A stretch of DNA of 64,000 nt from Tubulanus polymorphus (lineage: Eukaryota; Animalia; Nemertea), in NCBI RefSeq assembly GCF_964204645.1, contig NC_134035.1, positions 9,642,451-9,706,450 on the forward strand, written 5' to 3'. A model generated the notes under the pieces. It was given only the letters and a program-made list of their open reading frames with translations. It was not told the origin of the DNA and did no database searches. The translations under genes and the position numbers were made by a program. Shown in pieces: positions 1 through 64,000 of this stretch; position 1 is the first letter of the stretch; every line of letters begins with the position of its first letter.

Positions 1-388
1 CGTTACCTCTAAATTGTAAATTTGGCGTATACAATGGGACGCGAGTCGAGAAGATACCACGATGAATATACGAGTGAAATCCTATCATTAGCCATCATCA
101 GCACGCCTGATATATTAACATGTATTTCTATTCTTCAAGAATATTTCATCTTTTGCTGAATTATTGCGGGGTTTCTCTCCGTACAATGACTTGACGTCTG
201 ATTGAGTGATACTACTACAACGTCTGCACTACAGATACTATAAACTTCCTCCAAGGATCGATGTGGGTGTCATAACAGCAGCTTAGTTATGTACCAGGGG
301 CGGGCGCAGGAAAACCCTGTTAGTGCTAACCGTGGTTAGTGGCTTATCCGTGGTTCGGCTAACCAGTTTGAAATAAGAGGCCGCGCTG

Positions 389-453
389 GCTGGTTGTACC
401 GGGCTGGTTGTGCCGGGCTGGTTATACCGGGCTGGTTGTACCGGGCTGGTTGG
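389..453. repeat. 14-bp tandem repeat (GCTGGTTGTACCGG), ~4.5 copies
   Basis: Directly visible. Confidence 0.9.
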
Positions 454-521
454 AGGATTGTTCAAACGAACCGGAACCGTAATTGCCAATCATGTATTTC
501 GATTTGAAAAAAAAAATTCTT

Positions 522-697
522 AAATTCGACCGATCATCCGAATAATCTACGTATCTGTACTTCGATATCCGATTTCGAAATCAGAACCTGTTTCGTTCCC
601 GTCAGGTGTGGTGGGTCTGTCCTTAATCGATTCAAAATCCGAACAAATCAAAAATAATCAATCAATAAATCAAGTGAATAAGAAGGACAATTCCCTA
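522..697 (+). repeat. Dispersed ~175-bp repeat; second copy ~14218-14380
   Basis: Shared atctgtacttcgat.tccgatttc, gttcccg.caggtgtg.tggg and aatcaatca...ggac.attccc. Confidence 0.7.
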
Positions 698-2681
698 TTT
701 CGAGAGCAAAAATGTTATGCGCAGAAAGTTACGTTCTTCAACTGCCGATGATTTAGTTCGCGTTGGAGCTATTCCTCAACGTGATTTCCATGATTTCCTG
801 GGCCTTCCTCACCGGACTTAAAGTAGATACGGCCTTGGTGGAGCTGGCCGGCTAATGCGCTTGGATTTAGGGGTAAGAACGATCGCCATGTTGTAAATAA
901 GACTATATTCGCTCGTGGTTTTGGACTCGCTGCGAGGCGTTGACGACTGCAAATCAGTTCGTCTGTCTCGTAATGTGAATCAAAAACGACGGTACGAAGT
1001 TACGTCGCCGAGTTGACGTTTCCCACGGTAGCTTCGCGTTTTTAAAATCGATGGCGTGACTTCAAGAGAGAGAACTTGACGTTATTAGATTACGGTTATA
1101 CATTGACTTTACGCCGAGTTACGGTATGACGTCATTGCGGTCTTCGTCACGCGAATTGCTTCCACGCGGCTTTGTGAAAGATCTAATTTCGGATCACGCC
1201 AACAGCGATTCTGATAAGGCGGTTCAGAAGTTAATTTAACGAAGTGTCTGCACGCTTTTCTCGTCAGGGGAGGGGGGCGGTGATTTGTGGCGCCGGTTAT
1301 TGCCCCAGTTATTAATTCTGGTACATTTTTCTAGATAAATAGCTTTTAGAGGCTCGAAATATTAGAGCTATATAAGCTTTCGTCATGGGCTGGTTTCGTC
1401 CTTAACCCGGTGGTCAACCCAATGGTGTACCGGCAACGATAGTGTGACAAGCAAAATCCGCCAGTTGTCGCTAGTGTACAGTACGATAGTAGATTTCTTC
1501 TCAAACTCGTTAAAATCTTACATTAATTTCTCAAATTCTATGTATGATGTATGAAGAAGAAGTGCAAAATATAGACTGATTAATCCGAGTTCATCTAGCT
1601 GCGTTAATTGCCTAACTTTTGGATTGGAATACCGAAAACCGAGATCAAAGTTGATCGAAAATGAACTGATTCTGATGGGTTCGTGGAATAGAATAGAATA
1701 GACGTCCGATATCGAAGTGCCGCCATTTGACGGGATGGCTGGTGTGCCGGAATCCCCCTTGCGAATGAATTGAATGCACTTCGGGGTTAAAGTAAATACC
1801 GGTCTACACAAAAAGCGTCATTATAACGTGTCCATCAAAGTTGAGATCGACTCGAGCGTCAACCTTGGAAAACCTCTCAACTCGAGTAAGCCACTAAAAC
1901 CGGGAACGGTGATAAAGCTTCAACCGATTTCTCCACTTTCAATTCCAATTCAATGCAATTTGTTCAAAGTGCTGGAAATACGTGTGAAATAGTAATAAAT
2001 GACCATTAATTATAGGTTAAATGGAAGAAGGTGACCGGTATATATTATTGGGTACGCGCTGATCGATGGAACTAAACAATTGGAATTCAGTGATGCTATA
2101 TATTATGTACCCAATAGTTAAGTAATAATATATTGTATAGATTACTTTCATCAATATCCGTTAATTCTAGTGGTTATAATGGTTTCTATCGAGTGCCACT
2201 GCTCTCTTTTAGCTGATACTTAGGCATTGTTTCATGACAAGAGCGATATTATATCCAACAACAGCGAGACTCCAATATGCACGAGATTTCCAGAGAGAGA
2301 CAGAGAGAAAGAGGGAGGTGTTTAGAGTATGCATTTTCATCGTGTTCTTTGCACTAATTTTCGCAATATATATTATATCCTCATCGTTGGTTTTCGTCAA
2401 TGTACCACTGCTTTACAGTTCGCGAAAATACCGTATTCCTTTATTTGTGATTGACAGGGATCCGACTCGATAATCTCCGGATTCTTCCGGTCCCTGACAA
2501 TCTCATTATTATCTCTGCTCATATGTGTTTCTGTATTTGTAACCAGTATTCTTTATGAGATTGCAAATAAAATACATTACAATACGATATGAATGAAATG
2601 ATCGCAATATCGCTCGACTGGTTAAAAATAAAGCATACTTTTAAAGCCGAGTGTTTTCAGAGCCCGAAAAATTGAAAGTTA

Positions 2682-2874
2682 AGCCCAACGCACACGGCGA
2701 AACATTTGTTTCGCCGAAACAGAAACACGTTTTTCAGAAAACGTTTTTTGCTCGTGAAAAACGTTTTTCAGTTCGGCGTTTTTTGTTTTGCCTCCCCCGC
2801 ACACGGCATAACGAAAAACATCGAAAACGTATGAGGATAAAACGTTTTTTTTTTGGTGCCGTGTGCGTTGGGCT
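2682..2874. mobile_element. PIF/Harbinger-like MITE with TTA TSD
   Basis: TIR AGCCCAACGCACACGGC / GCCGTGTGCGTTGGGCT, flanked by TTA on both sides. Confidence 0.75.
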
Positions 2875-3058
2875 TTAGAGTCAAGTGAGGCCAGGGCGAA
2901 CTTAGGTTTTATATAGTTGTCGGAACCAATAGCGCAGTGGCGATCTTGTATAACTATAGGTCCGAACTACACAGACAGCGAACTGACTTAGTTCGCAAAT
3001 AGTCGACCAGCTCCGATAACCGAAGTTCGCCAAGTTTGTAAGATGTATTGATCTTCAG

Positions 3059-3164
3059 GACCCAGTTCCACAGTTGTGAGTTAGAGTTAACTCTGAGTTA
3101 AAGTTTGTTTATTTTCAATGAGTTCTCAGAGTTAAACCTTAACTCGGAACTGTGGAACTGGACC
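3059..3164. mobile_element. Short Harbinger-like MITE (GACCCAGTTCCACAGTT TIR, CAG TSD); partial copies near 14150, 37985-38030 and 53225-53550
   Basis: Inverted ends CCAGTTCCACAGTT / AACTGTGGAACTGG, with CAG on both flanks. Confidence 0.7.
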
Positions 3165-6100
3165 CAGTTTGTACGGAGCTCTGTATCAACATTTCGTAAA
3201 AATGAATATCGTTCTCCGTATTCAATACGGTATAAATGACGAGTAACGGGAAATATTATTATGTAAATTTCTATGAACGCACGACTAATGATTCTATTCA
3301 AAGTATCGCTGAAAATTGCGCCTAAACGCTTTCAGGGAAATACATCTTTTTTCCCGGATTCATCGATGATGTTGCGCGCGGATTTGAATGCTATCTTGCG
3401 AGCGTTTATCATATAGCCGCTATATCAGAGAAGCGCTTGATGATTGGAAATCGACAAAATCTGGCGATTCGGTTGGATATTTATACCGTCCGAAAAATCG
3501 AGAGTAATCTACGATTTCTATGAAAGAGATCGCTACCGATGAAACTCGCCTCCCACGTGTATGTGTGTGTATGTATGTAAATATATGCCAGTATCTTTTG
3601 AAGTGTCTAATACTTTAATACTCGAACGATTCTTGTGTATATGACAAGAGTCGGTATTATCGTCATAAAAAAGACGACGATTCGTCGTACCGAGCGACGC
3701 ACGTCATCATTTGGGTCCCCGGTGATTAGTATACACTCCTCACGCGACACTGATTCCACGGCTTTGAAACAGCCTATGATCACACAGTAGACGCCTAAAT
3801 GACCCTATATTACGGAAACCGACGTTCCTCAGATATATAAGTCTATGCCTGCGTGTTTACTATGAACCTTGATATCTGATGTTAACCAAAGTAGTTTGAG
3901 CTCCTTCCAAAATTTTATATGACTTGAAGTAAAGATAGGAAATTCGAGCGTTTAGGTCACATAAGCGCGTAAATCCAGGGGAAACCCTGCTAATGGCTGC
4001 TAGGCCAGCAAGTAGTTTTCGTCCCACATTCCCAACCTGAAATAACCAAACCTTAAGCAAGGAGTGGTATCCGAGTACAGGTGTGCAAGTACATCCGAGC
4101 TGAGTATTGAAGGGAATCCCCCACCGTGTTTGGTAACGTTACTCCTGACAAAACAATCTGCAGGGAATCCTCTATTTCATCATCAATCTCTCATGGCCTA
4201 CTACTATTTCATGCATTTGACCGTAATTAGTTACCTACCGTATTTGTAGAACCTAATTGTATCAACCTTTTGTGGTCGTATGCCGTTTAAGCGTACGAGT
4301 CATGCGTTTTAGTAACACATGTAGAGAGATATTGCACGTGACATCATGGTTTGCTTGCCAACCAGCAGTGCTGAAGACAATACATAACAACGACAAAAAA
4401 CTTAAAAAGTCGTCCGATGAAACGCTATTTGTATTTCAGACTCTCGAGTGACTTGAAATAAGTCAATCTAACACACTCAACGGCAGCAATTCTTTCTCGA
4501 AGAGCGTTTATAACTAGGAGGACATTGTGGAGATGAGAACATCATGCTCTGTGGTGTTTGATTGAGTAGTGGCATAACAATCGCAGCCACTTCATGGTCA
4601 GTTGTATTTTGCACATGGATGCACTCGAGAGTTGCATTCATGTTTCGGATAGGCATTCGAAACACTCGAATATACGAGTTTTTGCTTCCATTTCGCGAGA
4701 TGTATATGTCTATGTGTGACTGGGACGATTGTGGAAACAATGGTATAAAAACGTCAATACGCGAAGCACTCGCGAATCGATTCGGATATTTTCCCAGCTG
4801 AGAAGCTTAAAATATTCATTTTTTGTTTGCCTTCGATATACATTTATGATTTTTCTCGCTAGATTTCGCGCGAGTCAATTCGAAAACTTGCCGACACGAA
4901 GCGCTCTCACAATTTCGAACGAATCCGCACGTAATCGCGTATAGCCTGTGAAAATCGAGTCGTATCGCTGGTTGAAAGCTCTTGAAATTATTCTTGACAG
5001 CACTCGCAATTATTTTCAATAAAGTCGTCGTAAACCCCGCGGGCGCGGATACGTACGGAAAAAGAGTAGACAGTCGATCGATGAAGCTACTATATTCATG
5101 TGATCTCGAAATTGACGTTGAGTACCGCGTTATTGTATATTCGACATTAATATTCGCGCCGTGCATAGAAACCGAATTCACCTTTAAGATAATTCATTAA
5201 AATTGATTGTAATCGATCCCCGAATGCCTAACATAAAAACAAGAAAGCTATTTTAGCCTATATAAATATCCCCGATCATGAAGCTCACAAAAAGAAAATT
5301 CGATAATTCGCATGTCTGGAGGGAGCCATTGCCCCATCTCGACTATATCTGAGATACGTCAATGATTTACGTATAAAAGGCCTTTCCTAGCAGCTATAAT
5401 TCAGTTATCAACGGTGAATTATTGATGCGCATTCTATATTTTCAAAATTAACGACCGGTGCATAGAACATATATACTCCTCGCCGTGGTATTTGGAATGT
5501 TAGACGAGTATTGCCGAAATGAAGGTTGAAAATTATCGAAAAGAAAATATACGCCATTTCATGACCCGAAGTCGGTTTTCGAAAAAACCTATAGCGCTTG
5601 AACCATTCGGCCACAGGACCCCTCGGTGATCTTTATCAAAACCCGATCACTTCGTGCATAACCTTAAACTGTCTATGATACATCAGATTTTGTAGTGAAT
5701 GGTTGAACTGAAAACATGAAATTCTATTCGAATGAACTGCTCTCCGTATAGGTAAATTACGCCATATCTGACATCTTATAGGTAGCTAATTGTAGCTTAA
5801 TCAGAATAAAGCAGTGAAATTACGAGCGCCTGAATATTCCGACAACGGTCAAATATATATGTCTATATGGTGTATATACATGGTCTATTACACGGATGCA
5901 ATAAATTTTGAATTGAAGTGAATTGGCCCAAAAGTTCACATTCGAGTTCAAGTTCGAATTTAATTTACGGAAAGCACAGCAGGATCGAAAAAGAAACCTT
6001 GAAAGTTGGACCCGTTGAGGTGGTTCATTGGTAGATGTAACCCGTCCAGTTTTTTTCATTATCTCAAGCCGCGGTTTAATTATTCTATCCGATGAACTCG

Positions 6101-9100
6101 ATTACTGGCTGGAGAATCTAGTTACACGACCCGTATGTTTCTTTATCCCGTCGCACAATGTATTCGCCAGCCGATGGTGATAGAATTGCTGGCCATTTGG
6201 CGGCGAGGTCTCCCCAGTTAATGGCGCGCTATATTGATTCCGTATGGATTTATGGCAGTGGCCGACGGAGATATTACGGAAAACACACTGGTAAATAGAG
6301 ATTGCCGCAAAAATAACCGACAATCAATGACTGATTTCCTTTTGGGTAATTTGTGCCATTAGGCGCTACAAGTTTTTCGGTCGATCTTGGGTGGCGATTG
6401 AATGAGGGAAAAGTCGAATACCGAGTACCAGCCGCGCAGTCGTACAGAACGAATATGTCGCGATGTCGACAGTCAATTGATTTGCGTGTCTCGTGTTGAT
6501 GCGATCGGGCTATTTTTTCTAGCATGTATATATATGAATAGGTGTACAGTTGATGAATGAGGATCGATTCGTCGGCGAAGATATTCAACAGTATCGCTGA
6601 GACTGAAGTTATACACATCGACACAAAACGAGTTTAAGCCGGGGGATTAGCGAGATGAGCTGAGAGGACTTATACAGTAGTAATCCCGATGTTAGCTTCT
6701 CGACGGAGCCGCCCTTGGAGTCGCCCAGGCATCAGCAATAAATGACGGAAGTGTTGAATAGTTTTTTCCCCAATTCGCACCGGCTTTTAATCAATTTGCC
6801 ACACGCCGTCAGGAAAAATGCTTCCGAAACAATTACGAATGTTTGATTACATATATAAGAACACCTGTCATAGAACAAAATTGATCACTCTAATCCGTGA
6901 TTCGGCTAATGTACAAGCTAATCCCAGAATATGGAACTGAAAATATATCTATAGATATACAGAAATGTTTTCTTCGAACTAGTAAATGATTAAGGTATGA
7001 GGTAAGTCTGCTTTCACAGAGGGCAAACTGGTTTTCTCTGTTTGATCATGTGACTGATTCGGGCCGTATAATGTCAAATGTCTGATATGCTGAACTATAG
7101 GGGGCGCACTCGAACCTCACGATATCCAAAACAAGGAAAGATGTAGAATTTTCTTAAAACCGAATCCGGTATAGCAGTCATCCGAGTTAAACTTTAACCC
7201 CAAATTTCCGAACTGAACCGGCTCTTGGTGCATACACCGAAAATCAAGAACAACGAGATGAAATGCCGAAAGAACCGTGTCTTTGCTGAGGGAGATGCAG
7301 CGGACGACTGACCGTTCCATCCGTCGTATGACACCGGGAAAGATCGTATCGGAAAAAAACCAGTTGCGGCGGCTGGTCAAAATGTCATAGAACGTGTTTT
7401 GGTCACTGTCAGACTACTTTTGATTAATAGTATCGGCTAATCTCTCCGTCGTTTCGCTAATGTTGCCACTTAGATCTAGATAATGCGCTTGGCTTAAACG
7501 ACAGACTTTATCACGCCAAAGCGATTAATCACAGTCCCGGTACAGTAAGCGACGACTGAACTACCGCGCGCGCTGCCCCCAGTTAATTTTTGCCCAATTA
7601 AGGTAAACGAAGAGCGCTCACGTCGGGGTTTTAGACGATGACATTTCGGTTTGATGAATCGAAACCGTCATTAATGGAGGACGACCCCAATTTAAAACAT
7701 CGGCCACATCGGAATGGAAACTAACGAGGTCTCATTACTGTGTCACTGGAATGCAACATGGCCATATTCCGTCGCGACGTCGTCGGACGCAGTTCATCAA
7801 AATACGTCGCACGCTCGTGACAAATAATGTAAAAACGCGAACGCTTTCCCCGTCCCTATCAGACACAAGGCTTATATATGTATATATACATATATGTCCC
7901 GACGATATAATGCATCCACATCGCGGGTGAATCAATATTCTACCGTTATAATCCTCCATTAGCGGAAGTGACGTCGGACGAAACAAGCGCGAGAACACCA
8001 TATAACCTAGATTTCGCTCGTGTTTACCGGATGTTGGATGAATAACAAACGGACAAACGATGAAATACCGATATAGGGGGATATCGCCATCGGAATACGG
8101 CACTTTTGTCGTGTGTACATTTTATTGAATATATACCCGGCGATCGTATAAACCGCATAATCATCATCCGGTAACGATAAAATCGGCTGACTGGCATGTG
8201 CACGCGGCGCTATTGTGCTTACGTAATTTTGTGATGGTATACCCGCTTCGCAAACAACGACGTAGCAATACATCGACCATTAGCGGCTAATGAGAGCGAT
8301 GACAATCGTCTAATGTTTTCATTTTTTCCCCATGCCGTGCCGTTCAGATGGTTGTAATGTCTGGTGCCGCTCGCTAATCGCGTGCAATATTTATCAGTGG
8401 AAATTTGTAACTCTTTGTACGAGTGCTCTATTCGTCGGAGAAGTTAATTGTTGCCACTCGAGCATCGTCGATGATGTTTTTTTTATACCCGAACGAACAT
8501 TAAACCTTTAAATATTCACTATTTCAGCGAAGTAAAAACTATACGCCAACATTCATCGAGTACTTTTCGCATTGTTCGATACGCCATAGATTTGAAATAA
8601 TTATATATCTCCGCATTCGAACACAACGAAGACTCATAAAGAGGCGAGTCACATCGATGACCATTCACTTTATTACAAAAATGCATATTTGAATACCTAG
8701 ATGTATCTGCCAACAGTGGAAGCTTCTATACCAACCGCCAATCCTACCATCGAAACCTTGGCCAGAGGGCTAAAGCTAATTAAGATAAGGCCAGTTTTTT
8801 AGGTCAATAATTTATTGGATGTAAGGCTTGTCTGTGTCTTTTTGGGGCACCCCCCCCCCCTATCATTTGCTACAGTCTTTAGATTTGAGGGTGTACTCTC
8901 AAGGAATTAAATTCAACGTTCAATGATTGTGTACACGATCTAATAATGTTCATAAAATATAATTTATTCATCCTATGGGGTGATGATGAACACTGATTTG
9001 AAGTGAGTTATCGGTGAGAAGGAATCAATGTCTATATCGTCACCATTTCGCATTGTAACAGTAAATATTGAAATGAGTCGTATCATTAAAACGGTAATGA

Positions 9101-12100
9101 TCAGCCAGTTTGTTTAATAATCTCACTGGCGTTTCTATCTTCATCCAATCCAGAGATATGAACGAAACAAGAAAATCAAATTGGAAAAAGGCAAAAAATC
9201 CCATAAATGTCTATCTGGAGCATACCCAAAAAAACATGGCGCTTGGAAACTTGAAAGTTTATTGAAGTCTTATTGAAAAGCTGTATTGAACTCCCGTTGA
9301 GAAATTGGCCAAATTTCTGTGCAAATAAACAAACACGTAGGTGAAAAAGGTCGAGCGGTGTTGCTATCGTATTCCTGGCGCGCATGTAATATCCATGATG
9401 TTATAAAGCAACGACTGAGAGAGAACGAGAGCTAAGTAAACGACGATTAAAAACATCCCCGAGGATCCGGTATCGGATCAGAGACCGCGGTTCCGATAAC
9501 GCAGCAGTCATCATTCCTCCTCGCAGCTATTGTCACCAGCACAAGGGTTCTCGGTATAACGTCGATCTCCCTATCGCGCGTATTACGCTCTAGCTAATCT
9601 TACAGCAACAAGACAAATGGATACGAATACCGCGTAAGACTGCAGATAATGTGTAGAAGTTTTTTTTCGACAACAGGGACTAATTACCCGGTAATGGGAG
9701 CACTTGCTCGCGGTGACGTCGTCTTTCACGTAAAGCGAGGATTTATGCCATCACAAATCGGCGCGTATTCATTAAGCGTGACCTCCCCCGGAGCGCCTTG
9801 GCCAATAAATACTATAACTCTAGTCACTTATTTCTTGTCTGATGAATTTCGTATAAGAAGAATCTTCAAAGTTTAACGACGAAATAACTCGATGTCTGAT
9901 ATTCTTAAAATGCAACACCATCGCTTGATACTTAAAACGTTTTTTCTTCCTCGAATACCGAGGATGCTTCATCAGCCGCTTTCGAGAGTAATCATTGCAT
10001 AGCTGAATGACAAAAAAAACCACGACGAAGAGCGCCGTATCAACGCCTTTCGATTCGGCTATTTCTGTCATTGTAATAAGCTTCATTGTGAGTTTCTAAT
10101 GAAGCATTGTGCGCCAGTCGTTCGGTAGGACGACGTCATTTGCGGTAATGATCAGAAAATTGGTCAAGCGAGAAATCCAGATCACAGACATCATTCTGAA
10201 ATTTGATCAAGTCAATAACACCACGGGCGCTGACATTCAACAGAACACTTTCTATATTAGATAAAGTACACGACTCTAATGATGTCAGTCTATGGCGTTG
10301 TACTCTTCATATCTAGCCAATTAATTTACGATGAAGATCGAGTAGAGAAATACGTTTTGAATAACAATAAAACAGAATTTCAACTGCAATGCCTCTCCTC
10401 CTCACTGGATTATATCCAGAGCTTTTTTCCGACAGTTTTTTCTCGCATTTTTTCTGCGCTTTTCTCCGATTTAAAATCGTTTTGGCCGCAATGATATGAT
10501 ATATGATATGATATGAAATCATTTTTCTCATGGATCCTACATATCACCAACATTATTTGAATGCGATTAGTTTTTACTAAAGTCAGGATCTTGGAGGGGA
10601 CCACAGAGGAGCCTTTTAAGGCTGTAATCTGTGAGGCATACGTGACGAGTGGGGAAGGGTGTTCGGGGGTAGCAAACGAACCGCCCATAATTGTTAATAA
10701 TTGTCAACGTACCCTTCAAAAAGTCAGTGTAAAAAATTCGGGGTCGAGACCTTTCCAAATCTGCATATTTTTTTGATAAATGCCATTTTTCACGGCGAAA
10801 AAATGCCATTCTTATTGAAACAGAACTGTCGCTCGGCACGGGCCGGCTCTGGGCCCCGTAAACAGCTAAAGCGCTTGGATACTCCATAACTTAGCAAATA
10901 AACGAAACTGAATCTAAAGGAGTTGGGTTAGCGGTAGATAACCCATCACCGAGCACGGTATAACTGGGTTTAATGTTTCCTTTCCTCAACGGAGAAGAAA
11001 CCAAGAACATATCGACCGAGAAACTGCCATCATCTCCCCGAGTTGACCCTATGAACCTATGGCTTGCTGACACCAGTGACAGAACGATGGCTTAAGCCAT
11101 CGAGTGACATTCCGACGTATGATGATCCACCAGGAGACATTTTCGAAGCGAGGTATCATCGAAATGATATTATCACCGGCAAAAAGCGACTTTCGACTTT
11201 TCATCGATATTTCACGAAACCGAAATCCCCGGAGAAGGTAAAACCCGGCGAACAAATAAATGACTTTGTCAAAATATTTTGCCTCCGGTGAAATTGAGTT
11301 ATGACCATCACACCGCCGCGTTCGAGCATGCGCCCGGTGACACGGGATATTCAAACACGATTTGAATAATGTATCGCCTTATCGTCGACAAACGACAAAA
11401 CAGCGGTAATACACCGGTTCAACGAATCGAATTTACATCCGTTTAGTGATAGGTTCACCTCGACAGTACCGAACACGTATCGAAAATAACGTCATTTCTT
11501 ATTCATTCATTCTCATAACTACAGACACCTAAATTATCCCAGAGCTGCTTTTCACAAATACAAACTTTATAGCAAATCATTTCTTGCTCAGATGCCACGC
11601 ACCTGGCGCAACACTGCCGACTGTCTTCGTACGTCATCCAGCATCAAATCTCTTTCGTATTTATTCAAGAAATAAACCTGGGATAACTACATTTAATTAT
11701 ATAGAGAAACTATATAGAGAGAATTAAGCATTCATTCATTCATTCATTCATTCATTTCTTATTCATTCGTTCGCGCGTCCGCCCGTTATAGATGCGACAC
11801 CTCGAGCTCCGACAACAGTCAATATTCGCTATAACGCTGCCGTCCTCTTTAATTCCACTGCGATCACTTAACGCAAACGTTTTTTAGAAAATTTGCCAAC
11901 TCGAATGCAATGGAAACGCCATTGTTTATAACGCTAAATTCGTTATAACATCGGTCCCAACAGTGGCATTATGAAGAACTTTTATTGCAACGCGTTACAT
12001 CGATGATGTTTCTCTTTTTAACCAACATGTGAAGAAAGTCTTCACTTCTAGATTCTGGTAATGAACGATGTTTCAACAAATTGCGAAACGTCTATCTTTA

Positions 12101-15100
12101 AACCACTGGCGTCAATGTCATGCGACCACTAGAAGTCTGATGATATGGTACAGATAGTTTTGAACTGAATTCTTGATACAGGGCCGCCAACCTCCGAAAA
12201 GCAGATTGAGCTTTTTCAGTTACATTCCATTGAAATATGAATGAAAATGTTCATAGTAATCAGTAATCAACAGTAAGACTCGCAGTAACATCATTCATAT
12301 TTCTGTATGCATCAAACAAATCAAATCAATATTTTTTTGTTCTAAAAAATTGTTACAAATACTAAACATCGGGAACTGTTGGCAGCTCTGCGACGAACTG
12401 AACGCCAGGTCGTTTCGATTCCAGGAAAAATCTTCGTTCCATTCGTTCCATAGAGAAAATGGCAATTTCAACAGAAAATTTAATTCATATAACATATTAC
12501 ATAAAAATAACTCGTGGAATTCTATATAAATTCATTGAATATAGAATATATCATCATGCGAAAAGCTATGGAAATCATGAGCTTAGTAACGGAATGCCGT
12601 TACGAATTTGACAAGCTAAATCTCGAAGAAAAACCGTAAATCTACTAATCTGAACTAATACCTCGTAAGATGTGGGCGCTAATCCTTCGAATGCGCAGTT
12701 ATTGCTGATTTCGCCGCTGAATGTTTCCAGCGCATTATCACGACGCATTGTACACCTCATATTATGAGTCTTCTTCTCAGAACGAACCGCTCGTCTAAAG
12801 ATCGCTTGCCTCCATCTTAAATTGTATCTACTAAATAGGCCTGTATGAGCACTGGAGCTGGATGGCGTGATTACTGGATTTCCAGGTCTTGGAATCCAAA
12901 TATCATACGACCCAGCGAAAAAATATATATTGATATAGGCGGGGGTTCAGCTTTTTACTGAAATTGAGAAGAAATTGTAGCGCGGTCAAGTGGGCGCCTG
13001 GCTATGAGCGAAACTGGTGGATCCTCGCTTGCCACAGGAAACATTCTCGTCTACTATATTGCAGCGTTACCGAGCTCCATAGGCTTTCTAAAAAGTCTGT
13101 ATCTGTGTCAGACAGAGGAATGAAATCGCAGGTAATATCGATCAGTAAAAATTTCGAATGAACATCATCATCGTCTGCCTAATCGAGCAGCCGTGACCTT
13201 CAAAACGGATTCTAGGTTAAGCGTTCCGTTCGTTTAGTGAAATAAATAACTTAACGGTGGTTAATATCATAACAGTATATACCGAAGTTGATCATTTATT
13301 CACTATACCGATATAACCACGCGTTGTCCGAAATCCAATAAAACAGGGTTGGTTTGTTTCCATCAGTCAATATCGATGCGGATACATACTTGATACTTAC
13401 AGCTAGTCAAACATAGTAAATAATTACAGGGCGGTATCTGGACGAGTTTTTTCTCTCCAATTTAAACAGTTCGTATACGCGGGTGATTACGAATCGATTA
13501 GCGCCTTCCGACGTCCTCCATTCCGGACGAGAACATACGTCAAAATTGATCGGAACATTTTATGGCTATATCGCCGATAGGTTTGCTTAGGTTTTTTGCT
13601 TTAAACAAACTATAATAAAGAAATACATAAATGGGCTATGACGCGGTGTAGCAGTACGTCGATCGAACCGGCTGCGGCGTTTACGATATTGAATTAACCC
13701 GTTTACACCGGCGAGAATCCATTTCGTCATCAGTAATTTCACGTCTGCGTGGCTTGTACCAACGAACGAAACGTTTTCGAAGATGACGCTTTCGCGGCCG
13801 CAGTGTTTATTTAGTGGGAATCGATGTGGTCTCTCGATTGGAACGAAACGCGCACCGATAACGATTATGAAACGGGACGCGACACGAGCTGAATACTGAG
13901 AATGCGAATCTTGTCATTTCTTGAGTCGTTTATTGCGGCTGTGCGCTGTCAACTCCGGCCCGCGCGGTCAATACTAGAGATCCGAACTGTTCGACGGAGA
14001 TTGCGTTGCATAAGCCGAAAAAACCTGTTCGGAAACATGCACCGATTATTTGTCTCCTTATTGATAAAAAAATGTCGTTATTTTCATCCGTCTGATACGT
14101 TACGTGATCTATATCATTGATGGGGTATAGGCTTATGCACAAAACAACAGGACCCAGTTCCGAAATTCTATGTTAGAATTTCACTTTCGAGTTAAAACAT
14201 CATTTACATAAAAAAAGAAATTCCGACCGACTATCCAACTATAATCTGTACTTCGATTTCCGATTTCAAAGTCAAGCCCCCTGTTTTGTTCCCGGCAGGT
14301 GTGATGGGTTTGACTGAGGCCAAACCAAATCAAAATCGAAATCAATCATCAAGCAAATGAATACGAGGGACGATTCCCTATATATAGATAAAAAAGAAAG
14401 TGAACTAATGAAGCCAGAGTCAAACTGAACCAAGCAACTTGTGACGGATCCCCGGATTGTTTCGATAGTAATAACACAATGACGTCACACCCGAGCACTG
14501 ACGTTACGTCCAAGCTACAACATCGAAAATTAGAACTTATCGTATAATCAGGTGACGTCACAGCGCATCGTATTGGCATAATGCATACTCCAATCTAATT
14601 TCAATTAAGTCAGAATATATATACTTAAATCTATGATCTGGGAGAGGTGTTAATTCGACATGTTGATGACGTGAATGGTTCGGTCTTATCTTCAGTTTCA
14701 GCCCCGCGGTGCCGCTATAGCAGATAAAACCCGAGGTCAGGCGATGGTTCGTCTGATATAAATCGGAGTTGAATCAATTATTTTGATGGATCACGTTCTA
14801 CCTGCTGCCGATATACAACAGGTTCATTTACTTTGCCCGCTATTTCCTATTCAACTTGCTGAGTATCTGCGCTAAATAATTAACCGAGTCGTAATGGGTA
14901 AAATGCTTCACCACTTTTTGACTGTCTGTTGTCGCGTAGGCGTGAGCTTCCAATCGTCGCGTAGGCCTACCTGCCTACCTGTGGCCTACAGTGGGCATTG
15001 CGCAAATGGTATTTTTAGCGGGAAGTCGTGGTGTATGAATTATTCACATATAAAGCACGAATGATGTTCAGAAAGATTACTCAACTCATTCTTTTTGGTG

Positions 15101-16733
15101 CAGGGTCTCGTTCCCCAAACGTTGAATCAAAGTTTTTCTAGCTAACTCCCTTCAAAAACAGTTCTTTCTTTGAGGCACATCGTCGATCATGAATGGATTG
15201 ATTTCTGTCTCCACATTGAAATACACAAGTCATAAGATCGATGACCACTTGATTTACTACTGTGCATAATTTGGCTATATAACAAAAAAGGTGATATATC
15301 TAGATCTATTCGGCTATCGCCACAAACCCAATCAAACCCACCACATACGCCTAAATCCCTCGTGCACACCAGATGATCGTGATCGTAGAATTCTGATTAC
15401 GTCTTAGAAATCCCAAGAACCCGCGCATAGTCACGAAAAATATACACGAAATCTAGACGACCAACGATATCCGATACGTATACGTGGTCGTGTCTGATGG
15501 CTTTAAAACAAGACCGCATCAGCAAGAGTGGCTTCCCAGAGTTCTCCGGAAGCTAGTGAATGTGAAAGTAGTGTTTATAATCTACCAAATTCATTTACGT
15601 TTTGAGCCGAAACTTGTCTTTAGATAGATCAATCACTAAATATTGAATAAAATTGCCATTGCCAAGAAAACACTTTCGTAGTGCTGCAAGCGCCTCGGGC
15701 CTCGCACTTCCAAAATGGGGGCTTTTTTATTCCTTTACCGGCCTTCAAAGATGTGGTCGTGCTAAACGTTATCATGAACCTGTCGAAGAACGCGGGCGAA
15801 AGCGTGATCATCAATGAACAAAATGAAACCCCACACGTTGAAACAAGATACGTAGATTGTTCGTTTTCGGAAATAATATAGATTTTAGGATAAGATATGT
15901 TCTTGTCTGTGGCTAGGCGTGAACGGCCCATGCCTTCGCTCGATAGAAATTATCTTTCAATTTTCTATGTGTCTTATCTATGAAACTGCGCGGCTTTTTC
16001 TGCGGATATCTTCCATATCCACGCTGTACAACGAAATAATCTATCGACAGCGCGCGTTACTCCCGAAATAAAAAAAAATAAGAATTGATCCAACTGTGAA
16101 ATTCAGAACACAGCGGCGGATGGAAATATAGCCAACTAATGGAGAATATAGATCGATGAATACGTCGGTGCTGAGGGGTATTAGCTGCGAAATGAAAGCC
16201 GAAAGTCGATGGATGGCAAGAAGGATCTTTCAACCTCGAAGCTGATCGGCGAATCGAATTATCTCAAGGTTCATCGGGAATGGTTTCAATGATGCGAAAT
16301 GTTTACATCTTAAGAAACCGTATCAGACGCGTGGCGCGTGTATATCGGCTGCAATGAGAGATGTATGAGAGATGTGGGCGGTAGGGTTTAGATTGTGGGT
16401 GCGGGATCAAACCCTGCCTCTGTCTCAACTCAGGAGTATCTGATAGATGACTCCAGCTGGAACCGCTTCTCCCCGGGAGAGAGTGTTACATACAAAGGCC
16501 AGCCATGGCTCAGAAAAGACCATCCTCTCCGGCAGGGATTCGAACCTGATGGCCTCAATACTCGCCATGGTACGAAATCCTGCCAAACTGCCTGCGCAGG
16601 TACACGTGCAGCTTAGATGATGTCATTGTTAGCCAATCAGATTTTCCGTTTTAATTTATCCCCGGGTTTTCCCATTTATAGTTCTTCCGTGAAATTTGCC
16701 TCAGCGATTATACAACAAGCAATCCGATTGGTG

Positions 16734-16854
16734 TAGAGAGAATCCCACAATTATAACGAAAAAGTCCGAAAATGAAACTTCGAGATAGTAGTTTATTTCA
16801 ACGTATCGACTATATCCTAATAGTCATCTTCAGGAATAATGAGATATTACAAAA

Positions 16855-16928
<74 letters not shown>

Positions 16929-17045
16929 ATAATCGATACGTTGAAATAAACTACTATCTCGAAGTTTCATTTTCGGACTTTTTCGTTATAATTGTGGGAT
17001 TCTCTCTACATCGCATCAACACGGATATAGCGTTCTATCAATCGT
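16734..17045. mobile_element. Penelope-like fold-back insertion (inverted plus direct 3' fragment around (TA)n) with hammerhead motif
   Basis: Perfect 78-bp inverted repeat 16732-16809/16933-17010. TSD aatccgattggtg (16721-16733)/aatccgattgatg (17046-17058). Family tail attgtgggattctct...caacacggatatag. Confidence 0.75.
16800..16833 (-). ncRNA. Minimal type-I hammerhead ribozyme motif, degenerate (GAAA->GATA)
   Basis: Reverse complement: CTGAAGA T GACTAT taggat ATAGTC GATAC GTT. Confidence 0.6.
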
Positions 17046-18801
17046 AATCCGATTGATGCCACACGTTTTCGTGCGGCAAACCTGCGCATGTACCTGCGCA
17101 CCCGGTCTAATGCAGCAGGGTTTCGTGCCATGGCTGAGTCCAGCGATGCCATCAGGTTCGAACCCCTACCTGGGTAGGATGAGATACGATCAATCAAAGA
17201 CACACTTAGTCATAGAATCGTTGGACATAAATTACGGATGTGCCCTAGGCCTTTATAGATATAGGACTTAGATGATAATATCTATGAGTGCCACTAATCA
17301 CAATCAATGCGCATATTGACATATACTTAAATAATCTGTGAAATGATACGCGATCAAAAGAATCAATAAAGTATGAATGCAGGTTTCCATTAGAACATTA
17401 TAACCTCTACAATTGATTTCAATCGTTACATTAGAATTTCTGTGATAATGCGTCCATTCCATCGAAAACATTTAAATCGGGTTTTAATGAATTCTAAATG
17501 AAGCAAAACTATAACGCGTCGATACTCGAAGAACGGATAAAATCATTACCGTTCAGTAATTGTATACGTTTTACTTCAAATAGCATCATCGGTGAATAAA
17601 CGAGCGAAATCAGAATAAATAGATGAAGCATCGATTTTTGAAGAACGACAATAAGATATTGCATAAGTATTTATACTGTGACGTGATGTCAAAAATAAAT
17701 GGGTAAATTTGTAGCTGTGACGAGCGCTAAGCGCTTCATAAGTCGATAGTCGTTGTACCGTCGGATTACACGTCATTTGGTATCATATTGATTTCGTATA
17801 TCGACGTTATTGATGTTAGTGTCGTTATTACATTCATAAATTCCGAAATCGTTCAAGTTTTGGCTACCGGGTAAATATACGTATATACGCGTACACAAGC
17901 GAGGTCCAGCGGCCCGGGGCCGGTCTAACGTAAACACAATTTGCGGCCGAAGAAGAGACAGAGATAGTAGCGACGCCTGAGGTTGTAGTACATTTCGCCT
18001 GTTGTGGTAGCGTGGAATTTCTAGTATCAATACCAACAATGGATCGACGGCTCGCCGCGCGCGGTGTCTATATGAAATGATGAATTAATATGAAAGATGA
18101 CCTAATCAGGTGAATCAGAAGACTGCGATATTGACAGTGAACGGTGTTTGTAATGCTGCCCACGTCCTTCCTTCGCAGACGACGAAGCGATTAGCCGTGG
18201 AAATCAGAAACCGATCTATTCCACTCACCCTAAAGTTCTTTTTTTAGAAGCTGTTATTATACACGATATTCCGCTGTAATGATATATTGCGCGACGTCGC
18301 TACTCTCCGATAACAGCGAAAGTTATGCAATTAAACCGAAAGGTTACCTACCAATCCTTCCGAACAAAAAGGATTCATCAGTTTTAAATAAAGTTCGTGC
18401 GATGAAATAGCACTTGGTACAATATAGTGTTTCAATAACACCGGGCCCGTGCCGAGGGGCACTCGTTACACCCGAACACCCGGGGTGTACGGTTGAGCGA
18501 ACGAACCCTCTAAAATTCAAACTGCCCTTCAAAAAGTCAATGTCGACAAATTTAGGTCAAGACTTTTCGAAATTAGGATACAATTTTCATGTTTTTTGGG
18601 GGTAATATGAAAAGTCATCCATTGTAAAATGATTTATCCACTGGTACCCGGGCACTTCCTGTCTTTTTCAGGGTGAAAGCGCTCCTTTTTCTTGAAAAAA
18701 AAACTTCCCCTCAAGAAAGCTCGACACGGACCTGAACACCATTCTACGTAATGAGTCGAGAAATGAGAGAGAAATCCCACAATCCCACATTTCCAGTGCG
18801 C

Positions 18802-18835
18802 CTGATGATAGCTAATGGTATTTAGCCGAAACGTT
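18802..18835 (+). ncRNA. Minimal hammerhead ribozyme motif in a Penelope-like remnant (~18765-18910)
   Basis: CTGATGA TA GCTAA tggtat TTAGC C GAAAC GTT, flanked by family motifs aatcccacaat / ttgggaattctctc. Confidence 0.6.
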
Positions 18836-20329
18836 GTTCGAAATATAATCATTTCAATATAGAACTATTCATTTTGGGAATTCTCTCGTCATTCTACGAA
18901 TAGATATTACAGAACTTTTTTGTTCTCGTTATTATCACGAGAAGTTTCTTACACGTTGACTTCCGCACATTGATAGTTCACGCGTATACAAACATCCCTC
19001 TTCTTGATTTACGATAGAGACACGTCTATTCAGAACAGCCAACAAACAACAATAAATTCTCACGGGTCCCTTATGAAAATCATCTTACGCTAAAAACGAG
19101 TGCGCTGAAAGTGGATACGTTTACGAGCTGAAATATGGTAAATTCGCGGTTACGTATACACCTCTGTCAAAGAGCCACCGCACACAAGCCGCTGCGATGG
19201 TATTCAAGGCTGTTTTTCTATACGGCTGCGCACGGCGCGGTGTTGGCGGGGCTCGAGGGTATGATCGCGATCTTCAGAAAAATAGAAATATTGACTCAAG
19301 TAACGGAGATCGACGAGTACAAACAACAATCCAATACAGTATATTCATTCACTGTATACTACAAAAATAACTGATGATATAAAGTATGGCGTGATATGTT
19401 GTTTTTATTTTTTCATTGAGTGAAAGCCGTTGGTGGGATAAAATCTGTGCGACGCGCCGACGTTGTCGCAACATGATGCTTCGCACCATCTGGAATTCAA
19501 GTCTATCTGTTCCAGACTGACTAAGGCTGACCGTTAAAAATATTCTGTCCTATTGAAACCTCAGTAGAATATAGTCACAATCGTACTGAACGAATAGATG
19601 ATAAAATCAAAGCCGGATTTTTAAAAAAGATTTTGCTGATTATATTTGGTTTGATTCACTGAAGATGTACGTATTGGCCTTGTATCTGACGCCATTAAAA
19701 CCGTTGAAAATTTGTTTAACAGATTGATTACCACGTGCCATACAGTATTTTGTACTTGAGTATTATGTACATCTGTTGCATCCTAAAAAATGTATTTTTG
19801 ATATGCACTACGACATCTCGGTGTGCACAACTGCGTCATCAATATGGACATTTCAAAATTTCAATTATGAATATTGACGGTTATTTTCTATCTAAGGAAT
19901 CTTTAATGTATTTCTTATAATGAATTTTAAGGGAAATTAAGTATTGCGTGAGTGAATAGGCATTACGTCATCGTTCTTGAGGCTTGACTGGTTGCCGCTC
20001 AATTCAATTCAATATATTCAATTTAATCAAATAACTTAATTGATCCTTAATATCACATCACCTATATCCCATCACTCATTGTCGAATATGCATGCTATTC
20101 CCCAAGGCGCCAAAAAAAACTTTATAAAGTTAGTTTTCTTTTTTAGGTTAGTTAGTTTTCTTTTTCATTGTGGAAACAAACTGCCATGTCAACTGACCAG
20201 ACGAACGCTTATTTGCATATATAACAAACCAGACGAAGAAATATGATATCATCACATCTTCAAGATGAAAAGCCTTCGATATACATAGCTGTCTATATCA
20301 TATTCTTTTGATATCGTAACCGTATCCGC

Positions 20330-20332
<3 letters not shown>

Positions 20333-20406
<74 letters not shown>
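20333..20406. repeat. (TA)n microsatellite; others at 16859-16925, ~34089-34126 and ~41232-41256
   Basis: Directly visible. Confidence 0.95.
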
Positions 20407-20407
<1 letters not shown>

Positions 20408-21730
20408 TTACATATTATACTTCCACCAGGTATCAACTGGTGGTTCAGCGGTGTACGGCTACGGGTAATTAAGATGAAAGCTATATATGCAAGAAAACAA
20501 GAAAAAAAATCGACCCAGAAGGAAGCCAACAAGCGTATAAATAATGCATTAGCATTCTGATTTATTCGCACAGTTGATATGACCTTGAATGAATTAATAG
20601 GTGCATTCTCCAGTTTCATCATCACAGCTCATTGATATATCACCCTCGTCCAAATTCAGGACGGATGTCATTAAACTTCATTGTGTCGTACGCTTTAAAA
20701 AACTCAGTAAGGAACAGTTTGCCCCCTCACAATATTTTCAGACAGAAGAACTCTCTGTTTACAGGTTTTCTGTGCAACCACAATTTGTTAATTAGAAAGC
20801 AGGGAAATATCTCATTAGGATGTTTAGCGATAGAAAGCGGTTTCTTATATACATATATTAATATTGCGAATGTCATACAAGTTGTATTTGACAGCTAAAG
20901 ATCAATATCGCATCAAAGGGCAAAGAGAACAGTCTTTTTTCAATAATGAATTATAATAAAGTTTATTTATATACCACTCTCCACTGCGTATTAGAGCTGT
21001 TAACATGAAATAGATCATATTACATTTCGATAAAATCTTGTTTATAAAGGTGTAAGTTTTCACACCGGATTCGAACGAAAATCGACAAGATCTATCGAAC
21101 GAAATTCGGTGTGAAGAGTTCAATGCTGATCTCGCGCTTTCGCGGTGACGTTTTTGTGACGCTATGCCAGCAAAAAAAAACGGGCGGATGACGTCTGCAA
21201 TAACCGCAGCCTTTGCTATCATCAGATTTCATTATCAATATATGGTATTCTATACCCGACCGTCGCCGTCGTCGTCGGCGCTGGGGAAACAAGAGATGGA
21301 AATCGAAGCGAGCTTGTAATCGAAACTGCGACATGTCCTAAAAATGCCCCGGTTTTATACACGAGGAAGGAGTATATGCGCGGAGAATTTATCCGACGAA
21401 TATAATCGACCCCTGCCGAATATGAAACGTGTTGTGTGCGGTAAAAAGTCCGACCGCTTAGATGGCACTTTTGTAGCGGAAACCAGGACATGACGACAGT
21501 AGCCTTTAACAGGAGGGATGATGATTCTTGCATTCATATCTATTTTTTTTACGCAAATAAGTTTTCGCATTTCAAACTGAAAATTGGAGGATGATTTTTT
21601 TTTCACAAAACCAAAGCCGTATATCCATAAGACTGTTCATCGTCGCAGATTCCGTTCAAAAATGCAAAAATGGTTGCCGTTGCCAAACGAAAAATGCATT
21701 GAAACTATACACGTTCATTCAGTGATTGGA

Positions 21731-21917
21731 AAATCCCACAACAATGTGTGAACGAATCTAAAAACTTTATTTAAAAAGTAGAAATAGGTGGTTCCTACCA
21801 GCACCCATCTTCAGTCTAAAATGGAAGTTTTAGACTGGCGAAGGGTGGTAGCAACTACCCGAAATATTTCTGATTTTTAAGTAAACTTTTTAGATTCGTT
21901 CACACATTGTGAGATTT
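21731..21917. mobile_element. Related fold-back Penelope-like remnant with degenerate hammerhead (21835-21868, +) and a partial inverted copy
   Basis: Inverted arms caatgtgtgaacgaatctaaaaa / tttttagattcgttcacacattg. Core CTGGCGA A GGGTGG tagcaa CTACCC GAAA TATT; TCTTCAG at 21808-21814. Confidence 0.55.
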
Positions 21918-22573
21918 TTTTTTCTCATCGAGTCTTATCACGGATATTGTGCTTCTTAACTGATTCAAAGTTCATTTGGAAATCGTCGCAGAAGATGCGA
22001 GACTATTTTCGCGGAATTACATCTACGATAGGTGTCCAGATATAGTTTAATACCGAAAGCAAAGCAGCTATCGAAATATTCATCTTGTGGAATTCCTGAC
22101 TTCGATAATAGCACTCGGTCTAATTCGTGATGTCCACGTCTGTTAAGTCAATTAACAAAGCGGGCGAAGAGAAAAGGTCTATAGGAAGCACTTATGTCGA
22201 TGGATTGTTTACAATGTAAACTATACGCATCCATTCGCGAACGTTAATACAGCTAACTGATTGGTATGATAATCCAGGTAGTTCTCTCCCATCTCGCTGG
22301 ATATTATAGTCGAACCTCCATCATCTCTTCTGCCGTTATAGCTCACCGCTTTCAGAGAGTGAACTTTCCCGACGTTAAAATGTCATGACTTTCAGCTATC
22401 AATCCCCGGACTCTAAATATAGCCTTCAAACAGCGATACATCAAAATGCCTTGTTTGATTGTTATTAGCATCGCTTAGTGTTTGATAATAGATGTGGGTG
22501 TGGATTCGAAAGATGTGGATTCAATCTACCGATTTTGTTCATCTACACGCGTAACTTCAATTATATTGACATT

Positions 22574-23150
22574 GAAATCGAGCGCATGTTTTTACCGTGC
22601 TGTGCCTAGTCCATCAATGTCCTTTATATCTAGGGAATACAGCAAATGGCATTGCTAGCCAAACTGCCCACCGAGCAGGACTTATCTACAAGCTGTGTTT
22701 GGTGCCCACCATCGAAGGCTTTGTCGTGAAATCGAGCGCATAGTTTTGTTGTGCTGTCTAGTCCATCAATGTCGTTTATTTCGAGAAGATAAGAAGAATG
22801 GCATCGCTAGCCAAACTGCCCACCGAACAGGACTTATTTACAAGCTGTGTTTGGTGCCCACCATCGAGGGGTTTGTCGTGAAATCGAGCGCATGTTTTTG
22901 TTGTACTGTTCCTGGTCTATCAATGTCGTTTATTTCGAGGAAATACGAAGAATTGCATCGCTAGCCAAACTGTCTGACTTATTGATACAAGCTATGGTGG
23001 CTGCGGAACATTGAGGCCTTCGTGAAGAAATTGAGAGCATGTTTTTGTTGTGCCGTGGCTTTCCATCCTGCCGCTTATTTTGCGGGAAGGAATGGCATCG
23101 TTGGCCAAACTAAACTTCACGATGAGCATGAATTACAAGCTGTGGTGGGT
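22574..23150. repeat. Diverged ~150-bp tandem repeat, ~4 units
   Basis: gaaatcgagcgcat recurs at 22574, 22728, 22880 and (diverged) 23027, with tggcat.gctagccaaactg and acaagctg in each unit. Confidence 0.85.
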
Positions 23151-26100
23151 GACACTAGTATCGGTTTGATCGGTGACAGGGGTTAGGATGACAGACCAAC
23201 ATGGTCTGTTGTCGAACATGAAGGTACTGTCGGTCCATATATATCCTTGGAGTAATTAAGTATGATTACTCCAAAGTCCATCTTAATGTCATTCAATTCA
23301 TGATAAATCTGGTTTTGTCTACGGTCTACAAACTGGTATCCATTATTACTTCCACCAAGGTTCAGTTTTATATAGGGTTGGTATAATTGCGCTCATCAAA
23401 CCTCTGGACTTGTTTACGAAGGTTTTTCCCTTACGAAAGCGGAAATAGGAGTCGAATTGTTACCCGATAGCGGAAATGGACTCGCGACTAATATCTATTA
23501 GCGCGGAACTCGCACGTACGGAAAACATAGTTCAGATTAATACAATAAGACCTGCATTAAACTACACTGCCATATACTTCACAGTCCTGTATCTAATGGC
23601 TACTCCTACGGGAGACATTTACTGGTGCGCACTTGACAACTAAGATCATTCTGATTGACAAAGTAAAGTGAACGAAGAGCAACTCTAATGGCAACCGACC
23701 GACGTGAGCCCTGGGGGAAAGGCTAAAAATGAACGATCTTGTTCAACTGGATAATCGAACGCATCAGCGCTGATTTCAATCTGAGAGGCAGCTGATGCCG
23801 GTCGCCGTGTGTGAAGACCGCAACACGACGTGTTGCGAAACGACGGGGATACAAGGAAAAAGCATCCTCGCTTGCCAGGGGTCCGGTATCGCTCCCCGAA
23901 CTCGCTTCCACCAGCCCCCTGGCCTCACGACGCGTGATTTCATTACTGGTACATATCATAACAACGATGATTTGTCAATCTTGCGAAAATACTTCCATGT
24001 TTGCTAAAAATGTTCGCTGATTGGTCCATTTAACCGGAAATTCAACAGAAGCCTAATGTCGTTTTTTAAAATCATTATGATTGGCCCGACTGGATTCTGG
24101 TCAGCTAGTAACGACTCCAGCGAGTCGCTAGGGCAAGGGGTTCGGGGAACGGTTTTAGCTCAGTGTGAGTTCGAATCCCTTGACGGGCGGAGATGGGAGC
24201 GGAATTTTGGAGAAGAATTGCTGAATTTCAGCTGAAACGTCTCCCGATAAGTGACGTCACAGTTGTTCGAGCGCCGATCCTTCCGTGACCATGAGATATG
24301 AACGTCACTTAGTAATTTCCACATGCGTCATATCATATTGACCGCTAACTTTGTTTCTTTTTTACGCTGTCAAAAGTCAATATGATACGCTTAAAGCCAA
24401 CGTCCAATCGTATTGCTGGATATCTTCAATTCAATCCGCAAATATCAGCGAAGATATGGTCGAGAAATAATCCGCGATCTGACGGTAAATTAATCGGACA
24501 TTAGACCCTCGTCAAAGCGTGATTCCGATGAATATTTATAGATTATTAATCAACGGTGATTATTTTGTTTTGCGTTCAGCTGTTGTTGAAGCGGGTTTTA
24601 GCTCAATAGGAATGACAACATGTTACTGTAAACATCAGCTTTGATCCACGGGTCACTAGAGTGCAATTTGAAATCTGTCACCGACGAAAATGACACATTT
24701 CACGATGTACTCCTAAACCCAGATAAAGATAATTCCGAACACAGTAGTACTTATAGATATCTTTACTTGTATATGTCCTGACAGATTTATTGTCCTTTTG
24801 CAAAGGTCTTTTACACAACTTGTGAAAAAGGTCTGACTGTATATGATCTGACTGTATGATTCGACGTGTCCGACGTTAAAGGTCAGATAGAAGCTGCCAG
24901 TCGCTCGTCTCGTCACAATCCAGGGTTTATGGGTTCGGAACCCGTTGGCGACGGGGTTTCTAAGTCGAAGGTTCTTCTTCGCCGGGCTCTCTCCCCTTGA
25001 AGGGTGAAGAAATGTGTTAACACCCACTGCAATATGGTTAGTATTTGGGAACCTATATCCGGACGACGTCAAGCAAAAACAAAATACTCAGAACTTTTGT
25101 GAACTTGGCCTCATTGTGGCCGCGGTATTGGATACTCATTCCCTATCCATATAAAAACATTCAATAAAAAATGGATTGATAATAATCTATGCTATACAAA
25201 GAGCGCGCGTAAGCCAGGTTTAATTCAAACACAAATAGAACCGACTCGAAACGATTTATCGGGGTTTCATAATTGCGTTCGGCGAACGCTTTTGATCTAT
25301 ACAGAGATCAAACTCTTCTCTTTGAAAACGTGATCTGATTAGAAGATCGCCCGGTTTTTGTCGTGTCTCTTGGATTTTTTCTACGTTGTTCGATCGTGGC
25401 TGTAATCACGGCCACGTGTGTATGTGTGTGCATCTGTATACTGTGCGTAGGTAGGTATAGATGATTCTGCTCCGCTTCAAATTGGAATTAGTCGGAGACC
25501 CGAGGATCAAAGGATTTGCATTGATTTCGTCGAAAACGATAAGATATTCGCAAACACCTGTTAGTGTCTGGCGGCGAATTCTCGACGAAATCGAATATGA
25601 CATTGAATTGATAAATGAGAGATTTTTTTAATAGACACGTTAGATAAGATGAAAGAAATACATGTATAGCTATAACGTATTGGACGTACTGTGACTTAAC
25701 TTTAGTTAGGTGATTGTACTTAACGTCCAATGTGACGCGCAGTGACATCAGACGTGTTAATTGTAACTGCAACTGTAACTGTAATTGTTAACAATTTATT
25801 TTCTTTATACAACGCGATATCTTCGCAGTTATCTCTGCACTTCGCTTAAGATAGGAAAATAAATGCAATCATCAGTGAAATATTCGACATAAAGGTTACG
25901 GAAAATTGTCAATTTACTAAAAACATTATCAAGACAAATCTAGGTTCGTTTAAAAGGATAATTTTTCACCGAAACCTAGATCTAACATGACTATAGGCAG
26001 AAAATTCCAACGTGCGAGAGCAACAAATCTAAAAGCTCAGCAAAATTTCTACGTATTCTAGGTTTCACAGTTACCTGTTACCTCTATAGTGGAAGAAAAT

Positions 26101-27847
26101 CGGAAAAAAACTGGAAACTAGAATCATGATTCATCAAAAGCACCGCAATTAACCCGCGTAGAAATAGGCTATTTATGGGCAGATTCTTGACTTAGGAGCC
26201 AAGGAAATGAATACATTCTGATTGGTGACTTTTATGTATCATGATAGTCCAACAAGCGGAGTGAAGGCCTGATGTACGGCTTTGTAAATGAGTAATGAAA
26301 ACAATGGCCATAATTTCCGTTTCGTGACAATCGCAACACTAAAATAAAGAACAGCTGATCGAATCTGCACTAATTAAAATGAGAAAACGCGTGGTAAACA
26401 ACAATGAATTACCCGACGATATTCTACGTGCTTTATCTGATGGCGCTTCTCACGTTCTTCGATATGCCCAATTTTCTACGCCAGCAACCTTATAACCGCA
26501 CTTGATTAAAATGTTTCAATCCACCATCAAACAGACCGAGCGAGCGAGCGAACTGCGTGTCTCGGCGTCACATCAAACGAAACGCCGGCGCCCGCGTCGT
26601 TTCGCCGCCGAGAGAACATCTCACGGACCGGCGCGGAGAACTCCCGCGGTCGACGGTAAAAAGATGAAGATTAATAGAGAAGCCAAACGCCGGGTTTTAT
26701 TCGCGTTCGTGTCGGGGAAACATAGCTACGTGACTGGCGTGCGAAATAACGCGTAAAGTCGGGGATGAGAGGTATATACGTATCAACAATCTGATTCGGA
26801 ATAAGGGGAAAAACGAAGGTTAACAGTTTTACAGTCATCGTATTGTTCTGCATACGTGGCACGTGAGGTCAACGCGTTCAATAGAGTCGCGAATCCAGTA
26901 AAACTATATACATCGCTATAAAAGTCATAAAATTCGGTAAATCCTTGATTTAATGGTGATGCATATTATCGCGCCGAGTTATTTTCCGACGCAACAGTAG
27001 AAACGGTAATATTCCTAAAAGTCTCTTCCACTTAAGCTTCATAAATTATTACTGAAATCTCGTATAGGCCATTCAGACTGTTTCGATACTAATGGCTCCA
27101 CGGGTCTAATTCTAATTCAACAGAAAACTGTTTAATTGATCGGGTTTGTTTTTACATTCCTTTTTATCAATATTCTCAATCAGTTTTACGTTAAAATTAC
27201 TACGTCACGTCGAGTTTGATAATTGAATAATTGATAAAACGCTAATTCCGATTCGGTTGTTGGCGCCGACGCGAGTTGCGGGAACGGGTTCATCCAAGTC
27301 CAGTATTTAATGACATACCGCACTATCAAGTCTCAATGATCTTCAAGAGAGTAACGTGTTAATTATTCATACATCGAAACAGCTGTTCAGAGGAACCTGA
27401 CGAGTGTGCACGGGGGGAAAACAATGATCAAGTGGTGCCGATGAAAACTGAGACTGACGATTTTTAAATGCGGTGGATGATTTCGAATTTTTAATGATGG
27501 CACGTTTTCGGACTATAACCAGCTGTTTAGTAGGATACAGAACGGAAAAAACGGGGAACGAGACCATTTTTTATAGAATTAAAGCCCTTTTTCGATATTA
27601 TAGTTATCTCGACGGTTCCCACGATCGTTAGTTTTTAGGGCGTAAGCTAAGGCTTAACTTGAACATCGAGCCCCTTAGGGTTTTTCCTAAGGTTGAACGA
27701 ATAAATGGATTACCGTAAGTCCTGCATGCGTGAAACACCGTTTGTTTGTTTACTTAATCTTAAGAGAATTCAACATCTGAGATAATAAATGAATTGATGA
27801 TGTTGTTTTTGTTGTTGTTGGTGAATAAATAGAAATCATCGTCTTAC

Positions 27848-28159
27848 CTTAGTATCGTTCCATTTCATCCTGAGTCTATATTCGGGTAGAATCGAATCGT
27901 CTTCGTTGACGTGTTTCATCGCTAGTTTGGCGGCCGGCAAAACGCCGCGACCGAGAGCGCCTTCCGTTTGGTTTTCGCCGAGCGGGAAAAATCCGGCTAT
28001 GTATAAATCCGTTTTGTTGCCGGTCCGTGAGAACTCGGTGGGCTGCGGGGGGTCCTGCACCGACCGCACGAGCGCGACCAGCACCGACACCGTTAAGGCA
28101 AATAGTTGTCCACCGTTGGATAATCCGCCGACTGTTAACGCAGTCATTTTTAACTTCAT
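27848..28159 (-). CDS. GABBR2: First coding exon of a GABA-B receptor subunit 2-like class C GPCR (signal peptide plus start of Venus-flytrap domain)
   Basis: Translation MKLKMTALTV...LFALTVSVLVALVRS...DLYIAGFFPLGENQTEGALGRGVLPAAKLAMKHVNEDDSILPEYRLRMKWNDTK matches the invertebrate GABA-B R2 N-terminus as I recall it (YIAGFFP...GRGVxPxxKLAxxHVNE...ILxxYRLxMxWNDT). Hydrophobic signal-like stretch, in-frame TAG just before ATG, and a canonical phase-0 donor AAG|GTAAGA at 27848/27847. Confidence 0.85.
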
Positions 28160-29117
28160 CTAGTTACCAGAAGTTTTCGACTCGAGAAATTGTTTGTCCA
28201 CCATTTTTGACTCGGGAACAACAACCCCCTCGCGAGTAACCCGACGCAACTTTCATTTTTATCATCAAATTCACTTTATGAGACGTAAGTTTGTATTGAT
28301 TTGTTAGTAATGTACACGAACTAAAATTGCTTACTTTGATCTGCGTCAATTATGGAGAAATGTGGTTCCTTGCGCACGTCACTTCGCAGAAACATCGAAT
28401 CAGCCAGCCACGCGTCTTAATACCTTTTAAAGATCTCGGCTTTTAAGTTTCCGTCGGATTTGTAAAGCGGTAACGCCACAATGAAATCTTTGTTTCGGTG
28501 GTAGCGACACACGCTATCGATTTGCGATATCGCGGCGCGATTTTAATCAAGAAAGTAAAATGTCAAATCTCTCTTTGACTCCGTTTGACGGTAAGCCGAT
28601 TACTGAGTGTTTTTAGCGAGTCTCCGTCATCGCCGATCAAAAATATCACTTCGAAAACAGACTACAAAGCTACGAAATAGTTTTACCCTTTGAAAGCCGC
28701 CCGATTTTTACCATAATTACACGAGCCACTCCGTGGTCGTCGATCGAAGATACGTTGCCTTTCAGGCGTTTTCGGATAAACGGCTTATTCGTTATGACGC
28801 AAGGCCGACAGAATTTTGTGACTGTTTTAATACGTTAAAAGCCACTTTCTAGAAATACCGAGTTGACTTTACAACGTTGCTGGTTTTTGATTTGGAAGTT
28901 GAAATCGCCGCTACTTACCGCGTTTAATCATCATTTAGTATTTCTCCATTCTCAGCAGATGAATATGTTCATTTAACCTGCCATACGCGCACAGACAGCG
29001 AATACCTGCTGACTTCTGAAACCAATAAGGCATCGGTATCATATTAACTCGATAATATCATATACATAATAGTAGAATAGCCTGCTCACTCTGACCTGGA
29101 GAATGGGAGGTTAGATC

Positions 29118-29251
29118 CTGAAGATGACTATTGGGATATAGTCGAAACGTTGAAATAAACTACTATCTCGAAGTTTCATTTTTGGACTTTTTATTATCAT
29201 TGTGGGATTCTCTCCTCATCGCGTCAACACGGATATAGTGTTCTACCAATC
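29118..29251 (+). mobile_element. 134-bp Penelope-like insertion beginning at an intact hammerhead core, with 8-bp TSD
   Basis: CTGAAGA T GACTAT tgggat ATAGTC GAAAC GTT (29118-29151). Tail nearly identical to 16933-17045. GTTAGATC at 29110-29117 and 29252-29259. Confidence 0.75.
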
Positions 29252-30691
29252 GTTAGATCATTGTTTCAATACAAAATATAACCACATAACGGTACTCTGC
29301 CTAATTTACTTCATTACAACTAGTTTTTTGGACGGGTGTTTTATCATAGAATGTAAGTTAAAAACCCAGTTCACATTTAAAAGATTCTAAATTGAATTTA
29401 TTACGCAAGAATTAAGATCTGACCACGCCCGACGATTGACTTAAAGAGGGAGCGTCGGAAACGTTGTGTCTTGATTTCTATTCGTGATTAACAAAATGAA
29501 CCAAAACAAGTGAAACCCAACTGTTTTCATATTCTAAAGACTCGGAATGAAATGGATTGTTCAAGAATTAAACACCGACGATAGTCCGAAAAGTCGTGTC
29601 ATTTGTTTTCAATTCTTGAGCAATACATTTCAAACCTTTCAGATTTGTATATAGTGTGGGTTTAAAACTTATCACCACCCACATTCTAGTCACCGAGAGC
29701 CTTAGCTATATTGTTATATAATTTCAAATTTAGTTCGCTGACACTTGCGTTCCGGTGACATGCTGGAAAGAGAAAATGACGACAATAGTGTTTATCCTTG
29801 CGCTTTGTAACCCAGGGAAATCATTTCAGTTCGTATCTCGAATCCATCGACGGATGCGGTTTCGCATTTTTATGCGTAGATTCGCGATGACAGTGCTCGC
29901 CTGCGTCATGGTTATTAGATATTACATGTAGACATGCGACGAAATTCTCTATACCTTAAAAAATGCTCAACGACAGTAACCCGATCTAGAAAAATATCAT
30001 CGTTTTTTCAGCTTCGGCGCGAAGCGAGAAACAGAAAACTGCCGACAACCACAAAATAACCGAAATGTGTTTCCGAAGTGCTTATTATAGTACTGATAAT
30101 AGCGATAATCATGTGTTCGTATTTCGCCGAAATTATAGCTTTCGGATAAACGCGCGACATCCGACGCGCTGCGTGAGTGAAAAACGTGAACTCAATACGA
30201 AAAGCTAAAAGTGATGAAAATGTCCATCGATTGTTAGACTGTTCGGTAAGTCGTTGAGCTTCGGGTGGCGTATTTGCCGCGTTTCGAGGCGCTCGCGCGT
30301 TATATGACTTGAGACGTAAAGTGTACTTGCGCGCCGTACGTCAGCGCGTATTACCTCTATTTCAATAAAAACGGGCAAATTTTCAATTTCATACCGTAAT
30401 GATGCCGCCGAAGGGAAATGAGAGCGCGCGACTCGACTTCGGTGAATGGCGCCCGCCGGCGAAGAAATACACGGCTTTGTTCCTACTCCGCGCCGTGAAA
30501 ATTCTTGAAGTTACGATTTATGACGTCGTGAAACACAGTGGAAGAGGAGCGGATCTTATAACATTTCGGAATTTCGTTGACTGAATTTAGCGATTTTTGA
30601 ATCGATATGAATGCGAAACACATGTTTTTTATCAATGAAATAAGACGTAGACGTTGAAACCCCGTTGAAACGTACCTACTGGATCTTTTAG

Positions 30692-30928
30692 GAACTTCTT
30701 CAAACGAATTTCTGGGCACCTTGTCCACTATGTCCAAACTTCGACCAATCTAAAAGCCTTAGATTCCATGGTCAGAAATCTGATAGACTCATACCTGAAA
30801 CTTCTTCAAACGAATTGCTAGGGACCATGTTCGCTACGCCCACACTTTTGCCATTCGCTACGTACTCACTTTTGCCATTCTAAAAGCCTTAGGTTCCATA
30901 TCACGATCAGAAATAGCCGATAGACTGA
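30692..30928. repeat. Tandem duplication of ~107 bp (2 units)
   Basis: aacttcttcaaacgaatt ... ctaaaagccttag.ttccat ... gatagact occurs twice. Confidence 0.7.
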
Positions 30929-32659
30929 GGCCACCAATAGCGAAGCCACACCAATAACTACCTTGACACACGGTGGGATAGTAATATTGTTACCTTATAA
31001 CCACTTATAACAGAAGCGTGAAATAACTTCAAGGATATCCAACAGCAACGTAAGGACAATTAGAAATACATAATACATGAAGAATCTACAAAGCATAACC
31101 CATTAGGTTTAAAATTTGAGTCAGTCAACATTTTGCTATAGTGGGGGAAAGGCAGTCATTGCATCTACTAAATTTGAAAGAATGATCTAGATAAGATAAT
31201 GAACTTGTCACAAAATACGGTTCATCGATTTTTAATACGGACCAGAAACAAAGCCACGATTGATTTGTTTATCTAATTAGAAATCTTCTCTCAACGCATC
31301 TCGCCGGTATTCAATATACGATTTTTAATCGCCAGCTCGACTGAGACAACGCGTATTAGAGAAGCTTCTTCCGCGCGAGTAGAACCGCGCTTCGGGCTAG
31401 ATACCGAGTTATCACTGCGAGACGACGCTTGATCGGTGAACGAAATGGCGCCACGACGAACGCGTCGTTATAAAAAAAAGTGAAAAATATACAATCGAAA
31501 TCGATACGAAAAGAGATTGAAAATTCCACGCGTATGCGCAACATTTCCTGCGCGTCGGTATAGTTCGTTTTTAACGCCTGTATAGTACTGGGTGATATCG
31601 GAAATTCGGCGGCGCGCGATCTGAAATTAATGAAAAGAAGAAAAGCTTTTTCTTCGTATCTATACACAGCGCCGACGGTGATAGCGGCGTCTAATTAACA
31701 GCGATTTTCGAGAACAGAAAACCGTATGCTAACTACACGTGGCTGCGCCGGCGGCAGCGGCGCGCAAAACACTTCGGGAAAACTAAAAATCGATAATTCC
31801 TGATTGGAAACAAGTTATTAATGGGTTTAATCGAGTTTCGTCGTTTACGCGTTTCCTTCGCTTGTTCCGCTATTATTTCTAACATTTAATTTAGAAAAGG
31901 GCAACAGAGATGCAACTGAAAAACGGGACCCAATTCGGCTGCAGTTTTTCAGTCATCGCCAATTTAGCCGAGTAGTATAGTGCGCAAACGTAAACGAGCC
32001 TCGCGGGTGCTACAACCTAATTGTAGGGAAACGTTCGGCGCTGAGTTAGCTATTACGTCGACGCGGATATTTCGTTATTTTCGCCCGTATTATAAGCTCC
32101 GCGTTAGATACGACGGATTAACCCTGACGCGGCCCGACTCAACGGCAAGACTGACCGCCTAATATGATTTTATGTCGGCCGTATATGGTTGGCGGTCTCT
32201 AAGGATTCCGGCACGGATTGTCGAGTCTGTGTCTATACGGTGTTTGCGAGTTACAACCAGTTAACGAGTCTCCGAGGACCTGCGTACGACGTACTGGCTT
32301 TTACTATTGTCTATACTGATTTCCCAGCCCGTACGCGGCCCGTCGTCGCAAGAAATGTCAGAAGTTAAGTAGAATGCCAGCCCGCCGGATATTCGACGTT
32401 CGTTAAAGTCTCCTAAACGAGGAGGCGAGGAAAATATAACGAGGGCCAAAGGTTAATACCGGAAATTACGTTAATATGCCTGAGTACAATTCACGAGGCT
32501 GTCCGATGTAAAATTAGAATATTATTCCTACCAGCGCATATTTCTCGACATAAAATCAAGTTTCGTCGATTTCTCGAGGACCCCTTAAATAACCGATGCA
32601 TTCGTGCAAATTTTGCGCTGATAAATTGAATATCCTTCCCATCACAATGACATACTGTC

Positions 32660-33480
32660 AGATAAGGGGAGCTTCATCCTTTGCTTAGAACATATCTCAT
32701 TCAGTCTCATTCTATAGCAGCACTGGAACTGTATCCCCTCCCTTACAGATCGTTTTTGACGCTTCTAACATCCGTTTGTAATCAGAAAACGTCGTTACAT
32801 CAGCAAATCACACTAATTCTAATAACCGATGACCTACCAGGGTATTTTCTGAGATTTCGAAACGTACATCCGAAATTCAAGACCTTACAGATTTTCAGAA
32901 TGTCTTTAAATTCCCAATCAATCCATACTAAATTTGATACCAGCGCATTACTCGTCGCCCGTTGCCCAAGAGGCGTCATAATCACAGCTTCTTTGAAACA
33001 GATTTCTTGTTTTCAACTATTCACGACATGTTCACACGTATTGTGGCAACGTCATTATATGAAATACAGATAGATACAACGGTCTTTGTTCTGCCCCCGC
33101 GAACACAAACGCAAACGGCGCACATCCGCAACTGTCGTTTCCTATAACTTAATAATTGCCAGATTTACAGCACCGCCATTTGCTAATTGCGTTCATTGCA
33201 GCATCTTAAGGACTTGTTTCTGTGTGTGTGCCACGGTCGTAATAACGCTGAATTACCAACGTCAAACATAGCACGCATTCGTCCGTTCTCTTTCATCCCC
33301 TCCCAACAGAGCTCGCTATACGTGTTGGCTAATGAGAAAATCTTGGCCCAGTTTCCGCACGTGAGGACTGAGATATTGCACTTGCAAACACTTAGATATA
33401 CGGTTCACGATTGAAATCGCTATCTCGTGAAACGTTCTACGTTGTATTACAAAAATTGAAAAGTTTCAGCCAATGAGACA
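32660..33480 (+). mobile_element. Heavily decayed CR1/L2-type LINE reverse-transcriptase remnant
   Basis: Fragments NIARIRPF (~33265), LRTYL and TEILHL resemble the CR1/L2 RT C-terminal region. No intact frame. Confidence 0.35.
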
Positions 33481-34087
33481 AAATATCCGTTTTTGGGGCA
33501 CCTTCCTTAAAGTGACGTATGTTTTTCAAACTGTAGCTGTGACCGATTGTTGCAGCCGAGAAAAATGAAACGAACACCATAAGAAAATAGAGATTGTCCC
33601 TTTTCTAATGAAAGATAACTTCAATTTCTGTGGCTTAAGGGGGATGGACGACAATAAATCGTGCTATAGGTTTTGGTGTAAAAATGTTTAAGATCTGTCC
33701 AACAATGGGACCGCTTAAAAATGGCATCTGGTACATGGAAACTTCCCTATTTCAATGAACTTGTTCGCAAAACGCTTTATTTCGAGTTTCTAAAACTATG
33801 CTGATACATGTAGATTCGGTTTTGCGCTCGCTTTGATTCGTCGTTGTGTCGTCACGTAATGATTTTAAGTTCTGAAAACAAAATTAAACGCCAAGCGAAG
33901 CGGACGAATAGTGCAAACACTGTGAACCTATGAATCGACACCGCTGTGTGATGCAAATCTTGAACTCGACGGATTCGAACCTAATTGAAGATTATGCATT
34001 GCGACTTTGCAAATGGCTCTAACACCGACATGCGCTGGAAAGTTCCGGATAATTAGCGAGATTTGCATCTTGAGAAATGGCGCGCAC

Positions 34088-34129
<42 letters not shown>

Positions 34130-35919
34130 TTAACGCGTAAATAGATAAAGTCATTTTTATGAACGAGCACATTTTTCACCCTAAACAAATCTTCCGCGTA
34201 TTAATAGACGCCAATTTACGGCCATGTATTAATCACTCGGCGCGATGATGATGATGATGTATTAATACGCCACGGCGACGCGGTTCACCGACTTCCGGTA
34301 TAGGTGATTAATGAACAGCCGGAAGTGCACCGAATTTACCGCCATGAACAGTTTAATCAAATCGTTCACGCCGACAAATTATACGAACATCGTTTTCTAA
34401 TGGATCATAATTTATTTCTCTTTAACGCCTGTTATACGTACGCACAAATGCCGGCCATATTTCTGGATAAATATCAAACCGCAAAGAAATTGATCAATTC
34501 CGGCGCCGTATCATCTTATCCCGGATATATTTGATTATCGCTGATGAATTTTGCCGTATCTTAAAACTATCCGAAGCGTAAGCCTATTACGTACGTTGAT
34601 TAGAATCGCATCCTTACGAATGCCACATCCGCAAATATAGTAGCCCCGCATAATTGCCACCATCTATTTCATGTTTTCCGGCCCTTCTACGTCGCACGCG
34701 TAATAACGCGTAAGATGAAAAAGATGAATGATGAAAATTCGAAGAATTGATCATCAAGATAAAGAAACCACAGCGCGGTAAACAGTTGAATTCGTTCAGA
34801 TTTGTACATACTCGTGTATTCTCGTCGGGTTCGAGAATTTGAGCAATGATAAGACGCAACGGTATCGTGAAAAAAACGGATAATAATCAGCCACTGTTCG
34901 CTCAGGAAGACGCGTATAATAATCCACCAATATTTACTGCTAATCTTTACCATTGATGCGGTGGGTTTCAGCCCCACCCAGTAATTACATGAATGAAAAA
35001 TACAGTAGAATGTCGTATTACGTAGAGTTCGAGTCCTGGTCAAACTATATGTAATTATAGTTGACCAGTTGATGTGCTAATAATGCGCTAAAGAGAACGT
35101 GTTATCATCCGATATGGCCAGTACAAGCGATGAAATGAAATATTCGTCGGTTCCAGTGCGGTCATTTTTTTCTCGATTAAGCCACTCTAATAGACGATCC
35201 GGTCTTGTTTATTCCCGTCTGATCGGGCGATTATGTTTTGGGTTCGAATCCCGGTCATTCCACTAAATCTCGACGCGACAGAAAAAAACCACGTGAGCTG
35301 GTCGGCCAGACTGTTACCAGCGACGAGAATCTATGATATCTTAGTCGCATCAGGAATTGATGGTTTATCGATTAGCCATTGATCAACATTAACAGTGCCC
35401 GAGGACGTCGTTGACATTTCCCATAAAGTATAGCTTACCCTAGTCTTCAAAGACAACACTAACACCACCACCAACAACAACAGCAGCAGCAGTAGCAGCA
35501 GTCCGCCTCCGCAACGAAACAACAATCAGAACTATAATGATGACAGGAAATGTAAAACTGATTTGTCCTGCACCACGATCGCGTGTGAATGTGTCGTTTT
35601 CCGCTCCACCGATAATTGGCCTCAACTCTCAAACTCATCGATCGACTAGCGTTGATACTGATACGTATTTAGATATATCGACGATGTCGATGCTTATGTC
35701 TGGAGTAATTCCAAACCTAAAATATACATATGCGATGTGTCCCCACAAATCAATACGCATCTTCCATAGACCGTCCACGCGCGTAAATAGATTTTGCTTC
35801 TCTACTGAAATAATTTTGTCGATTAGTCAAATAGATAAGCTCTTGCCCTGCCGTGACGCCATCGTTAGAGAGGCGTGGAGGACTTTCCGCCGTCTTTGAG
35901 GGGTTAAAGAACCGTGAAT

Positions 35920-36115
35920 TCGCTGCTGTCAATGAGAAGTTGGAGAGAAACGTCATGGTGCCTCTGTCAAGGAGGAGTTTGAGAAAAACTTCCCGCTGCC
36001 GCTGTCTGGGAAGAGTTGGAGAAACCGCCTGGTGCCTCTGCCAAGGAGGAGTTTGAGAGAAACTTCCTGGCGTCGCTGTCAAGGAGAAGTTGAAAAACCT
36101 CCTGGTGCCAGCAGT
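35920..36115. repeat. Degenerate ~37-bp tandem repeat with 73-74 bp dimer periodicity
   Basis: ggtgcc at 35957, 36031 and 36104; ctgtcaaggag.agtt.gag repeated. Confidence 0.7.
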
Positions 36116-39100
36116 CAAATCTCCCAAGCGACACCACGTACAATAATCTACACCTGGTTTTGCGAAGACGTTGCGGAGTTCACCATCAGTTCAGCGGTTT
36201 TTACGGTTTATTCTATCAGAGCACCGGTTACCGATTTTGCAATAAAGCCGCCGGTGCGGTGGTTATCTTTCCAATACGTGACATATTCGACGTCTAATCG
36301 CGGCGATGGCGGTATTTTACGAATCAGCGACGAATGTCAACACCGAACGAGAGGTATGCAACTCGTCACACAGCGGCTTTAAAGCATTCGCCAGAAAGAA
36401 AAAAAGAAAAACCGGCGGTATAGTAACACATGGTTTTGACATGCATGTACGGAAGAAAACAAGCAATAACAATAACCTGTTAATATTCGCACCTACAATA
36501 GCAGAAGAGACGGCACCTTCGATTAACAACGACGTGTTATTTCCTTGTGCAATATTTGAGGTTATTTCACATTGTGAATCGCGTATATTGCGTTTGCACA
36601 CGTATGAAACGTGATACCAATAAGTGTATTTGTTTTTGCAGCCATGCACTCCAGACAGGTGTTTGAATATCAATCAATTGATTCCACGCGGGACGATCCC
36701 TGTCATACTACAACAGCTATCATTTTGAAGCATAAATACTTGAAACTTTTGTACGTCATTGCAGTTAATGCTTTTGACTTTGAAGTGGTGAATGTCCCTA
36801 TTTTGATTGATTGGTTTTGATTTTATGCTGTTTGGCGTCCCTTACAAAACCACCACCTGCCGAGAGCGAAGCAAGTGGTTTAAATCCGAAATGATAAATC
36901 GAAGCGCATATATCAGCGGCCGAATTTTTAGGCTATTTTGATAAAATCGTGAAGTACGTAATTGGAAATTTCGGCGTTAACAATCTTCCAACACGCCTGA
37001 CCTGGCGAGCCACTGATTGGGGTTGTTAAAGCATTTCAAGTGAGGTCACTTTTAACACGCGAAGCCATCCGCACCCACGGATTTGCCACAAACCCGGAGA
37101 GCCCCTCCACCCATGCACCTAATGCGTTTACATTCGTCTTGCCGCCCATTCGAGAAAAAAAAACTTCATCGAGCCACCCACTCGAAGAAGCCCTGTCGTC
37201 GCCGTCCAACCCACTCGAAGCCTCTCTTATCCAGATTAATTGATACCTTTAAGCGATAATGAGCAATCTGTCAGTGATATACGCGCGATTGGAAAACGAT
37301 TCATATCGCGAATCGCTGAATCAGTTTATCTGCAACATTCCCCTGAATGGCTGAGTATTCAACGACCATCCCACAGTGTTCATAACGTGCTCAAAATAAA
37401 CCAGCAGCCTTCAGCGTCACTGGGAGCTGTTTCTAAAACGGTATTTTTAACGCGTAATCTTTTGCGTCGTTTTTGTCGCGAGGGCAGATCAAAAGAACGC
37501 ATTATATCGCGTTAAAACGGCGCTATATTCCCCGAAACAAATTCTCACGCCTCAAACTAGAAATTGAATTCAATGGATTCATCGACAAAATGCTTTCTTT
37601 AAAATTTAAATGTTAACAATCAATATAGGAAACAATGTCCCGTGAGAAAACCCCCAATACGTACATGCGGCTGACAAGCCTTAGAAATATCATATTCCTA
37701 ACTATAGGGATTAGATATTTCATTCAAATAGAAGGAAAACCATTGACGGTTTTCCTATGCCCCTCACCAGCCAACATAATGCATATTCATAAAAAAAGCT
37801 CGGACAGGGGGGCCAATTTTGAAAGACTTGTCACATCACAGAATGGCACTTCGTCTAAAAAAGGCAATATTCGGCTCACTTCCGTACTGAAATGCACTAA
37901 TTCACAAAATGAAGAAGGGTACTCAAAACTTGACGAACTAATCTTATCCATCAAAAGCCCCACTGGATCCGAAAATGAATTTACTTTAACTCAAAGTTAA
38001 TTCTAACTCACAACTGTGGAACTGGGTCCCGATGAATAAACACTGATAACTGAATATATCGTGTGCGTTAACTTCAGTGTGATCTGTTTTACTCTGTGTC
38101 ACTGTGTATTTCTACTTCGACTGAATTTACGTCGTTATTATATGAATACGACTATTTATATCGTCTTGAGCTCGGATTTCCTGCATTCGCGAATCGAAGC
38201 AATTATCTAACTCAAGGATTCTATTGTGTTCAAGATTTCATATACCGTACAGAACGTCTCGATCAAAGATCAAAGCAAAGTTGCAATTACCTATTCGATA
38301 TCGCAGAGTAAGCCGCGGGTTTTCTAAAGATAAGCTATTTATTACATTCAACTGTTTTTAATGGACCGGCAGCATATTTTTATCACCGATATTTTATACG
38401 TTAATTAGTGTATTGAGCCTCCTAAAGTATTCGAATATGTTTCATCTTTCGTAATAACTTTCGAATTCGATATTCAAGACTGCGAGGTTTGCGCGTTAAC
38501 CGCACGGTCACGATTTCAAACAGCGTGTCCTCAAAGGTCACCGAATAAAATAGAATAAAATTGTGCGGTCTACTGCGACCGTTCTCAATTGTTTTAGAAA
38601 ACACGGTTTATCGTTGATTCTAGAGCAGCGTCATATTATTACAAAGCAAGACATCGAAGCGCATAAAAATAGGCTGCCATTGATGATTTATAGAATTTGC
38701 TATCCAATTTTCTCTCATTCAGGAGCGCCAATATTCAGTTTCTGAACATATTGAATTTGTACACAAATCTATCTGGCGTTCAGTGGGCGAGACACAACAA
38801 CGGCACCAACGACGACGCTTGAGTTTTGTAAATACGAAAATGCAAAAACTCATGTGAAACGTCACGCTGGCAGCGCCCACCAGTTTTTCCCCGGCGAAAT
38901 TGGGCGCTTGAATTATAGATAATTTTTCTCGGAAACTCCGCGGTGAAACGTTCGGATACTAAATTGATTATAGAATTACCAGACTTTTTTGACTGAGAAA
39001 ATATACTGCATACACAGTATTTAATGACGGGAGCACACCTAGAACCCACACACACACACACAACCTGCGCTGTGTGTCTAATTACAGCCGCAGTATTGAG

Positions 39101-39388
39101 GAAGGAAGGAAGCTACGGATAATTTGCGCTGCCGATTCGAGCGCTGTTAGAGAGAAATATTTTCGTGAACGCCACCGCACCGCAATCGCCTGTCATTCCC
39201 TTTCCCTCTCGATTTAATTCGCCGTTGATAATTACGCGTGGAAGTGCGAGGTTAATTCGTTTGTTAAACCGGTGCAAGACGTCCCGCGGTATCGAATACG
39301 ATCGTTCAATTTTCGCCTGTATATAATGCGTATATGTACTATACTTTTATATACGTTACCTACATATTCGATTCGTGATAGCTGGTGT

Positions 39389-39728
39389 CATCCTCCCCCG
39401 GCGGGGATTCGAACCTGATGGCGTCAAGATTGCCACGGTACGAAACCCTGCCACACTAGACCGAGTGCGCAGCTACATGCGCAGCTTAGATGATGTCATT
39501 ATTAGCCAATCAGAAATCCCGTTTTATTTTAACCCGGGTTTTCCCATTTATAGTTCTTCCGTGAAATCTACCTCAGTGATTATACAACAAGCAATCTGAT
39601 TGGTGCCGCAAGTTTTCGCGCGGCAAAGCTGCGCATGTACCTGCGCACCCGGTCTACTGTGGCAGGGGTTCGTGCCGTGGCTGAGTGTAGCGATGCCATC
39701 AGGTTCGAATCCCTGCCGAGGGAGGATG
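39389..39728. mobile_element. MITE with ~100-bp imperfect TIRs (CATCCTCCC...) and 8-bp TSD
   Basis: TIRs CATCCTCCCCCGGCGGGGATTCGAACCTGATGGC.../...GCCATCAGGTTCGAATCCCTGCCGAGGGAGGATG. GCTGGTGT at 39381-39388 and 39729-39736. Confidence 0.88.
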
Positions 39729-40084
39729 GCTGGTGTTGGAAAAAGCTACGGGCGAAATATCGTCGGCGCTATGATGTAAAACAAGTCGAAATAGCGCAGA
39801 AGTCAAAATACAGACGAATCGAAGAATGCGGACTGTTTCGTCAATATTTAATCAGCTGATTTAACTCATTCGTTTTAACAAAATAGTATTGAATAGCGCG
39901 AGTAAAATGAAATGATACATGTATGTATCATACATTCTACCGACGTCTGCAACCGACGTAGTTACTGAACTCCAACAGCAGTGGAAACAGCAAGTCGAAT
40001 GCAAGGAAGGTACAACGATGGATAATCTGGCAATATTTCAATTATATATCGAAAGAAATCCCACAATAATTCTAACAAATATGA

Positions 40085-40233
40085 AGGGCCGTATTTAGCA
40101 GGGGCAAGGGGGCGGTTGCTCCCCCAGAAATTTTGGGAAAGTGTCCTTTTGTAAATCACATTGTTATATCCTTTAGAACTGTCAAATTTCGTGTTTTTCT
40201 GCCCCCTAAAATTCGGATGCTAGGTACGGCCCG
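40085..40233. mobile_element. Small MITE (gggccgtatttagca...tgctaggtacggccc) inserted into a Penelope-like remnant
   Basis: Imperfect inverted termini. Left flank aatcccacaataa; right flank is the reverse complement of ctaatagtctttagccgaaatgttg (half hammerhead). Confidence 0.5.
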
Positions 40234-40609
40234 TATATTCGAGCAACATTTCGGCTAAAGACTATTAGAGACTCCTTATTTCTCGCACAATTAATCTTTA
40301 ACAAAATTCATTACAACGCTCTGGCCGCACCAACACAATAATCTATTTCAAAACTCGCTGATAGACCGCTTAAACAAAGAAATCATACCCGCAGGAACTC
40401 CACATCGGTATAGTAATGTTTTTCGTTTCTTGAATCGAAATTTAGTGCGATTGATTCATCCATGTTTCAAAATTTATTTCAACATTTTTTTCAAACCACT
40501 TTTTATCAATAACTAGATGATGCGTGGGCTGCGTCTTTTTTGAAACAGAGCACAACGTATCGAAAACACATATCATTTTCCAATACCCGATAAATTTAAA
40601 AGCTTTAAC

Positions 40610-40693
40610 GAATAAGCCTTTTTACAGTTTCCAGGCGCCATTTTTTTGGGTACCCAAAAAAATGGCGCCTGGAAACTGTAAAAAGGCTTATTC
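40610..40693. repeat. Perfect 84-bp palindrome with no spacer
   Basis: gaataagcctttttacagtttccaggcgccatttttttgggt|acccaaaaaaatggcgcctggaaactgtaaaaaggcttattc. Confidence 0.95.
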
Positions 40694-40697
40694 TACA

Positions 40698-40987
40698 CTG
40701 CGGCGGATCCAGGGGGTGTCCGCGGGGGTCTCAAATGTTGAGGTCCCTTAAAATTCCGTCCTCAAATATTCAGTCCATCCTCAAATATTACGGATTGAAT
40801 ATTTGAAGAACGATTAAAATCAAGAATGGACAACTGAAAAAAATACCAAGTTTTTGTTGCGGAAAACTTTAGCTGTTTTACCAATTCTAGAAGATCTAAA
40901 AAAGATCATTGCGTACAAAAAAAATGCGGCGAAGCTTAGAAAACGCCCTGGACGCCCTCCTTTTCTTCGACCCTGGATCCGCCCCTG
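40698..40987. mobile_element. hAT-like MITE with GGCGGATCCAGGG termini; related element ~55137-55449
   Basis: ctgcggcggatccaggg ... ccctggatccgcccctg. No clean TSD. Confidence 0.55.
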
Positions 40988-41976
40988 TTACGATTACAGA
41001 GTGACGTGTCTTCGGTTTTCTTTTCGGGATGGGCTTACACCGCAGCCGTGACATTTTCTTAACGATTTCTTTTTTTTTTCCTTATACCAATTCGCGATCT
41101 CGTTTATTCAAACTGGTAATAAATCGAAATTGGCCGATCTAATTCGCGTCGCTGTCTTCGGAAATCGAGCCGAACGGACAACGACTCGATATTCATCGCC
41201 CGACGAGTCATTATACTTAGCCGGAGTAATGTATATATATATATATATATATATATAAGTTTAATTTCAATTAGTCTTCGTTTGATTGATGATTATATAG
41301 AAGCATTCCTTTATCTCTGAAAGTACGCATTCCATTTGAACGCCGGGCTAATATACAGACACAACTTACAACCTTCGTAAATCGGAATTCTTTTCCCAGT
41401 AAATAATTCATTATGTAGACATTGAACTCACCTCGAAAGCGATTTATGAATTGCGATCTATTAAAATCCGTATAGTCTTCGGCGGTAGATATTGATAACG
41501 ATAGACAAGCCGTATGAATGAATCCATAAAGTAATATCAATCTGGCGAGGATTGAAGAGATCTAGGTACGTTTGAGGCAACAACGAGAGTGTTGCAGAAC
41601 CGCGCGTTCCCGTTACCCGTTCGGAACGTAACGCTGCGTACGAGCGTGTGTCAGCGCTGAGCGTTGCAGCTCTGTAGCGGCTGACAGCGACGACCGTCGC
41701 AGCAACGGTTTCGCATCGCATGCGTGAACGTGCGGTTCAACGCCGCGAACTCTACGTTAACAATATTCGATAGTAGCATTACTGATCGCAAGAAAATGAT
41801 TAATATTGTTAGATAGAAATCGTAGATTAAAATGTTGCAGTGTCGTGACTAAAAAGCGTTTGGTCACAGATTGTGGAGACGTGTAAAAACGCTATAGAAT
41901 AAATTGAAACTTTTGTCTTTTGTATTTTCTATCGGTATGAACGTGGATGGTGGTCGAATAAAACACTCTAATCCTC

Positions 41977-42051
41977 AACGTTTCGGCTGTTGACTAACAG
42001 TCATCATCATTGCACCTGATGATGGCCGTTTAATTCAACAGCCGACACGTC
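41977..42051. ncRNA. Inverted (divergent) pair of degenerate hammerhead motifs
   Basis: Minus: ATGATGA T GACTGT tagtca ACAGCC GAAAC GTT. Plus 42016-42051: CTGATGA T GGCCGTT taattc AACAGCC GACAC GTC, followed by family motif gtgggatttc. Confidence 0.55.
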
Positions 42052-42990
42052 GCGGTTTCGTTTCAATAATATAAAATTCTATCGTGGGATTTCTTAACTC
42101 ATGAGCGTGGATATGTTACCGAGACAAAGAACTGATTCAACCCGCAACACCAGGAAGCCACCAGGTACATTCAACACCGCTTTATGTTTTCGTGAACATC
42201 CTTAAAGATAATATAAATGAATGACTTCTCAAATCATAACAAACAGGGCCTGGGCCACTGTTCCCCCAATGAAAAAATTCCCTGAATTTTCCCTATGTTT
42301 TCTCCATGTTATAACATACAATTCCCTGAATGCATGGAGAATCCCTTTGCTTAGAATGTTACGATTCATTCATTATTCACGAATCGCGTTAAGAAGCGCA
42401 TGGTCAATAGCTTATCAAAAATTCCTCATATTTCTCCATGTTTTACCAATATTGGTTAAATTTCCCTGATCCTTCCCTGATTCTTTCCAGATTTTTTCTA
42501 ATTTCCTCGAATTTTCCGGCCACTCTCTGATGCGATTCAAAATCATACATTTCTGCGTTTATTCTGTTTCTATGGATTTTCAACTATCCGAACTCTCTTC
42601 CCAAGATCCAAGTCATATCTCTCACACAAGACTGGGCGTGGTTATCATTAACCGATTCGATCGCACTAAATATGGTATACGGTTTGCTCGCGTTTTGCGA
42701 GGTTCTCGTTCGTTCGTTCGTTCGGTCAACAGCTGTCAAACACACGGCGCCAGATCGACCGTCGTAATTTACTTCTCTCGCCTGCTCACTGCCCGTTTTA
42801 TTACAGACGGTTTGATCGTATCGCGCGCCGAGCCTAATCACCGTCATTTCAGGATAGATCCGCTTTAGAAAAAAAGCACTGACACAACCTTCCGACGAGT
42901 TTTAGAGATAAGAGTGCTTCCTAAAAACTCGCTGCAATTTCTAACGAGAAAAAATATCAAGAAAAGTTAAAGGCTTATATAGGAATCAGA

Positions 42991-43032
42991 ATTCCTGAAG
43001 ATGACTATTGGATTACAGTCGAAACGTCGAAT
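42991..43032 (+). ncRNA. Minimal type-I hammerhead ribozyme motif with stem I, in a Penelope-like remnant (to ~43122)
   Basis: ATTC CTGAAGA T GACT attggattac AGTC GAAAC GTC GAAT: stem I ATTC/GAAT and GUC cleavage triplet. Downstream tail aatgtgggatttt...caacatggatacgtgtttcaccaat. Confidence 0.7.
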
Positions 43033-45681
43033 CAAGTTAATAGTTTTAAGGAATCTCTTCGTCAATCAATGTGGGATTTTCTATTATATCGTCACAACAT
43101 GGATACGTGTTTCACCAATGGTTGTAACTTTAAAGCTTATGTTTCACAATTGGGTTGGTCACCATAAGTAACGAAAATGGAGTACGGCAGTGTCATTTGA
43201 ATTGATTTATTGTCTTTGACTTTATAATAACCAATATGATAACTTAACCAATATGGCACCGCCTGCTGACATGAGCACATGGCTGGGGCAAGTGGTGCAA
43301 AGAAACTTATATATTTCAACGAAATCTTATAAGATTTATGATTTCACACTTGCAAATTAGATCACATATATAACTCGAAATGATTAACCTTACTGTCGTA
43401 GATAGAATATGGACGATGATGAATTAATCCGAGCAATAGGTGACAGCCCGCATTTAGTTTATATCACCTGTCTTGTGGAACCAACTTCCCTTTAGTATCA
43501 GAGATAGTCCATCGCTTCAATGTCTTAAGAAGAATATGAAAACTTACTTTTTTAAGGAGTATTTATAACTGCAATTAATCTCAGCCACGTGTAAATTTTT
43601 TTCAAGTGTTTTGAATTACTATTTTGTTGATTACAGTTTGTAGGAGTGTGCTAGATAGTGAATTATTATCATATTATTGTTACTATTATCAATGAGAATT
43701 TCGAAACTTCCTCTGCGATAAAAAAAACTTTTTAAATCGTTGCACTTGGGATGAATTCCGTAGGGCGTGTTCAAATATCAAAACCTTTCGCACACCAGAG
43801 CCAATATCTTCATGATATTACGCTTCATCTGCTATTTGCTGTATTTGTTAGCGAAGAAACGAAAGCCACAATCAATCATTTATGATAAATGTTGATATCA
43901 TTTATCACCATAGATTGACTTACTGTGCTTCGGAATATTTCTTATGTACCACACAACATTTATCATTACCAGACTATCAGTATAGCCCTATTATCTTGCT
44001 ACATTTTTCTTCATTATCTATTATTTTTGTATGAATTTATGTTACATCTTAATGAAACTGAGGTGTTAACATTAAAATTTTAAGGCCCCTACATACGGGC
44101 CAGATCTATAGATAGATTGGATCCAATTCGGTGCGTTTGCTTCTAAACTGATTCAATGAAATGCTGAAAAAGATCAGTATTTAAGAACTAAATATACATT
44201 AATAAAAAGCATCGTAGTGAAAGTTCAAAAAGTTTATCTGGCATATTTAACTTAAAGCTGTGACTATAAAATGCGTCTTTTGAAATTTCCATATTTCAGT
44301 ACCGTCTAAGTATTCTTGAACAAAATGTCAGGTTGACAGAGAACGTTATCATTTTCGTTATTCAAGGTCGGTTTCAAAATTACCCAGGCGTAATGCCGCG
44401 CACGTCAGCTGAGATTTCAGACGATTCGCGAAATTTCGCTGGAGTCCTCGTTACGTCGTTAACGTGTTGCGATTCCATCATCATTTGACGAGATTGAATT
44501 TTTACCTGAACTCGCCGGGGTCTACTTAACGCGCCTCGTAACGCGTCCCAGTGGTATTTAGGTGCCACGACTCGAGAAATGTCACCAGACACCGTGACCC
44601 AAATTTCAGTCGCCAGGTTTACCGTCAGACGATTCTAGCAGTTTTCCATTCGTAAAATCGGTAAAATTTGAAAATCTGATTTGTAGTGAATTCTCCGCGC
44701 TAACGAACCGACATAATGACAGCGCGAGACCGGGGACAAAATTTCTGACAGTCTTTTACGTAAAACTTATGGAAAAGACGACTGTCGACTTAAAGCCCAA
44801 AAACGCACGCGACGCGGAAACACGGAAACAGGGGGCGGAAACGTGTTTCCGAAATTGGTTTCCATACACAAGCGACTGTCTGAAATAAAATGAAGTAAAA
44901 CCACAATGTAATGGAAAAAATTCTATTACGGCCCTTTTTCAAAAAGTGTTTTTGAAAATTGTCCATAGAATTCGGTCGGAATGTCAAATTCTCATTTAGT
45001 TTTCTCATTATATTGTGGGCGTTTCACTTCATGTTTCCGACCATTTCCCCGCTTCGTCTGCATCGGGTTTATCAACACTTCGGTTTTTCGTGTATACGCA
45101 TCGGGTGATACCGCTACCTAAAAATTCCGGGGAAAAGTCTAAACGCAAACTTGATCGTCTCTCCAACTCGACGACGATGACGGAGGATGTAGTTGTCGGA
45201 GACTCAATTTGTAGCCGGCGTTCGCTACAAATCGGACTAATTATCGAGATGGCACGTCGTCTGACCATTTTTCGCTCGCAATTACCGAGTGTTTATGTAC
45301 ATCACGAGGCAGCGAATTTCCAGGCACGTTCGTCGCACCGTGTACAAGAATGATCACTCGCGCCGAGAGTGGATGTCTACCGCAAATTACTGCTATTATA
45401 GTCCACCGTATCATGGCTACCGCCTCGAATGTTGATGATTATACCCCGAAAAACCTTCTCGATATTCCTGTTCGTCGTTATTAAGTTAAAGATAGCGCCT
45501 GTACCGTCTACGCATAACATTTATTCGATGGCGTTGTTCTCTGACTCAGTCATTATTCATATGTACTGTGCATATAACATGCTGCCAAAATTATGGTTTT
45601 TACACACAACCAATGTAGCGGAAACCCTAAATGGACGGAGGCCACTGGTAGTATACATATTTAAAACAACCAGACTAAGTA

Positions 45682-45934
45682 TAGAGAATCCCACAATAAC
45701 AACGTAAAAAATTATACAAAGATGATTCCCTGAAGATGATTCCCTGAGCTAGTGTAGTTTTGTTCGACGTTTCGACTCTATTTTGAGTCATCTTCAGTAA
45801 GAATATAGTCGAAAAACGTCTAATAAACTACAAGCACAACGAAACATTTTCAGACGTATTATTATCTTTGACGTCGTTATTATTGTGGGATTCTCTGTCT
45901 CTTCACAACAGGGATATAGTGTTTTATCAATGGT
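45682..45934. mobile_element. Penelope-like fold-back insertion with intact minus-strand hammerhead core (45766-45797)
   Basis: Reverse complement CTGAAGA T GACTC aaaata GAGTC GAAAC GTC. Arms agagaatcccacaataa / ttattgtgggattctct. TSD-like aaccagactaagta (45668-45681)/aaccagacaaggta (45935-45948). Confidence 0.7.
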
Positions 45935-48900
45935 AACCAGACAAGGTAAACTGTATGATCGAAATATTCTCGATCCTCGATCAACTTGTCTTCAAAAATA
46001 ATTTTAGGGGAAGAGGCCATTAGTGTAATTAAACAATCCGTCACTATCAGGATCCGTATGAAAACAAATATAAGACATCTTGATTAACAGCGAGGGCCCG
46101 TTAGGGAAATAAGCCAATTTCCTTTAAAAAAGTAGGCTTCAGTTTCTCGTTGGAACTGGTCAAAACAATATATTGCTTGATATCATCGACAATAAATAGT
46201 ATAATATGAAAATTATTACATAATATTGAGGATCAATAAAGTTATTTTGGATTTGTGTTTATCGATAATTGAATTGACCGGGAACCAGTCTAGCCCCGGA
46301 ATATTGATGACGTAATGAAACTTATCAAAAATAAGATAAGCGTATGAAACATGTTTTATCACAAAATAACTATCTTGAAACGCCAATATTGATGACGTAG
46401 TGCACGTCGAATAACGCCTTAAATAACGCGTACTAGGTATCGATGTATATAAACATTATCGTAACGATTTTTACGGCGTCAAAAAAAACTCACCGTATAC
46501 AGAACCGATAATTAGAAGGATAACACGACGATAGCTTATCACGGAGATCTTCATTCTACACGCGACTCGCTTTCCGGACATTACGCACAGTTTATCGAGT
46601 AAACAGTGGCGGAATGAAGAGTGCGGGACAAATCGAGAATAAAACCGATTCGCGTGAGTTCATCTCACAATGATTGAATATTTGAGAAAACAAAGAATAG
46701 TAGGGTCGCGTATAGTATGATTATTGGGTGCGTAGCAAATAACGAGGATAAGGTTACGAAAACAATTTGCAAACGGCGATTTTGATTGCGTCAACATTTC
46801 CTATATTCGAAATCGACTAATTTTTTTTGACTAATCGACTTAGCGCACATCTTTTACAAATAACAAACTGACGAATACGTAAACTATCTGTCCTATCTTT
46901 ACTTCGGGAGCGATTTCTGCTTTGTTCGGTTACGGATTGTCGAGGTAAATTGTGAAATTCACGGATAGTGTGGACGGTGTTGATGAAATATCGTCCAAGA
47001 TATTCATTTTTAAGAATACAAATTTTTGGATGAGACAAAGAATCGTACATAACTATAGCATATGGTATTTATATACTAACAGGCCTATGATAAATTGTTA
47101 GATCTTTGCCAGTGAAAGTCCTTTTGTGAATATTTCAAATACTATAAACTTTAAAAACCTTACATTCACAGTACTTACTATTATATCATCTATGTAAGTT
47201 ACTTATAGAATTTGGTATCCACATTTCTATAGTTCATGGGCATTCTATAAAAGGGGCGCGAACATTCAGTTTCTGAACATATCGAATTTGTACACAAATC
47301 TATCTATCTTAAAAAACGGCATTATTACGTACATTCACTGGATTAACTATATGATAACATCATTCATTTAGGTTAGTCTAGCGGAATTGGTTACCGGTAC
47401 AATTTTCTCCGTTTCGAAGGCTTCCTTTAAAAAGGTCACAAACATACAGTTTCATCTGTGAATATTGAGTTACAAATAATAACGCGGACGAATATCAATG
47501 TAGCTATCTTTAAAAAACGGCATATACACTAATAGTATTAACTACATCATTCATTAAAATAACCAGTGGAATTGTGTACACAAATTTCTCTATTTTGAGT
47601 GCGTTCTATAAAAGGGACGCGGATATTCGGTTTGTGTAAATATTTTGCTGCCATTTTAATCACCGATATGACCTTATTATTGGTGCGCACAGTCATTGCC
47701 GATCAATCGAGAGAGTGTCGCGCGATTAACACGCATCACAGTTTATATTACTCGATGGCGCTTGTCTCGTATAATCAAACAAGCCGTTCCGATTAGTATA
47801 TAAGATTATCGGCAATAAGAAGTGATGATTTAAGCCCGCCCTAATTCTCTGTCTTCGCTCTTCGAGTGGCAACTAGAGATGATATCGTCGTCACGAATAT
47901 GCGACTGACGAGCGGATGTGATGACAGGTCAAGGACGCCGTCTGTCAAGTTCGACGTGACTTCGAAACTTCGTGACACAGTTAAATACGCGTCAATTTCA
48001 ATATCTGGTTTCGCGTCAGTTTAAAAAAAATGATCCAGTAAAACATAAAGATGCATTGTACTTTATGGGTTAACTGATTTATTTGAGATACGAGCTTTCG
48101 CTACTAATCCATAATAGCTTCGTCAGATAAATGGGGTAGGCCTAAATCGCTCATTAAAGCTACTATGCATTTGTAGCGAAAGCTCGTAATCTCGGGGTAA
48201 TATCATTGGTCGAATAATTACTCCAAGCTCAATAAACTAGTTGAAGTACAATAAAGTAACCTATAAATCTGTCTCTACGTGTAACTGATTGAACCCCAGG
48301 TTAACACGGCTCATCTACGAATCTTAAGAACCGAACGTCTATTATCGTCTGGTTTTACGTTTGACAGGTGCGTGAGATGCATCGCCGATTCGAATGAAAA
48401 CCGTCGCATCGATCACTGTTCAAAATGCAAATAATATTTAAATCAGATTGTCTGTTTAATTCATTTTAATCAAAAGCGTAAAAATTCTTTTTGAAAAATG
48501 CGTCTTCACTCGGCTTGTGACGTTACTTATATGGATCATGGACGTACGTATAAGCAGAGAATTAGCGCTGCCGGTCTTTGTTTTTCACGCCCGTGCTTCG
48601 ATTAGGTAGATATACACATCTATTTTCCAATCGGTATCGAGATATATTGGATCGGAACCCGGTGGCGGAAGATTTTCTCAATCCATCCGCAAAAGGGAAT
48701 CGAAACCTTGCGCCCGCTGATAATCTCTCTCCAGTGCCCTGAAACGAATCGGATTTTTCCGATTTGCGTTCTCGACGTAGTCTACGCGACATAGAAATAA
48801 CAATATTTCATTTTCACAAGCGGGAAACAGCCTAAATATACATATATTCAGTCTCGTCAGATAGCGATTAAAGATAATATTGATACACGATGCATATTTC

Positions 48901-50785
48901 ATTTTCCCCGTCGTTCGAATAAGGCGATGCATTATGCATAATCCACGCACAGTCTCGCTTCCTTATTTCATTTAATATCGATATGCAATGTGAGAAACGC
49001 GCGGCCTTAATTAGATCATTTCGGCCCTGATTCTCGAACCCCGATGTCGTTAGGCGTTGCTTACACGGCGCGAATAATCGAATTTGTATTTGTTATTATT
49101 TTCTTAAGTAACTCGCGTGAAATGCGCCGGAAACGGGCGACTGCTCGCTTTCGCCCGAGAACGCCCGGTCCGCTGTCGCCCCGAGCTAACTAACGATGTC
49201 ATAAATTTGCATAATCACATTAATGCAATCTGTTGACGCTGTATGTAAGTATATTTATATATATAGTCAAAGCCGGGGAAGTCAGTCGACCATTTATAGC
49301 AGTTTCATGACGATTTCTTCGTAATTCTTATATTTCAACTGGGAACTTGATGACCTTTGATTGATGTAGCAGTACCAGAATTGAAAACGTTGAGAAAAGG
49401 ATGAAATGAAAAGATCATCCTCAATATCACCTACGGATGGTAGAGGCCTATTGGTAGATAATCATCGGTAATTCGAAAAGAAAACTAAACCGCGCTACTA
49501 TTGGATAGAATAGATAATGAAATGATGAATGATAAGCAAGCAAAAAGGACATGTCAGTGGTAGAGACCATTGACAAACCGCCAAGAAAAACCTACCACCA
49601 TCATTCGAATACATGGATCTAAGAATGAGTATGACATTTCAAGTTTAGAACAAGATACTTTTCATTCGGCCTTCATTGACCTAACAAGACAATTTCCTTA
49701 AATATGGCGAAATTTATGGACTTGTAGACTTGGGGATGTCACAAAATTGTATGTATTTATTTGTTATTTGTCACTTCAAATCAAATTGTTTCTCTTTTTC
49801 ATTTATTTCTTTTATTGTTGATCCTTTTTCATCTACAATCATGTACTTTTGATTTGAATTAAATTAATTGGAATTTGATATCTGAACCCTTGGGCTAACC
49901 AGTGAAAAGACCAGTAGCTTGGAACCTCTTTGGATTACATGAACCAGCACTCTTTGAGCTTCACGGTCTAAAACTAGTTCTTTTACAAATTATCCAACTT
50001 AAAGTCAAAGTTTAAACTGAATTGAAAAAAAAGAATGATCTCAGATTAAACAAACATGGCTTGCAATCGAAAACCTCGACGAGGACTTATCAGAGACATT
50101 ACCACGCTTCCTGTGAGTAACTAGAAGTAACGTTTAAGCGTGCTTATCGAATACTTATCGGGTACTCGAATGAATATACGGCTTCGCAAGTGTTAACTCG
50201 AATTCTCGGTTAATGCGGCGCTATACCCGAATCAATAAGCAACAGTTACACAGGCACCTACACCTTCCTACCTAGCGGCTTCTGAAGTACATGTATATAA
50301 CCAGAAAGTAACTAACTCAGTTGCGGTATAGAATGGCTGGTCGCTAAATCTGCGAAAGTCTGGACTCAAATCGTTTAGCGGGTGTCTCCTTGCGCGCTCG
50401 GCTCAGTGATACGTTTAGATTTTCTTTTGTAATTCGGTCAACTGATCATTCATAACCATAAATCAAGAATTCGCGCCCGAAAAAAAAATATCCTATTCAC
50501 ATTTTCATCAAATTAATCGCCGCAAAATCGATGGTTGAGTATCTTTTATTAGGGAACAATTAGCATCATTATTGCTTCGAATATATCGATTGCCTTTGTT
50601 CAAATAAAACTTGACATCGTGTTATGATTTCACGAACCTAGTTTTACTATCGCTGTACACAGGTTTCCAGCTTCCAGCTCCGGTGGTTGCAACTGACGCC
50701 ATTTCAAACTCGAGTAAAAATTAGATTTCTAGTTCGATTAATGACAAACTTCACGTCAACTGTTTTGATAATGCGAATAAACGGG

Positions 50786-50999
50786 ATTCATTCATTCATT
50801 CATTCATTCATTCATTCATTCATTCATTCATTCATTCATTCATTCATTCATTCATTCTATTCGTTCATTCATTCATTCATTCATTCATTCATTCATTCTA
50901 TTCGTTCATTCATTCATTCATTCATTCTATTCGTTCATTCATTCATTCATTCATTCATTCATTCATTCGTTCGTTCATTCATTCAATTCGTTCATTCAT
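50786..50999. repeat. (TTCA)n microsatellite, partly interrupted; shorter one at ~11728-11770
   Basis: Directly visible. Confidence 0.95.
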
Positions 51000-51946
51000 A
51001 AAGATCCTCTAGTATCCGCGCATTCGCGAGTATTTTCTGGAGCGTGCGTATCTAGAAGGAAAATAGTTATGAGAGCAAGAATGCGCATACCATAGAAAAG
51101 AGTCTGGGCGATATATTTGAAAGACAAGTATAAAGGTTATATGCACCGACACCACACGCGTCACATTGGACGTCAAATGGCCGTTAAATAGTGACTTTCA
51201 AACTCAGTTCGCCGCTTGCGCTTAACGGTCATTATGAAACCCTGCGCATAGAGACCCTGACGAGTGACGTCACTGATAGATAGAAGTGCGTCATAACGTC
51301 CGTCAAACGGAAGCGGCTGATTGATGTAAAAAGTCACGGTTGACGGTCATGTGACGGACCAATATGACGCGTGCGAATGATCACGTGACGTCGGTGAATA
51401 AGGTTATACACGATCCAAATGTGAATCGAAAACCCGGGTTGTTGTTGAGTACACGTCGAATTATGCAAATTGCAGACGCATTAATCATCCAGTTTAGATT
51501 TCTGATTGCCATCGACTAAGACGGGGGGTAATTGTCTAAAGAGATGGATAGCGCATGAGGATTACTCCAATCCGCTTTATAGAATTACATCTTGATTGGA
51601 TTTAATTCCGTTTTACATCAATCCGAATTCAATTTGAGCCATTGTGTCGCCGAGTGCGCGTGCGCGTGTTGAATGCGTCATCGTTACCGCGAGGCGCTGC
51701 ACAATCTAGACATTCTGAGAATGTCCGAGAAACGAGACCGCACGTGGAGAACCTGTGAAAAGTCAATTATTAATCAGTCACACATCTGATTGATTAATTG
51801 ATAAAAACTTAATTTATCAATAGACGAAATTCTTAACAAAAACTAAGGGTTGTACTTTGATAACATCGATAGCCTTTTTATTCATTTCAGCTTTTCGACA
51901 TGACTATTAGATGTTGAAACCTTTTAAATGCAGCAACTTGTTTGTA

Positions 51947-52144
51947 CAGTAAAATTCGTTTATGACGCCACCGTTGGGACCAGTGTAAAAAACATAGCAT
52001 TATAACTACTTTGGCAGCGTTATAAAGAATGACATTTTCATTAAATTTGAGTTAGATTTGGCAAGTTTGTTCTCTGACAAACGTTGGCCATTTTTAAGAG
52101 AGTATTGGCATTAAAAAGGATGGCGTTATGACGCACTTTGACTG
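51947..52144. mobile_element. Tc1/mariner-pogo-type MITE (TA|CAGT...ACTG|TA); diverged inverted copy at ~11816-11987
   Basis: Ends tacagtaaaattcgtttatgacgcc / ggcgttatgacgcactttgactgta. Shared gttgggacc / ggtcccaac core. Confidence 0.65.
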
Positions 52145-55100
52145 TATATCATTAACGTATGTTAAGGAACGCAAATACGATGTTTCGTTTCTGTGAGCCC
52201 GCTAATAACCTGCCGACCTCTGTAGCGTTGAGATTTCACTTTAAGCAACGTGAAACAGAAGTCCAGAATCTGAAACTGTTCCGCGCTGCTTCAGTTTCCA
52301 AACAATCGACACGCTCTAAGTGAAGATTATTAGCGGGAGATCAGTGAACTGTGGTTGATCCTACATCGGTGTCGGGATATATATCCAATTAAGATTCCTG
52401 GCCTAATGTTTTCGGTAAATATCGAGATCAACGAAGAACGCGAACCACTCAGTAATGGGTTGTTTATTTTCTCGTCTTGTAAACACACGCAGCCACCGAG
52501 TGAATGCCTTCGGGCAACGTCTCAGATAGAAATCAATCGCCAACCGATTTTGAAAGCAAGAGCAAAAAAAAAACGAGCCGGTATCATAAGTAAAACGGAA
52601 CGACATCATTTCACTAATCGAAGGCAACGAGGAGTTTAAAATATTTGTTCAATTTTAAAGTGATAGATTCATTTATGAAATGATATGTGAACGAATAAGT
52701 ATCGTTTCGGCTAACGAAGACTTCTTTTCCGGACAGTCGGTCAAAAATGCGCCATACTTGAACTTTGCGCTCACTCTCCATCGATGATCATAACCTGTTT
52801 CGGTTTGATGTTTTTTTTTGCGAGCAAATAAATCAGCTCATAAGTTCAGTCGTGCTACGATAGTAGGACGTGTAGTATCATACTTTTTATATTGTGACCA
52901 GTACATATTTCGTTGCCTAAATGATCGAAAGGAAGAAGTTCCGACGGGCCGTGACATCCGATCTCGCCACTACAAAAATCATCAAACACGATCTGAAACG
53001 CTCCTTCTTTTAATTGGATTTCTCTTCCTAGTTCGTTTACAGAGAGGATGGTCTCCGTGCAAAGGGCTGCTCCGCACTCAATCGGAGAGCTCGATTGTGT
53101 AAACAGTTCCCAAAGACGCGAAAACACTCGGCGGGTTATAAACTGCTTTTTCCGTTTCTGTTTTTAGGTGTAAAGTTTCCCATTATCGCTCTTGCCATTA
53201 GCGCCGAAATAACGCGGAAGCCCGGACCCAGTTCAACAGTTGCGAGTAAGTTGACTGAGAGTAGAATTTAGTTCATTTACAATGAAATGTAGCCCTCGAA
53301 TTCTAACCGAGATTTATGAAACCGAGACCTTGATCAAAAGTTGGTTTGACTTAATCAGTGGATAGCTGACACAGTGACATATAGTCGACTAGGGCAAAGT
53401 GACAATTGCAAATTCACCGGTTATCTTTAACCAACTTTTTAGCAACAGGTCCCTGACAGTTCGACAGTTATGAATTAGATTTGACACTAGAGTTAAAACA
53501 TTGAATATAATTCGATTTTACCTCTCGAACTCACAACTGTGGAACTGGGCTGTTTAGTAGGTTAAACACTCTGGACTATAGAAACTAATGATAAATCAAA
53601 TACGCTAATTTTCTAAGATGTATAAATATCGGGAGGAAAATTCGTTAGTGAATTATTAAGCACTATTTTTTGCGGTTGGAGGAAAGTGGTCATCAATCAA
53701 TAGTAAATCGGAGCAGACGTCATCTTGTAGAACACGATGCACGTGACTGGTAATAAACCCAGCGAATATTCCGCTGATCGGTCGGTACCCGACATGCCTA
53801 CCTCGGATTTTTCCGCCTATAAGTGTATTCAAACCGGAATTTTTTCATTGCAAAATATCCGATTTCGCGTTTTATTTGCCAGCTATTTCTCCGCAAAATC
53901 AAAGGATTATTGGTAAAAGGGCTGGATTGTCGAAAGTGAAGTTTTTTAGTTAGTATCTTATATATATATATAGTTATTTCTATATGTGAGCGACTATTTC
54001 CTTGTTCTGGCATGTTCTGGCATTTTGCACGGCATTTCCATCCAGAGTTTGAAATCAAAACGAATATTCGAGTAGTGGCTTCGTACATATTTTGCATCCT
54101 ACGGTGAGGTTACAGCGTAAAGTACAAGAAATCAATCTTCGCGATCGGATCGCCGCCTAAGATTCCGTAATGGTCATTTGTCCGCTTCGTTGGAAGCGTA
54201 GAAATTTGAAAAGGTAATTTCTACGCTTCGGCGATTGTCGTCATTAGGTTATCCATCACCCTTCGAAAAATGTGATTTATTACTAGCCACGGTACGGCGA
54301 AGTTTGTGAACGCGCGAAATGGATGATTTTGATTTTGACTGTCCGTGAGCACTCTCTAATAACGTCTATATTGTTCGCATGTCAAAAAAGGTGGTAAAAT
54401 TGAAATCGAATGAACAAAAAAGATCACCAATATACTGTATGTCATATGAAAATTACTTGCCAAAATTATTTCTACAGACAACATTGCGACGGCATATGTG
54501 GAATCCTCGATTGCCACAGTAGCACCAACCGCCTGACACGACTGTATGACAGCGCCCAAACGAGTATGATGAGCTGTCGGCTTTGTTCGAGTTTACCAAA
54601 TTAATTCCGATAAATGAGAAATGTACGATTGTTGTAAATTATTTTAAAAAATATATGAGAAATAAATATATATTTTTTTCGTTCGAACGAAAAAAAATAT
54701 ATTTATTTTTCACCATGTCCCCTCCGAGGCTCCGTAGAAATTGAACTGAAAACCATTAAAATTATCACTGTTATGCAAGTAATAAGGAATATGGGCTTTC
54801 AAATTAAAGGTCGATAGGTCGAAATTAAATTTGCAGATTAAAAAATTTTGATTTGTTATGAAATAAGATTAAATCGAACCTACGAAGTGGGCCTACAAAT
54901 TTAGATTTAGCTTTCTTTATTATTCAAACATTTGAAATTTGGTTCGATCTATCGACCTTTGATCTGAGAGTCTATATTCCCCGGCAGTGACAATTCTTCG
55001 ATTGAATTAACACGCATCATTTGCTAAAATAAGTCTATTCACGCGCATATAGACACTAATCACAATAATTGCGTCTATCCTTCGCGATTTTGATTAAACC

Positions 55101-56700
55101 AACACAAACCATTTGCTTTAGAAATATATAGATAAGCAGGGGCGGATCCAGGGACCACTGTCGAGGGTAGCGGCAACTTGGAAGGGCATCTTTAAAATAA
55201 AAGGGCATTCTGAAATTTTGAAAATCTGTTTTGCTGTAATTTCCAAGCAATTAAAGCCCTGTCGCGAAGTGCTTTCTAATGGCGAATTAACTGCATTGAG
55301 ATGTAGTTTTCGTGTAGACCAAAATCTTCAAGAATTATGTGCTTTTTGTTAGTAAAATTATCTACCTCGTCTTTAAAAAAAGATTAAAAAAGGCACGAGA
55401 TTTTCGCGACGGTAGCCCGTGCCTACAGTGCCATCTGAATCCGTGCCTGGTAATTTATTTACGCAATTATGAGAATAGGATACATCACTAAGTTAAAAAT
55501 GAGACCGCGGGAAATTATTGCGGCCAGACTGCATTTCATACGAGTGGCCGGGGCCGGGCCCGCAGCCGCGGCCGGCTTTTATACCCCACCATTGGAGCAT
55601 TCCAACATCGCGCACTTTAATATTGCATTCCGGAGATTTCGCATGGGAATTGGCGTACCGCGACGAGTTACATATGAACTTGACATGTAGCAGCTGACAC
55701 CGAGTAGCTCCCACACTGTGCGCGTAGCACACAATCCGGAGCACTCCTGCTGGGAAACATATCAGTCATGTGATTTCACAAAATGGTGGCAGTCCGGATT
55801 AGTAGTTGATCCGGCACGACAGTAGTTGATAAGTTTGGTTAAATAAAGATGTCATCTTTTTACCTAGTTAGTTACCTAATCGTTGGTGGTAAGCTTTTCA
55901 TAATCGGATGGGCTTATACCAACGTTAGGGATGACAAGGACCAAAACACGGTTGAAAAAAGTAACACTTCAAAAGTATACTTTCTATTCACTTCAGTCCA
56001 CAATTAATGGCTTAATTCACAAACTAACACAGGTACCTTTCGAAATAATCCAATTTTATGTATGTTTCGAGTGGTTAATCAACATTATTTTGAGAAATTA
56101 ATTAATTTCTCCACCAATTTCGCCATTGGCCGCCATTTCTCTGTATTGCACATGTGGCATGATAAGACAAGGGGACCTACAAGGATTTATATAAAACTTC
56201 CGAGACGAAACGACAATTTTTATTTTTGATGGTTTTCCAACTTATATTTCAAATCTTCTTGTTTTCCATAATAAATCATGAAATAATAAATTCTGGTAAA
56301 AGAAAAATGTGAATAAGTGTTGATTTCTTAATTTTTTTCAATTTCGTCGTTTCGCTTCGTTAGTTTGTGCTGTTGTCCTCGCCTCAACCCACAGGTGCCA
56401 GCACCTCCAGTAATTTTCAAAATGGCAGCTGTTGACCCGACGGAAATTTACTCTCACTTTACGGCCGATTTGCACATGGATTAAGATCGTCAGGTGAGGT
56501 GTTATAGGTATCAGACAAACTACGAATCTGTTGTGCGTCGATTACAACAAAAAATAGACGGATATCTTAAGAGACAATGAAATGCCAGGCAAATTACTCG
56601 TCAGTCAAATTGGCTGACGAAGATTTCATACAAAAATGACCTTCCCATTCCTGACTGTGGTTTGTGAAAATATCCGATTGTGAAACTAAACCACAGACAG

Positions 56701-56949
56701 GTTACTGACTACTTTTTACCGTGATATTGAGGAGATTCACGCTCAGCTTGAACTATGTAGTGGTTCATGTTGTGCTGGAAAATACAAGAGTGAGCGCTAC
56801 CATTGCCCACTTTGTCCATTGACTAAGTTCAAATCGAACAAGATTTCATATGTTCGAAGTCATATTTTGAGCAGTCACTGGAAGTCACGCATCCAGATTC
56901 CAAGAAGGCGTGTCGATGATAATGTTGACGATGGTATCCAATCAGCCAG
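56701..56949 (+). pseudogene. Zisupton transposase exon: N-terminal Cys/His Zn cluster (5' boundary uncertain)
   Basis: Reads LLTTFYRDIEEIHAQLELCSGSCCAGKYKSERYHCPLCPLTKFKSNKISYVRSHILSSHWKSRIQ...QSA. Donor AG|GTAAAT at 56949/56950 is phase 2 and matches the acceptor at 60254/60255. Confidence 0.65.
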
Positions 56950-56987
56950 GTAAATTTCTCCTAGTAATATAGGGCCCTTATTTCTCT

Positions 56988-59900
56988 GTCCCTATATTAG
57001 ATCTGTGTAGCTGACACCCAGTCCTGATTGAGACCTCTCTGTGCAGCTGACACCCAGTCCCTGTATTAGACCTGTGTAGCTGACACCCAGTCCCTATATT
57101 AGTCCTGTCCAGCTGACACCCAGTCCCTGTATTAGACCTGTGTAGCTGACACCCAGTCCCTGTATTAGACCTGTGTAGCTGACACCCAGTCCCTATATTA
57201 GTCCTGTCCAGCTGACACCCAGTCTCTGTATTAGACCTGTGTAGCTGACACCCAGTCCCTATATTAGTCCTGTCCAGCTGACACCCAGTCCCTGTATTAG
57301 ACCTATGTAGCTGATACCTAGTCCCTATATTAGCCGTGTGTAGCTGACACCCAGTCCCTGTATTAGACCTGTGTAGCTGACACCCAGTCCCTATATTAGT
57401 CCTGTGCAGCTGACACCCAGTCCCTATATTAGGTCCTGTGTAGCTGACACCCAGTCCCTGTATTAGGTCCTGTGTAGCTGACACCCAGTCCCTGTATTAG
57501 TCCTGTGTAGCTGACACCCAGTGCCTATATAATCCTTGTGTAGCTGACACCCAGTCCCTGTATTAGGTCCTGTGTAGCTGACACCCAGTCCCTGTATTAG
57601 GTCCTGTGTAGCTGACACCCAGTCCCTATATTAGTCCTGTGCAGCTGACACCCAGTCCCTGTATTAGACCTGTGTAGCTGATACCCAGTCCCTATATTAG
57701 CCCTGTGTAGCTGACACCCAGTCCCTGTATAAGGTCCTGTGTAGCTGACACCCAGTCCCTAGGCCTATATTAGACCTGTGTAGCTGACACCCAGTCACTG
57801 TATTAGCCCTGTGCAGCTGACACCCTGTCCATATATTAGTCCTGTGCAGCTGACACCCAGTCCCTGTATTAGACCTGTGTAGCTGATACCCAGTCCCTAT
57901 ATTAGCCCTGTGTAGCTGACACCCAGTCCCTGTATTAGGTCCTGTGTAGCTGACACCCAGTCCCTGTATTAGTCCTGTGTAGCTGACACCCAGTCCCTGT
58001 ATTAGGCCCTGTGTAGCTGACACCCAGTCCCTGTATTAGGTCCTGTAGCTGACACCCAGTCACTGTATTAGCCCTGTGCAGCTGACACCCAGTCCCTATA
58101 TTAGTCCTGTGTAGCTGACACCCAGTCCCTGTATAAGGTCCTGTGTAGCTGACACCCAGTCCCCATATTAGTCCTGTGTAGCTGACACCCAGTCCCTGTA
58201 TTAGACCTGTGTAGCTGATACCCAGTCCCTATATAAGGTCCTGTGTAGCTGACACCCAGTCCCTGTATTAGGTCCTGTGTAGCTGACACCCAGTCCCTGT
58301 ATTAGGTCCTGTGTAGCTGACACCCAGTCCCTGTATTAGTCCTGTGTAGCTGACACCCAGTGCCTATATAAGCCCTGTGTAGCTGACACCCAGTCCCTGT
58401 ATAAGGTCCTGTGTAGCTGACACCCAGTCCCTGTATAAGGTCCTGTGTAGCTGACACCCAGTCCCTGTATTAGGTCCTGTGTAGCTGACACCCAGTCCCT
58501 AGGCCTATATTAGACCTGTGTAGCTGACACCCAGTCACTGTATTAGCCCTGTGCAGCTGACACCCAGTCCCTATATTAGTCATGTGCAGCTGACACCCAG
58601 TCCCTACATTAGTCCTGTGCAGCTGACACCCAGTCCCTATATTAGTCCTGTGCAGCTGACACCCAGTCCCTGTATTAGGTCCTGTGTAGCTGACACCCAG
58701 TCCCTGTATTAGGTCCTGTGTAGCTGACACCCAGTCCCTGTATTAGTCCTGTGCAGCTGACACCCAGTGCCTATATAAGCCCTGTGTAGCTGACACCCAG
58801 TCCCTGTATTAGGTCCTGTGTAGCTGACACCCAGTCCCTGTATAAGGTCCTGTGTAGCTGACACCCAGTCCCTGTATAAGGTCCTGTGTAGCTGACACCC
58901 AGTCCCTAGGCCTATATTAGACCTGTGTAGCTGACACCCAGTCACTGTATTAGCCCTGTGCAGCTGACACCCAGTCCCTATATTAGTCATGTGCAGCTGA
59001 CACCCAGTCCCTACATTAGTCCTGTGCAGCTGACACCCAGTCCCTGTATTAGGTCCTGTGTAGCTGTCACCCAGTCCCTGTATTAGTCCTGTGTAGCTGA
59101 CACCCAGTGCCTATATAAGCCCTGTGTAGCTGACACCCAGTCCCTGTATTAGGTCCTGTGTAGCTGACACCCAGTCCCTGTATTAGGTCCTGTGTAGCTG
59201 ACACCCAGTCCCTATATTAGTCCTGTGCAGCTGACACCCAGTCCCTGTATTTGACCTGTGTAGCTGATACCCAGTCCCTATATTAGGTCCTGTGTAGCTG
59301 ACACCCAGTCCCTGTATTAGGTCCTGTGTAGCTGACACCCAGTCCGTGTATTAGTCCTGTGTAGCTGACACCCAGTGCCTATATAAGCCCTGTGTAGCTG
59401 ACACCCAGTCCCTGTATTAGGTCCTGTGTAGCTGACACCCAGTCCCTGTATTAGGTCCTGTGTAGCTGACACCCAGTCCCTATATTAGTCCTGTGCAGCT
59501 GACACCCAGTCCCTGTATTAGGTCCTGTGTAGCTGACACCCAGTCCCTATATTAGTCCTGTGCAGCTGACACCCAGTCCCTGTATTTGACCTGTGTAGCT
59601 GACACCCAGTCCCTATATTAGTCCTGTGCAGCTGACACCCAGTCCCTGTATTTGACCTGTGTAGCTGACACCCAGTCCCTGTATTAGGTCCTGTGTAGCT
59701 GACACCCAGTCCCTGTATTAGGTCCTGTGTAGCTGACACCCAGTCCGTGTATTAGTCCTGTGTAGCTGACACCCAGTGCCTATATAAGCCCTGTGTAGCT
59801 GACACCCAGTCCCTATATTAGTCCTGAGCAGCTGACACCCAGTCCCTGTATTAGACCTGTGTAGCTGATACCCAGTCCCTATATTAGTCCTGTGTAGCTG

Positions 59901-60056
59901 ACACCCAGTCCCTGTATAAGGTCCTGTGTAGCTGACACCCAGTCCCCATATTAGTCCTTTGTATCTGACACCCAGTCCCTGTATTAGGTCCTGTGTAGCT
60001 GACACCCAGTCCTTATATTAGGTCCTGTGTAACTGACACCCAGTCTCTGTATTAGG
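56988..60056. repeat. Minisatellite, 33-34 bp unit (GTAGCTGACACCCAGTCCCTGTATTAG(G)TCCTGT), roughly 90 copies, inside a transposase intron
   Basis: Directly visible tandem array; it generates the GTGCQLHR-repeat ORFs. Confidence 0.97.
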
Positions 60057-60254
60057 ACTTTTGACATCAAGATCAGGCACTCCTTTATCCTGACTCAATT
60101 AGCATTGCGTTATTCGTGGTATGAAATGTAAGCGCAATGTTATTGGGAAAGAATATGGTAGTCGCCATAAACAACGCACCCAGTCATACTTTTCAGCAGA
60201 ATGTATTTCTAGTTATAGCGATATGCTTTGGAGTTCATTTCCTTTCTTTGGTAG

Positions 60255-61360
60255 GTTCAGTATAAAATGTTTCAAAGATTGCGCACCAAGAGCACATTAC
60301 CATTGCTATTACTGCCCATATCAATCATCTGAAAAAGCAAGGATATTGAAACATATGAATACTTGTGACTGTGGGTCGAAAAAACCAAGATCTGTTAATT
60401 TACCGGTAAAGCAAGTGAATGATAGCAGCGATGTGCAGCCTGTTGGTTGTCCATTTTGCAGTAAGAAGTTTAGCCGTCAGTGGGAAAAACAACACATTGC
60501 AACTTGCCGCATGCAACAATGCCAATCCAGTAAAGCAATATCAAAGTCATATCACCACAAATCTGTTGAAGTTGACACAAACAATGGTATATTTGCTGTT
60601 TTCCCATCTGCAACAGCGCGTTCAGTACCAATTCATGTTCAGAGGAAAACAAGTGTACCAGCATCTGTATTTTGTGAAAACAAAATTTGCAGGGATGCCA
60701 AAACAGCTGCAGTCATCTCTGGGAATAACTCGTTTGAATGTCGTCATGTTAAATCTGTTGAATTTGCTTCAGCACAACAAAGCTCTCCTTTAGATGATAG
60801 TTATCTAATGGACCTTATGAGAAGAAAATTAATCAAGGATGAACGATTTGATGATATAACAAGACTTGCAAGATCTGCAGAAGCTGATACCATACCATTA
60901 GTATCGTTGATAACTTGTGATAGTCCACGCTATCAGTATTTTTCTGTACATACTACTCGAAGAAGATGTTATAGCCTACTTAGGCGTGTTGTAATTATTT
61001 TTGATAATGTGCAGAAATCTTTCCGATGCAGTTGTTGTAAAGGTGCGTTATATTGCAACCACAAGTCCTGTGTCAAGTGGTATATGAACCAATATACACC
61101 AGAAGCTTTGATTAATAATCCTTCTGAAAATGAGGATAATGGTGCCCAATGTGTTCAGACTGAAGACCAACTACAGATGAAGTACATATTGGATCAAAAG
61201 CGTGTACCATCTGTGATAAACCATCCACATCCTGTCAACTCTTCAGTCAACCATGAAGTCGTGCCAGCTGAAGCTACTTGTTTTCATTGTAATGGTACTT
61301 AAGAAAGGCTAAAACGTACATCATCTGCAAAAATATATGATGTACAAAGAATAATAAAAG
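60255..61360 (+). pseudogene. Zisupton transposase exon: Zn fingers plus SWIM domain, with premature TAA at 61300-61302
   Basis: Acceptor ttctttggtag|G. Contains HYHCYYC, CPFC..H..C, PIHVQRK..CENKIC..ECRH and SWIM at 61021-61080. The frame continues past TAA (ERLKRTSSAKIYDVQRIIK) to donor G|GTAAGA at 61360. Confidence 0.8.
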
Positions 61361-61449
61361 GTAAGATATTCATACATAGGTTCAATAGTTCTATTCAAGC
61401 GATCAACCAATTCATAGATAAATTGATAAACTTTCATAAAAAATTTCAG

Positions 61450-61589
61450 ATGTGTCAGTATACATCAAGAAGTGTGAAGTTTGTGGCATGCAGTATCGAT
61501 ACCAGGAATGGTGTGATGGAATTCATAATTTTGATAACCACACATTCTTGTCTATAGCATTATGTCAACTCATAAGAGCAGGATTGAAG
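61450..61589 (+). pseudogene. Zisupton transposase exon (CxC cysteine cluster)
   Basis: tttcag|AT...: DVSVYIKKCEVCGMQYRYQEWCDGIHNFDNHTFLSIALCQLIRAGLK|gtagct; phases consistent with neighbours. Confidence 0.8.
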
Positions 61590-61682
61590 GTAGCTTTTAT
61601 GTACTGAGTAATAACGAAGCATGGTGCAATATGAATAACAGTAACTTTACTTGAAATATTATATATCACTTTACTTTCTTAG

Positions 61683-61884
61683 GAACATGTGTCCATTCAA
61701 ACATCCGTGAAAATGGTGGCAGCTCTCAACGTCGATGATATTCCATTGAATAAGATACAGCACGCTTATCTTCATTTTGAGGCTCTTTGCAATCACAGCT
61801 ATGCTTTCACCTGTGCTGTATGTGGTTTTCATCCACCAATTCTTATATGGGATACATTCCGTGAAGCTTGCTTCAGATATGCTG
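61683..61884 (+). pseudogene. Zisupton transposase exon (probable first catalytic Asp, ILIWD)
   Basis: ctttcttag|EHVSIQTSV...AYLHFEALCNHSYAFTCAVCGFHPPILIWDTFREACFRYA|gtaatt. Confidence 0.8.
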
Positions 61885-61988
61885 GTAATTGTACTTTTTC
61901 ATTGACATCTGTTTTGTCTGAAAAATTTCATATTCTGTAGAAATGATTCAGATCAAGGGATTTTTACACTTCCAAATACATTTTCCAG

Positions 61989-62096
61989 CTTCAGAACTGA
62001 AACCACCAAGTGCAAGAAATGAAGAGGTTAATTGCGAGAAGTTCTGGAGAGAAGTTGAGTTAGAAATGCTATACAGAGGTCATGGTGCACAGAAAG
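61989..62096 (+). pseudogene. Zisupton transposase exon
   Basis: ttttccag|ASELKPPSARNEEVNCEKFWREVELEMLYRGHGAQK|gtatcc; phase 1 at both ends. Confidence 0.75.
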
Positions 62097-62184
62097 GTAT
62101 CCTAGGCCCAGGCTGGTTTGGTTTTATTATCATAATAGTTGCTGAAAGTCTTAATTATACATGTATACTGGTGAATATATTCAG

Positions 62185-62357
62185 ATCACAGAGTAATCCC
62201 AACATATGAAGCGTGGAGTCCATGGATTGGAGAGAAAACTAGAAGATCATCGATGTTGATTAACACTGAATATGAGAAATGCTCAGTGGAGGCAGGATTA
62301 GAGGGTTCTGAGCCAATTCCTGAGGAAACTATTGAGCATCTTTTGAAGAATGAAAAG
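62185..62357 (+). pseudogene. Zisupton transposase exon ending in a GC donor
   Basis: ttcag|DHRVIPTYEAWSPWIGEKTRRSSMLINTEYEK...EHLLKNEK|GCAAGT. Confidence 0.75.
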
Positions 62358-62491
62358 GCAAGTAATGTGAAACCTATTCACTATATGCTTCACTCAATTG
62401 TAAAAATGAGAATTATGGGAGGTTATCATTTATGATTTATGTACATAAAGCCTACTTGTAACTCTCTATATTTATCCTTCATGCTAAACAG

Positions 62492-62627
62492 GTCAAGAAT
62501 ATTCGTGCATTTTGTCGCAGAGCAAAAGTGGACAGTTAAGGTTCAGCAATGGACATGATACGCCGTCTGAGGGACATATCTAGAGCATCCTTCGACAGTA
62601 TTTATGAAGATGTATTTGGACACTCAG
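62492..62627 (+). pseudogene. Zisupton transposase exon: SAP-like domain, with premature TAA at 62537-62539
   Basis: aaacag|VKNIRAFCRRAKVDS*GSAMDMIRRLRDISRASFDSIYEDVFGHS|gtaatc. Confidence 0.75.
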
Positions 62628-62840
62628 GTAATCTAATGTGTTCAGGTGTTCTCAAATTAGTTGACTTCTTCATGTATGTGTTGATTGAAAGCTGCTTCTG
62701 ACAAGTTGTTTACAGCGGATAGAAATCCCTTGGTCATTGAGACTTCAAAATAGAAATATCAGCACATATGTCTTCTTAGGTACAGGGGCATTTGCATATC
62801 TGCTAAAAAAACTTGCCTTTACCTATTTCATTTTTTTCAG

Positions 62841-64000
62841 GTGGATGGGCAGTTGGTTGTTGTCCACATGGTGTATCGTATGCGATAAAAAATAATTTTC
62901 GAGGTGAAAGTCCGAGGGATTATGTTGACCTGTTAAGAGGCATGAAACATCAGCCAACAATATCGATCTGTGATGTTGCCCATCTTGTGGCAAACTTTGC
63001 AAACTCCCGTTTTGACCAGATGTTTGGCCCAAATGATGGTCGACTGGCTGAAGCTAATGAAGATAATATACGGCGAGCAAAATCACATGAGCTAACTTTC
63101 AAAGCCGAATTTTTGGATGATATCAATAAACCGTATGAAATTTGTGATGATCCAGTTCATCCAGTTAAAAAATCCAATCATCACTATGCTTTATATGACT
63201 GGTTTCATCAGGAAAACTGTAAATCTGAGACAGAAATACTCAGACGTATATCCCTAGTAGATAATATTGCTGGTTTCATTGATTCAGAACGTGATGAACA
63301 GGAGTTCAGTCAACGCAAAAAAGATATCTATTTCTTAAATAAGATGAAACCAGGGACACACATGTTTGTCTTCAGACTTATCACTCATCTGCGTAATGAG
63401 TCTATCAATCTAATGCTCAACAAAAAGATGAAAGACCATCTGGGAAGCATTCAGCAGGACCCTATTGGTCGTACAATTCAGGCCCCAAAAGGATCAATGC
63501 AAAAACATGCTGATTGCAATAAAAAAGTAGAAAAATCCACCATCTCAATAACTCGCCGACTGCCAGAACAGAATATTTCATCAAATCAGTCGCGGGTTGA
63601 TGAAGTTTCATTACGGTCTAGATGTTTGTCCTTTATTAATAAACTCACAAATCCAAAAATTCTCAATGCATTCATCGATTTGAACATTAGTGAAATGTGT
63701 GGTGAAGAATTACGTGGAGTACATGACAACCTCCTTTATGCGTCAACGGTTATTGGAAAAACTGCTCCATCGCACAGACATATTGAAGTAAGAGCAAATT
63801 GTGATGGAGTCATGTACATGCAGACTCAAGGGAGTACAAATTATTGTGGTCTGTGTGCTGTCAATAATTTAGTTGGCGCAAGCGCAATCTCGATCAAATA
63901 TATGGATAGTATATCTGATGCTTTGTGGATTGGACAACTGTTGAATCCAGGAATTGGTCCAACATGCCGTATTCTTCCTCCTAGAGATCTGGAGGGATTC
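62841..64000 (+). pseudogene. Zisupton transposase exon: KDZ catalytic core followed by a Josephin-like protease motif (open to window end)
   Basis: tttttttcag|GGWAVGCCPHGVSYAIKNNFRGESPRDYVDLLRGMKHQPTISICDVAH...YALYDWFHQENCK...FIDSERDEQEFSQRKKDIYFLNKMKP...YMQTQGSTNYCGLCAVNNLVG...RDLEGF. 386 codons with no stop; absent from the ORF track, probably because it is unterminated. Confidence 0.8.

Follow-up and report, generated by a model that had tools for sequence, protein, structure and literature searches.

Do the transposase homology and the protease-like motif that meet in one open exon of a nemertean genome belong to a single protein, to which family does the protease belong, and what would a transposon use it for? 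These questions are raised by the right-hand end of a 64,000-nt window of the Tubulanus polymorphus genome (C11:9642451-9706450; assembly of 268 Mb in 77 contigs), whereby the window denotes the whole stretch of DNA that was analysed. The contig was read past the window end, and coordinates beyond it are given as window-equivalents, the L004 position being the window position minus 59549. The sequence-only reading had claimed an in-frame fusion, and translation of 62840-64000 indeed returns the peptide it reported from a single open exon, with TGT as the Cys codon. Since this exon is uninterrupted from 62840 onwards, the transposase-core homology and the protease-like motif share one reading frame: residues 1-200 form the C-terminal part of the core, residues 201-318 a variable linker, and the Josephin part follows. 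A stop soon after 64000, which had been named beforehand as speaking against the fusion, does not occur, as translation of the extended contig yields 126 further open codons before the TGA. The catalytic His and Asn/Asp that had been predicted to lie past the window are found in this extended frame in the form of a His-Trp pair and of Leu-Leu-Asp-Ser 16 residues after it, and the catalytic set consists of Gln13 (63827-63829), Cys19 (63845-63847), His131 (64181-64183) and Asp147 (64229-64231). The locus is read here as a 21.4-kb KDZ/Zisupton transposon (Table 1) whose transposase includes a genuine Josephin domain and, as we infer, would bring a deubiquitinase to chromatin, a reading that is given a probability of roughly 0.8.

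Table 1. Features of the element and the two canonical Josephin genes of the host (window positions or window-equivalents unless a contig is named).
Feature	Position	Strand	Evidence and remarks
Left 8-bp TSD, ACCGCGAC	55657-55664	+	twin at 77100-77107 (C11:9719550-9719557)
Left TIR, imperfect	55665-55716	+	tip GAGTTACATATGA similar to that of the C4/C6 sister family; best 33 bp 55684-55716
Subterminal 33-bp tandem array, ~91 copies	56988-60055	.	TRF; just upstream of the transposase start
First coding exon, N-terminal Cys/His-rich region	60121-61302	+	393-aa ORF; collinear tblastn with P0013, P0020, P0023, P0027
CxC4 exon piece (KDZ-transposase-associated)	61446-61586 (L004:1897-2037)	+	PF18717, 29.6 bits (cut-off 26.9)
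Middle transposase-core exons	~61689-61922, 61982-62080, 62190-62372	+	collinear tblastn HSPs with short introns between
SAP-like exon	62492-62628	+	in-frame TAA 62537-62539, where paralogues and relatives read Lys-Gly-Ser
Large exon	62840-64000 in the window, to donor after 64357; ORF stop (TGA) 64376-64378	+	579 homologues, E<=1e-3
Josephin domain, N-terminal third	63791-64000, whole domain to ~64350	+	PF02099, invariant columns, PDB profile, fold
164-bp tandem repeat	64501-65439 (L004:4952-5890)		5.7 copies, 97% alike
Nested BEL/Pao pol ORF, 1077 aa	69660-72893 (L018:111-3344)		Peptidase_A17, RT, integrase, DUF5641; in the 3' part of the transposon
Host canonical Josephin gene, multi-exon	C1:4270031-4270823		up to 69 bits to PF02099 across both host genes
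Host canonical Josephin gene, multi-exon	C4:27131877-27133938		second of two, distinct from the transposon-borne domains

The Josephin domain is split by the window end, the first ~63 of its ~185 residues being inside. In a Pfam search, the last ~185-195 residues of the exon (segment L004:4242-4826) matched PF02099, i.e., Josephin, with 42.1 bits against a cut-off of 26 (E 1e-10), so that a chance occurrence of the motif can be dismissed; no other Pfam family, including C39 and C48, was found on this segment at E<=10. An alignment of the Josephin-like part was built from 14 sequences (the window copy, two paralogues from the same genome and 11 homologues), all of which match PF02099 at E<=0.01 (best 1.8e-16). 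Its mean column identity is 42%, and Q13, G14, C19, C22, N25, N26, D43, R65, G69, H131, D147 and S148 are invariant. A PDB search with the profile of this alignment returned only ATXN3L, ataxin-3 and Josephin-2 (E 9e-6 to 1e-4), and the catalytic Cys lines up with that of ATXN3/ATXN3L, as do the motifs E-H-W and L-N/D-S. Prediction with AlphaFold2 using the same alignment gave a model with a pLDDT of 86.7 and a pTM of 0.82 (pLDDT 33.5 in a single-sequence run), which possesses the Josephin variant of the papain-like fold. Foldseek ranked 3o65, 1yzb, 2dos, 6pgv and 2aga highest for it (E 3.5e-9 to 2.5e-5), next to which bacterial Josephin-like deubiquitinases and clippases follow, C39 peptidases appearing only at E ~5e-3; the six best clusters in the ESM Atlas are without exception Josephin families. 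A C39-like peptidase, to which the Q-x5-C spacing had been thought to bear a resemblance, was rejected on the grounds of a missing Pfam match and of Z and E values worse than those of every Josephin. An Ulp1 fold was likewise rejected for this domain, with Ulp1 absent among the fold matches listed. Hence the Josephin-like identity proposed beforehand is borne out by profile and structure searches alike. The transposon domain genuinely belongs to the MJD/Josephin family, whose members are papain-like cysteine isopeptidases, and has kept the full catalytic set. Compared with ataxin-3, ATXN3L and JOSD1/2 (PF02099) it is ~20% identical, its Gln and Cys are spaced by x5 instead of the x4 of ataxin-3, and Asp147 occupies the position of ataxin-3 Asn134; unlike canonical Josephins it resides within a transposase of >1000 aa, without UIM or UBX partners. 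The transposon Josephin is thus a divergent third kind beside the two host Josephin genes.

The structure of the gene was derived from exons searched singly, the public gene model P0001 being the sole spliced product used. Full-length relatives (P0013, P0020, P0023 and P0027) are exon-by-exon collinear with window ~60290-63570 in tblastn, whereby stops in these alignments are confined to query gaps, i.e., introns, except for the TAA in the SAP exon. The SAP profile is weak in a paralogue (14 bits) and above cut-off in relative P0068. Model P0001 (838 aa) covers the 3' part of the gene and starts at a Met just after this TAA, a start which is explained by the in-frame stop. The protease had been assumed to be C-terminal, which does not hold true: a putative donor of canonical sequence (GAT/GTGAGT) is located in the Josephin exon six codons before the stop, followed by predicted GT-AG mini-exons of 22 codons each, every one of them within a unit of the 164-bp tandem repeat, and by two predicted PHD-finger exons (PHD1 with 32.6 bits at a cut-off of 24, PHD2 weak), and as a consequence the Josephin domain is internal. 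Two PHD exons are also found, with the order kept, downstream of the Josephin exon in two paralogous copies on C4 and C6, and relatives P0020 and P0027 likewise end in PHD. The predicted protein consists, in this order, of an N-terminal Zn-finger region, CxC4, the core with a SAP-like insert, Josephin, acidic repeats and two PHD fingers. Within each 164-bp unit, the GT-AG-bounded mini-exon of 66 nt encodes a 22-aa acidic, Ser/Thr-rich unit, the V-V-T-D-M-T-S-S-E-L core of which is similar to the V-V-S-D-M-S-x-S-S-E-L repeats after Josephin in relative P0111; judged by its sequence, it may be a SUMO-interaction-type motif.

For the catalytic activity, the substrate and the biological role of the predicted deubiquitinase, a mechanism can be suggested from the domains of the protein. 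It assumes that the transposase brings its own deubiquitinase to chromatin, where contacts with DNA would be made by SAP and CxC4 and those with histone H3 tails by the PHD fingers. Josephin would then strip ubiquitin, or a ubiquitin-like modifier, either from the transposase or, at the donor and the target site, from chromatin or repair factors, which may keep the element from being turned over or silenced in a ubiquitin/SUMO-dependent manner. Alternatively, the domain could be active on another modifier (SUMO, NEDD8 or other), or could be an irreversible ubiquitin clippase like the bacterial Josephin-like ones. PcJOS, BpJOS and PaJOS are secreted bacterial effectors, some of which cut ubiquitin upstream of Gly-Gly; in the fold comparison of the model they score below the eukaryotic Josephins, by 3-5 Z units, which speaks against a clippase. 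As to the other modifiers, we know of no eukaryotic Josephin that prefers SUMO, and this alternative as a whole is regarded as unlikely.

A ubiquitin isopeptidase carried by the transposase, as preferred here, can be compared with what related proteins carry at the same place. An exhaustive HMMER search, in which the 512-residue exon was compared with 1.84 billion representatives, yielded the homologues counted in Table 1. Among the named relatives, further fusions of core and Josephin are found in the bivalves Sinanodonta woodiana and Crassostrea virginica and in another nemertean, Lineus longissimus. Two of the named Josephin-fusion relatives bear the UniRef auto-name 'ubiquitinyl hydrolase 1', and such auto-names in mollusc and nemertean proteomes mark transposon genes, not host deubiquitinases. 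When the Josephin region of P0001 was used in a word-indexed protein search, no protein other than P0001 was returned, a result which, given the HMMER relatives, is no measure of rarity. Among the proteins retrieved, the core is followed by Josephin in ~12 representative clusters (the window's own excluded), by Ulp1 in ~7 and by USP in 4. Both Josephin and Ulp1 follow the core in P0132, and in P0023 of amphioxus (Branchiostoma lanceolatum XP_066301003.1) the core is followed by USP (PF00443, 85 bits) and then by Ulp1; this USP is a second, unrelated deubiquitinase family behind a homologous core. The suggestion that a different protease had been swapped in or captured stands in so far as the Josephin lineage does have a different protease, but it is too simple, as Josephin with Ulp1, USP with or without Ulp1, and Ulp1 alone all occur. 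In the core tree, which is unrooted and from which fragmentary rows were left out, a group with a support of 89/71 unites 10 of the 12 Josephin-bearing sequences and has a PHD-ending group as its sister; the cores with USP and most of those with Ulp1 are found on the other side of a 96/92 branch. The other two Josephin-bearing cores are located in an unresolved polytomy, hence a single origin of the fusion is possible.

These relatives also bear on the idea that Josephin is a processing protease, which would cut the transposase polyprotein in cis and thus free the PHD/repeat tail or the core. Viral papain-like proteases do self-process polyproteins; however, the nearest relatives of the domain in sequence and in fold are all ubiquitin isopeptidases, and relatives fill the post-core position with USP and/or Ulp1, which are ubiquitin/SUMO-specific, rendering self-processing decidedly improbable. 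A wider view, which is tentatively put forward here and may well turn out wrong, is that in this animal KDZ/Zisupton lineage the post-core region is a cassette filled interchangeably by the unrelated isopeptidases Josephin, USP and Ulp1, often together with PHD readers, and that deubiquitination or deSUMOylation is a required transposition step or a counter-defence. If this were true, transposition would depend on stripping the transposase or chromatin of ubiquitin or SUMO, or this removal would be a general counter-defence of transposons against SUMO/ubiquitin-dependent silencing, and the recently mobile Josephin clade would offer an experimentally tractable entry point.

The ends of the element were identified from repeats on both of its sides. 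In 29.5 kb, there are just two copies of the 8-mer ACCGCGAC, each of them abutting an inverted-repeat end, and the best part of the left TIR finds inverted matches of 94% over 33 bp at 77048-77080 and at 76932-76964. The inverted ends and the flanking ACCGCGAC together define the element as 55665-77099, i.e., 21,435 bp with an 8-bp TSD. An inverted copy of the 33-bp array was not found at its right end in the 29.5 kb compared, and a BEL/Pao insertion is located there. The window copy is dead, as it carries the in-frame TAA as well as the nested BEL/Pao retroelement. The 33-bp unit also forms kilobase arrays on C1 (19.31 and 19.47 Mb), C8 (7.76 Mb) and C9 (6.53 Mb), which may stem from additional copies of the element family or from their remnants, or may constitute a satellite derived from it.

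Assignment to a superfamily builds on these ends and on the domains of the transposase. Both an 8-bp TSD, which is a Zisupton hallmark (PMC12730594), and TIRs are present in the window element and in the C4/C6 sister copies. CxC4 (PF18717) is above cut-off in the window exon and in most of the full-length relatives tested, and relatives bear CxC4, SAP and Ulp1. Among the 30 language-model neighbours of exon residues 1-230, 22 are PF18758 KDZ clusters (scores 0.94-0.95). PF18758 itself, the KDZ family of Pfam, gave no match at this locus at E<=1, whereas other elements of the genome do match it; a comparison with these PF18758-type elements by hhalign aligned 33 columns (E 0.06), confined to the NT(E/Q)..EQ.F motif and with a template of low diversity. 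The type element of platyfish defines a CxC7 cluster (PMC12062965), and the fish relatives retrieved carry CxC4. Considering CxC4, TSD and TIRs on the one side and the missing PF18758 match and the CxC7 of platyfish on the other, the element is assigned to the CxC4 animal lineage of the KDZ/Zisupton superfamily and not to Zisupton sensu stricto. The transposase had been called Zisupton/KDZ before, which is correct at the level of the superfamily, with PF18758 being absent at the locus.

When the genome was searched with the window domain, full-length paralogous Josephin domains were found on C4, C6 and C1 (47-50% identity) and fragments on C8. The C4 and C6 copies are elements of ~16 kb that are 98.3% identical over 12.9 kb, their large exon (from the C-terminal part of the core to Josephin) being identical, and they end in ~140-bp TIRs; both ends also hold 59-bp tandem arrays, inverted relative to each other. 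They represent a sister family, ~50% diverged from that of the window, and are flanked by different 8-bp TSDs, CGCTATAC and ATCCATAT. Identical large exons and distinct TSDs on separate chromosomes indicate that this Josephin-bearing sister family has transposed recently. Stops in the C4 copy are restricted to intron-like gaps, and the C1 copy has one nonsense codon. The existence of a public gene model for the 3' part and the annotation of homologues elsewhere as ordinary uncharacterised genes would agree with a domesticated host gene, i.e., an immobile, transposase-derived chromatin protein with a deubiquitinase. This explanation has very little probability left: TIRs with an 8-bp TSD enclose the gene, a nonsense codon interrupts one of its conserved exons, a retroelement is nested at the locus, and the sister family shows two insertions that differ in their TSDs and share an identical large exon.

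The paralogues also allow for a comparison of the regions of the gene. As dS between the families is saturated, only dN and percent identity by region were compared, whereby identity between the window copy and the paralogues amounts to 54-66% in the core, 31-33% in the linker and 45-49% in Josephin, and the Josephin domain has a dN below that of the linker, a pattern that would be expected if the domain were under selection. A catalytically dead, ubiquitin-binding pseudo-enzyme, for which nothing specific speaks beyond the general possibility that exists for divergent protease domains, is hardly credible with Gln, Cys, His and Asp invariant in 14 of 14 sequences despite a mean column identity of 42%. 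Stop-containing Josephin-like pieces with 38-48% identity to the window domain are located at C8:2760587-2761133, C8:4110384-4110933 and C8:4339954-4340484 and are probably decayed copies of related elements.

Zisupton/KDZ DNA transposons are reportedly the subject of Bohne et al. 2012 and Iyer et al. 2014. The element has in common with them the 8-bp TSD, the TIRs, a large multi-domain transposase, a CxC cluster, SAP and relatives with a downstream Ulp1; it differs in that Josephin replaces Ulp1 (one relative has both), and in the two PHD fingers and the long subterminal arrays. The cluster found here is CxC4, as opposed to the CxC7 described for the platyfish element. Platyfish Zisupton is linked to the ubiquitin system as well, by an F-box isoform (PMC12062965). 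A Josephin-related cysteine protease was described in Dualen non-LTR retrotransposons and in some Chlamys Penelope-like elements, where it was proposed to interfere with protein degradation (PMC8557442, PMC9977147). Both kinds are retrotransposons, and their hosts are green algae, charophytes and protists, whereas the present element is an animal cut-and-paste DNA transposon. Ulp1 is found in plant MULE/CACTA elements. Helentrons carry an OTU protease of unknown function (PMC6431247). OTU-Helentrons and Ulp1-MULE/CACTA elements likewise combine a cysteine protease of the ubiquitin/UBL families with a transposition enzyme, but both the protease family and the transposase superfamily differ. A published description of a Josephin-bearing KDZ/Zisupton transposon was not found in a full-text literature search, outside of which the two founding reports lie, and to this extent the earlier claim of an undescribed fusion is supported. 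Josephin-like proteases in mobile elements are already known, and it is the presence of Josephin on a KDZ/Zisupton DNA transposon that, with no paper found, is the new combination. Ubiquitin/UBL proteases of transposons (Ulp1, OTU, Josephin-like) have repeatedly been reported, with no function assigned in the literature surveyed. Three isopeptidase families behind homologous cores, together with recently moved copies that have intact ends and open exons, now make it possible to ask cleanly, by comparison and by experiment, what a cut-and-paste transposase needs a deubiquitinase or deSUMOylase for.

The same genome harbours a different KDZ family, which matches PF18758 and is located at C10:8771202, C2:16478382, C2:16499436, C3:16174786, C2:18037178 and other sites. 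In four of five fetched copies of this family, identical ORF pieces occur on different chromosomes, suggesting that it was recently active. An (ATTC)n microsatellite of ~52 units is located at 50786-50999 of the window.
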